A stretch of 64,000 nucleotides of DNA from an uncultured Chloroflexia bacterium. GTDB taxonomy: Bacteria > Chloroflexota > Anaerolineae > B4-G1 > SLSP01. The notes under the pieces are model-generated. The model made no database searches. It saw nothing but the letters and a program-made list of their open reading frames with translations, and was not told where the DNA came from. Within the stretch, counting starts at the first letter, position 1, and each line of letters begins with the position of its first letter. Positions 1 to 64,000 of the stretch are shown here, piece after piece. The stretch is taken from assembly GCA_963751345.1 (NCBI GenBank), contig CAVVUS010000047.1:1-64000 (forward strand). Reading direction: 5' to 3'. The translations under genes and the position numbers were made by a program.

Positions 1-122
1 ATGCGAAATCCCTCTTCGTCCTTCGCCCGGCACCGACGGTGTCGTGATGCGTTGCGTCGCGGCTGGTCCTCTGGTGTTCCTTTCCCTCCGATATCGGCAC
101 CGCGAATAGGATGCAGGTCCTA

Positions 123-150
123 TTGCGCATACCCCGATCGGCACTATACT
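123..150 (+). promoter_or_regulatory. Putative sigma70 promoter of the FN3-repeat gene
   Basis: TTGCGC-16nt-TATACT; AGAAAGGA RBS before ATG at 242. Confidence 0.5.
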
Positions 151-241
151 GTGCGCAGGTGAGGAGCCCTCGCCATAGCCATCCACACCGCAGCCTCGAG
201 GGCGGGTCTTGGTTTGTGATCTTCTCAAGAAAGGACCACCC

Positions 242-3200
242 ATGAAGGCATCTTGGCTCCGTCTGCTGTTGCTCGTTGTCGGTCTTGCGGCGTTTGGGTC
301 TGCTCCTGACGTCCTAGGATCGAAGCCGGCACAGTCCCGGTTCTCCTCCAGCCCGCAAACGGGATGGAGGTCACTTACCTGAGCCATCCCCCCTTGGCGC
401 TCCCGAACTTCGAGTGGACGGCGGTGGAAGGTGCCACCCAGTATGAGCTCTCGATCGCGCGTGACGTGACCTTCAATGACGACATCACGATCAAGACCGC
501 GAATACGCGCTACACGCCGGTGCGGTCCCAGTTGGACTTTTTTCTGGACTCCACGGACCAGTTTTACTGGCGTGTCAGGGTGTCCAAGCCGGCGGTGGGG
601 GAGTGGTCCAACGCCAGCATGCCCTGGACGTTCTCGAAGAAGTGGGGCACGCCCTCGGGCGACCCGCCCAATGCCCCGCAGCTCTTGAGTCCGGACAATG
701 GGGTCTCGCTGGCGTTCTTCGATGCGCCGGTCTTCTCTTGGACGCCGATCACGGGCACGGCCTCCTATCGCCTGGAGATCGCGTGGGACGTCGACTTCAC
801 GACCATCGCTCTCACGCAGAGCGGGCTGCCCTCGACGACGTTCCAGCCGCCCAGCAAGCTCAGCAACGGCACGTACTACTGGCGCGTCACGCCCTACGAC
901 GTCGCCGGTCACCCGGGAGCGACGAGCGTGACGCGGCAGTTCACGATGGCCGGGGACAAGATCCCTTTGATGCGCTACGACAGCTCGCGCCTGCAGACGG
1001 CAGCTTTCCCACCTTCACGCCGACCTTCGAGTGGGCCGCCATCGACGGTGCCCAGTTCTACAGGTTGGAGTACTCAACGGATTCCACCTTCCAATCGGGC
1101 GTGAAAAGGATCGACACGAGGTCGACGTCCTACACGCCCTATCAGTTGCCGAATGACGTCAACTACTATTGGCGCGTTCGCGCGCTCTCGGGATCTTCAC
1201 AGACGGATTGGTCAGAGGTGTGGAGCTTTGAGAAGCACTGGTACATCCAGCCCGAACTGCTGACACCAGTCTCCAGCTATCAATACACGTCGGACGCGCC
1301 GCTCTTCAGTTGGACGTCTGTTCCCGGCGCGGCCTACTACGTGCTTGAATGGGCGCGGGACCAACATTTCCTCGTCAGCCACACGTCCGTCTCGGTGATG
1401 CACACCTACTACTATCCCTACAACAGAAGTTTTGGCGCGGCCGAGACCTGGTTCTGGCGTGTGACGCCCTATCACGGGGCCGGCTACGCGGGTGCGCCGA
1501 GCACCACACGCTCGTTCACGCTCGGGGCAGGCGCCGAGCTGGTGCCCGATCAGGTGTACCCCAGCTACACCTACGAGCCCGATGCAAGGTTCAGCGTCCA
1601 CGAGCCCACAACGGCGCCGCTCCCGATCTTTGCCTGGGAGAGGGTCATCGAGGCCTTTGACTTCGTCGGTACGTACGAGCTAGAGGTCGACGATGACCCC
1701 TTGTTTGGCTCCCCGGAGTTCACAGAGACGACGGCGAACTCGACGGTCGTGCCGGACTGGACGAGGCCCTTCACGCCTCGGTAGGGACCCCAAGTATTAC
1801 TGGCGCGTGCGGTCGATCGACCGGAATGGGGCGCAGCGCGCGTGGAGCCAACGATGGCTGGCCGAGTTTGATGCTTCTCTGGGGTTGGCGCCGACCTCGG
1901 GCACGCCGCTGCAGTTGCTGCGACCGGTGAATGGTGCGCAGGGGGTCCAGGGCATCCCTCTGCTGGAGTGGTGGCCGGTGGCAAGCGCGACGTCGTACAC
2001 CGTGACGATCGCCACGGATCCCGCGATGGCGGATACTGTGGTTGTGGCGACGGCGCAGTATCCGGCGTACGCTCACACTGAGGTCCTGCCGTACGACACG
2101 TACTACTGGCAGGTGCAGGCGGCTGACGGTACGTCGCCGGTTGGGACGGCCAGCGAGGTGCGGCGGTTCGAGATCGCCGCTCAGGACCGCTGGCGCGAGG
2201 TGCAACCGTCGCCGATGGTGTCGGACACGCATACCAAGACACTCGTCGCACAGGACGGCGTCGGCGAGGGGACGCCGGACTTGGCAAATCTCTATGTCGC
2301 CAACGATGCGCTCTACTGGAATATCGGATTCGACGTGGTGACGACGGCGGTGAGCTTTGACTACATGATCTTGATCGATGTGAACCGCGCAGACGGAATG
2401 GGTGCGCCCAGTGACCCGGTGTACGGTCTCTCTGTCATCACAGCCCACCGGCCCGAATACGCCGAATTACCGACATCAGGGCGCTTACACTCCGGTGACA
2501 GGTGGCTTCAGCATAACGCAGACAGCCTTCTATGCTTACGAGTCGGGAATGTGGCTGACGCCACAGGACCTGCCGAGCATCGGGGGAAAGTCTGTACTAC
2601 ACGGACGCATCTACCTCTCCTATGGTGCTTGATGGCTTTCTGCAGGTGCGGCTGGGGCTCGGCTCGTTGGGCACTCCGGGAACCGTGGCCGTCGAGGTCG
2701 TAGCGCTGGACGGTGCCGGCGCCGTAGCGGATACGCTGCCCGCGAGCCGCGAGCCGGAGCTTGACGGCTTTGTGTCCATCTCGGAAGAGGTGATGCCGAT
2801 CTGGCCGTTCGATGGTGTTGCAGGAGACTCCACGACCTATGCCCACATCCCAGTCATGCGCCTGCACCCGCAGGTCGACGCCGAAATCCATCCGACCCAG
2901 GGCTATGCCGTGCAGATCGCACGAGACCCGGAGTTCTCCTCAATCGTGGAACAGGTTGCCAACTTCCGTTGGCCCGGCTACACGGTAGCCGCCGAGGATC
3001 TCGATAGTGACAACACATACTACTGGCGAGCGCGCGTCAAGCACGACGGTCTCGCGGGTGATCCAGGGGGGCCCGACAACTCCCATGCGTGGCGTTTTGT
3101 GAGGCAGGGGCTCGTCCCCGGCGCGCCTCAGGTCGAGATGCTCGGATCGAGCGTCACGTTCTCCTGGGACAAGGTGGAGGGGGCCGATCAATATATCCTT

Positions 3201-4027
3201 CAGTGGAGCACCGATCCGAACTTCGGCACGTCTTCCGGCGCGACCGTGCGTGCTTGGCAACATACTCCCCAGGCGTTGCTGACGCCGGCTACGTACTACT
3301 GGCGAGTTCGAGTGCGCGAATGGAGCGGAGAGCAGAACGACTGGGCAGGAGGAGGCGCGTTCACTGTCTCGTTGCCGATCCCCTCGGGCCTTGAGGTGCA
3401 GCCTGCGGGCTCGGTCGTTCCGCGAACGCCGACGCTCATATGGTCGGCGTATCTCACGCCAACCGACGTCCCGCGCTTCGCTGCTTGGAGGTACGGCGTC
3501 CAGATCTGCCGAGATGAGAACATGACGGATGGATGCCAATCTGTCGTCACCGAGCAGCACTCGTGGACCCCGCCGACCACGTTTGCGGAGGGGGCTCTCC
3601 ATTGGCGCGTACGCCTGGTCGACGGGAACGGCCACTCCGGCGAATGGACCGAGAATCCACCGGTGACAAATCTCATCACGAAGCAGTATCCGGCAGCTAA
3701 GCTGGTATCACCGGTGGGCGGCGGGCCGCTGGGAGGCACGCCTACGTTCGTGTGGGAACCCGTCAACACGATGGACGTACTACCGACGTCGAGATCAGCA
3801 AGGACGAGCTGTTCGCGACGATCTACGACCAGGTAGACACGGCGGCGACGCAGTATACGCCGCTGAAGGCCTACGACACGGCGCAGTACTACTGGCACGT
3901 CTGTGTTCGCGACAAGGATGGTAAGCAGGGACCGTGCTCGGATTCGATCATCATTCTGGACGCTTTGCCCTATCACGTGTATGACTATGGTGGTAAGGGA
4001 CTGACGAGGCTGAAGGCCAGCCGATGA
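242..4027 (+). CDS. Large secreted FN3/Ig-like repeat protein (about 10 repeats), split by several frameshifts
   Basis: Signal-peptide-like MKASWLRLLLLVVGLAAFG at 242; ORF pieces 364-1104, 603-1784, 1693-2703, 2622-3836 and 3752-4027 each carry P.F.W..V.GA..Y.LE...D..F....YYWRV modules. Confidence 0.8.
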
Positions 4028-4098
4028 CGGTTCAGTGATCTGGTGAGGGTGTGACAGCTGAGACGCGCGCACTGCCCGGGAATATGCCATTTTTCATA

Positions 4099-4127
4099 TT
4101 GCAGGAGAATGGTTATGATAGTACAAT
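4099..4127 (+). promoter_or_regulatory. Sigma70-type promoter with no convincing downstream CDS
   Basis: TTGCAG (4099-4104), 17-nt spacer, TACAAT (4122-4127) in an AT-rich island. Confidence 0.7.
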
Positions 4128-4133
4128 AGTCTT

Positions 4134-4228
4134 GGCGTGTGATAAAGAGTCCCGCCCTCTTTGATCATCACGCTGTTGGTTACCCTCCTTTCGCAGAAAC
4201 ACGCCCCGCAAGGGGCGTGTTTCTGTTT
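4134..4228 (+). ncRNA. Candidate small RNA of about 95 nt
   Basis: Promoter upstream; bulged hairpin GCGTG-TGAT-AAAGAG/CTCTTT-ATCA-CACGC with a C-rich loop; linker ACCCTCCTTT; terminator hairpin. Confidence 0.6.
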
Positions 4229-4230
4229 AT
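4194..4230. terminator. Intrinsic terminator hairpin, possibly bidirectional
   Basis: Perfect 14-bp stem CAGAAACACGCCCC-GCAA-GGGGCGTGTTTCTG followed by TTT; the zinc-ribbon gene ends just beyond it on the minus strand. Confidence 0.85.
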
Positions 4231-4242
4231 GGCGAATGACAG

Positions 4243-4943
4243 CTACCCCGCCACCAGCAACCGCCTGCAACTATCGCAATACGCCTCCTGCCCGCGCTCG
4301 ACCTTGACGCGCGTGGGACGGAGGACTTCGGTGCCGCAGATGCTGCAGGTGCCGGCCCTGAGCTGCGCGACCGGCAGGTGGCCGGTGCGCTCCCGCAGGT
4401 AGCCGTAGGTGTCGAGCATCGCCGGGCGGGATCTCGGCCGCGGTGGCCTGCCGCTCCTCCGCCAGCGCCGCGATGCAGTGTCTCCAGCTTGGCCTGCTCG
4501 GCCAGCAGCCGCGCGTGCAGTTCCTCGCGGCGCGCCTCCAGCTTGGCGACCTCGCGGGAGGCTTCTTTCGCCGCGAGGTCGGCCTCCTCGCGCTCGATCA
4601 TGGCCTCCAGCACTTCGTCCTCCAGCGCTGAGACGCGGCGCTTCAGCGACTCGAGCTCGGCCTGGAGGTCCTGCAGCTCGCGGCTGTTGGTGATCCGCCC
4701 GCTGTAGAGGTTCTGCTCCTCGCGAGAGCGCTTGACCTGCACCTGCGAGAGCTCGAACTCCAGCTCGTGCTGGGTGTGCCGGGCCGCTTCTACGGCGGCG
4801 CCGGCTTGCTGCGCCAGGCGCCGGGCCCGCGCAAGTTCTGCGTCCTCCCGGAGCTCCAGCGCGATCTCGCCTAACCGCTCCTGGTGCTCCTCCATCTCTA
4901 GGTCAATCTGCTGCAGGCGGATCAGCGCTTGGGGCCAGGGCAT
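4243..4943 (-). CDS. Coiled-coil protein with C4-type zinc ribbon (DUF164/zf-RING_7 family), one frameshift
   Basis: LIRLQQIDLE start, long coiled coil with NSRELQDLQAELESLKRR; an alternate frame supplies CSICG...CDSCRRLLVAG-stop. Confidence 0.85.
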
Positions 4944-4973
4944 GGGAGCGTCTCCTTTGGGAAGCGGTGAGAA

Positions 4974-5104
4974 AGCTGTCAGCTATCAGCGGTCAGCAAG
5001 GAGTAGGGAGTAGGAAGTAGGGAGTAGGCCTTGTAGCGCGCTCTACTTCTTACTCCTTACTCCTGCTTTTTCGCTGAGAGCTGAGAGCTGTTAGCTATCA
5101 GCTA
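4974..5104. repeat. Nested inverted heptamer repeats
   Basis: AGCTGTC/AGCTATC/AGCGGTC, then GGAGTAG-type x4, then their complements TTACTCC-type x3 and GCTGAGA-type x3. Confidence 0.85.
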
Positions 5105-5926
5105 GTCGGCCGAACCACTCTTCTTGCGATCAAGACTGCCGCGCCGACCACGAAGAGCCCGATGGCGATGACCTGGGCGGTGGCCAGGGACGGGGTGGCC
5201 ATCCAGGCGTCGGGGCGGAGGAATTCGGTGCCGAAGCGGATGACGGCGTAGCCCATCAGGTAGATCACGAGGATGTCGCCGTTGCGGAGCCGGTCGCGGA
5301 AGCGCCTCGTCGACCCAGATCAGGAGCACGCAGAGGGCCAGGCATGCCAGCGATTCGTAGAGGAAGGTCGGCTGGAAGCGCGTCGACTCCGGGTACTGCG
5401 TCAGGTCATTGAAGGGCGGGATGCGGTACTGGGGCGGGATGTTGAGGCCCCAGGGGAGGGTGGTGGGCGGGCCGTAGAGCTCGCGGTTCATGAAGTTGCC
5501 CCAGCGGCCGATGGACTGGCCCAGCGCGGCGCCGGGCGCGATGAAGTCGAGCCATTGGAGCACGTTGAGCTTGCGGATCCAGCAGAAGATGACGACGCCC
5601 AGCGCGCCGCCCGCCAGCCCGCCGTAGATGCCCAGGCCGCCGTTCCAGATGGCGAAGACCTGGAGCGGGTTCTGCTTGTAGTAGCTCCAGCCGAGCATGC
5701 CGCCCTGGGGCGACGAGAAGACGTGGTAGGCCCGCGCGCCGATGAGCGCGAGGACGATGACGACGATCAGCATGTCCCAGATCGTCTCGGGGTCCTCTCC
5801 GGCCTGATCGGCCAGGAAGGTGGCGACCCGTGCGCCGAGCAGAATCGCGGTGGCGATCAGGAAGCCGTACCAGAAGATGGTGAGCGGGCCGATGTGCAGC
5901 AGGATGGGACCAAACGGTGGTTGCAT
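5102..5926 (-). CDS. lgt: Prolipoprotein diacylglyceryl transferase, copy 1 (frameshift near the 3' end)
   Basis: WYGFLIA, IGARAYHV, GGLGIYGG, QSIGRWGNFMNRELYG, QPTFLYES. Confidence 0.9.
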   Translation of the reverse strand: MQPPFGPILLHIGPLTIFWYGFLIATAILLGARVATFLADQAGEDPETIWDMLIVVIVLALIGARAYHVFSSPQGGMLGWSYYKQNPLQVFAIWNGGLGIYGGLAGGALGVVIFCWIRKLNVLQWLDFIAPGAALGQSIGRWGNFMNRELYGPPTTLPWGLNIPPQYRIPPFNDLTQYPESTRFQPTFLYESLACLALCVLLIWVDEALPRPAPQRRHPRDLPDGLRRHPLRHRIPPPRRLDGHPVPGHRPGHRHRALRGRRGSLDRKKSGSAD

Positions 5927-6040
5927 AATGAGTTCCTCCTTCCGGAAATCAGCGTATTGCCCCATTGTACGCCGAATCGGCGGAGAGGGGTAGCGATTGA
6001 CCAACCTTGCGAAGGTTTTGCGCGTGCCGACGTCACGGCG

Positions 6041-6138
6041 GAAGACGGCCCACCGGGCCGTCTGTACAAGGTACGCAAGAGGGCCCACCGAGAGCCGTGT
6101 CTACAGCCGCAGAAGACGGCCCACCGGGCCGTCTCTAC
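6041..6138 (-). repeat. Three GTAG-type REP-like palindromes
   Basis: GAAGACGGCCCACCGGGCCGTCT(G/C)TAC at 6041 and 6112 with a degenerate copy between; same family as 31704-31798. Confidence 0.8.
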
Positions 6139-6151
6139 AAGGCAGAGGGGG

Positions 6152-6955
6152 CTAGCCGGCCGGGGCGATGCGGCGCCAGGGCCGGTAGCGGACCAGCAGG
6201 TAGACGACCGCTGCCGCGGCGAAGACGACCGCGAGCCCCTGGGCGGAGGTGTTATCCGTGCGCCAGTAGTCCATCACGAAGCGGATGATGGAATAGCCGA
6301 TGAGGTAGCCCGCGAGGAGCGTCCCCGGCTTCAGCCGGCCGCGGAACCGGTCGGCCAGCACCACCAGGCCGACGCAGAGCAGCAGGTTGGCGAGCGACTC
6401 GTAGAGGAAGTTGGGCTGGAAGCGGGTGTCGAGCGGGTAGTGGGTGAGATCGTTGTAGGGCACCACGCGGGCCTGCAGCGGGATGTCGAGACCCCAGGGC
6501 AGCGTGGTGGGCGGGCCGTAGAGCTCGTAGTTGACGAAGTTGCCCCAGCGGCCGATCGCGTGGCCCATCGCCATCCCCGGCGCGGCAAAGTCGAGCAGGC
6601 GCAGCGGCCGGATCTTGGCGAGGGCGGCGTAGCCCAGCACGCCCAGCGCCCCGCCGGCGATCGCGCCGTAGATCCGCAGCCCGCCCTGCCAGATGTAGAA
6701 GGCCTCGTCGAGGTGCTGGCGATAGTAGGCCCAATGCGGGGACACCAGCACGTATTCGACGCGCGCGCCGATGATGCCCACGATCACGGCGATCATGAGC
6801 GCATCCCAGATGCGTTCGGGGTTCTCGCCGGCGCGCTTCGCCAGGTAGGTGGCGACCTGCGCGCCCAGCAGGATGCCGGTCACCACCAGCAGGCCATACC
6901 AATGGATGGCGATCGGGCCAAGTTGGACAAGGATGGGGGATACGGGTGGGGTCAT
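6152..6955 (-). CDS. lgt: Prolipoprotein diacylglyceryl transferase, copy 2
   Basis: IHWYGLL, IGARVEYV, AIGRWGNFVNYELYG, QPNFLYES. Confidence 0.9.
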   Translation of the reverse strand: MTPPVSPILVQLGPIAIHWYGLLVVTGILLGAQVATYLAKRAGENPERIWDALMIAVIVGIIGARVEYVLVSPHWAYYRQHLDEAFYIWQGGLRIYGAIAGGALGVLGYAALAKIRPLRLLDFAAPGMAMGHAIGRWGNFVNYELYGPPTTLPWGLDIPLQARVVPYNDLTHYPLDTRFQPNFLYESLANLLLCVGLVVLADRFRGRLKPGTLLAGYLIGYSIIRFVMDYWRTDNTSAQGLAVVFAAAAVVYLLVRYRPWRRIAPAG

Positions 6956-6968
6956 GGGGCCTCCGTGT

Positions 6969-7060
6969 GAACGTTGGAACGTTGAACGTGCAACGTTGGA
7001 ACGTTCAGACGTCGTAACGTGCTAACGTTCAACGTGTCACACGTGCTAACGTGTTCAACG
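6969..7060. repeat. Degenerate AACGT(T/G) short tandem repeat
   Basis: About 11 ACGT cores at 7-9 nt spacing filling the intergenic gap. Confidence 0.85.
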
Positions 7061-7838
7061 GCTCTTCTGCTTCACATCGTCGAAGTACTCGGCGAGATAG
7101 GGGTAGCCGACGGCGATGACGCCCAGGCCGAAGAGCGCGCCGGTCAGGGTGCGCATCGCCGGGATCGTCTCGAAGGGCTCGGCCAGGAGACCGGGAAAGA
7201 ACTGCCAGAGCGCGTACGAGATCCACTGGATGCCGCCGTCGAGCATCATCGGCATGACGCCAAAGGCGAAGTAGAGCCACATCGGCAGCGCCGGCAGCTT
7301 GACGATCTTGCGCAGCGGCGCGTAGACGAGCCCCGCCACCAGCATCATCCCGTAGATGCCGACATCGCGCTCGCACATTGCCACCTTGTAGCCCGTCACG
7401 GCGTCGCCGGTGAAGCCGCGCAGCGCGTTCATCTGCAGGATCGAGATCGGTGCGTGGAGCGGGTAGGCCGCGGCCCGGCCGAAGAGAAACCACGACCGGA
7501 AGGGGTACTGGTGGCAGAAGGGCTTGTAGAAGGCGTAGAGCACGGACGCCAGCCCCGGTCGCCCGAGGTGCATCAGGACCGGCGCCAGGATCGCCCCGCC
7601 CAGGTAGAGGGCGATGACGAGGTTGAAGAGCGCCACCCAATGGCCGGGCCAGCCAATAGACGCCTCGATTGAGGCCCCTGGCCACGACGACCGTCGAGCG
7701 CCCGTCCGGCGGCTCCCGGCTGTCTCCCTCCCGGCTGCCCGGCTCGCGCGCCGCGGCGCCGTCTGCCTCGCGCAACGCGAGGCGCCGTTCTGCCTCGCGC
7801 ACGATCTCCTCTGCCGACGTTATATCCCCAGATCCCAT
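7055..7838 (-). CDS. DUF2085 membrane protein (frameshift near 7640)
   Basis: FCHQYPFRSWF and AMCERDVGIYG motifs, TM helices. Confidence 0.8.
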
Positions 7839-8581
7839 CCGATCCCCCGTGCTTCCAACCACTGTCCAATGACCGCGAAGCTATCCGTGAAGAGCACCAC
7901 GCCCACCAGGACGATCAGGACGCCGATGGCCCGGTGGATGATCACCTGGTAGGGCGCGAGGCGGCGGATCAGGCCCGTCACGCGGTCGACCAGCACCGCC
8001 GCGAGGATGAAGGGGACGCCGATGCCCACCGAATAGGCCGACAGCAGCAGCACCCCGTGCGCCACCGTGTTCTGGCTGCCGCTCAGGACGAGGATGCTCG
8101 ATAGGGCGGGCCCCACGCAGGGCGTCCACCCGGCGCCGAAGGCGAGCCCCGCCAGCAGCGACGAGGCATAGCCCCAGTCGACCCGGCGCTTGACGGAGAA
8201 CTGCGCCTGCTGGTCGAAGAGCGGGATGTGGATCAGGCCCATCAGGCTCAGGCCGAAGAGCACCATCACGATGCCGCCCACGTAGCGCAGCCAGTCGCCG
8301 CGCACCAGCCGGCCGAGCGCGCCCGCCGCGGTGCCCAGCAGGATGAAGATCAGGCTGAAGCCCACGACGAAGAAGATCGCGTGCAGCACGACGCGTGTCC
8401 GAACACGTGCGCGTGCCCGAACGCCTGCGCGTGCGCCTTCCACTTGCTCGCCCGCGCCGGCGATGGTGTAGCCGCTCAGGTAGCTGAGATAGGCGGGGAC
8501 GAGGGGCAGCACGCAGGGCGCGAGGAACGACGCGAGCCCTGCGAGAAAGGCTACCCCGATGTTGATCTGAGTCGTGAGCAT
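7820..8581 (-). CDS. ccdA: Cytochrome c biogenesis protein CcdA
   Basis: SFLAPCVLPLVPAYL and GWTPCVGPAL. Confidence 0.92.
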   Translation of the reverse strand: MLTTQINIGVAFLAGLASFLAPCVLPLVPAYLSYLSGYTIAGAGEQVEGARAGVRARARVRTRVVLHAIFFVVGFSLIFILLGTAAGALGRLVRGDWLRYVGGIVMVLFGLSLMGLIHIPLFDQQAQFSVKRRVDWGYASSLLAGLAFGAGWTPCVGPALSSILVLSGSQNTVAHGVLLLSAYSVGIGVPFILAAVLVDRVTGLIRRLAPYQVIIHRAIGVLIVLVGVVLFTDSFAVIGQWLEARGIGWDLGI

Positions 8582-8609
8582 CTGCGTATCCTTTGGTGTT
8601 GGATACGCG

Positions 8610-8618
8610 ATTATACCA
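8610..8618 (-). promoter_or_regulatory. Extended -10 promoter of ccdA
   Basis: TGGTATAAT on the minus strand about 30 nt upstream of the start. Confidence 0.65.
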
Positions 8619-8650
8619 CGGGCGGACGGGTACGAGTGACGCGTGATACG

Positions 8651-8806
8651 GGTTCGTAGTAACCGTTTATCGGTTCTGCTCGGTCGCCGCAGGGAGGCGG
8701 AACGACTGAAGTCGTTACTACGAACCTGTGCCGGCGAGGAGCCGGAACGACTGAGTCGCCCCTCCGAACCCGGATCCGCGTTCGATCCGGGTTCGTAGGG
8801 GCCGAT
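8651..8806. repeat. GTAGTAAC-type REP doublet plus an extra hairpin
   Basis: GGTTCGTAGTAACCG...CGTTACTACGAACC inverted ends with internal palindromes; near-identical copy at 54026-54117. Confidence 0.85.
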
Positions 8807-8809
8807 CGC

Positions 8810-10266
8810 TCATCCTGCTTCGTACCGCAGGATCGGGTTGCGGGCGGCCTGGACCTCGTCGAGGCGGCGGACGGGGGCGGCGTGGGGGGCGTCGTGGAGC
8901 AGGTCGGGATCGGCGCGCGCCTCTTCCGCGATGCGCAGCAGGGCATCCGCGTAGTCGTCGAGGGCCTGGAGGCTCTCGGTCTCCGTCGGCTCGATCATCA
9001 GCGCGTCGTGGACGATCAGCGGGAAGTACATGGTCGGCGGGTGCACGCCGTAGTCGATCAGGCGCTTGGAGATGTCCATCGCGCCGATGTCGTCGACGCC
9101 GTGGAAATGGCCCTCGGCCACGAACTCGTGCTTGCACAGGCGGTCGTAGGGGATCGGGTAGGTGCCCTGGAGGCGGCTGCGCAGGTAGTTGGCGTTGAGG
9201 ACGGCGTGTTCGGCGACGTCGCGCAGGCCCTCGGCTCCGTGCATGCGGATGTAGGTGTAGGCGCGGACCAGCATGCCGAAGTGGCCCCAGAAGCTGCGCA
9301 CGCGGCCGATGGTGCGCGCGGGATGCGCGAAGCCGTAGGACTCCGGTTTGCCCTCCGCCGTCGCTGCGTGACGCACGACCACGGGATCGGGCAGGTAGTC
9401 CACCAGGTGCGCGGCGACGCCCACCGGGCCGGAGCCCGGGCCGCCCCCGCCGTGGGGCGTGCTGAAGGTCTTGTGCAGGTTGAAGTGCATGACGTCGATG
9501 CCGATGTCGCCCGGGCGCATCACGCCCACCAGCGCGTTCATGTTGGCGCCGTCGCCGTAGACGAGGCCGCCGCACCCGTGGACGATCTCGACGATCTCCC
9601 GGATGTGCTCCTCGAAGAGCCCGAGGGTGTTGGGGTTCGTGATCATCAGGCCCACGACCCGGTCGCAGACCTGGCTGCGGAGCGCGTCGAGGTCGACGTT
9701 GCCGCGGTCGTCGGAGGGCAACTGGACGACGCGGAGGCCGCTCATGCTCGTCGACGGCGGGATTCGTGCCGTGGGCCGAGTCGGGCACCAGGATCGTGTC
9801 GCGCGCCGTGTCGCCGCGGTCGAGGTGGTACTTGCGCATCATCAGGACGCCGGTCAGCTCGCCCTGGGCGCCCGCCGCGGGCTGGAGCGTCACGCCGGCG
9901 AAGCCGCCGATCTCCTTGAGGAGCTCCTGGAGCTCGTACATGAGCTGCAGCGCCCCCTGGGCCAGCGCCTCGGGCCGGCGTGGGTGCGCGTTCGCGAAGC
10001 CCGGCAGCCTTGCGGTCACCTCGTTGATCTTGGGGTTGTACTTCATCGTGCACGAGCCAAGCGGATAGATGCCCTTGTCGACGGCGTAGTTGAGCTGCGA
10101 GAGGCGCAGGAAGTGGCGGACCACGTCGATCTCGCTGACCTCGGGGAGGGGCAGGTCGGCGCGGACGAGCCCCTCGGGCAGTGCCGATCTCGGGGACGTC
10201 GAGTGCGGGCGTCGTCGTGCCGTGGCGTCCGGGGGAGGAGAGTTCAAAGATCAGGGGCTCGGTCAT
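8810..10266 (-). CDS. gcvPB: Glycine dehydrogenase subunit 2 (two frameshifts)
   Basis: [54 protein letters not shown]. Confidence 0.95.
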
Positions 10267-11652
10267 TGCCGGCCTCCTTCACAGGCGCGGAAGCCGCCCA
10301 GGGCTTCGACGAAAGCGTCGATCTCCGCCCGCGAGTTCATCTCGGTCACAGCCACGAGCATCCGATCCTCCCAGCCCGCGATCTCGTTGCCCAGGTCGTA
10401 GCCGCCGAGGATGGGGCGGTCCAGGGAGGCGAGGTGGCGGTTGATCTCGGCGACCGGGGCCGGGCAGCGGACCACGAACTCGTTGAAGAAGGGCGCCGCA
10501 TCGTCCACCGCGTAGCCGTCGAGCCGGGCGATCTCGGCTGCGGCATAGTGCGCCTTGTGGTAGTTGAGCTCGGCAATCCGGCGGAGCCCGTGCTTGCCCA
10601 GCGTCGAAAGGTAGACGGTCGCGGCGAGGGCCATCAGGCCCTGGTTGGTGCAGATGTTCGACGTCGCCTTGTCGCGCCGGATGTGCTGCTCGCGCGTCGT
10701 CAGGGTCATCACGTACCCGGTCTTGCCCGCCGCATCGGTGGTCTGCCCGACCACGCGCCCGGCCATCTGGCGGACGTAGGCGAGGCGTGTCGCGTAGAAG
10801 CCGAGATAGGGGCCGCCGAAGTTGAGGCCGAGGCCGAGGGGCTGGCCATCGCCCAGCACGATGTCGGCGTCGTAGTGGCCCGGCGGCTCAAGGAGCCCCA
10901 GGCTGATCGGGTTGGTCACGACGGCCAGGAGCGTCTTCGGGTCGCGTGCGTGGATGCGGTCCGCGAGTCCGGCGAGCGGCTCGATCTGCCCCAGGAAGTT
11001 GGGGCTCTGCACGATCACGCAGGCCGTATCCGCGTCCACCTGCGCCACGAGGTCGTCGAGCGTCGTGTCGATCGATCGATCGCCCGCGATCTCGACGTCC
11101 ATCCCCTGGGTGTAGGTCCGCACCACGTCTCGATATTGGGGGTTCAGGGTGGGGGAGAGGAGGATCTTGCGGCGCTTCTTGCGGAAGACGTTATACGCCT
11201 GGATGACGGCCTCGGCCGTCGCCGTCGCGCCGTCGTAGTGGCTGGCGTTGGCGACCTCCATCCCGGTCAGGTCGCAGATCAGGGTCTGGTACTCGAAAAT
11301 CGCCTGGAGCGTGCCCTGGCTGATTTCCGCCTGGTAGGGCGTGTAGGCCGTGGCGAACTCACCGCGGCTGATGACGTAGTCGACGACGCTGGGCACCCAG
11401 TGGCGGTAGGCACCGGCGCCCAGGAAGCTGGGGGTGCCCCAGGAAGCTGGGGGTGCTCTGCGTGGCGAGGTTCCGACCGGAGAGTTCCTGTAGCTGCTGC
11501 AGAACCTCCATCTCCGAAAGAGGCGCCGGCAGATCGAGGTCCGGGAAGCGGAAAGCCTCCGGGACATCTGCGAAGAGATCCGCCATTGTCTCCACACCGA
11601 TGGCCTCGAGCATCTGCTGCCGCTCGACTTCCGTGTGGGGTGTATAGACCAT
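10263..11652 (-). CDS. gcvPA: Glycine dehydrogenase subunit 1 (frame broken by a 19-bp duplication)
   Basis: FLGAGAYRH, TAYTPYQAEISQGTLQ, REQHIRRDKATSNICTNQ. Confidence 0.95.
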
Positions 11653-11766
11653 AGATTATGCTCCTTTGGGGCGCGGCAACCGGCTCGCAAGCAGGGGCTC
11701 GCAGCGCGAAGCCAAGATAGTTAGAGCCCGCTTGGGGGCGGGCTCTCAGGCCGTGTACGCACAGGC

Positions 11767-11897
11767 TAGTGGTCTGTTAGCATGAAGACTGTAGTTGTCA
11801 TCCTGAGCCGCAGGCGAAGGATCTCAGTCTTGCAGGTATAGATCCTTCACTTCGTTCAGGATGACAAGCTTGCACGAATCAGGTTAGCCGACCACTA
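11767..11897. repeat. MITE-like palindromic element
   Basis: Ends TAGTGGTC...GACCACTA; inner TTGTCATCCTGA...GAAGGATCT / AGATCCTTC...TCAGGATGACAA. Confidence 0.75.
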
Positions 11898-12290
11898 TCC
11901 TGCTTGCTCCTCTTCCACAATCTTCTTGTAAGCATCAACTGTCAGCAGGTCGTCCCATTCCGCCGCATCGGTGGTCTTGATGCGGACGAGCCAACCCTCA
12001 CCAAATGAGTCCTGATTGACCAGCTCCGGGGCGTCTTCCAGCGCATCGTTGACCGCCGTGACCTTGCCGCCCATCGGGGCGTAGATGTCGCCCGCGGCCT
12101 TGACCGACTCGACAACGCCGAGCTGATCCCCTTTCCCGACTTCCTCGCCAACCTCGGGAAGCTCTACATAGACGACGTCCGACAATGTGCTCTGCGCGTA
12201 GTCGGAAATGCCTACGGTGATCTCGTTACCCTCCTTGCGAGCCCATTCGTGCGTCTCAGCATAGCGAACATTCGGATCGAACTCCATCAT
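11895..12290 (-). CDS. gcvH: Glycine cleavage system H protein
   Basis: YAETHEW, GISDYAQ, VVESVKAA lipoyl-lysine motif; GGAGGTG RBS. Confidence 0.97.
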   Translation of the reverse strand: MMEFDPNVRYAETHEWARKEGNEITVGISDYAQSTLSDVVYVELPEVGEEVGKGDQLGVVESVKAAGDIYAPMGGKVTAVNDALEDAPELVNQDSFGEGWLVRIKTTDAAEWDDLLTVDAYKKIVEEEQAG

Positions 12291-12329
12291 TCACCTCCGT
12301 ATTGTATAAAAGATTGGTTCCCTCGGTTC

Positions 12330-13431
12330 CTATGGCTTGACCCGCTCCCGCGCCGCCATGATAGCCCACAGGTGAGCGAAAGGCGAAGGGTCTGCCAGGT
12401 CGTCGAAACTGTCCGTATAGGGGATAAAGACGTCCGGGGTGCGGGGCAATCCCAGCGAAATGTCCACGGGTTTCTGGTTTGTGGCGTCGTTGAAAATCAG
12501 CAGCAGCGACACGCGGGTCGACGTCCTGCTCGGGCAGCGACTGCATCGCGACCTTCGCCAGCGAGCGGGATGTCGTGTCCGCCGACGTGATCACGCCGGC
12601 CCAGTCGCAGAGCGTCAGGGTCCGCCACATCAAGGGCAGCGTCCCGCGTCCGAGGTCCAGGACGACCGTATAGCCCTCACCCCGCAGCACGCTCAGCACC
12701 TGGTCGAGCGCCTGGAGCCGGATACCGCTGAGGTCGGTGACACCCGCCGGACCCGGGATGAAGTAGGCGCCGTAGACGTTTTGCAGGCTGTAGTTGCTGA
12801 TCAAGCCGATATCGATCTCCGAGGGGGCCCGCGAGAGGAGGCCCACGGAGTGACGCGGCCCGGTGGTTCCGCTCCACAGGCTCAAGCTGCCCACGGGGAA
12901 GGCCAGGTCGATCAGGATCACACGGCGGTCGCTTGCCGTCGTGGCAAAGCGGGCCAGGTTCATCGCGACCGTGCTGACGCCCACGCCACCTCTCAAGGAG
13001 AGCAGCCCGATCGTCATTCCCACGCCGCCGGCCTTGGGCGCATCTCCAAATCGCTCCGAGCGGCTGAGCGAGGCCTGGATACGCACGCCGAGCTCCTTGT
13101 AGTCGATCTGGCCCTTGGTGAGGAAGTCGTCTCCGCCGATCGTATAGCCTTTGATGCGGTCATCGATGCCATCGAGCGCGGTGAGAAAGAGGATCGGCAC
13201 CGCATGGAAGCTGGGGTCGGTCCGCAGGTGTTGGCAGACCTCGTAACCATCCATATCGGGCATCATAATGTCCAGGATGATGAGGTCGGGGACATCACGC
13301 GATGCCACTTTGATGCCCTCGTGGCCGGTTGTCGCTTCCGATACCTCGTACCCCCAACTTCGGAGCATAATGGCATACATCATGCGGGCATCGTCGTCGT
13401 CCTCAATGACCAGGATGTGTTTCTTGGGCAT
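12330..13431 (-). CDS. Response regulator with C-terminal MinD/CpaE-like domain (one frameshift)
   Basis: REC domain (LIILDIMMPDMDG); SLRGGVGVST degenerate deviant P-loop; VILIDL. Confidence 0.85.
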
Positions 13432-13467
13432 CAGATTCCTCTCTTCGGGATGGGCGTCTTCTCACCC

Positions 13468-13476
13468 ATTATAGCA
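13468..13476 (-). promoter_or_regulatory. Extended -10 promoter of the response regulator gene
   Basis: TGCTATAAT on the minus strand. Confidence 0.65.
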
Positions 13477-13516
13477 TCGACAGTATTGTCCGCGAAACCT
13501 TGACGGTGCACGGCAG

Positions 13517-16467
13517 CTACGCCTCGCTCACCGGCAGGGCGAAGCTGAACGTCGTGCCCTCGCCATAGGCGCTGTCCACGTGGAGCTCACCCCCGTGCAT
13601 CTCGACGATGCTGCGCGTGATCACCAGGCCCAGCCCCGTCCCCTGCACGGCGCGGACGGCGCTGCTCTTGGAGCGGAAGTACTTGGTGAAGAGTTGGGCC
13701 ATCTCGTCGCCGGTCATGCCGATGCCGTCATCGCTGACCTCCCACCGCACGCACCGGCCCTCAGTGCACGGCGACCCAGTGGCGCGCACGGTGACGGTGC
13801 CGCCCTCGGGCGTGTATTTGTTGGCATTGCTGATCAGGTTCGTGAGCACCTGAATCAGGCGTCCGCGGTCACCTACGACCTGCGGAAGATCGCGATCGAT
13901 GGCCACCTGCAAGGCCTGGTGCTTCGCGGTGAAGGCCTGCTCGTACCCCTGGACGGCTTCGCGCGTGATCGCCTCGGGAGAGACCGGACCCATGTCGAGC
14001 TTCAATCGCCCGGCCTCGATGCGTGACACGTCCAGGAGGTCCTGCACCATCCGATCCATCCGGTCGACGTTGTTCCGGACGACGTTCACGAACATCGCCT
14101 GCTGGTCATTCAGCGCGCCGCCCACACCCTTGATCAGCAGGTCGGCGTATCCCTTGATGGACGTCATCGGTTGCTTGAGCTCGTGCGACACAAAGGAGAT
14201 GAACTCGGTCTTGGCCACGTTCGCCCGCTGTGCCTGCTCATAGAGCCTGGCATTGTCGATGGCGATGGCCGCATGGTCGGCGAGGCGCTCGATGAACTCC
14301 ACGTGCTCCTGGGTGAAGCTCGCGGCATCCGCCGATTCCAACGCGATGACGCCAATGACGCGTTCCTCACGCCGGATCGGCACGGTGAGCTGCGCCGCCA
14401 TTCCCGGCGCGATCTCGCTGTAGTGCGGATCGGAATCGAGGTCGGTCACCAAAGTGGTCTCGCCGATGCCGGCAGTGTAGCCCACCAACCCCTGGCTCAA
14501 GGGCCACAGCACCTCCCCCATGTAGGGGGCGAGGCTCGGTCTCATCGTAGCCGCGCTGGGCCAGGAACCGGAGACCCGGCCCGCCCTCGTCGCCATCGTG
14601 GAGCGCGGCGACGGCGCCCGTGGTCGCGCCGGTGAGGTGCAGCGACCACTCCAGCGTCTGGCCCATCACCGCGCTGTAGTCGAGCGAGGTGTTGAGCTGC
14701 CGGTCGATGTACTGCAGCGTCGTCAGCTCCAGCAGCCGCGCCTGCAGCGCCTGATCGGTGGTCGTGAACAGCCGCGCGTTCTCAATGGCTATCGCGGCCT
14801 GGGAGGCAAACGAAAGCAGCAGGTCGGAGTCCTGCGACGTGAACGGTCCCTCCTGCTGCCGGTTGACGACCTCCAGGACACCAATGGTCCTCCCCCGAGC
14901 GTTGAGGGGCACGGCGATGACGGACTGTGTGACGAACCGCGCGTGCGTGTCGAAGGCGGCGTACCACCGCGTGTCGGCCTGGGTGTCGCCGCTGATCACC
15001 GGGCGATTCTCGGCGAAGGCTGCGCCCGCGATGCCCTTGCCCGCGGGGACCCTCAACCCCACGAGACGCTCACCGGCGGGCCCGCTGGAGATGCGGAATA
15101 CCAGATCACCGGTCGCCTCGTCGAGGAGCAGCAGCGAACCAGCCTCGGAATTGAGGAGCGACGCGGCCTGTTTCACGACCAGGTCCAGCACCTCGTCGAG
15201 ATCGAGGCTGGACGCCAGGAGATTGCCGATCTCGTTGAGCGTGGTGAGTTGGCGCGCACGTGACTCCAACTGGGCGGAGAGGCCGTGGCGCTCCAGGATC
15301 GCGGCCGCACACGCGGCGACTGTGACGAAGAGGCCCTCCTCTGCCTGAGAAAACGCAAGGCTCGGGTCGGAGGCCGAGGCGACCATCACGCCTACGTTAC
15401 GATCCGCTGCGGTCAGGGCGGTGCCCATCCACACGGGGCCGGACCCCGGTTCGCCGGGGTCGACGCCACGCCGCCGGCATTCACCCAGGTAGTCGGCAGT
15501 CCGAATCGTGGTCTTGTTCTTGAGCAGGATGCCCGTCAGCCCGGCGCCGGCGGGCCATGTGCGATCGGGGAGCAGGCGTTCGCCGGCCTCAACGTAGAAG
15601 GCGTAGGAGAGGGTCTCCTGCAAGGGGTCCCTCAGCGCGATGTAGAAGCTGGGCAGCTCGATCACCCGCTGCAACTGGGTGTAGACCAGCTCCATCAAAT
15701 CGTCCACGTTCATCGGGAAGTTGACGGCCTGGGCGACCCAGTAGAGGACCTCAAGCTCCTCCTCGTGCCGGAGCCGCGCCTCGGTGAGGGCCGCTTCCCG
15801 GAGCCGGCCCGCGGCCTCACGGGCGAGCAGGTGCAGGAAGCCAAGCTCCTGCGGCGTAGTGCCGCCTCCCTCGGCCGGTTTTCCCAACACTACCCAGCCG
15901 GGTTCTCCGAGAGAAAGCGCGATTTCGTAGCCGGGTGCGAGGTCCCCGTTCGCCTCCGCCGGTAGCGTCCCGCTCGGAAAGCATCACGGGCACCGCGACC
16001 GGTTGGTCCGCCAACCACGTGCTAAGCCAGTCGGGGCCGGTGGCGCCGGTCTGCCGATCGCGCAGCACCACCCGGACGAGTGCGGGGTGGAGAGCGTTGT
16101 CGATCTCGTCACGCAGGGCTTCGGCGATGGCTTGACTGGGGGCGTCCGCACCCGCGGACTGCGCCAGGCGCTCCAGGGCCCCGGCCGCGAGCTTCGTCAG
16201 GCGGGACTGCCGCGCCCGGGCGCGCAGCGTGGCTTCGGCGACGAGACGACCCACGAGGAAGGCCGCGCATACGGCCAACGTCGTGACCGCCAGGTTCGCG
16301 GGGGCGCGCAGCGACAAGCCACCGTGGAAGAGGGCGGCCATGAGCCAGAGCATCAGTGCAGCAGGGACCAAAGGCGCGAGCCACGCAACCCAGCGTGCCG
16401 CTCTGGATTGCATTTGCGCTCGGATAAAGTCATCGACGGTGCACGGCGTTGGTGATCGGCTCTTCAT
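13517..16467 (-). CDS. Membrane-anchored multi-GAF sensor histidine kinase (frameshifted)
   Basis: N-terminal TM helices, GAF domains ending AAIAIENARL, H-box FVSHELKQP, N-box NLISNANKY, G-boxes DDGIG and GTGLGL. Confidence 0.88.
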
Positions 16468-16523
16468 ATGCCCTGGTCCTGCACTATAGGGGAGGCCTGC
16501 GGGGATTGTAGCACCATGTAGGG

Positions 16524-19211
16524 TCAACGCAACGAATAGGTTGCGACGTCACCATAGGCCGATTTCAGGGGCGTCAATCTGAAACGCTCGTAGACCGCCA
16601 CGGAGAAACGAGCCGGAGGCGCTGCCAGATCTGCGATGGGGTGGGGATCACGGATCAGGTCGCCGCGCGTGACCCACTTGAGCGTGGGGAACGCGCCGAG
16701 GCCGGGCTGCATGTCGTGCATCCCGAGCCAGGTGCCATCAGCATTCTCCAGACGGACGCTGACCGCATAGTCCGACTGGAGCGGTGCAGCGGTGCGCCAG
16801 AAGAGGGTCAGGTTTGCCGCTTCCCCGGTCTGGTGGAGGTTATCCCCCACCAGCACCATCTCTTTACCAAAGGGGAGATACCGCTCCCCGACCCGTGGGG
16901 TGGGCAGGGGCAGCCCGACATAGATCACGGGCGTGCCGTCGGGCCTCGACAGAGCCAAGGCCGGGGCCTGCTGCGAGTCGAGCGCCAGCCGCACCGTCCG
17001 GCAGGCGCCGAAGGCGAGCCGGTCAACCGTCGCCTGGGCCTCGCCACTCGCTCACCACTAACGCGCCCCCCGGCCCGCACCATTGGAGATAGGCCGTCAT
17101 GCTCCCGTCGGCCCGCGTGTCGTAGTCGACGCCACGCAGCCGGGGGCCTTTCACGAGCGCGAAGCCCGGCCAGGGCCGTTCCGTCGGGAGCTTCGGGTAG
17201 CCGCAGGTCGCCTCTATCGGCGGCAGCGAGACAGACCCCAGGTCCTCAAAGCCGCCGTCCGTGACCGCATACGTGCCGACCGTGGGCGTGACCGACGGCG
17301 TGCAGCGGTCGATGGGGAGCTGATGGGTCAGGAGGGTGAAGCGGACCTCATCGGGCTGTGTTCCGGCGCCCAGGGCGCGATCGGCGGCGGAGAGCAGTCC
17401 GCCGCCGGCGTCCCAGAGGCGGGTGGCGAAGGAGGGGGCCGGTTCCTGGGGCCCCACGGCCTGCCAGGCGAGCTGCAACTCCAATGTGCCCCCCGGCACC
17501 GCCTCACCGACCCAGCGGTAGCCCAAGGAGCCGGATCGGGCCCAAGTCCGCGTCGATCCCGGTGAACCCCAGATCGGACGGCAGATCGAGGAGCGGGCGA
17601 GGATAGAGACGGTACCCGCCGCCCACGGGCGCGAAGGTCGTATCGTCCCAGTCGTAGAGGTGGGTCGTGTATAGCGGTGCCCCTGAAGCCGCCACTGCCT
17701 GCGCCCTGGCCCGCCAGACGTCCTCGTACGGTACGTCCTCCACAGGATAGACGTAGGTCACATCGGCGTTGGGGCCGACGCCCTCGACGCTCTGAAGCAC
17801 CCACAGCGGCGTGGCCCATCGCCAATCGGCGAGGATCGTCGCGTCGCGGCGGCGCCTCTGCCAGTAGCGGTGCCACGCGGTCGCGTATCGACGTATCGGC
17901 GGCGAGCTCGGTGAAGTCCCGGACGTGGCCGGGCAGCTGCGCGGCGAGGATCAGGATGATGAGGGTGACCGCAGCGGCCCAGAGGGTGCGACCGTCGAAG
18001 GCCGTCCGTCTCAAGTGCCGGGGACTCGCGCCTCGGAAGGCGGCGAAAGTCCCCGGCACTGCAGTCGGGGCCCGGATGCGCGCGACGGCTCGGATGACGA
18101 AGGCTCCCCGGCACTGCGACCGCCAGCCCCAGCGCCAGCGCCATCGGCACATAGGCCGGCATCAGGTACTCCACGGTCTGGGGGGCGCGATAGGTGATCG
18201 TGATGAAGGTCATGACCACCCACGAGACGAGGAGTGAGACGCCCAGGCGGTAGTCGCGCCGGCAGAGCCACACCCAGCCGAGCGCCATCGCGATGAGCAC
18301 GGGAGTGGGGAACTGCATCCGGAAGAGCGAGGGGAGCAGCGGCAGCCGCTGGGCGAGATCCTGGCGGGTTGGCGTAAGCGAGCATGTCGCCGCCGAAGCC
18401 GCGGGCGAGGACGTGCTCCCAGAACCCCTGCCAGGTGGTGAGATCGCCGGGGTTGAGCGGCACGCCGGCCATCGCGCCGCGCAGCGGCAGGTAGAGCTGC
18501 GGGATCGCCCAGGCGGCGACGGCGACGGCGGCGGGTTTCAGCCATCGCGCGGGCTGGGTCGCGAGCCGTGGATCCAGGAGCAGCAGATAGAGTGCCCATC
18601 CCACACCGACAAAGGCCAGCGAGGGGTGGTGGCCCACTCCGAGACCCGCGCCCAGGGCCAGCAGGAGCAGCGCGCGGTCCTGGCGCGCCCGGTTGCCCTC
18701 GGCTGCCCGGTAGCGCGCCAGGGCGACGTACCCCCAGGCCACAAAGAGCATGGTGGGCATGCGGATGTTCGTGGTCGTCGCCTGCGCCCAGAAGGTCGCG
18801 GCCGAGCCCAGTGCCAGCGCCGCGACCGCCCCACCGAGGAGCGCGCGCCGCTCCGAGCTGCCCATCGAGCGGGCCCAAAGGCTGACGGCCTGCGCGCACA
18901 GGGCGAGCGTCGTTGCGGCCAGGAATGCGCTGAACAGGCTGGCGCGGAACGGGGCGGAACCGGCGGGAATGAGGTGCACCCAGAGGGCCGCGGCCATCGT
19001 GTAGAGCGGGTAGCCGGGGGGGTGCCCGATGCCCCACCGCGCCGCGATCAACTGGAACTCGCCGCTGTCCGCCGGCAAGACGTCGCGGGCGGTCGTGGCT
19101 GCGTAGGCAAGGGCCGCTACCGATCCAGATGGCGACCGTCATCCAAAAGCCCGCGTGGGCAAGCCCCGGCAACCCCAGGCCTGCCCACGCGCGTTGCCGC
19201 TTAGCGCTCAA
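16524..19211 (-). CDS. DUF2723/TMEM260-like GT-C glycosyltransferase with extracellular C-terminal domains (frameshifted)
   Basis: DSGEFQL...GIGHPPGYPLY motif, many TM segments, C-terminal LTLFW/DYAVSVRL domains; start approximate. Confidence 0.8.
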
Positions 19212-19215
19212 AGTA

Positions 19216-21202
<1,987 letters not shown>

Positions 21203-21222
<20 letters not shown>

Positions 21223-21933
21223 AGTCTTCCTCCAGGTGATGAGTATCGTTTGACGATCCCGCAACGGACCGCGGGACAAGTGGGCGATGGATCGAACGCG
21301 CCTGGTCGACCAGCGCGCGAAGCGCGATGGTCACGCGGCGCGGGCGCGACGTAAGCAGTCCAGCCTCCTCCCACGCACGCGCCAGCGCGGCCAGCGAGTT
21401 GATAGGAGAAGTGGTCTCCGAAGGCGTCGTGAAGCGCACGAACGGTGAAGCGCCCCTGGAGCTTGTCGATCGCGTAGGCAACAATGTCGCACTCATCCTC
21501 GGTGAGCGAGGGAAATGAGGAGGGCGAACTGATCTGTGGATCAAGAACGGTTGCCACCAGCGTCTCCAGCCATAGGCCGGCATCGTCGATGAGGTGGCCC
21601 ATCTGAAAGTAGAGCCGGTTGGACCACTCCGCGCTTCCATCCAGGTCGTGGATGAAGGGCGGCGACTCCTTCAGCGTGCCGTACATCCCAAAGGGGAAGT
21701 CCGCGGCACTGAAGAGGCCGATCCTCGGCGTCACCGCCTGGCCGTGCAGGACGTCCCACCGCTGTTCGGTCACCTGGAAAGTCGAGCTCGAACGTCGCGA
21801 GGATGCCCCCATTCAGGCGCCAATACCACCGGACGCCCAATCTGCCCTGATAGCCGGGCACCCGATCGGCGATGGCCTCGACCATCTGGTCGGCCAAGCG
21901 CAGGGCCTGGTATGATGGGTAGAACTGACTCAC
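21203..21933 (-). CDS. Hypothetical protein with possible C-terminal winged helix (two frameshifts)
   Basis: Three overlapping ORF pieces fill the gap between the nucleotidyltransferase and tkt in operon orientation. Confidence 0.6.
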
Positions 21934-21936
21934 GCT

Positions 21937-24606
21937 TCAGCCTCCTGGGAGCGATCTCTGCCGTCTCGCGCTCCGTAGTGCGCCTCTCACCAGCGCCTGC
22001 TCCTCCTCGCGGGTCCGTGCTGTGCCGTTGAGATGCGCATCTCTCAGGGCATTGAGGATGTCACGGAAGAGCGGCCCCGGCTTGAACCCCATCTCCTTCA
22101 GGTCGTCACCATCCAGGATCGGCTCGACGTTGCGCCAGCTTTCCACGTACCGGATGAGTTTTTCCCGAACCGTGGCATCCTCGGATACCAGGCGCCCGAG
22201 CGCCAGCGCCTCCAAGCCGAAAGGGTCGAGTTCCGAGGCGATGTCGCTGGGCCGCTCCAACGCAGAAAGCCGCGCCAGTGAAGCTTCCAGTGGCTCTCGC
22301 GCCCCGTGCAGCTCGGCGACGTACCCCGGCAGCTTGAGCCGGACCCGGAGAAGTTCGAACGCCTTATCATCGAGCCGGTAGGTGAAGAGCGCCCAATGCA
22401 GCGCGAGCATGCCCTGGGGTGTGTCCATCTCCCAGCGACCCGCGGCGAACTCGCGCCGGAGCAGCACAAACCTATCGGCGAGCCACGCGTCGCTCGTGAG
22501 GCCGGGGCTGATGCACTTCAGGGCGCCGAAGTCCTCCAGGCGATCCAGTGCCGCCTCGGGCTTCCCTTCCTGGAAGATGAGGTCCAGCTCGTGGCGGATT
22601 CGCTCGCCGGTGACCCGATCCAGGAGCGGTAGTGCATCGGAAATCAGCGCCTCGCTGCGCTGATCAATGCTGAAGCCCAGGCGTGCCTCGAACCGCGCAG
22701 CTCGGAGGATGCGCGTGGGGTCGTCCACGAAGCTCAGACTGTGCAAGACCCTGATCACGCCCGCTTCGAGGTCCGCCCGCCCTCCGTAGAAATCGAGCAA
22801 CTCACCCCATCGCTGCGGGTCAAGCCGGATCGCCATCGTGTTGATGGTGAAATCCCGGCGATGAAGGTCCTGTTTGATCGAGCTTCGCGCCACCAGGGGC
22901 AGGGCCGTCGGATGTTCGTAGAACTCCGTCCGAGCGGTGACAAGATCGACGAAGGTCGGCAAGCTCCTGGCAGAGGATGCGCCGGCCTCCTGTGCTGCGT
23001 GGCCCCTCGCCCTAGAGAGCATCTCATCCCAGATGCCCTCGGGCAGCAGCCACTTGGACGTGCCGAACCGGCTGTGGCTGCGGATCTCTCCGCCATACAG
23101 CCTCGCCAAAGTGCGACCCAGCTCAACAGCGTCACCCTCGACCACCAGGTCGACGTCCACGAGGTTAAGACCCAGGAGGAGGTCCCTGACGATGCCCCCG
23201 ACGAAATAGATGACATAGCCTGCATCCGCTGCCCGGGCCCCGATCTCCCGAATCAGCGCCAGTACGGGCGCGGGGATCGCCTGGTCCATCAGGTGCGCGA
23301 TGCGCTGGCGTTCTGAGGACTTGGCGGAGGAGGGGTGCAAGCGAATCATGTCGGTTCGTGTGACGACCCCGATGACGTGGCCGTCATCGGTGACGGGGAT
23401 CTGCCCCCAACCTGACTGGATCATCAGCGCCCTGACGTGCTCGACAGAGTCCCCGGGCGACACCGTGATCGACCCCGGCTGCATCACCCGGCGAACCGGC
23501 TGTTGCCCGAGCCGATGCTGGATGCTGCGGTCCACGGCGTTCCGCGTGACCAGTCCTACCACCTGCTGCAAGCTGTCGACGACCGGGAAGCCCTCGTGTC
23601 CCGTCTGCAGCATCTGTCGCGCCACCTTCTCAATGGTATCGTCGGGGCTGACGGTTCGCACACCGTAGGACATCAGGTCGTGCACTTTGACGCGGGGCTG
23701 TACGTAGCCCGGCAGTGTCTCTCTTAGCTCATCGAAGAGTGTCTGCGCGGACCGGTCGCGGATGAGGGCAGCCGCCGCCCGATCGTGTCCACCCCCGCCG
23801 AAGTGCTCCGCCACCGCTGCAACATTGATGTCGTCGGTCGCGCTGCGGGCGACCATCTGCACGTTATCGCCGATCTGCACCAGGATGAACAGCGCGCTGG
23901 GCTCCAGCAGGTTCCGGAGCTTGTGTGCCAGCGTGGAGACCTCTTCCTCCGTGTCGGGTGGCGAGAGCGCCCAGCTCAAGATCACCGGGTGCCCATCGAT
24001 CTCAAGCGTCTCCATATGGTCGCGCAGGCCCGCGTAGATTTGCTGCTGGGCGGCCGTCAGCGGGTGTTCGAGGAACTCCGTGGCGATCTCCAGGTCCCCG
24101 CCCTGATCGATCAACCACGCTGCGGCGCGCAGGTCGCGCGGCGTCGAGGAAGCGTACGTGAGGCTGCCGGTGTCCTCATAGATCCCGGCCAACATCAGCG
24201 TGGCCTCGATCGGCGCGATCGGGATCAAGCGCGCCGAGATTGCCTCGGCGAGGAGCGTCGTCGCCGCGCCGAGAGGCTCTCCTTGGAAGCGCCACCCCTC
24301 CGGCGTGGTCTCGGGCGGCACGTGATGATCGATCACGAGAACCTGGCTGACGTCTTGACCCATCCCGCGGACAAACGTGAGCTTCGACGTGTCGACGAGG
24401 ATCACGCGCTGGATGTGCTGTCCTCGTGGCAGCTCATCCGGGCTCACGAAGGGAAAGCCCGGACCGTAGAGGGACAGGAACGCCTGCACGTTGCGATTCA
24501 CGCGATGCGGCAGTACCGGCTGCGCACCCGGATAGAGCTTGTGCGCGGCCAGCAGGCTGGCGATCGCGTCAAAATCGGCGTTTTCGTGTGTGAGTATGAC
24601 TTGCAT
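21937..24606 (-). CDS. cca: DHH-CBS-fused tRNA nucleotidyltransferase (CCA/A-adding type)
   Basis: THENADFD, VIDHH, GGGHDRAAA, CBS pair, VGGIVRDLLL, DVDLVVEG, DLHRRDFTIN, DDPTRILRA. Confidence 0.92.
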   Translation of the reverse strand: MQVILTHENADFDAIASLLAAHKLYPGAQPVLPHRVNRNVQAFLSLYGPGFPFVSPDELPRGQHIQRVILVDTSKLTFVRGMGQDVSQVLVIDHHVPPETTPEGWRFQGEPLGAATTLLAEAISARLIPIAPIEATLMLAGIYEDTGSLTYASSTPRDLRAAAWLIDQGGDLEIATEFLEHPLTAAQQQIYAGLRDHMETLEIDGHPVILSWALSPPDTEEEVSTLAHKLRNLLEPSALFILVQIGDNVQMVARSATDDINVAAVAEHFGGGGHDRAAAALIRDRSAQTLFDELRETLPGYVQPRVKVHDLMSYGVRTVSPDDTIEKVARQMLQTGHEGFPVVDSLQQVVGLVTRNAVDRSIQHRLGQQPVRRVMQPGSITVSPGDSVEHVRALMIQSGWGQIPVTDDGHVIGVVTRTDMIRLHPSSAKSSERQRIAHLMDQAIPAPVLALIREIGARAADAGYVIYFVGGIVRDLLLGLNLVDVDLVVEGDAVELGRTLARLYGGEIRSHSRFGTSKWLLPEGIWDEMLSRARGHAAQEAGASSARSLPTFVDLVTARTEFYEHPTALPLVARSSIKQDLHRRDFTINTMAIRLDPQRWGELLDFYGGRADLEAGVIRVLHSLSFVDDPTRILRAARFEARLGFSIDQRSEALISDALPLLDRVTGERIRHELDLIFQEGKPEAALDRLEDFGALKCISPGLTSDAWLADRFVLLRREFAAGRWEMDTPQGMLALHWALFTYRLDDKAFELLRVRLKLPGYVAELHGAREPLEASLARLSALERPSDIASELDPFGLEALALGRLVSEDATVREKLIRYVESWRNVEPILDGDDLKEMGFKPGPLFRDILNALRDAHLNGTARTREEEQALVRGALRSARRQRSLPGG

Positions 24607-24627
24607 AGAGGCATCTCTCGATTTGCG

Positions 24628-24636
24628 ATTATAGCA
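24628..24636 (-). promoter_or_regulatory. Extended -10 promoter of the nucleotidyltransferase gene
   Basis: TGCTATAAT on the minus strand. Confidence 0.65.
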
Positions 24637-24666
24637 TGGATGGGCTTTGCCGCCTTTCACCCTCTC

Positions 24667-24858
24667 AGTCCCCGGCACTTTCCGCAGTGCCGGGGACTTG
24701 TTGTGTAGAGCCTCAGGATGCAGCTCAGCCTGCGTCACGGGCCGCCGGCACCTTGATGTGGCGACAGCCACGACCGCAGGACCCGTCGGCCCACAGCCAC
24801 GACCGCAGGACCTGTCGTCCCAAGTGCCGGGGACTGCAGAAAGTCCCCGGCACTGCAG
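24667..24858. repeat. Composite repeat: two AGTCCCCGGCACT hairpins around a 29-bp tandem repeat
   Basis: Inverted pairs at 24667-24698 and 24823-24854; ACAGCCACGACCGCAGGACC unit at 24764 and 24793. Confidence 0.85.
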
Positions 24859-24910
24859 AGCCTCCGTGCCACTTTCCATCTATGGTCTTGTGAAGTAAGA
24901 TGGCGGTGCT

Positions 24911-26156
24911 ATGTGGGACCAACTGAACCTGTTCGCGCAGCCAGATCGACCCGCTAACCGTGAGTGAGGTCACGAGCCGGATACGCACGCTGATCGAGCG
25001 GGAGCCGGTCTTCCAGGATCTGTGGATCGAGGGAGAGGTCTCCAATCTGTCACGAGCCTCCTCAGGCCACGTCTACCTTACCCTGAAGGATGCCGGCGCT
25101 CAGATCGGCGGTGTGATCTGGCGGAGTCAGGCCCAGGGAATGGTGTATTTGCCTCGTTCAGGCGACCAGGTCCTCGCACACGGCCGAATCGGCCTGTACG
25201 AGCAGAGCGGGCGCTACCAGATCTACATCGACTTCGTCCAGCCTGCGGGCCGCGGTTCGCTCTACCAGGAGTACGAACGGCTCAAGGCGCAGTTGGAGTC
25301 AGAAGGGCTCTTTGACGAGGCAAGGAAGCGTCCGCTTCCGCCGTTCCCGGCGTGCATTGGCGTGGTGACCTCGCCGGCGGCTGCGGCCCTGCGCGACGTG
25401 CTGCACGTCTTGAGCCGCAGGTATCCCCTTGCGCGAGTGCTGCTATCGCCCACGCTGGTCCAGGGAGAAGCGGCGCCACCTCAGATCGTGGACGCCCTGG
25501 CGCGGCTCAATGCCCGCGACGACGTCGACGTCATCCTCGTGGTGCGAGGTGGCGGCTCGCTGGAGGACCTGTGGGCCTTCAACGACGAGCGGGTGGCCCG
25601 CGCGATCGCGGCCTCCCGATTGCCGGTGGTGTCGGGGGTGGGACACGAGACGGACTTCACCCTCGCCGATTTTGCGGCGGACCGGCGCGCGCCCACACCG
25701 TCCGCCGCTGCGGAGGTCTCGACACCGGCACTCCCCGAACTCGAAGCCGGGCTGTGGCAGGCACGCGCGCGCATGGCGCGGGCGATGGCACTGCAGCTCT
25801 CGGCGCGCCGGGAGAGGGTGGATGGTGTGCTGCGGGCCATCCAGCATCTCTCGCCGATGGCACGGATCACCGGGGCGCGCCAGAGGGTGGACGACCTGGT
25901 GACGCGGCTCGAAGGCGCTTTTCACTACCACTTTGCGATGACGCGGCGCCAGGTCGATGGGCTGGCTGCGCGGCTGGTCTCTCTGAACCCCGACGCCGTT
26001 CTGACGCGGGGGTACGCCATCGTGCGAGATCGGGACACCGCCAACGTGTTGACATCGGCGCACGACATCTCGCGCGGGCTACCGCTCAGGCTGCAGTTCC
26101 GGGATGGCGAAGCATTCGCCGTCGGTGACACGCCTAACGGACCCACCGAGGGTTGA
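24911..26156 (+). CDS. xseA: Exodeoxyribonuclease VII large subunit (probable +1 indel near the 5' end)
   Basis: LWIEGEVSN, SGHVYLTLKD, RGGGSLEDLWAFNDE, GVGHETDFTLADFAAD.RAPTPS. Confidence 0.95.
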
Positions 26157-26185
26157 CCTGCCGGGGACCCCGTCTGCGTGAAGCT

Positions 26186-26213
26186 TTGACAATAGCCGCC
26201 GCTGGGGCATAAT
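26186..26213 (+). promoter_or_regulatory. Sigma70 promoter, probably giving a leaderless rnd transcript
   Basis: TTGACA-16nt-CATAAT with ATG 8 nt downstream. Confidence 0.6.
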
Positions 26214-26220
26214 GGGCAGC

Positions 26221-27396
26221 ATGGACTCTGATACGAACCGAACCGTTGGCGAAGTGCTGCCCTCCCCTGATGTGTGCGATCTGGAGGTCGTGGACACGCC
26301 AGAGGCGCTGCTGGCGTTGGCCGAGACCCTGATGTCGCAGTCGCGTGCGGCAGTGGATACGGAGGCGAACAGCCTCTACGCGTACCGCGAGCAGGTCTGT
26401 CTCATCCAGATTTCGGTGCCAGGAACGAATTACCTGGTCGATCCCCTTGCTCTGGACACTTTGGCACCGCTCGCCCCCTTCTTCGAGACGGACGACGTCG
26501 AGAAGGTCTTCCACGCCGTTGACTACGATCTGATTGTGCTGAGGCGTGACTTCGGGTTCGAGGTAAGTACGATCTTCGACACTATGTGGGCCGCGAGGGT
26601 GTTGGGTTGGCCGAAGGTCGGTCTCGCGGATATTATGAGCACCTACTTCGGCGTGCACGCCAACAAGCGGTTCCAGCGATACAACTGGGGCAAGCGCCCC
26701 CTGGATCCCGAAGCATTGACCTATGCCTGGATGGATAGCTACTATCTGCTGGCCCTGCGTGAGATCCAGAAAGCAGAGCTGCAGCGGACAGGACGGTGGG
26801 AGGAAGCTCAGGAGATCTTTGACTACCTCTCAGCGACGGTGGAGGTCCCACCGGACGACAACATCGCCAAGCATTTCTGGCGCCTGAAGGGTCTCCACGC
26901 CCTCTCTCACAACGATCGGCGGCGTCTCTTCCAGCTCTTTGAGTGGCGCGAGCACGCCGCGCGGGAGTTGGATCGTCCGCCTGTGATGGTTATGTCCAAC
27001 CGGCGCCTGATGCGGGTGGCCCACATCCAGCCTCACACGCGCGATGAGCTGGTATCCGCCGGACTCACGCCCGGACAGGTCAGGCGGTTTGGGACGGACA
27101 TCCTCAAGCTGCTTAGCTCGAGGGACCTTCCCGAGTTGCCGGAAGAGCCCCACAACCACCGACTGCCTGACGACGTCGTCGACCGATTTAACGCCTTGAA
27201 GGCCTGGCGCAAGGATGTGGCAAAGCTCCGCGGGGTGGACTCCGATGTAATCCTGCCGAACGCCGCGTTGTGGGAGCTGGCGAAACATCCACCTCAGGAT
27301 AGCTGCGTCGCTGTTGGAGGTGCCCGGGATAGGCCCCTGGCGTCAGAGGACCTATGGGCCGGATCTGCTCCAACTGGTGGCCGACTGAGAGGGTAG
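26221..27396 (+). CDS. rnd: Ribonuclease D family exonuclease with HRDC domains
   Basis: AVDTEANS, VCLIQIS, KVFHAVDYD, IFDTM, WGKRPL; two HRDC domains; 3' end looks frameshifted. Confidence 0.88.
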   Translation: MDSDTNRTVGEVLPSPDVCDLEVVDTPEALLALAETLMSQSRAAVDTEANSLYAYREQVCLIQISVPGTNYLVDPLALDTLAPLAPFFETDDVEKVFHAVDYDLIVLRRDFGFEVSTIFDTMWAARVLGWPKVGLADIMSTYFGVHANKRFQRYNWGKRPLDPEALTYAWMDSYYLLALREIQKAELQRTGRWEEAQEIFDYLSATVEVPPDDNIAKHFWRLKGLHALSHNDRRRLFQLFEWREHAARELDRPPVMVMSNRRLMRVAHIQPHTRDELVSAGLTPGQVRRFGTDILKLLSSRDLPELPEEPHNHRLPDDVVDRFNALKAWRKDVAKLRGVDSDVILPNAALWELAKHPPQDSCVAVGGARDRPLASEDLWAGSAPTGGRLRG

Positions 27397-28794
27397 ATGA
27401 AGATCACGTTCCTGGGGGGCGTCGGCACCGTGACCGGGTCGATGTACCTCATCCGCACCAATCGCAACCATATCCTGCTGGACTGCGGGCTGTACCAGGG
27501 ATCGCGGCAGGAGGCTCTCAATCGTAACCGGAAGCTCCCCATTGACGTGAGCCGCCTCGACGCCGTGATCTTGTCTCACGCCCACATTGACCATTCCGGC
27601 AATCTTCCCACGCTTGTCAAGGCGGGGTTCGATGGGCCGATCTACACGACACACGCGACCCGCGATCTCTGCGGTGCTATGCTGCCCGACTCGGGGCGCA
27701 TCCACGAATACGACGTCGAATACGTCAACAAGCGCCGTGCGAAGAAGGGTGAGCCACCCGTCGAGCCTCTCTACACGGAGGAGGACGCGCTGCGCTCGCT
27801 GCGCTACTTCGTAGGGATCGGCTACGATCGCCCGACGCAGGTCGCCCGCGGGATCCACGTGACTTTGCTCGACGCCGGACACATACTCGGGTCGGCGATC
27901 GTACTTATCGAGTCCGTCGAGCGCGACAGAGTCGTGCGGCTGGTTTTCTCCGGTGATCTCGGGCAGCCTGACCTGCCCATCGTCCGCGACCCCACACCGA
28001 TGCCTCCTGCGGACGCTCTGATGATCGAGAGCACTTACGGGGATCGTGAGCACCCACCGCTCGAAGATATCAAGCGCGATCTGGCGAAGGTCGTCAACGA
28101 CGTGGTCGACCGCGGCGGGCGCATTGTCATCCCGGCCTTCGCAGTGGGGCGGACGCAGGAGCTTGTGTACCATCTCCACCAGCTCACGTACGAGGGTCGG
28201 ATCCCGGAGATACCGATCTACGTTGACAGCCCGTTGGCGGTGAACGTGACCGAGGCCTTTCGCATGCACCCGGAATGCTATGACCGCGAGACCCGCAACT
28301 TTCTCGCAGAGAGCGGGGATCAGGATCCCTTCGGTTTCTATCGGCTGAGATACGTTCGCAGCGTGGAGGAGTCGAAGTCGCTCAATACGGCCAACAATCC
28401 GATCATCATCATCAGTGCATCGGGGATGGCGGAGGCGGGACGCGTCCAGCACCATCTGCTACACGCCATCGAGGATCCCCGCAACGCAGTACTGATCACC
28501 GGGTGGCAGGCGCCCAACACCCTGGGCAGGCGCATCGCCGATGGTGCGGAGCACGTTCGAATCTTCGGAGACGACTACGACCTGCGCGCCGAGGTGCACA
28601 CCTTCTACGGTTACAGCGCCCACGCGGATCGCGATGACCTGCTGTCGTGGGCGGCACCGCGCGCGCCGACCGTCAAGACGGCTTTTGTGGTGCACGGCGA
28701 TTCCGAGCCGGCCAAGACCCTGGCGACCGGGCTGGAGGATCTGGGCTACGGTCGGGTCATCGTACCCGGGCGTGGGGACAAGGCGACGCTCTAG
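27397..28794 (+). CDS. MBL-fold beta-CASP ribonuclease
   Basis: SHAHIDHSG, AGHILGS, FSGDLG, ESTYG, YSAHAD, VVHGD. Confidence 0.93.
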   Translation: MKITFLGGVGTVTGSMYLIRTNRNHILLDCGLYQGSRQEALNRNRKLPIDVSRLDAVILSHAHIDHSGNLPTLVKAGFDGPIYTTHATRDLCGAMLPDSGRIHEYDVEYVNKRRAKKGEPPVEPLYTEEDALRSLRYFVGIGYDRPTQVARGIHVTLLDAGHILGSAIVLIESVERDRVVRLVFSGDLGQPDLPIVRDPTPMPPADALMIESTYGDREHPPLEDIKRDLAKVVNDVVDRGGRIVIPAFAVGRTQELVYHLHQLTYEGRIPEIPIYVDSPLAVNVTEAFRMHPECYDRETRNFLAESGDQDPFGFYRLRYVRSVEESKSLNTANNPIIIISASGMAEAGRVQHHLLHAIEDPRNAVLITGWQAPNTLGRRIADGAEHVRIFGDDYDLRAEVHTFYGYSAHADRDDLLSWAAPRAPTVKTAFVVHGDSEPAKTLATGLEDLGYGRVIVPGRGDKATL

Positions 28795-28810
28795 CCGGAT
28801 TGCTGCCGCA

Positions 28811-30431
28811 ATGACGGTCACGACAGACGCTGCGGGTATGGACCTGCATGCCCGGCGCAGTTTGCTGGTCTCAGGCGCTCTGCTTGCGGCGCTCACGGCT
28901 GTGCTTTACGTCCGCACCCTGCACCCCGGTGTGGGGCCCTACCTCGACTCTATCCAGTACCAGATCACGACTTTGGTGATGGGGGTTTCGCATCCGCCGG
29001 GGTATCCCTTCTACACTTGGCTGGGCGCGCTCTTCGTCCACGGTCTGCCATTCGGCAACCCTGCCTATCGTCTCAACCTCCTGAGTGCCGTCACCTCTGT
29101 CGCCACGGTCGTGCTCATCCAGCGGGTGACCTACCGGCTGACCCATTCCGTAGCTTCGGCGACGCTGGGAGCGCTTTCGCTGGCGCTGGCGGTGCGATTC
29201 TGGTACCAGGCCACGTACGCCGAGCTCTATCCACTCTATAACACCCTCATCGCGGGTACATGGCTGGCGCTCCTGATCTACATGGAGACGCGGCGTCCTG
29301 GCGCGTATCTCGCCGCGGTTGTCCTCTACGCCCTGGCCTTTGGCGTCAACGTGCCGGCTATTGTCCTGCTGCCGATGTGGTTGTGGGCGGTGCTGTCGAC
29401 CGACACGCGCGCATTCTTCCGACCAAAGCGTCTTGGCCTGACCTTGGGCATCGTCGCCATCGTCGGGCTGCAGTATCTGTGGATCCCGGCGCGCGCCTTT
29501 GCACAGCCACCGGCCAAGTTCTGCAACTTCTGCCCCAGCGATTGGCGTGGGGTGGTGGATTTCTGGCTGGGAAAGCGATGGTGGGGGATATCGTTCGGCC
29601 TGCCCGCCCGATACTGGCTGCAGCGTTGGGCCGACTCCGGTTACCAGTTGATGCTGCAGTTCTGGCCGATCGGCGTGATGGTGGGCGGGATCGGCGCGTA
29701 TGCCCTGCTTCAGAAGAGCATCCGCGTGGCGATGACATGCTTCCTGGGTCTTGCCGGCGCTTGGTTCTTCGTCTCGACCTACGCCGTCGTCGATTGGTCT
29801 GACTTCATGACGCCCGTCTATCTCTTCTTTGCGCCCTTGATCGGGGTTGGGGCGCAGATGGGCTGGCGTTGGCTGCGCAGCCGTGTGGCGATATGGCGGC
29901 CCCGGCTTGTGCCAGCCGCGCGAGGTCTCTGCCTGGCGCTGGTGGGCGCCGGCTTTGTGCTCGTGATGCAGAACAACTATCCCATTGCCGACCAGAGCGG
30001 CAAGACCGATTGGCACGCGTGGGCGCGGGACCTGTTGCCACAGTTCGAAGATGGGGCCTGGCTGCTGACACCACCTACTGCGACGGACGGTTTCGTGCAG
30101 ACCTGGGTGTTGCGCTACATCTCGTGGGCGGAGGATCTGCACCCCGAGCTGACCGTCGTCTATGTGCCGGACGGTTCCTTCGATCCGCCCGGACCCGCGC
30201 CCTACTACCTCACCTGGAAAGCTGCGGAGCCTCACCTCCGCGAGCACCCGGTCTATCTGATCGAACTCAACGATCCGCGGGTGGCCAACTGGGCGCTGCT
30301 GCCGATCAAGCGCGCCGGACGGCTGGACGATCGGCTACCGCGTGGTGGGCGAGCGGTCCGACGACGGCGTGATCCCTTGGGTCAGCAGCGACGTGTGGGC
30401 GACGATCAAGGATGACGTGGTGATGCCGTGA
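28811..30431 (+). CDS. Second DUF2723/TMEM260-like glycosyltransferase
   Basis: DSIQYQI...GVSHPPGYPFY, FWYQATYAELY, many TM helices; late frameshift. Confidence 0.8.
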
Positions 30432-31285
30432 TGGCCCCTCACGCGACGTGGCGTTTGCTGTTGGAGCCGCACCCGAGGCCGGGCGCGCTCAACATGGCCA
30501 TTGACGAGGCCGTGCTACGCTCGGTGGCAGCCCGGAAGGCGCCACCCACGGTCAGGTTGTACGGCTGGGCGCCGCCGGCCATGACGCTGGGGCGGGGGCA
30601 GCGCTACGCCGACGCCGATGTCGTCGCACTGCGGCGGGACGGCATCGACCTGGTGCGGCGCATGACAGGCGGGACGGCGGTCCTCAACCGGGACGAGCTC
30701 ACCTACACTATCGCCGCGACCGACGGGGAACCCCGTTTCGTCGGCAGCATCGCAGAGAGCTACCGCGGCGTCAGCGGCGCGCTGCTGTACGCGCTGGAGC
30801 GCCTGGGACTGGCGTATGCGAAGGCCGAGGGCCGGGGGCCAGGCGAGCCAAGGGGTGAAGGGGCTGGGGGGCCGGACGATCTCTCAGCGCCCTCCCGCAA
30901 CCGCACGCCGGTCTGCTTCGAGATCCCGTCGGACTATGAGGTGACGGTAAGCGGGCGGAAGCTGGTCGGCAGTGCGCAGATGCGCGTGCGCGGTGGCATC
31001 CTGCAGCACGGCTCGCTGCCGCTCACGGGCGACATCGGTGACATCAGCCACTACCTCGTCGACCGGCCCGACCCCAACCGGATCCGTTCGCATGCGCTGA
31101 CGCTTTACGACGCGCTCGGGCGCCTGGTGGCGTGGGAAGAGGCTGCGGAGGCGCTGGCTGCGGGCATCCGCGAGGCGCTCAACGTGACGTTGCTCCCCAG
31201 CCCGCTCACTCCTGACGAGCGGACGGAGATCGAGCACCTGCTGGCGGAGAAGTACGCCAATCCCGACTGGACCGCGCGACTTTGA
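30431..31285 (+). CDS. Lipoate-protein ligase / octanoyltransferase family
   Basis: NMAIDEA, VRRMTGGTAV, CFEIPSDYEV, GRKLVGSAQ, LQHGSL. Confidence 0.9.
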   Translation: MAPHATWRLLLEPHPRPGALNMAIDEAVLRSVAARKAPPTVRLYGWAPPAMTLGRGQRYADADVVALRRDGIDLVRRMTGGTAVLNRDELTYTIAATDGEPRFVGSIAESYRGVSGALLYALERLGLAYAKAEGRGPGEPRGEGAGGPDDLSAPSRNRTPVCFEIPSDYEVTVSGRKLVGSAQMRVRGGILQHGSLPLTGDIGDISHYLVDRPDPNRIRSHALTLYDALGRLVAWEEAAEALAAGIREALNVTLLPSPLTPDERTEIEHLLAEKYANPDWTARL

Positions 31286-31365
31286 GGGTGCCCGAGACGC
31301 ATTTATAATGCACGGGTGTAAGGACGCCATGCTCGCAGGGCGTTCAGGCTTGTTTGCCGGCCTCA

Positions 31366-31546
31366 CTAGAGCCTGTTATGCACTTTGAGTGACGCACTTG
31401 GTATCATGAGGGTATGGAACGTAAGCGATACCCTAGTGATGTCAGTGACGACGCGTGGGCGCCGGTGGCGCCGTATCTGAGCCTTTGCGATGCTGATGGC
31501 TCGTCATTTCGTCACACTGATGGCGGAGAGTTCATACAGGCTCTAG
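31366..31546 (+). mobile_element. Internally deleted IS5-family element (about 180 bp)
   Basis: Inverted ends CTAGAGCCTGTTATG / CATACAGGCTCTAG; transposase N-terminus MERKRYPSDVSDDAWAPVAPYL joined to C-terminus-like AFAMLMARHFV. Confidence 0.85.
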
Positions 31547-31703
31547 GAGGTCGCGGGCGACGCCAGGTAGCCGCTGCGTCGTACAGGGTAGTAGCGACCA
31601 CAGGCTCTGAGCCCGTGCCGGGAACTCAACGAGGGCGTACGCATCTGGGTCAGAAATGAGTCGGTGAACAACGCTGATGACGCTTCGTGCTTGTGTCTGC
31701 GTT

Positions 31704-31798
31704 GTAGAGACGCCCCGGTGGGGCGTCTTCCGGCGACGTGACAAGGTTCTGAAGCCGTAGCGCGCCTCGCCGGAGACGTGGCACCGCCACGTCTCTAC
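31704..31798. repeat. GTAG-type REP doublet in inverted orientation (REPIN-like)
   Basis: GTAGAGACGCCCCGGTGGGGCGTCTTC ... GGAGACGTGGCACCGCCACGTCTCTAC. Confidence 0.85.
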
Positions 31799-31915
31799 GA
31801 GATGCGTACGCCCTGGGCACTCAACCTTTGCGCTCGACCTCAGAATGGCTACAATGACTGGTGACAGACCCATCGGTCACGGCTCAACACCAGGACCCCC
31901 TAGAGGAGCATCGCA

Positions 31916-32030
31916 ATGCCCCTGACCACAGGACAGGTACTCCAGAATCGGTACCGTATCGTCGCTCTCCTGGGCGAGGGCGGGATGGACGCCGTGGACC
32001 GGGCTGAGGACCTAGGCTTGAGAGTGTCTG
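31916..32030 (+). pseudogene. 5' fragment of a Ser/Thr protein kinase gene
   Basis: GAGGAG RBS, MPLTTGQVLQNRYRIVALLGEGGMDAV.RAED (subdomain I), then similarity stops. Confidence 0.8.
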
Positions 32031-32123
32031 TACCACCATGCCGACCTACAAGAGGTCGGCGTGCAGGAGCAGCCGCACTTGAGAACTCCGGATGGGCCGG
32101 TGACGAACTGGTAGGAACCTAAT

Positions 32124-32219
32124 GTGATCAAGCCCCCAAAGCTGCAGGCCGGCGACAGAGTGATGGCCGGGTCCTCCTCGTGGGGCGGGCCGGGGGCCAT
32201 TCCCCACCGGTATCCTTGA
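32124..32219 (+). pseudogene. 5' fragment of an S66 peptidase (LD-carboxypeptidase/MccF-like)
   Basis: (V)IKPPKLQAGDRV..SSSWGGPGAIPHRY then stop. Confidence 0.65.
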
Positions 32220-32245
32220 GAACGCTGTGGTTGAGTGAGGTGTTG

Positions 32246-33817
32246 ATGCAGGATTACCCCAGTATCTTCAATGACGCGATCGGCCCGGTGATGCGGGGGC
32301 CATCCAGCTCCCATTGCGCGGCGGCGTTGCGCATCGGCAGGCTGGCGCGGGACCTGATGGATGGCGACCTGCGCCACGTACTGGTCGAGTTCGACCCGAC
32401 GGGGTCGCTGGCGACCACCCACAAGACGCAGGGATCCGATATGGGGCTGTGTGGTGGCCTCCTGGGGTGGGATGCCACAGATGAACGGCTGGCGTCATCG
32501 GTTCGGGCCATCGCGGAGGCCGGGATCGAGGTTGTCTTTCGGGTGACCGAGATCGGGGCCACCCATCCCAACACATACAGACTGACGCTCAGGAATGCCG
32601 ATGAGACTCACGTTCTGACTGCCCTCTCCACCGGAGGTGGGATGATCGAGGTCATTGAGATCGACGGGGCGCGGGTGTCGATCCGGGGTGATACCTATGA
32701 GACGTTGCTCTACGTGCGTGGCGACCCTGGCTCCCTGGTTCAGGCTTTGGCAACGTGGATCGAGGCGGACGCGATCTTGGGTCATGCCGGTGCGGGTGTC
32801 GATTTCGTCGAGGTCAAGGCTCAGCGTTTTCTGACGGACGAGCTCTGCACACGCGCCGGCACGGCGTTCGAGATTCCCCAGATCAGGACTTTGTCGCCGG
32901 TGTTGCCCGTGCTCTCGCGGCAGAATCTTCGCGTTCCCTTCATCACCTGTGATGAGATGACCGCCTACAACGATGACAAGGGCCTGCTGCTTTGGGAGCT
33001 TGCGTGCTACTACGAGAGCGCCAGAGGGAACTTGACCCACGAGCAGGTGTTGAGTCAGATGCAGGAGACGGTTCGCATCATGCGGTCCGCCATCCGGCAG
33101 GGCATTGCAGGCACGGAGTACGCGGACCGCATCCTGGGACAGCAGTCCGAGGGCTTCCGGAGAGCACTCGCGGACGGTCAGTTGTTGGACGGCGGCATCC
33201 TCAATCAGATGATTCTCTATGTGACGGCGCTGATGGAGGTCAAGAGCGCGATGGGTGTCTTCGTCGCTGCGCCGACGGCCGGCGCGTGCGGCGGGCTGCC
33301 CGGCGCTTGCCTTGGCGCCGTCGATGCGATGGGCTTAGGTGTGACGGAGGCGGCGAAGGCGATGCTGGCGGCGGGGCTGGTTGGCGTTTTCATCGCTGCC
33401 CGGGCCACCTTCGCAGCAGAGGTCGCCGGGTGCCAGGCGGAATGTGGCGCCGGATCCGCGATGGCTGCCGCCGCCCTGGTCGAGTTGGCTCAGGGTACGG
33501 CGGCGCAGGCGGTCTCCGCGGCATCGATGGCGCTTCAGAACATCCTGGGTCTGATCTGTGATCCCGTGGCTAATCGAGTCGAGGTCCCGTGCCTGGGAAG
33601 GAACGTCATGGCTGCGAGCAATGCGCTGGCCTGCGCCAACATGGCGCTGGCCGGCTACGATGCGGTCGTGCCGCTGGATGAAGTTATCGAGACGATGCTC
33701 CGGGTGGGCGAGAGCCTGCCTAGTGCGCTGCGCTGTACGGCGCTGGGCGGCCTTTCCGTCACCAAGGCCTCGCGCGAGATCGAAGCGCGACTCAATCGCG
33801 GTGCTGAAGTCCGCTAG
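32246..33817 (+). CDS. Fe-S L-serine dehydratase, beta and alpha domains fused
   Basis: IGPVMRGPSSSHCAAALRIG, STGGGMIE, VAAPTAGACG, GCQAECG, LGLICDPV..RVEVPC. Confidence 0.9.
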   Translation: MQDYPSIFNDAIGPVMRGPSSSHCAAALRIGRLARDLMDGDLRHVLVEFDPTGSLATTHKTQGSDMGLCGGLLGWDATDERLASSVRAIAEAGIEVVFRVTEIGATHPNTYRLTLRNADETHVLTALSTGGGMIEVIEIDGARVSIRGDTYETLLYVRGDPGSLVQALATWIEADAILGHAGAGVDFVEVKAQRFLTDELCTRAGTAFEIPQIRTLSPVLPVLSRQNLRVPFITCDEMTAYNDDKGLLLWELACYYESARGNLTHEQVLSQMQETVRIMRSAIRQGIAGTEYADRILGQQSEGFRRALADGQLLDGGILNQMILYVTALMEVKSAMGVFVAAPTAGACGGLPGACLGAVDAMGLGVTEAAKAMLAAGLVGVFIAARATFAAEVAGCQAECGAGSAMAAAALVELAQGTAAQAVSAASMALQNILGLICDPVANRVEVPCLGRNVMAASNALACANMALAGYDAVVPLDEVIETMLRVGESLPSALRCTALGGLSVTKASREIEARLNRGAEVR

Positions 33818-33901
33818 ACGCTATGCCCATGGCGCCTGCTCAGGCTGCGTGTATCTGGCGCGCCTTTTCCTGTTCTGTCCCCGGCAAATGAAGGAGACTC
33901 T

Positions 33902-34873
33902 ATGTTGTACCTCAATGACAGTGACATCCAACAAGCGCTGACGCCCGAAGACGTCCTTAGCAGTGTTGAGGAGGCGCTGCGAGTCTACGAAGCGCGGTCG
34001 TTCTCGATGCCCGAGCGTCTGGCGATGGCCACCGGTGAGGGCAACCAGCTTCTGCTGATGCCCTGCGCGGCTGAGGATCATATGGTCACCAAGCTCGTCA
34101 GCGTCTATCCTGGGAATCGCTCCCAAGGCAGGCCGGTGATCGACGGCATCGTCGTTCTATACGACCGTGCGACGGCGGAGATCCTGGCGCTGTTGGATGG
34201 GAAAGCCGTCACCGCGATGCGTACCGGGGCCGTGACCGGTATCAGCATCCGCTATCTGGCCCAGGCCGAGGCGCGGTCCGTAGGCCTGGTTGGATGTGGG
34301 GTCCAAGGCTACTATCAGCTTCTCTATGCCTGTGCGGTGCGCGACATCGTGAGGATCGTGCTCTATGACATCGAGCCCCTGGCGGTGGAGGCTCTGACTG
34401 AGCGACTGCGTGCGTCACCGGTGAAAGCCTCGATTGAGGTCGCAGACTCACCGGAAGCCCTGGCCCGTTCATCCGACATTCTGATCACGGCAACGACGGC
34501 CCGGCAGCCGGTCTTTCCCGACGATCCGGCGTTGTTCGCGGGCAAGCACTGTGTCGCCATCGGGTCGTTCGAACCGGAGGTCCGTGAGTACCCTGATGCG
34601 TTGTTCAGGCTCGTCGACAAGGTATGGGTGGACCTCGATTTCGCCAAGGAGGAGTCAGGTGAGCTGATCGTGCCGTTACGGAGCGGGCTCCTCCAGGAGG
34701 ACCAGATCGAGACGCTGGGTCACCTCATTGCCTCCGGATGCCCTCCGGCGCGCGGTCGTCACGGCACGACCTTCTCCAAGTCCGTCGGAATGGCCCTCTT
34801 CGATCTGACCACGGCCAGACGCGCCTACCTGAACGCGCTCGAGGCAGGCTTGGGCACCGAGCTCCAGGCATAG
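33902..34873 (+). CDS. Ornithine cyclodeaminase / mu-crystallin family
   Basis: KLVSVYPGN, TAMRTGAV, GCGVQG, KSVGMALFD. Confidence 0.92.
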   Translation: MLYLNDSDIQQALTPEDVLSSVEEALRVYEARSFSMPERLAMATGEGNQLLLMPCAAEDHMVTKLVSVYPGNRSQGRPVIDGIVVLYDRATAEILALLDGKAVTAMRTGAVTGISIRYLAQAEARSVGLVGCGVQGYYQLLYACAVRDIVRIVLYDIEPLAVEALTERLRASPVKASIEVADSPEALARSSDILITATTARQPVFPDDPALFAGKHCVAIGSFEPEVREYPDALFRLVDKVWVDLDFAKEESGELIVPLRSGLLQEDQIETLGHLIASGCPPARGRHGTTFSKSVGMALFDLTTARRAYLNALEAGLGTELQA

Positions 34874-35038
34874 ACACCGGATGTGAGTGAGAGCGCGCTG
34901 CTGGGCCAGGGCGGGCTCGACTGCACCTCATCGAGCCGAAGTACACGCTCCAATCGATACCCGGTGAGGAGGTCAGCGGCCTGCACTTGATGGCGCCGAT
35001 GTACGTCGGCCTTCAGCGTCTGAACCCGGACCTCGAGT

Positions 35039-35131
35039 CGTCTTGACTTCGGTCCCTGGGAGCAGGTCTTCTACGGTGAGTTCGACGGTCGGCGGCGCAA
35101 GCGCGTGCTGGTCAAGATCATCGGCGAGTAG
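35039..35131 (+). pseudogene. 3' fragment of a yjbQ homologue
   Basis: Encodes [30 protein letters not shown]-stop, matching 40416-40508. Confidence 0.9.
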
Positions 35132-35243
35132 GCCCCTATCTGGCCCTGGGAAACATCGCACAACTCTGCAGCCTCGACGAAATCCTTGAGCCCGCCGCCA
35201 GAAACGTTGAAAGGTCTAGGTACATATGTCACTCCATACAGAC

Positions 35244-38200
35244 CTATGTTGCCAGCGGGAGCACACGCGTCCCCAGCACGCTCATCGCAGCGCCGTCGCG
35301 GCGGACCTCGCCCTCGACGATGACGAAGCGCGACATCGCGGCACGGCGATAGGTCTGAATCACCTCAGGGTAGAGCATTACGTTGACGATGCCGCTCTCG
35401 TCCTCCACGGCAAGAAAGGCGATGCCATTGGCGGTGGGCGGCTGCTGACGCGCGACCACGACGCCGCCAATACGGACGCGGGTCCCGTCGGGCCAGCGTG
35501 TGAGCTCGATCGAGGGCGTCGTCCCCATCTGATGCAACTGGCGGGCGACCAGGCTGGTGATGTGTGAGTCCGAAGTGGCGCCGGTATAAGCCTGCTCCGT
35601 CCAGAGCCGTTCGTGACGGGGGAGCGCGGCAAAGACCGGCTCGTGGCGTGGCTGTAACCCCAACGCCGGCGCAGCCTTGGCGGCATCCAGTGCTGCCTGG
35701 AGCTCCCACAGGAGCTGCCGACGCGGTCGCTGCCAGCGGTCGAACGCTCCGGCCATGATGAGCGCCTCAGTAGCGCGACGGCCCAGCCGGGTGCGTTGGC
35801 AGAAATCTACCAGGGACTCAAAGGGGCGCTGTCTGCGGGCCTCGACGATCGTAGTACCTGCCTCTGCCCCCAGCCCGCGCACCATCTCCAACCCCAGTCG
35901 AATCGCGCCATTGGGTGTAGACGACTCCGATGAAGTGGCGATGCCGCTTGCCAAGGCCCACTCTCTGCGACCTGTGGGTCTGTCCGTCTCCACCGTCGCG
36001 CCGACGTCGGAGGTGTGGAGGTCCACGCTGCGGATTTCCACCCCGTGGCGACGTGCCTCCGAGACGATGACGTGGGCCGGGTAGAAGCCCATCGGTTGGT
36101 GGCGCAGTAACGCAGCATAGAAAGCGACGGGATGATAGCGCCGCAACCACGCCGATTGATAGGTGAGCACCGCAAAGGCGGCGGCGTGACTCTTGGCAAA
36201 CGAGTAACCACCGAATGCCTGTAACTGCGCGAATACCTTCTCGATCACCGGTTCGGGGATCTTCAGGGCACGCGCGCCCTCGAAGAAGCGATCTTTGAAG
36301 GCCAGGATCGCCTCTTCTCCCCGTTTGTCGCCCAGCGCCCGGCGGAGTTGGTCACCTTCCCCCGGCGTGAACCCCGCTACATCCCGTGCCACCTTGAGCA
36401 CCTGCTCCTGGAAGACGATGACGCCCAAAGTCTCCGCCAGTGCCGGCTTGAGCCGGGGATGAAGATAGCGCACCGGCTCCAGCCCCTGGCGACGGCGTAG
36501 GTAGGGGCGCACCATGTGCCCCTGCAGCGGCCCCGGACGAATCAGGGCGATTTGAATCGTCAGGTCGGCAAAGGAGGTCGGCTTGAAGTTGGGGATCAGG
36601 CTGGCCTGAGCGCGGCTCTCCACCTGGAAGACGCCGACGGTCTCTCCCCGGCAGAGCATCGCATAGACCTCGGGATCGTCAGGTGTGAGAGCGTCCAGAT
36701 CGGGACGTGTGCCGGTCAGCTTCTCCGCGATGGTCACCGCATCCTCAATGGCGGAGAGCATCCGTAGTCCCAGGATATCCACTTTGATAACCCCCGCCTC
36801 CTCCAGGGCGTCCTTGTCCCACTGTACGACGGTCCGATCGGGCATGGTGGCGGGCTCCAGCGGAATCAACGTGGCGAGCGGCGCCCCCGAGAGGATCATG
36901 CCGCCGTTGTGGATCCCCAGATGCCGCGGGATGCCTTCCAGTTGCGGCGCCAGCCGCAGGAGGTGCTGGAAGGGTGCCGTGCTCAGATCCGCGCCAAAAG
37001 CGCTGACCATTCCCTCGGCCTCGCGCACGCTGTGATTGTCGCGCACGTCCAGCACGTCCGAGAGTCGCTCGATCAGCGCCGGGGGAAAACCCAGCGCGCG
37101 GGCGGTGTCCCGCACGGCCGACTTTGTCCTGAACGTGACCAACGTGCAGGCCATCGCGGCGTGATCGCGCCCGTAGCGCTCATAGACGTATTGGATCACT
37201 TCTTCGCGCCGGTCGGCGGCGAAGTCGATGTCAATGTCGGGGGGGCTCGGGCGTTCGGTGGACAGAAAGCGCTCGAAGACGAGGTCGATGGAGACAGGGT
37301 CGATGGGCGAGATGTTGAGCAGGTAGGCGACCAGCGAGTTGGCGGCGCTGCCCCGTCCCTGGCAGCGGATGCCTTGCGTCCGCGAGAAGTGGACGATGTC
37401 GGCGACGATGAGGAAGTAGTTGGCCAGGTCGAGTTGCCGGATGACCCCGAGTTCCTTTTCCAGCAGGGCGTACGGAGGATGAGTGGGGTATCGCACCCGC
37501 AGTGCCTGCTCGCAGAGGCGACGCAGATAGACATCCGGCGGGCTGCTGTCAGGCGTCTCGAAGGCCGGCAGGATCTGGTGCCCGCCCGGCAGGAAGGTCG
37601 CCGCCGAGGCGCAGCGTGCGGCGATGCGGGCTGTGTTGGCGATCGCCTCGGGGATGTTGGAGAAGAGCTCTGTCATGACCTCGGGCGTGCGAAGGTGATA
37701 CTCATCATTGGGACGCAGTAGGTCGCCCGCTTGGTCCAACGAAGTGTGCATCCTAATACATGTCAGGACGTCGTGGATTTCCCGCTGCTCCGGCTCCAGG
37801 TAGTGGACGTCTCCTGTAGCCACAACGTTTAGCCCCAGGTGTATCGCCAGCGCGTGTAGATCACGCATCAAGTGAGTTTCGCCCGGGTGGTAGTGGCGCT
37901 GGAGTTCGATGAAGAAGTGCTCGCGGCCGAAGACCTCCGCGAGATGTTGGGCGGCAGCCAGGGCTTGCCTGGGATCCCCGGCAAGGAGCCCCTGGGCCAC
38001 GGGGCCGTGGCGGCAGCCTGAGAGGGCGATCAAGCCTGCGGCGTGGTCTTGAAGCAAGTGTGGGTCGAGCAGAGCGGTGCCTTTGGGCTGATCTTGGTGC
38101 GCCAGCGTGATCAGGCGCGCGAGGTTGGCGTATCCGTCGGCGGTCTCGGCCAGTAGCGTGAGGTGCGTCTCCGTCTGAGATGCGGACGCCGTCTGAGGCG

Positions 38201-38441
38201 CGGACGCCGTCTGAGGCGCTTCGCCCAGCGTGACCTCCGCGCCCAGGATTGGCTTGATGCCGGCTTCCTCCGCTGCGCGGATAAAGCGCACCGCACCGTA
38301 AAGCCCATCGTGGTCGGTCAGGGCCAGGGCGGGCATCCCGTAGGCGGCGGCGCGCGCCACGAGCTCCTCCGGAAAGGCGACGCCGTCGAGAAGGCTGTGG
38401 CTGGAGTGGGTATGGAGCTCAACGTAGCCGCCGGAAGTCAT
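35244..38441 (-). CDS. dnaE2: Error-prone DNA polymerase III alpha (DnaE2/ImuC)
   Basis: PHP ELHTHSSHSLLDG, GRGSAANS, PPDIDIDF, YSFAKSHA, RQQPPTANG OB fold; coupled to imuB by an ATGA overlap. Confidence 0.95.
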   Translation of the reverse strand: MTSGGYVELHTHSSHSLLDGVAFPEELVARAAAYGMPALALTDHDGLYGAVRFIRAAEEAGIKPILGAEVTLGEAPQTASAPQTASASQTETHLTLLAETADGYANLARLITLAHQDQPKGTALLDPHLLQDHAAGLIALSGCRHGPVAQGLLAGDPRQALAAAQHLAEVFGREHFFIELQRHYHPGETHLMRDLHALAIHLGLNVVATGDVHYLEPEQREIHDVLTCIRMHTSLDQAGDLLRPNDEYHLRTPEVMTELFSNIPEAIANTARIAARCASAATFLPGGHQILPAFETPDSSPPDVYLRRLCEQALRVRYPTHPPYALLEKELGVIRQLDLANYFLIVADIVHFSRTQGIRCQGRGSAANSLVAYLLNISPIDPVSIDLVFERFLSTERPSPPDIDIDFAADRREEVIQYVYERYGRDHAAMACTLVTFRTKSAVRDTARALGFPPALIERLSDVLDVRDNHSVREAEGMVSAFGADLSTAPFQHLLRLAPQLEGIPRHLGIHNGGMILSGAPLATLIPLEPATMPDRTVVQWDKDALEEAGVIKVDILGLRMLSAIEDAVTIAEKLTGTRPDLDALTPDDPEVYAMLCRGETVGVFQVESRAQASLIPNFKPTSFADLTIQIALIRPGPLQGHMVRPYLRRRQGLEPVRYLHPRLKPALAETLGVIVFQEQVLKVARDVAGFTPGEGDQLRRALGDKRGEEAILAFKDRFFEGARALKIPEPVIEKVFAQLQAFGGYSFAKSHAAAFAVLTYQSAWLRRYHPVAFYAALLRHQPMGFYPAHVIVSEARRHGVEIRSVDLHTSDVGATVETDRPTGRREWALASGIATSSESSTPNGAIRLGLEMVRGLGAEAGTTIVEARRQRPFESLVDFCQRTRLGRRATEALIMAGAFDRWQRPRRQLLWELQAALDAAKAAPALGLQPRHEPVFAALPRHERLWTEQAYTGATSDSHITSLVARQLHQMGTTPSIELTRWPDGTRVRIGGVVVARQQPPTANGIAFLAVEDESGIVNVMLYPEVIQTYRRAAMSRFVIVEGEVRRDGAAMSVLGTRVLPLAT

Positions 38442-39835
38442 ACCAGCCTCCGCCGGTCCAGCCACCAGGTCGCGGCGCGGAGGTCTTGGTAGATCAGGCG
38501 AACCTGTCCGCTGCTGTCCTCCAGCCGGTAGTAGTCACGCTCGATCGGACGCGACCACCAGAAGCGTCGCTCACGCCAGTGCTCGTAGAGCCGGCGGATC
38601 CGATAGGTGCGGCCATCCCAGATGAAAGCGATGGGGACATCCTCCTTGCTTAGGGTGACCTGGATCGGGCGTGGCTCGGGCGGGTGGATCAACGAGGCGA
38701 CCATCACGACGAACTCGCCAAAGCGCACCCGCAGCCGGCGCAGCGCTTCCTGTAGGCCGCGCCAGCGTTGGTCGCGCGCGGCGGAGAAGAGCATCAATTG
38801 TGAGGCGCCCAGGTAGGCCGGGCGCAGGGGATAGACGACGACCTCCAGAGTCTCCGCGGGGCGTTCCAGGCGGATGCGGTTGACCAGGAACTGGATGCGC
38901 CGCGCGAGCCGTCCCTTCTCGGAGGTGGGCGGTTCGACAGAGGTGGTCGTCGTATGGGGGACTTCGGCCGCGTCGATGATCTCGATACGCAGCCCCTGGG
39001 CCTGGTAGCCTTGGCGATGTAGCGTCTCCGCCAGCGCGGCAGCCATCCGCTGGGCCGCAGCAAGCAGGGTTCGTTGATCTACGGTGGGGGGCTCGAACGT
39101 GGTCTGGTGGTGCAGTTCGAGGGGTGGGGCATCGGGCTCAACGGGACGGGGATCGGCCCCGGCGGCAAGGTCGTGGAGAAACCCCGCCTGGACTCCGAAC
39201 TGGCGGATCAAGGCCATCCGCGGCAGGGCAGCCAATTCCCCCAGGGTGCGGATGCCCAACAGATCCAGCCGCCGGAGGATCTCGGTTTCGGCGGGCAGGA
39301 CGGTCAGCGACAGTGAGGAGAGGAAGCTTCGTCCGCGCCGCGGCGGTACCACCACCGCCTGGTTGGATCGGGCGGCCAGTGCCGCCTGTTCAGCGGTGAA
39401 GCGCTCTTCGGCCAGTCCCACCTGCAGGTCGAGGTCTGCCGCCTCGCGGAGGGTTTCGACGATGCCCTGCGCGAGCGCGTTGTCCTCGGGGAAACGGCGG
39501 GTGAGTTGACCGACCTCGATGAAGAAGGACCCCAGCCCCGCCGTCTCCACGCGGTCGGTGAACTGGCGCAGTGCCGCGAGGAGTTCCTGCTGGGCATCCT
39601 GATAGGCCGCGTGATCGGCGGGGAGGAAGTCGGCCTCGGGGCAGCGCAGGGCGGCGCGAGCCAGGGGCATGCCCGGTATGATGCCGGCAGCCTCGGCCAC
39701 GGGGCAGCAGTCCAGGACCACCGAAGGATCCCAGGGCCGCCCCCCGATCACCAGGCCCTTGGCCCCGACGGTGCCGCGCTTCCGACGTTCCACCTGTACC
39801 GGCAGGTGAGGTACAAAAAGATAGACGATCTTCAT
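38438..39835 (-). CDS. imuB: ImuB-like inactive Y-family polymerase with C-terminal DUF6504-like domain
   Basis: AAGIIPGMPLARA, LGIRTLGELAAL, no catalytic acidic motifs, QLMLF clamp motif, W..R.Y...HWRE...WW...RDYYRL tail. Confidence 0.85.
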   Translation of the reverse strand: MKIVYLFVPHLPVQVERRKRGTVGAKGLVIGGRPWDPSVVLDCCPVAEAAGIIPGMPLARAALRCPEADFLPADHAAYQDAQQELLAALRQFTDRVETAGLGSFFIEVGQLTRRFPEDNALAQGIVETLREAADLDLQVGLAEERFTAEQAALAARSNQAVVVPPRRGRSFLSSLSLTVLPAETEILRRLDLLGIRTLGELAALPRMALIRQFGVQAGFLHDLAAGADPRPVEPDAPPLELHHQTTFEPPTVDQRTLLAAAQRMAAALAETLHRQGYQAQGLRIEIIDAAEVPHTTTTSVEPPTSEKGRLARRIQFLVNRIRLERPAETLEVVVYPLRPAYLGASQLMLFSAARDQRWRGLQEALRRLRVRFGEFVVMVASLIHPPEPRPIQVTLSKEDVPIAFIWDGRTYRIRRLYEHWRERRFWWSRPIERDYYRLEDSSGQVRLIYQDLRAATWWLDRRRLV

Positions 39836-39837
39836 GA

Positions 39838-39853
39838 TAGAACCTATGTTCTA
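39838..39853. promoter_or_regulatory. LexA (SOS) box
   Basis: TAGAAC-CTAT-GTTCTA (GAAC-N4-GTTC) 2 nt upstream of the imuB start codon. Confidence 0.88.
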
Positions 39854-40088
39854 TTTCCATACTAGCCTATCATTTCTCGCCAATCAAGTACCCAGCATAG
39901 AATTGGCGCATTTCATGGTGGGATCAATGGCACCTTTTTGACGATGCATCGACAGTAGCGCATAATCGAAGCCATCAGACCAACCTGACGCGAGGTGTGG
40001 CAGCTGCTCAGGCTGTCGACTCGCAATGTATGGCACTCACCGAAGTGGCAGTCTGTCTCGGCAAGATCACAGAATGAGGAGGACTCAG

Positions 40089-40508
40089 TTGAAAAGCTAC
40101 CGCAAAGAACTCTGGTTCAACATCCCCACACGGCGGGCATTTGTCAACATCACGTCAGACGTCGAGGTTTGCTTGCGCGATAGCGGCGTGCAGGAGGGAT
40201 TGGCACTCGTCAACTCGATGCATATTACCAGTAGCGTCTTCATCAACGACGATGAACCCGGCTTGCATCAGGACTACGAGGACTGGTTGGAGGAACTGGC
40301 CCCGCACGAACCACTCAGCGCCTACCGGCACAACCGCACCGGTGAGGATAACGGCGACGCCCACCTCAAACGCCAGATCATGGGCCGCGAGGTCGTCGTC
40401 GCTATCACCAATGGGCGGTTGGACTTCGGCCCTTGGGAGCAGATCTTCTACGGGGAGTTCGACGGGCGGCGGCGAAAGCGGGTGTTGGTGAAGATCATCG
40501 GGGAGTAG
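40089..40508 (+). CDS. yjbQ: YjbQ/UPF0047 family protein
   Basis: [36 protein letters not shown]; GAGGAGG RBS before TTG. Confidence 0.93.
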
Positions 40509-40544
40509 GCGCGTTCAGAGCAAGCTCACGCAGCAGGAAAGGAG

Positions 40545-40895
40545 ATGGCCATGGGAAATGAAGACGAAGCACATGAGATGAAGGGCGTTGCAGTGGAGCT
40601 GCTGGCATCGCTTGACCTTGGCCCTGAAATCCAGGGCATGGCAGGGCGCCAACTGCGGATGCGCATGGTGACCATCGAACCCGGCGGCGTCTTCGGCCCG
40701 CTTCACGACCACAGAGACAGGCCGGGCATGGTCTACATCCTGCAAGGAACGATCACGGATCATCGAGATGGCGTGACTAAGGAGTATGGGCCGGGAGCGG
40801 GCTGGCCCGAGGATAGGAACACCACGCACTGGCTTGAGAACAGGGGAACGACGCCGGCGGTGGAGATCTCTGTCGATATCGTCAAGCAACCATGA
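40545..40895 (+). CDS. Cupin domain protein
   Basis: TIEPGG...HDH.DRPG.VYILQG, THWLEN.G. Confidence 0.85.
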   Translation: MAMGNEDEAHEMKGVAVELLASLDLGPEIQGMAGRQLRMRMVTIEPGGVFGPLHDHRDRPGMVYILQGTITDHRDGVTKEYGPGAGWPEDRNTTHWLENRGTTPAVEISVDIVKQP

Positions 40896-41030
40896 GGTGA
40901 GGCTCAAGATGAGCCCCTGTTCGCCGTCGTCCCATAGGCCAACGTGAGTTGCGTGAGGTGCTGCAGCGTTCGTTCTGAGCTACGGGCAGAGGCGGCGATC
41001 GGGCAATAGGACCCTCTCGAGCAGGGCCGG

Positions 41031-41384
41031 TCACGCGCATCTGAATTGCACCTTGTCGACCCAGCACCCGCGGGGTAGAGTTGGGGTCGCATGCGCTTTC
41101 TCTGCATCGCCGCCGTCCTCGTTCGAGGCCAACCACGCGCTGCTTGGCCAAGACACTGGCCAATGTGGAAGTCCGGACAAGCAGCCCCAGACTTCTGTCT
41201 GGTTAGGCGCAACGCCCTGGACGGCGAGGAGGCTCTTCAGGTCGTCAAGCGAGTGGGCGGACAGATAGGTGTCGATCTTGGCCGCCCACAGTTCCAGTGC
41301 CTTCAGCCCGGCATGGGCTGTGGCCATGACATCTGTTTCGAGGTCGGATGTCATCGACGTGGCTCCGTGAAACCCCAGTCTCAT
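41031..41384 (-). CDS. Hypothetical protein
   Basis: ORF preceded by a GAGGAGGAG RBS; no recognisable motif. Confidence 0.4.
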   Translation of the reverse strand: MRLGFHGATSMTSDLETDVMATAHAGLKALELWAAKIDTYLSAHSLDDLKSLLAVQGVAPNQTEVWGCLSGLPHWPVSWPSSAWLASNEDGGDAEKAHATPTLPRGCWVDKVQFRCA

Positions 41385-41661
41385 GGTCTCCTCCTCTGTA
41401 CTCGGATTCCATCGGTAGTGGCGCGGTCATCGCCTGAACGATCAGGGCGACGGCAGTGCTCGCGTTCAGGGGAGACGACCCTCATAGTGGATCAGAGCAC
41501 ATGCTGCTGTCAACCTTTCAGACTCGCGGAGACCGGCACGCCGGGGCCGCACCTCACCCCCCCACTACCACGTTCGGGGGGTGACAACCACACCGCCCTG
41601 AGGTTATGCTTCAGTGACATGAGCAGGACAGAACCAGCCGATGCGAGGAGGATGGGGACAT

Positions 41662-42573
41662 ATGAAACAGCGCATGTATGCCGGCGAAGCTGATCTCAAG
41701 CTGCTCCAGGACTTCAATGCCGCGGCGATCGCGGTGACGGACCACTGCGGATATCTCCATCCCGGAGACATTCCCTTCCACATCTACAACGGCAACAAAC
41801 GCTACGATCCCACCGAGATCTTGAAGATCTGGGAGGACGAACGGGGGGTGGCTGCGTGGCGAATGGTCGACCCCAGCCACAAGAGCTACGATGCCCAGGT
41901 GCGGCCCGATCTACGGGGCGGCATCTTCGAACGTGACCTGCTCGAAGATGCCGAGGCTCGCCTCCTGGAGTTCATGCGTCGCTACGATGTCCGTAGCGAC
42001 GTCATTTGCGCAGACGCATTCCGGGGCGACACACCTCGGTCTGAGCTTCTCGTGGCGTTGGGCTGGGAACCGGACGATGAACTGCCCTACGTACTGAACA
42101 AGATGAAGATCGAGCCTGTGATCGTGCCGGCTCTCCCGGTAGGCTACTCGTTCCGGTCGGCCCACGCCCCTGACGATGCTGCCGCCCTGGCCGAGGTGCA
42201 TAACGCCTCCTTCGGGGCGAGCTGGACTCCTGAATCGTACCGGCGATTCATGGCGTCTCCGGGCTATTCCCCGGGACGGGAGCTGGTCATTCAGGCCCCG
42301 GATGGAAGCCTCGTGGCTTTCACCATCATCTGGTACGACCATCTGAATCGCACCGGGTCGTTCGAACCCGTCGGCACGCATCGGGATCATTGGCGCCAAG
42401 GGTTTGGCCGGGCGGTGATGACGTACGGGCTACAGCAGATGGCTGCCGCCGGAATGGAGCTTGCAACGGTTGCTCATTTCGGTAACAATGAGGCTGCCCG
42501 AGGGCTTTACCAAGCCATCGGATTCAGGCCCTGGCATCTGCTGGACGGATACGTGAAGTGCATTCCTGACTGA
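41662..42573 (+). CDS. GNAT family N-acetyltransferase
   Basis: FEPVGTH..HWRQGFGRA, NEAARGLYQAIGF. Confidence 0.88.
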   Translation: MKQRMYAGEADLKLLQDFNAAAIAVTDHCGYLHPGDIPFHIYNGNKRYDPTEILKIWEDERGVAAWRMVDPSHKSYDAQVRPDLRGGIFERDLLEDAEARLLEFMRRYDVRSDVICADAFRGDTPRSELLVALGWEPDDELPYVLNKMKIEPVIVPALPVGYSFRSAHAPDDAAALAEVHNASFGASWTPESYRRFMASPGYSPGRELVIQAPDGSLVAFTIIWYDHLNRTGSFEPVGTHRDHWRQGFGRAVMTYGLQQMAAAGMELATVAHFGNNEAARGLYQAIGFRPWHLLDGYVKCIPD

Positions 42574-42691
42574 CCTGGATCTTCAGAACTCTCGCCGATC
42601 ACCATTCCTGGAAGCGGCTTTTCCGGGGCCGTTCTGCAAGGGCATCATCTGGGCTGGAGGAGTAACTCGAACCCGACAGGAGAGTGAGTCT

Positions 42692-43682
42692 ATGAAGAGA
42701 GTGCTGGTTACCCTACTGCGCTGGGGCGGGCGGGTACTGCTGGTTGGCCTGTGTCTCTTCTTGGGCCTCATCGTCTATCTGCTGATTCGTGAGTCTGTCA
42801 CTCGAGGCAGGTACCGGGCTGAGTTTCCCCCGCCGGGTCGAATGGTGGATCTTGGCAGCCACCGGATCCATCTGAACTGCGTTGGAAGCGGCACGCCAAC
42901 GGTCGTTTTTGAGGCCGATCTTGATCAGTACGGATCGCTAAGCTGGGCTCCAGTCCAGGCCGAGATAGGCGAAGTTGACCCGCGCATGCAGCTACGATCG
43001 CGCCGGCATCATGTGGAGTGAGCCGGGTCCACGCCCAAGAGATGGCGAGACGATTGCCGGTGAACTAAGCGCTGTCCTTGATGCGGCGGGAGAGCGCGGT
43101 CCCTACGTCCTCGTAGGACATGCGTTTGGCGGCGCCTACGTGAGGATATTCGCGGGGCAGAATCCGGACGATGTGTGCGGCATGGTGCTGGTTGAGTCAA
43201 GCCATCCGGAGATGTTCGAGCGATACGAGGAGGTCGGCCTTGCTCAGGAGATTCCGGACGGAAACACCCGGCCTCTGATCTTGCTCCTGTCTCATCTGGG
43301 GATGCCCGGGCGCTACAAGGGGAACATATACGACTTGCCTTCCGAGATCTATGATCCGATACAGGCTTTCTTACCGCAATCGAGCATGGCCTGGTTTGAC
43401 GAGACCGTGGAGTCACCTAAGACACTGGATCAGGCCGGACAGTACCGGTATCTTGGCGACTTCCCGCTGATTGTGATCGCGTCGGGGACTCCCATCACTT
43501 CACTCAAGGATCAAGGACAGATCTTTCAGGATCTGTGGATCGAACTGCAGCACGATCTGCTCTCGCTAAGCGGGGACAGTGAGATCAGGATCTCTGAGAC
43601 CGGGCACTATCCGCAGCTTCAGAATCCCGAGTTGGTCATCCAGGCTATTCAGGACGTGCTCGCGAAGATCAGCGGAGAGTAG
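42692..43682 (+). CDS. Alpha/beta hydrolase with N-terminal TM helix (one frameshift)
   Basis: HLNCVGSGTPTVVFE, CSYDRAG, LVGHAFGG, GHYPQ. Confidence 0.85.
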
Positions 43683-43740
43683 CGCTGACAGCTGATCACT
43701 GTATGCTATTGGCAACACCAACCTTAGGAGGAGCCGAACC

Positions 43741-44508
43741 ATGTCAGAGTTCAACTGGGACAAGGATAACATTCGTCATCTGGACATCACCGATCTGGAG
43801 CGTATCGAGCGATTCAGGCGCGCGGGCTACGGCGGGAGCGTCTCCGACTCGCTCAATAGCCTTGGCGTTCGCGACACGGTCTTCTCGCCGCGGTTCAAGG
43901 CGCTGCGCCAGGGGATGCAGTTGGTCGGCCGCGCGCTGCCGGTGAAGCTGCATTCGCTGGTCGAGCGCAAGCTCTCTAAGGAGGAGTGGGAGGCGGAGCA
44001 AGCCAAATGGGAGGCCCAGGGCGGCCATCCGCAGAAGCGCATGATGCGCGCTGTGGCCGAGTCGGAGCCCGGCTCGGTGCTCTGCTTCGACTGCGGCGGC
44101 GATATGCAGCCCGCGCACTTCGGCGAGATGAGCTGCCAGGTCGCCTATGCCCACGGCTGCCGGGGGATGCTGTTGGCGGGCAACTGCCGGGATACGCAGT
44201 ACGTCCTGAAGATGGCGGACTTCCCGATGTTCAGCTTTGGCACCCGGCCCAATGCCTTTGGCGGGTGGATCGTGACGGATGTGAATGTGCCCATTCATCT
44301 GCCGGGCCATCTGACCCACTACGTCAACGTTTTCCCCGGGGACTTCATCTTCGCCGACAACGACGGCGCCCAGTTGATCCCCAAGGATCTGGTCGACGAG
44401 GTGCTGCTCCGGGTGGAGGATATCTTCGCAAAGGAAAACGAGGAGCGGGAGCAGTTGGCGGCCGGGATGCCCATCGACGAGATCTATCGCGTCTTCGGTG
44501 TCCTGTAA
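43741..44508 (+). CDS. RraA family / HMG-aldolase-like protein
   Basis: VSDSL, LVGRALPV, AHFGEM, GNCRD, VFPGDFIFADNDG. Confidence 0.85.
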   Translation: MSEFNWDKDNIRHLDITDLERIERFRRAGYGGSVSDSLNSLGVRDTVFSPRFKALRQGMQLVGRALPVKLHSLVERKLSKEEWEAEQAKWEAQGGHPQKRMMRAVAESEPGSVLCFDCGGDMQPAHFGEMSCQVAYAHGCRGMLLAGNCRDTQYVLKMADFPMFSFGTRPNAFGGWIVTDVNVPIHLPGHLTHYVNVFPGDFIFADNDGAQLIPKDLVDEVLLRVEDIFAKENEEREQLAAGMPIDEIYRVFGVL

Positions 44509-44521
44509 CCGAGGACGGGGC

Positions 44522-45353
44522 GTGAACGAGAAGCCGCTTGAGGGCAGGACGGCCTGGGTAACGGGGTCCTCGCGGGGCATCGGGCGGGTGATCGCGTCGC
44601 ATCTTGCGAGCCTCGGGGCGCGGGTAGCGGTGCACGGCACGACGCCGACCTCGACCCGCGCCTTTGGCGAGGCCGAGTCGCTGGATGCGGTTGCCCAGGC
44701 GATTGCCGATGAGCATGGCACGGAGGTCGTGCCCGTCTGGGCTGACCTCACGGTCGAGGCCGAGGTGAAGCGGGTCGTGGCCGAGATCCGGGCACGACTT
44801 CGGCACGATCGACATCCTGGTCAACTGCGCCGGGGGCGATATCGGCGCGCAGGGGGCGATGGGCGAGAACGCGGGCAAGCCGGCGGGCAACGATCCGCTG
44901 ACGATCTCGCTGGACGATATCCGCGTCGTTCTGGACCGCAACCTGATGACGTGTATCCTCGCGTGTCGCGAGGTCGCGCCGGAGATGATGGCACGAAGGT
45001 CCGGGTGGATCGTCACCGTGGGCAGCGTTGCGGGGCTGTCGGGACACGCTGCCGAGGCCATCTACAGCACGGCCAAGGCCGCGGTCCACGAGTATTCTCG
45101 CTGCCTGGCTGCTATGCTGCGACCTTACAACGTCCTGGTGAACGTGGTCGCACCCGGTGAGATCGTCACAGCGCGTTTCCTGGCCAGCCGCCCGATTGAC
45201 GAGGCTCGTCGAACCACGGAGGGCTCACTGGAGCGTTACGGGTGGCCCATTGAGGTCGCACGTACCGTGGCCTTCCTGGTCAGCGACCAGGCATCCTACA
45301 TCAGCGGGCAGGTTCTGCGTATCGACGGCGGTGCGCAGCTCTGGCCCGCGTGA
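44522..45353 (+). CDS. Short-chain dehydrogenase/reductase (one frameshift)
   Basis: VTGSSRGIG, YSTAK, VNVVAPG, YISGQVLRIDGG. Confidence 0.9.
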
Positions 45354-45357
45354 GGCT

Positions 45358-46881
45358 ATGATGAAGGTTCTTGTAGGTGGCTTCGGCCACGAGTCCAACA
45401 CCTTCACTCCCTTCCTGACGCGTCTGGAGGATTTCCATCCCCGCTACGGTCCGGAGACGCTGGTCCCCACCGCGCGGCGCGGCGCCTTTGGCGGCATCGT
45501 GGACACCCTGGAAGCCCATAGAGGAGTTACGCTCGTCCCCACCATCACGGCCCACGCGATGCCCGGCGGCATCGTCGAGCGAGAGGCGTTCCGTACCCTC
45601 AAGACGCGAATCCTCGAACAGGCGGATGGCGTGGACGGCGTCTGTCTCTATCTACACGGCGCGATGCGGGCCGAAGGGGTCGACACCTGCGAGAACGTCC
45701 TGCTGCGCGAGCTGCGGCAGCGGCTTGGCCCCCACGTGCCGATCGTTATCGCGCTGGATATGCACGCCAACATCGTCGCCGAGACGGCCAAGATCGTTGA
45801 TGCGATGGTCGCCTACCACACGGCACCTCACGTCGATGCCTACGAGACGGGCGTGACGGCAGCCACGATGCTGCTTCAGATCCTGAAGGAGCATCGCAGC
45901 CCGGCGATGGGCTTTGCGAAAATCCCGTTCCTGTTGCCGGGAGAGAAGGCCCAGTCCTCCATCGGGACGATGGGGGAGATGATGCAGGCCGTCGCCGAGC
46001 TGGAAGCCCGCCCGGAGATCCTCTCGGCCTCGCTGATGAACGGCCATTGCTGGGCCGACGTGCCCGATATCGGGGTGGCCGCTGTGGTCGTGACCGACGG
46101 CGACGCAACGTTGGCCCAGGCCGAGGCCAACCGTTTGGCCTCGATGTTCTGGGAGCGGCGGGCCGACTTCGATTTCGGCACCGAGGCGTATCCCGTGGAT
46201 CAAGCCGTTGAGACCGCTATGGCGGCTCCCGAGCCCACCGTCTTTCTCTCTGACTCGGGCGACAATCCCGGTGCCGGCGGCACCACCGACGTCACGGCGG
46301 TGCTGGCCTCGCTCCTGGCACACGGCGCCTCCCATACCGTGGTCGCGTCGATTTGGGATGCGTCAGCCGTAGAGGCGTGCATCTCGGCCGGTGTCGGCGC
46401 CGAGGTCAGCCTCTCCCTGGGCGGGAAGCTGGACACGCGCCACGGCACCCCACTCGACGTCACGGGTAGGGTGCGCCTGATCAGCGATGGCGAGTATTAC
46501 TGGGGCGGCATACGCGACCCACATCGCCTGTCGCGACGGGGTCTGACGGTCGTGCTCACCGTGGGTGGGGTCGACGTGATCGTCACCGCCGAGCGCCACA
46601 GCTACGTCGAGCCCGCGCAGTTTCACAGCCTGGGCATCGATCCCCTGGCGTACAAGATCGTGGTGCCCAAGCGCGGCTACCTCACGGCGCCGCTGGAGGC
46701 GATCAGCCCGCGCTCGATCCTGGCGATCAGCCCAGGCGTGACCAATTGCGACGTCACGCAGCTTGACTACCGGCGCGTGAACCGCCCAATGTACCCGCTG
46801 GACTTGGATGCTACGTGGGAGCCGGCGGCAGGATCGCGGCTAGCGATGCCAGCGCCTCTTCTGAAGGGTGACCCGTCGTGA
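45358..46881 (+). CDS. M81 family metallopeptidase (MlrC-like)
   Basis: HESNTF, LHGAM, LDMHAN, YHTAPHVD, DSGDNPGAGG. Confidence 0.92.
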   Translation: MMKVLVGGFGHESNTFTPFLTRLEDFHPRYGPETLVPTARRGAFGGIVDTLEAHRGVTLVPTITAHAMPGGIVEREAFRTLKTRILEQADGVDGVCLYLHGAMRAEGVDTCENVLLRELRQRLGPHVPIVIALDMHANIVAETAKIVDAMVAYHTAPHVDAYETGVTAATMLLQILKEHRSPAMGFAKIPFLLPGEKAQSSIGTMGEMMQAVAELEARPEILSASLMNGHCWADVPDIGVAAVVVTDGDATLAQAEANRLASMFWERRADFDFGTEAYPVDQAVETAMAAPEPTVFLSDSGDNPGAGGTTDVTAVLASLLAHGASHTVVASIWDASAVEACISAGVGAEVSLSLGGKLDTRHGTPLDVTGRVRLISDGEYYWGGIRDPHRLSRRGLTVVLTVGGVDVIVTAERHSYVEPAQFHSLGIDPLAYKIVVPKRGYLTAPLEAISPRSILAISPGVTNCDVTQLDYRRVNRPMYPLDLDATWEPAAGSRLAMPAPLLKGDPS

Positions 46882-48643
46882 GGTCCCAGCCCAGTTCTGC
46901 ATAGGCGCCTGCGATCAGTGCCTCCTGGTCCGGGACGAAGCCCTCCGTCGGGCCATCTATCGGCCGGCTCAGAATATCGGGCAACCGCTCATCCTCACGC
47001 GTCAGCCCTCGCTGCAGGTTGATGAGCCGCTTGATCGTGAGGATGCGCTTTCCTGCCGCCAGCAAGTCTTCGGGGCTTGACGTCCAGCCGGTGATGGCGT
47101 TGAGTGCCCGCGCGATCGCGTCCGTTCCTGGGTTCTGGAACTGGCACAGGGTCAACGCGTTGTAGACGCTGCGCCAGGCCATCTGCCGGGCCGTGATACG
47201 CCCCTTCTCCTCGCTGGCCTCAAACCGGTCTCCTGGAAGCACCCCAAGCTCGACCGGCGGTCCCTGGCCGATGTCGACGCCGTACATGTCGCCCTGCATG
47301 TGGCAGGCTCCACGGGGGGATAGTGCGTAGACGGCGGCCATACCGCTGAAGGCGCGCGGGTCGTGCATCGGCAGCTCCAATCCATTGACGGTCGCGGCGA
47401 GACCGGGGACGCCGAATCTCTCGGCCAGCCGCCGGGTGCCGTCTGCCAGGAGCCGCGCCAAACCCCTCTCGCCGGGCCATCATCGGGATCGCAGCGTGGA
47501 CGGCGGCTGCATTCCCGTAGCGGAGGTCCAGCCCCCCGGTCTGGTCTGATGTGAGCAGACCCCGAGCAGCGAGTTCGCACGCCAGCCCGATCGTGACGCC
47601 GGTGCTGATGGTGTCGAGCCCATAGACGTTGCACAGATGCCCGGCGTAGATCACGGCCTCCAGGTCGCTGATCATCAGCAGGGACCCCAGCGCCCCTACC
47701 GTCTCGTACTCGGGCCCGTCGACGCGGTCGGCGCCGTACGACGGCGCGCGGGTCTCGCGGCCGCACGCGATGGGGCAGCGATAGCAGGCACGGTTGCGCG
47801 TCTGGTACGATTCGGCCATCAACACACCCGATAGGTCGCCGGCCGGCGCCCACTCGCCCTGCTGGAAGTAGCGGATGGGGGTATCGCCAAACATCAGCCC
47901 CATGTCCCAGTAGCCCGCGGTTCCCGCCAAGCGCAGCGACATCGAGGCGACATCCTCATTGTTGTATTGGATCACCTCTCGCGCGAGCGTGGCCAGCGTC
48001 TCGGGATCAGCCACCGGCACCGGGGCCCGACCACGGACGGCGATGGCCTTCAGACGCTTGGACCCCAGGACGGCGCCCAGGCCCGTGCGGCCTGCGGCAC
48101 GCCCATGGTCGTTGATCAGCGCCGCCATCTTGACGAGGTGCTCGCCCGCTTCCCGATGCAGACGACCCTCGCCCTCGAATCACCAAGTCGCGCGTGGATC
48201 TCCGTCTGGGTCTCGTAGGTGTCAAGCCCCCAAAGCCCGTCTGCGTCGTGGATCTCGGGCGCGCCATCGACAATCGAGAGCCAGACCGGTCGTTGGGCTG
48301 CCCCTGTAATGATGACGCCGTCATATCCGGCGAACTTCAGCTCCGGGCCGAAGAAGCCTCCAGCGTTAGCCTCGCCCCAGATGCCGGTCAGCGGGGAGAG
48401 GGCAGCGACGCTGAATCGCCCGGCCGACGGCATCACAGTGCCGACCATTGGGCCCGTCATCAGGATCAGGGGGTTGGCTGGGCCCAGGGGGTCCGTATCG
48501 CTGCCGATAAGGTCGAGGAGATACCTGGCGGCTAACCCGCTGCCGCCGATGAACGCACGTGCGTGATGGACATCGAGAGGATTGTCCCAGGTGCGTCGGT
48601 CTGCCAGATCGACACGCAGGACCTTTCCCATGTAACCTGTCAT
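46811..48643 (-). CDS. Aldehyde:ferredoxin oxidoreductase (two frameshifts)
   Basis: GYMGKVLRVDL, ELKFAGYD, GLGAVLGSKRLKA, CYRCPIAC, GPEYET, GLDTIS, MHDPR. Confidence 0.93.
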
Positions 48644-48674
48644 ATGGCCTCGCAGATGATAGCGTTGGTCTCGT

Positions 48675-49838
48675 CTAGAAATCGATGCGGATACCCCGGT
48701 AGACGGATTCGAAGAATGCCCGCAGCTCCTCATAGGATGGAGAGCGAGCCGCCGTCATCAGGCAAGCGTCGTTGAACGCATCGTCCACGAGATGCTCCAG
48801 GGCTGCCTCGTAGTCGGCCCAAGCTATTCCGAGGTCACGCAGCGCCGTGGTCTGGCCCAGGTCCGTGCGGAACCTGAGGAGGCGCTCAGCGAGAGCTCGG
48901 GCCGAGGCTTCGGACCCGCCCTTCGCGCAGCCCAGGGCGTCTGCCATCAGCGCGAAGCGCTCGGGCGCCTGGGCGGCCATGAACTGGATCGTGTAGGGCA
49001 GCAGCAAGCCCACCGCGCGACCGTGCGGGACGTGGAAGCGGCCCCCGAGGGCATGGCCGCAGGCGTGCGCCATCGAGGCCATCGCGTTGCCGAACCCGAG
49101 TCCGGCGAGCGTCGCGGCGTTGTGCATCCGCTCCCTCGCCGCCAGGTCACCGCCATTCGCAGCGGCGTGGGGCAGGTATTCGAGGACAAGCTGAGCGGCT
49201 TGGAGGCAGATGCCATCGGTCATATCAGTGTGCCACGTGCAGGTGTAGCCTTCGACAGCGTGTGTCAGGGCGTCCAGCCCGGTGTCGATGGTGAGTTGGC
49301 GGGGCATACCCTTGGCCATCTCGGGATCGACGATGGCAAGATCTGCTGTGTTCTCGCGGTTGCCCAGACCCAGTTTGCGGCCTACCTCGGTGTCAGTCAG
49401 CACGATGGCCCACGTGACTTCGGCACCGGTGCCACTGGTCGTTGGGATCGTGATGAGTCGAGCTTTCCTGCGCAGTCCCAGCTCAACAATGGGGTTGATC
49501 TCGGCGGGATCCATGTCGGGCCGCTCGTAGATGACCCAGATCGCCTTGGCGGCGTCCATGGGGGAGCCGCCACCGACACCGATCACCCAGTCGGGCTGTA
49601 TATCAAGGGCGACCTGCGCCCCCGCCCGGACGGTCTCCAGGCTTGGGTCCGGCTCCACCTGATCGAAGACGTCGTAGCCGATCCCTGCCTTCCTGAGACG
49701 GGAGGTTACCAGGTCGACGAGACCCAGCGCCACGATCGTCGGATCGGTGACGATCAGCGCCCGCCGGCCGCTGAGTTCATCAAGGGCCGCCAGACTCCCC
49801 TCGCCAAAGACGATCTGGGGTGACGTGAAATACCACAT
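48675..49838 (-). CDS. Iron-containing alcohol dehydrogenase
   Basis: GGGSPMDAAK, PTTSGTGAEVT, DALTHAVE, AH..GH, HVPHG. Confidence 0.93.
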   Translation of the reverse strand: MWYFTSPQIVFGEGSLAALDELSGRRALIVTDPTIVALGLVDLVTSRLRKAGIGYDVFDQVEPDPSLETVRAGAQVALDIQPDWVIGVGGGSPMDAAKAIWVIYERPDMDPAEINPIVELGLRRKARLITIPTTSGTGAEVTWAIVLTDTEVGRKLGLGNRENTADLAIVDPEMAKGMPRQLTIDTGLDALTHAVEGYTCTWHTDMTDGICLQAAQLVLEYLPHAAANGGDLAARERMHNAATLAGLGFGNAMASMAHACGHALGGRFHVPHGRAVGLLLPYTIQFMAAQAPERFALMADALGCAKGGSEASARALAERLLRFRTDLGQTTALRDLGIAWADYEAALEHLVDDAFNDACLMTAARSPSYEELRAFFESVYRGIRIDF

Positions 49839-51120
49839 AGGACACCTGCGCGATTAGCCTGCGAACGGCGATTTCGTCCAGATCCTTGGTCTTCGTTTCG
49901 TAGGGATTCACCCCCAGGATGATGGCAATGGGTACCAGGACGATACCCGCCGCCGCCACCCAGAACCACTCCATCGTGGGCGATGACTTTGAGCAGCACC
50001 GCGGCCAAGCGCCGGGCCCGACGACGTAGGAGATCCGGGCGACCGTCGTCGTCCAGCCCATGCACGCGCCACGCCGTTCGGTGGGGAAGACCTCGGGGAC
50101 GTAGACGACGATCCAGGTGTAGGTGAACGAGGTGAAGAATCCCGTGATCGCCGTCACAATGGGCAGCAGGATGCCATTGGCGAAAGCCATCGCGATCAGG
50201 AAGAGCGAGAGGATCACGCATCCGGCGACGAGCGCAGGCTTGCGCCCGATCTTGTCCATGATCGTTCCGGCAGCAAAGCCGCCGGTCATCGCCATCACCA
50301 GCGTAGCCAGGAGCACCAGCGACCACTGCCCCAGCGTGTAGCCCTTGATCGTCATGAAGTAGTAGCCGGCCCAGTAGTAGAGGACGGAGTAGACCAGCCA
50401 GCAGAGCCAGATGGAGGACGAGATCGCGATGTAGCGCAGGTCCCGGCGGTCGATCACGCCAACGCCAAAGAGATGGCGCTTGCGCGTGCCGTCCTGACGC
50501 TGGCGCACGATCAGGTTGTAACGTTGGGTCTCCTTCATGCGCTGCCACATGATGAGCATCGGCAGCATCAGGATGAACATCACGCCGTACATCCATCGCC
50601 AATCCAGCTTGAGGACGTTGAGAAGCAGCGGTGGGAGGAGCGCCTGAAGTGGGATCAGCCCGATGACATAGACCAGGGAGACGTACTTGCCGCGCTTTTC
50701 CGCGGGCGATTCCTCGCTGATGGGGATGGTCCACATGTTCGAGACTGTCGTGAACATCGCCAGGGTGTAGAAGATCATGAACATGGGTAGCGTCGGCGTG
50801 TAGAGCACGATACCGAGACACGAGATGCCCATCAGCAGAACCAGGATCAGGATCGACAGCCTTCGGCCGATCATGTCGTTGAGGCTGTTCAGCAGGAAGA
50901 TGAAGAAGGTGGCGATCAGGTAGACGGCCTCCAACCAGGAGAAGTCGGAGGCTGTGATGCCGTAGGCCTCGATGATGTAGGGAATAGCCGTCGTCTTGAT
51001 GGTGGAGATGTACTGATCCATCACCGCCACCAGTCCCATGAAGATCACGAGGTAGACCAGGTAACTGGTGCTCCTTGCCCGGATCTTGGTTCCTAGTGTG
51101 AGGTCCTCGGTAGCTTCCAT
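49780..51120 (-). CDS. MFS transporter (3' end uncertain)
   Basis: DMIGRR, DKIGRK, PEVFPTERRG, about 12 TM segments; GAAAGAGGA RBS. Confidence 0.88.
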   Translation of the reverse strand: MEATEDLTLGTKIRARSTSYLVYLVIFMGLVAVMDQYISTIKTTAIPYIIEAYGITASDFSWLEAVYLIATFFIFLLNSLNDMIGRRLSILILVLLMGISCLGIVLYTPTLPMFMIFYTLAMFTTVSNMWTIPISEESPAEKRGKYVSLVYVIGLIPLQALLPPLLLNVLKLDWRWMYGVMFILMLPMLIMWQRMKETQRYNLIVRQRQDGTRKRHLFGVGVIDRRDLRYIAISSSIWLCWLVYSVLYYWAGYYFMTIKGYTLGQWSLVLLATLVMAMTGGFAAGTIMDKIGRKPALVAGCVILSLFLIAMAFANGILLPIVTAITGFFTSFTYTWIVVYVPEVFPTERRGACMGWTTTVARISYVVGPGAWPRCCSKSSPTMEWFWVAAAGIVLVPIAIILGVNPYETKTKDLDEIAVRRLIAQVSYVVFHVTPDRLWRGESGGP

Positions 51121-51186
51121 TTGTCCTCTTTCCTTCCTGTGCGACGCAAGATTGAGGATTGGACCCATCTGTCAGATGGGCGCAAT

Positions 51187-52119
51187 CTACGGTACAGCCG
51201 CCTGCCTGGCCTTCCGATCGTATGCTTCAACACCTCCTGCTGCCTCGATGGCATCGCGTCCGAGCGAGATCTGTCGCAGAACGTTGACGTTAATGCGCTC
51301 CATCGACCCGGGCGCGATCCTGTGAAGCAGCCAAGACCCCGTCGCCAATCCCGGTGGGAGCGACTCCAACCGCATGATTGTGCCGGGTCGGGCATTGAAC
51401 CAAATGCCGATGGCGTCCTCGCCGAGCCTGCTGATGGGGATCCCGGCAGCGGCCTGGCGCTCGGCGGTCGGCCCGACGTGGGCGACCTGCCACTCGCCGT
51501 CGATGAAGGCCTCTCCCTCTCCCTCAAGCAGGAAATAGCCCAGCGAATCGTGCCACTTCTTGACCAGCGGGTCGACGTCGATCGTCGCCTCGCGCCAGGC
51601 CTCGATCATATTGGTCGAGAAGATCTTGTAGCGGGCCCTGATCCCTGCCGCTCGGCACAGCGCGATGAAGACCGTGATGAGTTGGAAGCAGGTGCCGGTC
51701 CCGCGCTCGAGCGTGGGCTCCACGCCATCAATCGGCGCGATCTCCAGGACCATCTTCTCCTTGGCGAAGCCGAAGGCGGCCTCGGCGAAGTCGCGATCCG
51801 ATTTCCGGAAGGCCCCGAGTTCGTGGGCGAGCGCGACCACCACCTCCGCCCGGCTGTTGCAGTGCCGCGTGGGGCGCAGAAACTTCTCTTTGCTGCGCAG
51901 GACGCGCATGCTTGGTGAGAAGGCCGGTAGATCGTAGCGGCGAGGCGGGCGGAGGTAATGGTCCTCGACACTGCTCGTCTGCCGCAGCTTTCGGACCTGT
52001 CCGGCGCTGGTCACCAGCAGCTTACCAACTGACACCACGCCCTTGAGCATGAGCGTCGCGTAGGTGAGCCGGCCCTGGAACTCCTCGTTGGTGGTGGAAT
52101 ACGTTGTCATAGTTCCCAT
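51187..52119 (-). CDS. Transglutaminase-like domain protein
   Basis: TLERGTGTCF...FIALCRAAGIRARY, EAFIDGEW. Confidence 0.8.
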   Translation of the reverse strand: MGTMTTYSTTNEEFQGRLTYATLMLKGVVSVGKLLVTSAGQVRKLRQTSSVEDHYLRPPRRYDLPAFSPSMRVLRSKEKFLRPTRHCNSRAEVVVALAHELGAFRKSDRDFAEAAFGFAKEKMVLEIAPIDGVEPTLERGTGTCFQLITVFIALCRAAGIRARYKIFSTNMIEAWREATIDVDPLVKKWHDSLGYFLLEGEGEAFIDGEWQVAHVGPTAERQAAAGIPISRLGEDAIGIWFNARPGTIMRLESLPPGLATGSWLLHRIAPGSMERINVNVLRQISLGRDAIEAAGGVEAYDRKARQAAVP

Positions 52120-52175
52120 GCCATAGTGATAACACGGAGGGGGGCGGTCAGTTACGGTGTGCACCAAGCTCCCTC

Positions 52176-52225
52176 ACCTTGCGAAGGTGGCCCGAGCAGA
52201 CTCGGGCTTGGCCTTCGCAAGGTCT
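52176..52225. repeat. ACCTTGCGAAGGT-family palindrome
   Basis: CACCTTGCGAAGGTG...GGCCTTCGCAAGGT; related motifs at 6004-6018, 53973-54018 and 59207-59240. Confidence 0.7.
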
Positions 52226-53955
52226 AGGTGCCGTCAATATCCCACGCGAAGAGGTGCGCTTGATCGGCGCCCCAGGTTGCCTCGGGGACAAAGCGTACCG
52301 CGGTGGCGACGACGTCCGTCTCCAGTTTCACCAGCCGCTGGTGGTTGTCCTCCACCACGGCGACGTCAACCCATTGGCCATCGGCCTGGAGCGCTGCGAC
52401 CCGGAACGCGCGCACGAGCGTCTGCGGCGGGGCGACGGGCTCGATATCCCTCGGATAGCTCGACGGCTGGTTCTTCTCCGGGCGGTTCAGATCGCTGTCG
52501 AAGACGAAGCGGAGGCTCTGCACGTGGGTTGGCGCTCCGAAGTCATACCGTATCCATGCCCCGAGATTCCCCGTCCACCCGTTGTCGTCGTCCCCGATCG
52601 GCCGGTCGAGCCCGCTGCGCAGCGGCTCGGGGTCGCCCTCAGAGGCGGTCAGCCGCGCTGACCGCGTGACCTCAGGGATCGCCCGGATGTTCCAGGGCAG
52701 ATAGCAGTCATCGTCCATCAGCGTCTGCTTGCAGCTCGCCGATGTAGTCCTCGTAGATGCCGCGAGGCGAGGTCCCCTCGCGGACCGCAATCGCTGCTGC
52801 AGTGCCGGCTGCTTGGCCGACGACGGCGCAGGTCGCCATCACGCGGGTCGCGCTCATCGCAGCGTGGGTGACGCTGATGTTGCGCCCGGCCACGAAGAGA
52901 TTGGAGATCGAGCGCGAGTAGAGTGTTCGATAGGGTATGCCGAAAGGGGAGGGGGCCGGATGGAAGATCGTCGGCTCGCCCGACCAGTCGATGCCGCCGG
53001 GATGGTGGTCATCCATCGTCCATCCGCCGTAGGCCACCAGGTCGTCGAACCTGCCCTCCGCGCGGACGTCATTCTGGGTCAGAATCACGTCACCCTCGTA
53101 GCGGCGGCTCTCGCGCTTCCCGGGCAGAAAGCCGATCCACTCGAGCGTCCAGGTCTCTGCCCCGTGGTTTCCCCGGTTCTTGAGGTGATCCCACACGCCA
53201 AAGGCCACCTTGAGGAGCCTATCGCGTATCTCCTCGGTGTCGTGGATCGCGTCCTGCTCGCCGCCCAGCTCGATCCACCAGTAGTTGGTGGTGAGGAGAT
53301 CGTGCCCGCGATGCGGCAGGTCTGCGTCGCTCTCGTAGACATAGGCCCACGCAGGTGGGGTGAACACCTGGGGCCGGCCCGTATCGCGCGCCTGGATGAG
53401 ACAGCTCATGCCCATCGTCTTCCGGTCTGCGTTCTCCGGCTCGATGTCCTCGTCGAACTCGGCGCGTGCCTCGCGACCCATGCGGAACGGGGCGCCGGTT
53501 AGCGGGGCGAGGATGCTGTCGCCGGAGCAGTCGGCGAAGAGATCGGCCTCGACCGTATGCCACGTCTCGGTCGTGAGCTGCCAGCCCTTGACCGACGCGA
53601 TCCGGTCGCCCACCATCTCCAGGCTGTTGCACGTGCAGTTGAGAAGCAGCGTGATGTTGGGCTCGAAGCGCACCTTCTCGTAGAGCACGCTGTCCCAGAT
53701 CGAGTAGTTGCGCAGGGGATTCCGATAGCGGTTCTCGAGCTCGATCTCTTCGACGATGCCGGTCTCGCGATTGTTCGTGCCGTGGGCGCCGCAGATGTGC
53801 ATCCGCACCTCGGACGAGGCGTTGCCGCCGAGCATCGGACGATCCTGGATCAGGGCAACCTTCGCGCCGTGACGGGCGGCAGCGATCGCCGCGCACATCC
53901 CGGCAAGGCCACCACCGACGACGCAGAAATCTACGCGATGGGTGATCTCTCTCAT
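52224..53955 (-). CDS. FAD-dependent oxidoreductase with C-terminal beta-sandwich-like domain (one frameshift)
   Basis: VVGGGLAG, LGGNASSE, ADCSGD, GKRESRR, RVMATC. Confidence 0.9.
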
Positions 53956-54025
53956 TCTGTATCTCCTCGGTTACCTTCCGGGTTGCGCGCCGCAGACGGC
54001 GTTAGCAACCCGGAAGGTTCTGCTC

Positions 54026-54117
54026 AGGTTCGTAGTAACCGATTCATCGGTTCCGCTCCGCCGTCTGCCGACGCACCTGCTGAGGCGCCGGAACGACTGA
54101 ATCGTTACTACGAACCT
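54026..54117. repeat. Second GTAGTAAC-type REP doublet
   Basis: AGGTTCGTAGTAACCGATTCATCGGTT...AACGACTGAATCGTTACTACGAACCT. Confidence 0.85.
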
Positions 54118-54126
54118 TTTTCTGAG

Positions 54127-55631
54127 CTATCCTACTTGAAGGTCCAGACTCACCGTCGGCAGATATTGCGGCGGACGCCGCACGTGGGTCGCCTGCTCGA
54201 AGGCGTAGGCGAGCTTGATCAGGGTGGGCTCCTGATAGGCGGTGCCGATGAATGAGATCCCGACCGGGAGTCCATGGATGAAACCGGCGGGCACGGTGAT
54301 CACCGGGTAGCCCGCCGGCGAAGCGGGTGGGGGGCTGCCCCCGCGGTAGTTGTCGCCGTTGACCCAGTCCGTCAGCCACGCCGGCCCGCCTGAAGGCGCC
54401 ACGATGGCATCCAGGTGGTGCTCGTTAAGCGTAGCATCGATAGCCTCCGCTCGTGCGAGGCGCCGGCGGGCCAGCAGGGCAGCCAGGTAGGCCTCGGGCG
54501 TCTCGGTGGCTTCTTGTGCCCGAATCATCCTCTCCTGGCCGAAGAAGGGCATGACGGTCGCCGCGTGCTCCTCGTTGAAGGCGATGAGTTCTGCCAGCGA
54601 ATGCACGGCAACACCGGGCGCGAGCCCAGCCAGATAGGCGTTGAGGTCGGCCCGGAAGTCGTAGAACAGCACGGTGCCCTCGTGCTTGTCCAGGTCGGGC
54701 GGCTGTGCCAGGTTGGCCGGGTCGATGACCTCCGCGCCGAGCAGCTTCATCGCGTCGATGGCAGCCTCCATGACGCTCTCGACCCGCGAATCGCGTCCGA
54801 AGTGGTTGCGCGCCACGCCGATGCGCGCCCCTTTCAGACCTTCACGATCCAGAAAGGGTGTGTAGTCCGTGTGGGCCTTACCCTCGCTCGACCTTGTCGC
54901 GTCGTCTCTGGGGTCCACGCCCGTCATCGCGCCCAGGAGGATCGCGGCGTCGGTGACCGTACGGGCCATCGGGCCGGCGGTGTCCTGGTTGTGCGAGATG
55001 GGTATGATGCCGGCACGGCCGATCAGGCCCAGGGTCGGCTTGATGCCCACGATGCCGTTGGTCTGCGATGGGCAGATAATCGATCCGTTCGTCTCGGTGC
55101 CGACGGCGACGGCGCACAGGTTCGCGGCGACCGCGACCGCGGATCCGGAACTGGAGCCACAGGGGTTGCGATCCAAGGCATAGGGGTTGCGCGTCTGACC
55201 GCCACGGCTGCTCCAGCCGCTCGTGGAGTGGGGGGAGCGGAAGTTCGCCCACTCGCTCAGGTTTGCTTTGCCGAGGATGACGGCGCCTGCCTCGCGGAGC
55301 CGCTGGGTCACCGTGGCGTCGCGGGCGGCGATCGAGCCCAGGAGAGCCAGCGATCCCGCAGTGGTCATCATCTTGTCCGCGGTATCGATATTGTCCTTGA
55401 GCACCACGGGGATGCCGTGAAGGGGGCCGCGTGGGCCGGACTGCTCACGTTCCGCGTCCAGCGTGGCGGCGATGGCCAGGGCATCCGGGTTGATCTCGAT
55501 GATGCGTTGAGCATCGGCCCGTGTCTGTCGAGTTCGTCGATGGCGGCAAGGTAGGTCTCGGTGAGGCTGCGAGCCGTGAGCCGGCCCGACGCCATCTGCT
55601 CCTGGATCTGGGAGATCGTGAGTTCTTCCAT
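54127..55631 (-). CDS. Amidase signature family enzyme (frameshifted 5' part)
   Basis: LKDNIDT, GKANLSEWAN, CGSSSGS, GTETNGSI. Confidence 0.93.
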
Positions 55632-55662
55632 TTCGCGCTCCAATCCCTCGTTTCCTGCCATC

Positions 55663-56517
55663 TCAGAAGATGTGAAACGCCTGCTCGACGCATTGGCGTT
55701 TCAGTTCCTCGTCTGCCGCGAGCTCCATCAAGCCGTAGAAGCCATAGGGATACTTGAAGAGGTGGCCAATCTCGACGCCGCCCTGGCTGCGGCGTTCCCA
55801 GTAGGGCAGTTGGTGTGGTCGGAGGTCGCTCCGCGGGTGTTCGGGCCGCGGAGCATCCGCCAGCGGGCCCTGGCGGATGCGTCTCAGATAGAGGCGGAAG
55901 CCGTGCTCGCCCTTTACGGCGGTGTTCGGATACCCCATCTCGCGGAGGTCGACCAGCGCCCTGGCGTAGGTGACCAGGTGTCCGGACCAGCCCTGGCCGC
56001 GGCCCTCAAAGGCGGCCATTGCCGTTAGCAGCTCCGATAGCACATAGTCGCCGGCCGCCGGCGGATCGCGGAAGTCCGGGCTGTCGATATCGCTACTGTC
56101 TGTCGTGCTGTCCGTCGCTGTGAACGCGTCGATCAGCCGGCAGATCCCCTCGACCCGCGACGGTGTGACCGCCTCCGGGAGCTCTTTGAGCGCCTTGAGG
56201 CCCAGGGCGGCCAGGATGACGTTGTGCCCAACCTGTCGGAGGGCGTCCATGCTGGCCTCCAGGTGGTCGATGATCCTGCCGACGAGGGCCGGGTCGGCCG
56301 GCTCCGTCGGGAAGGGCGCACACAGCGGGGTCTGTAGCCAGTGTCGGTCGATCATCTGCCGCATGATATCGTCGACCCCGGGCTCGATCTCAACCTCGCG
56401 GCAGAAGAAGGTGGCCGCGATGATGGCCGCGCCGCGATGGCCGTCGGAAAAGTAGTCCAGCGTATGCGCGCGGCTGAGCGCGTTCAGCCCGTGAAGCAGG
56501 TAAGTCTCATCTAGCAT
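55663..56517 (-). CDS. Hypothetical helical protein with four GH motifs
   Basis: Intact ORF; DGHRG, VGHNV, SGHLV, IGHLF. Confidence 0.75.
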   Translation of the reverse strand: MLDETYLLHGLNALSRAHTLDYFSDGHRGAAIIAATFFCREVEIEPGVDDIMRQMIDRHWLQTPLCAPFPTEPADPALVGRIIDHLEASMDALRQVGHNVILAALGLKALKELPEAVTPSRVEGICRLIDAFTATDSTTDSSDIDSPDFRDPPAAGDYVLSELLTAMAAFEGRGQGWSGHLVTYARALVDLREMGYPNTAVKGEHGFRLYLRRIRQGPLADAPRPEHPRSDLRPHQLPYWERRSQGGVEIGHLFKYPYGFYGLMELAADEELKRQCVEQAFHIF

Positions 56518-56628
56518 CGCAATCGCCCCAATCAAACAGCGAGTCTATAGGACTTCGGCCAAGTATCGCGGCTCATCGCCGCACCATCGCCATGCGGGAC
56601 ACTCAGGGCAGTACCTGGCGGACGGCCT

Positions 56629-58209
56629 TCAGCTCCGAAGCTGGCGCCACCGCCCGGCCAACGCCACGATCAGCAGCACACCTGCGGCAGCCAGGAACCG
56701 CTCCGGCGTGCCGGCCGCCACCGATGCGTCGGTGGCTCCCAGAAAGTCCATGCCGGGCGCCTTGGCCCCCTGAAGCGGGCCGATGTACCACAGCACGATG
56801 TAGACGACCTCGAAGAGCCGCCCGCTACCACTCCATACGCCAAGCGCCAATGCGAGCGATGGGATGAAGAGCGCGCCGGCAAGCCAGCCGGTCAACCCGC
56901 TCCAATCTCCTGCGGCGAGGAGGCGCACGGCGACGCCGCCACCGATGAGCGCCGTCATAGCGAAGCCTGCCATCCACGTGGCCGGAAACTGCCGCAGGAG
57001 GGGGTGGGCAGACGAGAAGATGATCTGTTGGGTGCGATAGCGCAGTTCGCGCACCCCCAAGCCTGACCAGAGTGCCAACGGCCAGATCCACGCGGCGACG
57101 AGCCAGCCGGACCGGGCCTCCGCCAAGGGGCTGAAGAGACCGCCGAGGACGAGGACCGCCACACCGCCGTACCACCACCAGTGCTGTCCCTTGAGGAGGA
57201 TGCGCAACTCGGCAATCAGCGCACGGCCAAGAGCTGCAGAGCGTGGCCGGCTGGCGAGAGCCGAGAGCCCCACCGTCTCAAGGGGATACGGCTCCGCAGG
57301 CTCCGGGACTTCCTCGGCCACGGTCTCTTCGCTCACAGTCGAGCCCTTGCGGCGCGGCCTAACGCGTGAGGGGTCGAACCGGTTGAAGAGCAGAGATGCC
57401 ACGAAGACCAGCCCTAATGCCACGCCGACCCACAAGAGCCGGCCAAGTACGATATCGGGCGTCCAGACGATGCCCGTCCACTTGAAGGTCTGCATCTCGG
57501 TCGGTGGTGTGAAGGTGATGTTGAAGCCGGCACTGTAGTCGGGAAACTGGCGCCGAACCGCCGCCGCCATGCTCTGCCAGATCACGGCGGTGCCCGACCA
57601 ATCGGCGAGCGGCTGCGTGCCCAGGAAGGCCAACGAGAGCGTGGTCGTCCAAATCGTGATGTAGACGATGGCGCCGACGGCCCCTCGAAGCCAGGATATC
57701 GTCTCAAAGAGAACGGCCAACGCGGCCGTCACGACGAGCGCCGGCAGCACGACGCCCAGAAAGGGCGCCACGAGCGCGCCAATGTCAAAGCTCCCCGCGT
57801 TGCCCTGGAGCACCTGCATGGCGAAGGCGGCCAACACCAGGATGGCGACGGGCACGATGAGGAAGAGGAAGTTGCTGAGGGCTTTGCCGGCGATATACAG
57901 GAACTTGCCGAGGGGCGTCGTCGCGATAATCTGTCCGACGCCGGTATGCTCATCGCGGTCGATCGCGTTCCTGACCAGGAAGAAGCCGAAGAGCGAGAGG
58001 AAGAACGTCGCTATGGTCGCCATGACGCCACCGATCCACGCTGCATTGAGTTCGCCCTGGTACTGGTCCAGCTTCAGACGGAGCGTCCCGGCATTGACCA
58101 GATAGCCCAGGTAGACGATGGCGCCGAGGGTCACAAGGAAACTGGAACGCCGCGTGCGTTCCAGGAGATCCGCACGGGCTAACTGATAGAGCACGCGCAG
58201 CTGCCTCAT
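56629..58209 (-). CDS. ABC-2 type exporter permease
   Basis: Two hydrophobic halves, RD...GVGQIIATTP...YIAGK; overlaps the ATPase stop. Confidence 0.85.
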   Translation of the reverse strand: MRQLRVLYQLARADLLERTRRSSFLVTLGAIVYLGYLVNAGTLRLKLDQYQGELNAAWIGGVMATIATFFLSLFGFFLVRNAIDRDEHTGVGQIIATTPLGKFLYIAGKALSNFLFLIVPVAILVLAAFAMQVLQGNAGSFDIGALVAPFLGVVLPALVVTAALAVLFETISWLRGAVGAIVYITIWTTTLSLAFLGTQPLADWSGTAVIWQSMAAAVRRQFPDYSAGFNITFTPPTEMQTFKWTGIVWTPDIVLGRLLWVGVALGLVFVASLLFNRFDPSRVRPRRKGSTVSEETVAEEVPEPAEPYPLETVGLSALASRPRSAALGRALIAELRILLKGQHWWWYGGVAVLVLGGLFSPLAEARSGWLVAAWIWPLALWSGLGVRELRYRTQQIIFSSAHPLLRQFPATWMAGFAMTALIGGGVAVRLLAAGDWSGLTGWLAGALFIPSLALALGVWSGSGRLFEVVYIVLWYIGPLQGAKAPGMDFLGATDASVAAGTPERFLAAAGVLLIVALAGRWRQLRS

Positions 58210-59096
58210 CCGGTCCGCGCTCCGTTGGTCGCCGCCACGATGCTCAGGTAGGCATCCTCAAGCGTCGGCAGGGCCATCTGCGCAGACGGGTGCGGTGGCG
58301 TCTCTGAGATGAGGCGAAGATGGACGCCGTCACTGCGCCGAACTGTGCCGCTGACCAGGTGTCGGCGTTTGAGCTCCACCAGATCGGCACTGGGCACAAC
58401 CCACTCCCAGACTTTGCCCGTCACGCTGTGCAGAAGATCCTCCGGCGCAGCACGGGCCAATAGGTGACCGTGGTTGACGATCGCAATGTCGGTAGCCGTC
58501 GCCTCGACGTCCGAGACGATGTGTGTCGAGAGGATGATGATGCGCTCGCCTGACAGCTCCGAAAGCAAGTTCCGGAACCGAACCCGCTCCTCGGGGTCGA
58601 GGCCTACCGTCGGCTCGTCGACGATCAGCAGCTCGGGGTCGTTGAGCAGCGCCTGCGCGATGCCGATGCGCTGCCTCATGCCGCCGGAATAGCCGCCCAG
58701 GGGGCGCTTGCGCGCCTCGACGAGGTTGACGACACGCAGGAGTTCCTCGATCCGCCGGGCGGCGGACTTCGGGCTCAGTCCCTTGATCGCGGCGAGGTAG
58801 CCCAGGAATTCCTCGGCATTCAGATTGGGATAGACGCCGAAGTCCTGCGGCAGATAGCCCAGCACGTTGCGGAGGCCGTTCGGCTCGCGCGCGATGTCGG
58901 TTCCGTTCCACGTAACAGTACCCTCGGTGGGCTGAGTTATGGTCGCCAGGATCCGCATCAGTGTGGATTTCCCCGCGCCGTTGGGACCGAGGAGGCCCAG
59001 GACGCCGGGCCCAAGCTCCAGCGAGAAGCGCTGCAACCCCCACACTTTTCGACCGTATCTCTTACTGACGTTGTCAATGGCGAGGCTGAGTGGCAC
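58206..59096 (-). CDS. ABC transporter ATP-binding protein
   Basis: GPNGAGKST, YSGGMRQR, LIVDEPT, STH. Confidence 0.95.
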   Translation of the reverse strand: MPLSLAIDNVSKRYGRKVWGLQRFSLELGPGVLGLLGPNGAGKSTLMRILATITQPTEGTVTWNGTDIAREPNGLRNVLGYLPQDFGVYPNLNAEEFLGYLAAIKGLSPKSAARRIEELLRVVNLVEARKRPLGGYSGGMRQRIGIAQALLNDPELLIVDEPTVGLDPEERVRFRNLLSELSGERIIILSTHIVSDVEATATDIAIVNHGHLLARAAPEDLLHSVTGKVWEWVVPSADLVELKRRHLVSGTVRRSDGVHLRLISETPPHPSAQMALPTLEDAYLSIVAATNGARTG

Positions 59097-59133
59097 AGGT
59101 GGTCCTTTCCAAGCCGGGATGGGTATGGGTGCC

Positions 59134-59142
59134 ATTATATCA
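59134..59142 (-). promoter_or_regulatory. Extended -10 promoter of the ABC operon
   Basis: TGATATAAT on the minus strand. Confidence 0.6.
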
Positions 59143-59339
59143 GCGTTGCCGTGTCCTCGCGAGGGTTATCCGGCCCTCACAAGGCTTCCGATCGTGAACG
59201 CGGATCAACCTTGCGAGGGTGTCGGAAACCCTCGCAAGGTGAGAGCGCGCTTGCTGTCCGTGCGCCCGATGGTAAGCTGGATTCTGTCGCCCGGTCAACG
59301 GGCCTACCAACGAAAGTGTTAGCGTCGAGGAGGGTAAGG

Positions 59340-61241
59340 ATGATGTCTGAAGCTATCGAAGCGCTGGTTCCCCAGCCGCAACGCTCCGAGATGACCGGTG
59401 GGGCGTTTGTCGTCCCACCCCTGATGACGATCTATCTCGCCAATGCCGTCGAGGCCACGCATCCGGTGGCGCAGTGGCTTTCGGACCACTTGGCGATCCA
59501 GGACGTATCGACCCGCCTGACGGCGACCGACCGGCACCTGAGCGGACCACATGTCGCCCTCAGCATCGATCCTCAGAACGCCACCCACGTGCAGGGCTAT
59601 CATCTCGACATCGGACCCGACAGGGTGCTGATCACGGGCGCCGACGCGGCAGGACTCTTCTACGGCGCCTGCACGCTGCTGCAATTGGTCACTGCCCAGA
59701 TGGGGGACGGCATCATCGTGCTGCCTGGTATGCGGCTCGTGGACTGGCCCGATTTCCCCAACCGTGGGGTGATGCTCGACGTCAGCCGCGACCGCGTCCC
59801 GACGATGGAAACGCTTTACGAGCTCGTGGATCTGCTGGCAAGCTGGAAGATCAACCAGTTGCAGCTCTATATGGAGCACACGTTTGCCTATCAGGGCCAC
59901 GAGGTGGTCTGGAAGGACGCGAGCCCCTTCACCGGGGAGGAGATCCTGGCTCTGGACGCCTACTGCAGCGCGCGATTCGTGGAACTGGTGCCAAACCAGA
60001 ACAGCTTTGGCCATATGCAGCACTGGCTGATCCACGAGCCCTACCGGCAGATGGCGGAATGCCCCGAGGGATGCGAGCTTTGGCCGGGGCACCCGAGCGA
60101 ACCCTACAGTCTCTGTCCGGTGGACCCACGATCGATCGAGCTCCTCGAGGACCTCTACGACCAACTACTGCCGCACTTCGGCAGTTCCGCTTTCAACGTC
60201 GGGCTTGATGAGACCTTCGACCTCGGGAAGGGGCGGTCGGCAGAGGCATGTGCCACCCTCGGCACCGAGCGGGTCTACCTCGATTTCCTGAAGCAGATCC
60301 ATCGGCAGGTGATGACGCGCGGCAAGACAATGCAGTTCTGGGGAGATATCATTCTCCACCAGCCTGATCTCATTCCGGAACTCCCCGCCGACGCGATCGC
60401 GATGGAGTGGGGCTATGAGGCCATCGCATCCCTTCGAGGAGCATTGCGAGCATTTCGCCGAGGCCGGCTTGCGGTTCTATGTCTGCCCCGGCACGAGCAG
60501 TTGGAACGCGATCGCCGGGCGAACAGAGAACGCGCTGGGTAACATCCAGCGGGCGGCGTCCAGCGGAAAAGCCGGGGGCGCCGTGGGCCTGCTCAACACC
60601 GATTGGGGCGACAACGGGCATCTGCAGCCGCCCGTCGTGAGCATTCTTGGGCTATATGGCAGGGGCGGCGGCGAGCTGGAATGCCGGCGTCCAACTCGAG
60701 CGATATCGACCTTCCTGCGCTGCTGGATCTCTTCGCCTTCCGGGATAGCGCCGGCGAGATGGGGCGGGTGGCCTACGATCTGGGCAACGTCTATCAGGTC
60801 CCCGGCGTGGCGACGGTAAACTCTTCGATCTTCTTCGACGTTCTGATGAACGCCGATCGCCGGTTGGGGCAGTGGTCGATGGGAGGGATTGACAGAGGAG
60901 GGCCTCGAAAGCACATTGGCGGTCGCTCGAGGACATCCGCGGGCGTCTGTGCCGTGCGGCAGATGGATCGTGCGGACGCAGATCTGGTCAAGGCTGAGTT
61001 CTCGTGGGTCGCGGACCTGCTCTCCTGGTCGGCGCAGCTCGGTCTCGCGCGGATACGGCATACCGCCGTCGACAGTGCGGCTTCGCTCCCCGCCGAGGTC
61101 CGGTTCGCGTTGGGCAACGAGTTGGGCGATCTCACGGGGCGTTACCGTGCGCTGTGGCTACAGAGAAGCCGACCGGGCGGCCTCGCCGACTCGGCGGCCC
61201 GCCTGGAGCGCGTCGTAGCACTGCTCGTGGAGGAAGAATGA
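59340..61241 (+). CDS. Glycoside hydrolase family 20 (beta-N-acetylhexosaminidase-like), frameshifted
   Basis: DWPDFPNRGVMLDVSRD, NQNSFGH, NVGLDET, LNTDWGDNGH. Confidence 0.88.
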
Positions 61242-62545
61242 CGGAGTTCCCGCCTGAGGGTTTCGTGCCGGTGCCGTCGGCTGTGCCCGGCATCGTGCTC
61301 TATGCACCCGCCCCGGAGCAGAAGCAGGAGGATGCGGCGGTCGTCGACTTCAAGTGCCCCCGCTGTCAGGCCACCACCGCGTACAGCGTCGCCGATGGCG
61401 GGCTGCGGTGCGCGCACTGCGGCTACTACGAGCCGCCCGAGACCCCGATTGTGGGGAAGGGCGCCAAAGAGTTTGAGTTCACGGTCGAGACCGTGTCGGC
61501 GGCGCGTGCCGCACAGGGGTGGGGCACCGCTCGCAAGGCGCTCAAGTGCCAAAGCTGCGGCGCCGAGACCTCACTGCCGCCCGGCACCCTCACCCACACG
61601 TGTCCGTTCTGCGGCTCGAACCAGGTGCTGCAGCAGGACGCTCCGCAAGACCAACTGCGCCCGCACTTCCTGATCCCGTTCAAAGTCGAGCTCGACCGGT
61701 GTCGTGAGATCTCGCGCGAATGGCTCGGGAGCAGTTGGATGACGCCCAAGGTGCTCAAGGAGGCCGCGGGCGTCGCCGACTTCAGCGGCGTCTATATGCC
61801 CTACTGGACGTTCGATGCGCGCACCTCGGGCACGTGGCGGGCGCAGGTAGGACATCAGGTGTCGGAGCGCTACTATGACGCCAGCAGCAAGTCGTGGAAG
61901 ACGCGGACCAAGACCGTGTGGCGCTGGGAGTCGGGCCGCGCGCAGCAAGTCTTCGACGATCTGCTGGTCCCCGGATCGACGAGACTTAGCTCGCTGCTGC
62001 TGGAGCGCCTGCAGGACTACGATACGCGCGCGCTGGTGCCCTACGCTGCATCGTACCTGGCCGGCTTCCTCGCACAGGCTTACGATGTCTCGCTCGACCC
62101 CGCGTGGGAGCTGGCGCGGGAGCGGATGCGCCAGGCGACGCAACAGGCCTGTCGCGCGCAGGCGAGCACCTCGCAGATCCGCAGCTTCTCGATGTCCCTC
62201 GACTTCAGTGACGAGAGCTGGCGCTACGTCCTGGTGCCCCTCTACGTTGCCGCGTACCGCTACGAGGGCGCGGCCTACCGCGTCATGATCAACGGGCAGA
62301 CGGGCGCAATTGCGGGACAGCGCCCCGTGGACTGGACCAAGGTGTGGCTGGCCATTGCCGCTATGGTCGCGCCCGGGATCCTGCTAGGGCTATTCGGCGT
62401 GCTGGCCTCTGCGCTGGGTGCTTTGCTCCCGCCGTCCTTAGTGGTGGGTGGTGGGGTGCTTGTGGTGGCGGTGATCCTTGTGTTGATCGGCGGTATCTTC
62501 GCAGTGATCACGTTCAACAAGGCGAGGGCGATGGACGATGTCTGA
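61238..62545 (+). CDS. Zinc-ribbon membrane protein
   Basis: CPRC, CAHC, CQSC, CPFC; GVYMPYWTFD; INGQTGAIAG.RP; C-terminal TM helices. Confidence 0.85.
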   Translation: MTEFPPEGFVPVPSAVPGIVLYAPAPEQKQEDAAVVDFKCPRCQATTAYSVADGGLRCAHCGYYEPPETPIVGKGAKEFEFTVETVSAARAAQGWGTARKALKCQSCGAETSLPPGTLTHTCPFCGSNQVLQQDAPQDQLRPHFLIPFKVELDRCREISREWLGSSWMTPKVLKEAAGVADFSGVYMPYWTFDARTSGTWRAQVGHQVSERYYDASSKSWKTRTKTVWRWESGRAQQVFDDLLVPGSTRLSSLLLERLQDYDTRALVPYAASYLAGFLAQAYDVSLDPAWELARERMRQATQQACRAQASTSQIRSFSMSLDFSDESWRYVLVPLYVAAYRYEGAAYRVMINGQTGAIAGQRPVDWTKVWLAIAAMVAPGILLGLFGVLASALGALLPPSLVVGGGVLVVAVILVLIGGIFAVITFNKARAMDDV

Positions 62546-63671
62546 GATCCAAGGTCGACGGACGGACGGGGATGGGAGCGGGCCCGGCGGACGGCGTGAG
62601 TCGGGCCATAGCGGAGGGGTCGTGATCTGTCAGGCCTGCGACTGGCGCTACCTTGTGCCCGAGGGGGCTGCGCCGACCATCTGTCCACACTGCGCGAGTT
62701 CCGACCTCGTCCGGCTCGAGGCCAGTGACGCCGGATCCACCTTTCAGTACCAACCCGAGTTGGTCGTGCCGTATGCCGTAAGCGATGCCGGCCTGGCGGA
62801 GCAGATCACCCGTTTTGCCGAGGGGATCCCCTTTCCGCCCCCGGATCTGGATCCAGCGACCCTCCAGCAGCGTCTCCAGCGGCTCTATCTTCCGATGTGG
62901 CTCGTGGATAGCGATGTTGCGGCACGCTGGAGCGCGGAGGTGGGGTTTGACTACGAGGTCGTCAGCCATCAGGAGCGTTACGCCGACGGTGCCGGCTGGC
63001 GGACGAACGAGGTCGAGGAGAACAGAATTCGCTGGGAGCCAAGGGTGGGGACCCTTCAGCGCCGATATGAAAACCGCGCTGCGCCCGCTCAGGAGGCGCA
63101 CCGCGCGTTACAGCACGTTCTCGGCACCTACCGGCTGAGCGACGCCGTGGCCTTTGCTCCCGGCATGCTCGATGCCGCCCTGATGTGTCTCCCCGACCGG
63201 ACCCCGGAGACCGCGTGGCCCGATGCCGAGCTTGGGCTGCGTCAGTCTGCGGCGCAGGAATGCCAGGAGGCTGCCCAGGCCGACCACATCCGTGACTTTC
63301 GCTGGACGCCGGCCTATGGAGAGAAGCACTGGACCCTGCTGCTCCTACCGGTTCTGGCGACTGCCTACCTGGATGATGACGGGCACCTGCAGCGGCTGCT
63401 GGCCAACGGCCAGACGGGCCAGGTCTATGGTGCCAGGCGGGGCTCGTTGGCGCGTGCGAGTCACCGGTCGCTGATCATCGGTGCGGTGGCGCTGGTCATT
63501 TTCGTCGTGGGGCTGGTTGCAGCGCTAATCTCGCTGCTTTTCCCACCGGCGCTGGCCATCGGGATTGCCATCGCACTGCTGGCCGTTCCGGTCGGCGTTG
63601 CGGCAACGGTCCCCGTTGTCCGTGTGTGGAGCTTCAATCGCAGAGAGGCGCGCCGGCCGCCGGAGGTATGA
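62538..63671 (+). CDS. Paralogous zinc-ribbon membrane protein
   Basis: CQAC, CPHC; LYLPMWLVD; NGQTGQVYG; C-terminal TM helices. Confidence 0.82.
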   Translation: MSEIQGRRTDGDGSGPGGRRESGHSGGVVICQACDWRYLVPEGAAPTICPHCASSDLVRLEASDAGSTFQYQPELVVPYAVSDAGLAEQITRFAEGIPFPPPDLDPATLQQRLQRLYLPMWLVDSDVAARWSAEVGFDYEVVSHQERYADGAGWRTNEVEENRIRWEPRVGTLQRRYENRAAPAQEAHRALQHVLGTYRLSDAVAFAPGMLDAALMCLPDRTPETAWPDAELGLRQSAAQECQEAAQADHIRDFRWTPAYGEKHWTLLLLPVLATAYLDDDGHLQRLLANGQTGQVYGARRGSLARASHRSLIIGAVALVIFVVGLVAALISLLFPPALAIGIAIALLAVPVGVAATVPVVRVWSFNRREARRPPEV

Positions 63672-63687
63672 AGTGAGAATACTCATT

Positions 63688-64000
63688 ATGTCTTCGGCCG
63701 GGCTGACGCTGGCCCTGGCGATGCTCTTTGCCGTTGTGGACTGGATCGCCGTCGCGCGTGGAAGCCGGCGGCTCGAATACGTCTTCAAGCCGGCCACGTT
63801 GGTGGTCATGATCGCAGGTGCGGCGCAGTTCGCTTTGCTGGTGGGTGGCGGGCGGGTGGCGGTGTGGTTCCTGCCCGCGTTGGCCTTCTCTCTGCTGGGC
63901 GACATCCTGCTGATGCTGCCCGGCGAAAAGTGGTTCCCGTTTGGCCTGGGCGCGTTTCTCCTGGCTCACGTCTGCTACATCACCGGGCTGAACCCCACGC
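63688..64000 (+). CDS. yhhN: YhhN/lysoplasmalogenase family (runs off the window end)
   Basis: EYVFKP, FSLLGDILLM, GLGAFLLAHVCY. Confidence 0.88.
   Translation, partial: MSSAGLTLALAMLFAVVDWIAVARGSRRLEYVFKPATLVVMIAGAAQFALLVGGGRVAVWFLPALAFSLLGDILLMLPGEKWFPFGLGAFLLAHVCYITGLNPT

Follow-up and report, generated by a model that had tools for sequence, protein, structure and literature searches.

A Predicted Small RNA Gene with an Anti-Shine-Dalgarno Core, Conserved in One Order of Anaerolineae

1. Small RNAs with C-Rich Anti-Shine-Dalgarno Motifs

Bacterial small RNAs (sRNAs) that act on ribosome-binding sites through C-rich motifs have been described in several groups. RoxS/RsaE, from Bacillales, is a short sRNA that has its own promoter and an intrinsic terminator, acts independently of Hfq, and pairs through unpaired C-rich stretches with the Shine-Dalgarno (SD) regions of many mRNAs. 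The 6C RNA of Actinobacteria uses two C-rich hairpin loops as seeds; it belongs to a high-G+C clade lacking Hfq and needs no chaperone. In the CcsR or “cuckoo” sRNAs and the AbcR-type sRNAs of alpha-proteobacteria, anti-SD motifs of the CCUCC type are carried by hairpin loops, sometimes in tandem arrays. A search of the literature on Chloroflexota and Anaerolineae found no described regulatory RNA of this anti-SD kind.

The locus considered here lies in a 64,000-nucleotide stretch of DNA from an uncultured Chloroflexia bacterium, which was analysed as a whole and is called the window. A preliminary description of this DNA had proposed an sRNA whose family it did not recognise, and had called for a cmscan against Rfam. 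This comparison agrees with it: none of the Rfam 15 families reaches its gathering threshold anywhere in the 64 kb of the window. When positions 4050-4280 are searched at E ≤ 10, 14 sub-threshold matches appear, all of them on the terminator stem, and the best one (sbcD) reaches 18.6 bits for a gathering threshold of 40. Neither the RsaE/RoxS and 6C models nor those of anti-SD sRNA families are among these 14 matches. The reading defended below, to which a probability of roughly 60% is given as a whole, mechanism included, is that the window carries an uncatalogued, order-confined sRNA which represses translation through anti-SD pairing.

2. Anatomy of the Locus

The complete predicted sRNA gene extends from 4083 to 4232 on the + strand of the window, where promoter, hairpin, linker and terminator can be read in the sequence. 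The promoter first described as TTGCAG-17-TACAAT, which is of sigma-70 type, is found at 4099-4127, with the −35 box TTGCAG at 4099-4104 and, after a spacer of 17 nt, the −10 box TACAAT at 4122-4127; it is in register with the TTGACN-16/17-TAnAAT promoters of 20 homologues. A simple promoter scanner listed an overlapping TTTTCA-17-TATGAT instead, since TTGCAG fits TTGACA at only three of six positions, and the short T-run kept the terminator out of its list. An upstream promoter element, TATGCCATTTTTCATA, occupies positions 4083-4098 and was recognised in alignments of 21 promoters and of 78 oriented loci.

The RNA itself is predicted to start near 4134 and to run to about 4230 (+), which gives a body of about 95-100 nt. 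It begins with a 5' hairpin of 41 nt (4134-4174) interrupted by two one-base bulges; purines dominate in its 5' arm and pyrimidines in its 3' arm, and the loop, UCCCGCC, lies at 4150-4156. The fold thus reproduces the bulged hairpin with loop TCCCGCC that had been seen by eye. An unpaired linker of 18 nt follows (4175-4192), with ACCCTCCTTT at 4182-4191. The near-invariant single-stranded core of the family, UGGUUACCCUCCUUUCGC, lies at 4177-4194 and includes, at 4184-4192, the 9-mer CCUCCUUUC, which has the very sequence of the anti-SD tail found on the 16S rRNA of the organism. The gene ends with an intrinsic terminator whose stem of 15 pairs spans 4193-4226, with a short U-run to 4232. The 14-bp GCAA-loop terminator of the preliminary description is therefore present, as 14 Watson-Crick pairs plus one closing G·U pair, with the loop at 4208-4211 and TTTAT behind the stem. 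Folding of the 99-nt RNA returns the same anatomy at −48.1 kcal/mol (z = −6.84, none of 200 shuffles being as stable). The likeness between the contig of a relative and the window spans exactly 4135-4228, which marks only the borders of the conserved unit and not those of transcription.

As had been stated, the flanking genes are convergent. A + strand ORF of a repeat protein ends at 4027, and a − strand gene of the HP0958/CT398 (DUF164) family, located at 4243-4943, ends at 4243; Pfam CT398_CC matches the N-terminal part of its product with an E-value of 9.9e-17. Several genes of the window are split between frames. The large repeat protein (603-4027, +) is divided into four overlapping ORFs in different frames, the DUF164-family gene is read in two frames with a break near 4420-4440, and the first lgt copy (5098-6088, −) is also split. 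These genes reflect either indel errors of the assembly or decay. Two tandem LGT paralogues (5270-6088 and 6152-6955, −) lie upstream of the DUF164-family gene; this farther part of the window also holds a DUF2085 gene.

3. Homologues and Their Distribution

Homologues were collected with a covariance model built here in two rounds, the final one being R2, and matches in genomes were counted at E ≤ 0.01; in the repeat model search, a stricter cut-off keeps out matches to terminators on the reverse strand. The search and the covariance alignment in relatives proposed in the preliminary description thus found the unit in 107 of 145 genomes of the same order. By family, the matches concern 39 of 70 genomes in the family designated f1, 42 of 48 in f2 and 25 of 26 in f3. 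When the intergenic region was compared by BLAST with 40 relatives, a core of 20 nt was 100% identical in genomes of three families. The relatives have the same layout, i.e., promoter, hairpin with C-rich loop, core, variable terminator and T-run.

Beyond the order, the class sample (151 genomes) gives only three weak model matches (E 0.002-0.005), and the phylum sample (151 genomes) gives weak matches in 2 of 150 other genomes. In the species-representative collection, 84 stretches contain the exact 18-mer TGGTTACCCTCCTTTCGC, and their titles are nearly all those of Anaerolineae, Anaerolineales, Thermoflexales, Thermoflexus, Thermoflexia or Chloroflexota MAGs. Among the 80 exact loci listed, 78 are model matches and 77 of them score at least 34 bits. 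One locus, from a MAG titled Fidelibacterota, is a weak match (23.9 bits), while the two loci without a model match, from MAGs titled Bacillota and Lewinellaceae, carry the complement in another context. As far as sampled, the sequences suggest that the family is confined to one order of Anaerolineae (Chloroflexota), the Thermoflexales according to MAG titles.

Some matches at the margins of this distribution deserve mention. In a MAG titled Promethearchaeota, a contig of 2.9 kb bears a good sRNA copy (43 bits, L095:545-632); this contig is most likely a mis-binned Chloroflexota fragment. Two weak matches from another order of the class (L062:1501-1568 and L061:1501-1569) have a terminator after GGTTACCTCCTTTCGC or a close variant of it. 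The first one sits just past an apparent stop codon, and the 5' hairpin is missing from both. These matches may be distant kin of the family, or else 3' ends that bear an anti-SD independently.

Within the genus of the window, just 5 of the 21 other genomes match the model. In one of the non-matching genomes, a contig begins about 25 nt past the stop codon of the DUF164-family gene, which is exactly the expected position of the RNA, so that at least one of these misses is due to a break of the assembly at the locus. In four other non-matching genomes of the genus, the DUF164-family neighbour was likewise not found with the query used. Furthermore, many model matches are at most a few hundred bases away from the end of a contig (e.g., L164 or G011:C28:1-300). 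The locus seems to break assemblies, and it may be repeated and collapse in short-read assemblies. Because of such breaks, absences and copy numbers are uncertain; as counted, most genomes have one match, one genome has three tandem copies and a few have three or four scattered ones.

The MAG from which the window comes holds a second copy at C11:518948-519046, whose sRNA is 97% identical to that of the window. The end of contig C11 (518897-519977) repeats positions 4083-5147 of the window, i.e., the sRNA and the DUF164-family gene, at 89.6% identity, and its upstream flank resembles another species of the genus. With contamination of the MAG at 5.6%, two origins may be considered for this copy, duplication as a paralogue or a second strain placed in the same bin.

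4. Covariation and Choice of the Strand

The structure alignment comprises 82 model matches, of which 78 are distinct, and is fitted to the model. Standard pairs fill 89.7% of its pair cells versus 61.5% after shuffling. The covariation score is 0.608 versus 0.187 for shuffled alignments, a value that none of 500 shuffles reached, and it falls to 0.09-0.125 when the partners are slid by one to three columns. Both hairpins covary strongly: double-sided changes are seen in 28 of 31 pairs, including all 16 pairs of the 5' hairpin (helices 1-3) and 12 of the 15 pairs of the terminator (helix 4), in which 95% of the cells are paired. In the same way, the C11 copy differs from that of the window by a compensatory change from A-U to G-C in the 5' hairpin. 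RNAalifold run on a plain MAFFT alignment reports only two pairs because the hairpins are out of register in it, hence the need for a model-based alignment. A C-rich motif (CCCGCC, CCGCC, CCGTCCCC or CCCCCC) is found in the 5' hairpin of 72 of the 78 copies.

Since the opposite strand folds equally well (z = −6.87), folding alone does not indicate which strand is transcribed. This leaves room for a reading on the − strand, in which GCGAAAGGAGGGUAACC would be the ribosome-binding site of a small ORF (25 codons from a GTG in the window) or part of a 3'-UTR element of the DUF164-family gene. The reverse complement of the core is indeed a textbook SD and, in the MAG titled Bacillota mentioned above (L112:4757-4774), the exact complement of the core, GCGAAAGGAGGGTAACC, directly precedes an ATG and serves as ribosome-binding site; the 17-mer complement is therefore a natural SD plus spacer. 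However, a start codon is found 3-13 nt after GGAGGG in only 25 of the 78 copies, and the candidate ORFs, of 2 to 84 codons, are unlike each other, which rules out a small − strand ORF behind a perfect SD. The changes in the hairpins are compensatory and not codon-like. G·U pairs can form only on the + strand and A·C cells count as pairs only on the − strand; there are 232 of the former and 35 of the latter. This excess, the promoter at a fixed upstream distance and the T-run after the stem together fix the + strand, on which promoter and T-run are conserved, and a role of the − strand is extremely improbable.

Two general marks of sRNA genes, an own promoter at a fixed distance and a terminator with covariation support, are thus seen in the family. 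Conserved promoter, terminator and covariation suggest that the RNA is transcribed independently as a unit of about 95-100 nt. With the asymmetry between G·U and A·C cells, they bear out the independent + strand sRNA gene of about 95 nt that had been proposed, and it is very probable that the conserved sRNA gene at this locus is real.

5. Genomic Neighbourhood

The preliminary description had expected the unit downstream of DUF164 genes in related genomes. A homologue of this family is convergent and immediately downstream in 62 of the 78 oriented loci (f1/f2), where 19 nt (median) separate the zinc-ribbon match of the gene from the RNA's 3' end, and lgt follows the DUF164-family gene in 57-59 of these 78 loci. 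The upstream side of the sRNA locus is not conserved. Among the 15 loci without a DUF164 neighbour, most belong to f3. In this Thermoflexus-like family, three of the four loci examined have the RNA upstream of a DUF885 gene; it lies 150-300 nt from this gene of 550 aa, on the same strand (L074:950-2879, L068:5547-7605 and L093:1188-3095).

Such a close convergent neighbour could point to a local role, in which the terminator or the transcript would act on the 3' end of the DUF164-family mRNA by bidirectional termination or transcriptional interference. This is very unlikely. The f3 RNA has the same core upstream of a DUF885 gene, and it is in the linker that the RNA is invariant rather than in the region turned towards the neighbour. 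Read on the − strand, the stem leads into GCGAAAGG and not into a U-run. Furthermore, in the genome with three tandem copies, each copy has its own terminator and two have a recognisable promoter element. As the context differs, with DUF164 in f1/f2 and DUF885 in f3, the sRNA gene is a unit of its own rather than an appendage of a neighbour.

The DUF164 family includes FlgZ/HP0958 of H. pylori, for which a role as RNA chaperone is discussed as a possibility in PMC3372290. No sequence link was found between the RNA and the ribosome-binding site of the DUF164-family gene, whose pairing with the RNA does not exceed that of an average SD site.

6. Promoter Element Common to the sRNA and to Flp Pilin Genes

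TTGACN-16/17-TAnAAT precedes nearly all 78 copies; about five deviate, one of which lies at a contig start. The spacer is of 17 nt in 49 copies, 16 nt in 26 and 18 nt in three. A second conserved block adjoins the −35 box: in f1 and f3 it reads TAGTACTTTTTTCC(T/C)A, i.e., TAGTAC-N6-CCYA, and in f2 the same position is held by the inverted repeat TGGTAC-N4-GTAC(T/C)A. The element of the window is degenerate (11 of the 16 positions of that of the family) and has lost its GTAC part; those of its two closest relatives are degenerate too. This element is probably the site of a regulator.

Apart from the sRNA promoters, the element recurs in the genomes searched only before pilin genes of the Flp family (flp). 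In the genome of the window, TAGTAC-N6-CC(C/T)A occurs seven times and is followed by TTG at one site only, C11:506698, where an ORF starting with MLYLPREEGQGLVEYALILVLIAI comes next (G000:C11:506698-506960) and corresponds to flp. In five genomes of f1 and f3, all eight exact matches are promoters, five of the sRNA and three of flp; six of eight further or one-mismatch sites inspected in these families precede flp ORFs. In five f2 genomes, the element is present at five of seven flp loci, one of the other two being cut by the contig start. The element is thus found next to the −35 TTG before Flp pilin genes in all three families (loci L165, L172, L173, L181, L183, L186, L190 and L193-L196). 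At the five f2 loci that bear it, flp follows the end of a histidine-kinase gene, and the three kinases scanned are all DegS-like (HisKA_3). When five f2 genomes are searched for the f2 palindrome combined with a −35 box, four of them contain it at the sRNA locus alone, and the fifth shows two additional sites with one mismatch.

An element of strong promoters in general is ruled out, because only the flp site is followed by TTG in the genome of the window and the eight exact matches in the five genomes are all sRNA or flp promoters. A LexA/SOS box was also considered, as GTAC-N4-GTAC resembles the LexA boxes of cyanobacteria. This reading is ruled out too: the lexA promoters of f2 carry AGAAC-N4-GTTCT instead. 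In the five f2 genomes concerned (L157-L161), this box of Gram-positive type lies between TTGACA and TATAAT. Through the common promoter element, the sRNA may be expressed together with the Flp (Tad) pilin genes.

7. Conserved Core and Proposed Mechanism

The 16S rRNA of the organism ends with ...GGAUCACCUCCUUUCUAA (also given as ...GGCUGGAUCACCUCCUUUCUAA). The core has in common with this end the exact CCUCCUUUC and a preceding UGG.U, and in both RNAs the 9-mer is single-stranded after a hairpin. The sRNA differs from the 16S tail in its location outside the rRNA operon and in the replacement of GAUCA by GUUAC in its core. Furthermore, the likeness stops at the 9-mer: the 30 nt upstream have a median z of 0 relative to shuffles, and z exceeds 3 in none of the 78 copies. 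A mimicry of 16S helix 45 plus tail is therefore unsupported beyond the 9-mer.

The C-rich anti-SD linker had been described as exposed, and predictions agree: the 9-mer has a median unpaired probability of 0.66 versus 0.37 for the whole RNA, and exceeds 0.5 in 64 of the 78 copies. Predictions for a few f2 members have it paired instead, with an unpaired probability as low as 0.02. In a pattern search allowing three mismatches, 36 of the 44 f2 genomes listed have an exact core and two have a best match with one mismatch; among the matches listed, the extra f2 copies vary chiefly in the first two bases. The invariance of the core is partly circular, since most loci were fetched with the exact 18-mer or with a model that rewards it. 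Generic SD pairing accounts for the invariance of CCUCCUUU but not for that of GGUUAC and CGC around it, a hint of another partner.

By analogy with RoxS/RsaE, 6C and CcsR-type RNAs, the unpaired core would pair with the SD region AAAGGAGG of mRNAs, as the ribosome itself does. Pairing of the sRNA would keep the 30S subunit off and so lower the translation of a set of mRNAs, whose stability would probably be reduced as well. The C-rich loop of the hairpin may act as a second contact. The pairing would be rich in G-C and independent of a chaperone; no match to Hfq or CsrA was found in the genome of the window, which is 93% complete. Repression of this kind is given a little better than an even chance.

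Searches for targets in the same genome found no preferred mRNA. With up to two mismatches, the complement of the 17-mer is found in the genes of the sRNA itself and at one site without a usable ORF, and nowhere else. An energy ranking of 5,521 SD-led starts gives a long list without a stand-out target, and the ribosome-binding sites of flp pair with the sRNA at ordinary strength, not above that of an average SD site. Within the rRNA operon region, duplexes attain at best about −23 kcal/mol, close to the 0.1% tail of windows drawn at random from the genome, but they are located some 1 kb upstream of the 16S gene.

The lack of a single strong mRNA target would also suit a decoy, which would imitate the 3' tail of 16S rRNA (UGG.U..CCUCCUUUC), or expose a single-stranded C-rich stretch, and so titrate a binding protein or a ribosome factor. 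The segment common to the core and the 16S end is in keeping with such a role, and an invariance of 17-18 nt, including GGUUAC and CGC, is more than generic SD pairing requires. It is because the invariance of these two flanks lacks an explanation that binding of a protein stays under consideration. However, the replacement of GAUCA by GUUAC and the 30 nt upstream, which are no more 16S-like than shuffles, both speak against a copy of the 16S tail, and the decoy is judged quite unlikely.

Returning to anti-SD repression, a wider scenario can be sketched in which the sRNA would be the post-transcriptional arm of a regulon of Flp/Tad surface pili. One conserved transcription factor, which might be paired with the DegS-like kinase encoded just upstream of flp, would recognise TAGTAC-N6-CCYA beside the −35 box and switch on both the pilin genes and the RNA. 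The latter, as a free copy of the ribosomal anti-SD tail set in the invariant 18-mer, would compete with ribosomes for a defined set of SD sites or sequester a factor that recognises the 16S tail, and would thus reprogram translation during the switch to an attached lifestyle. This scenario is speculative and, as it stands, unlikely.

8. Significance and Comparison with Known Systems

The family is easily recognised by its near-invariant 18-mer between two covarying hairpins, and its covariance model could become an Rfam family for annotation. It would place an sRNA in most of the sampled genomes of the order, including the thermophile Thermoflexus (according to MAG titles) and many uncultured relatives. 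It would also allow the strategy of C-rich anti-SD sRNAs to be tested beyond Firmicutes, Actinobacteria and Proteobacteria. The promoter element common to the sRNA and the Flp pilin genes offers a testable way into the study of regulation in a group for which genetic tools are lacking. As judged from sequence, the originality of the system would lie in an unusually rigid seed, in its order-wide occurrence in a poorly studied phylum and in the unexpected connection of its promoter with those of Flp pilin genes.

The comparison with RsaE and 6C RNA made in the preliminary description holds for the working principle, a C-rich anti-SD motif, but not for family kinship, as no model match was obtained at E ≤ 10. 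Like RoxS/RsaE, the sRNA of the window has its own promoter, an intrinsic terminator and unpaired C-rich stretches able to pair with SD sequences, namely the loop UCCCGCC and the linker ACCCUCCUUUC. It differs from them by its phylum and by the place of its main seed, which is in the linker whereas theirs are in loops; furthermore, this seed is a 9-nt copy of the 16S anti-SD set inside a near-invariant 18-mer.

With 6C RNA it has in common C-rich seeds and a conservation throughout a clade, in another taxon. Two C-rich hairpin loops are characteristic of 6C, whereas the sRNA described here has one, its second C-rich stretch being the linker, and 6C has no free CCUCCUUUC linker. CcsR, “cuckoo” and AbcR-type sRNAs resemble it by their anti-SD motif and by the existence of tandem copies, three in one genome for the present family. 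However, their motifs are in loops, their neighbourhood and phylum are different, and there is no match between them in sequence or model. The family is thus a previously uncatalogued one of a known working kind, that of the C-rich anti-SD sRNAs.
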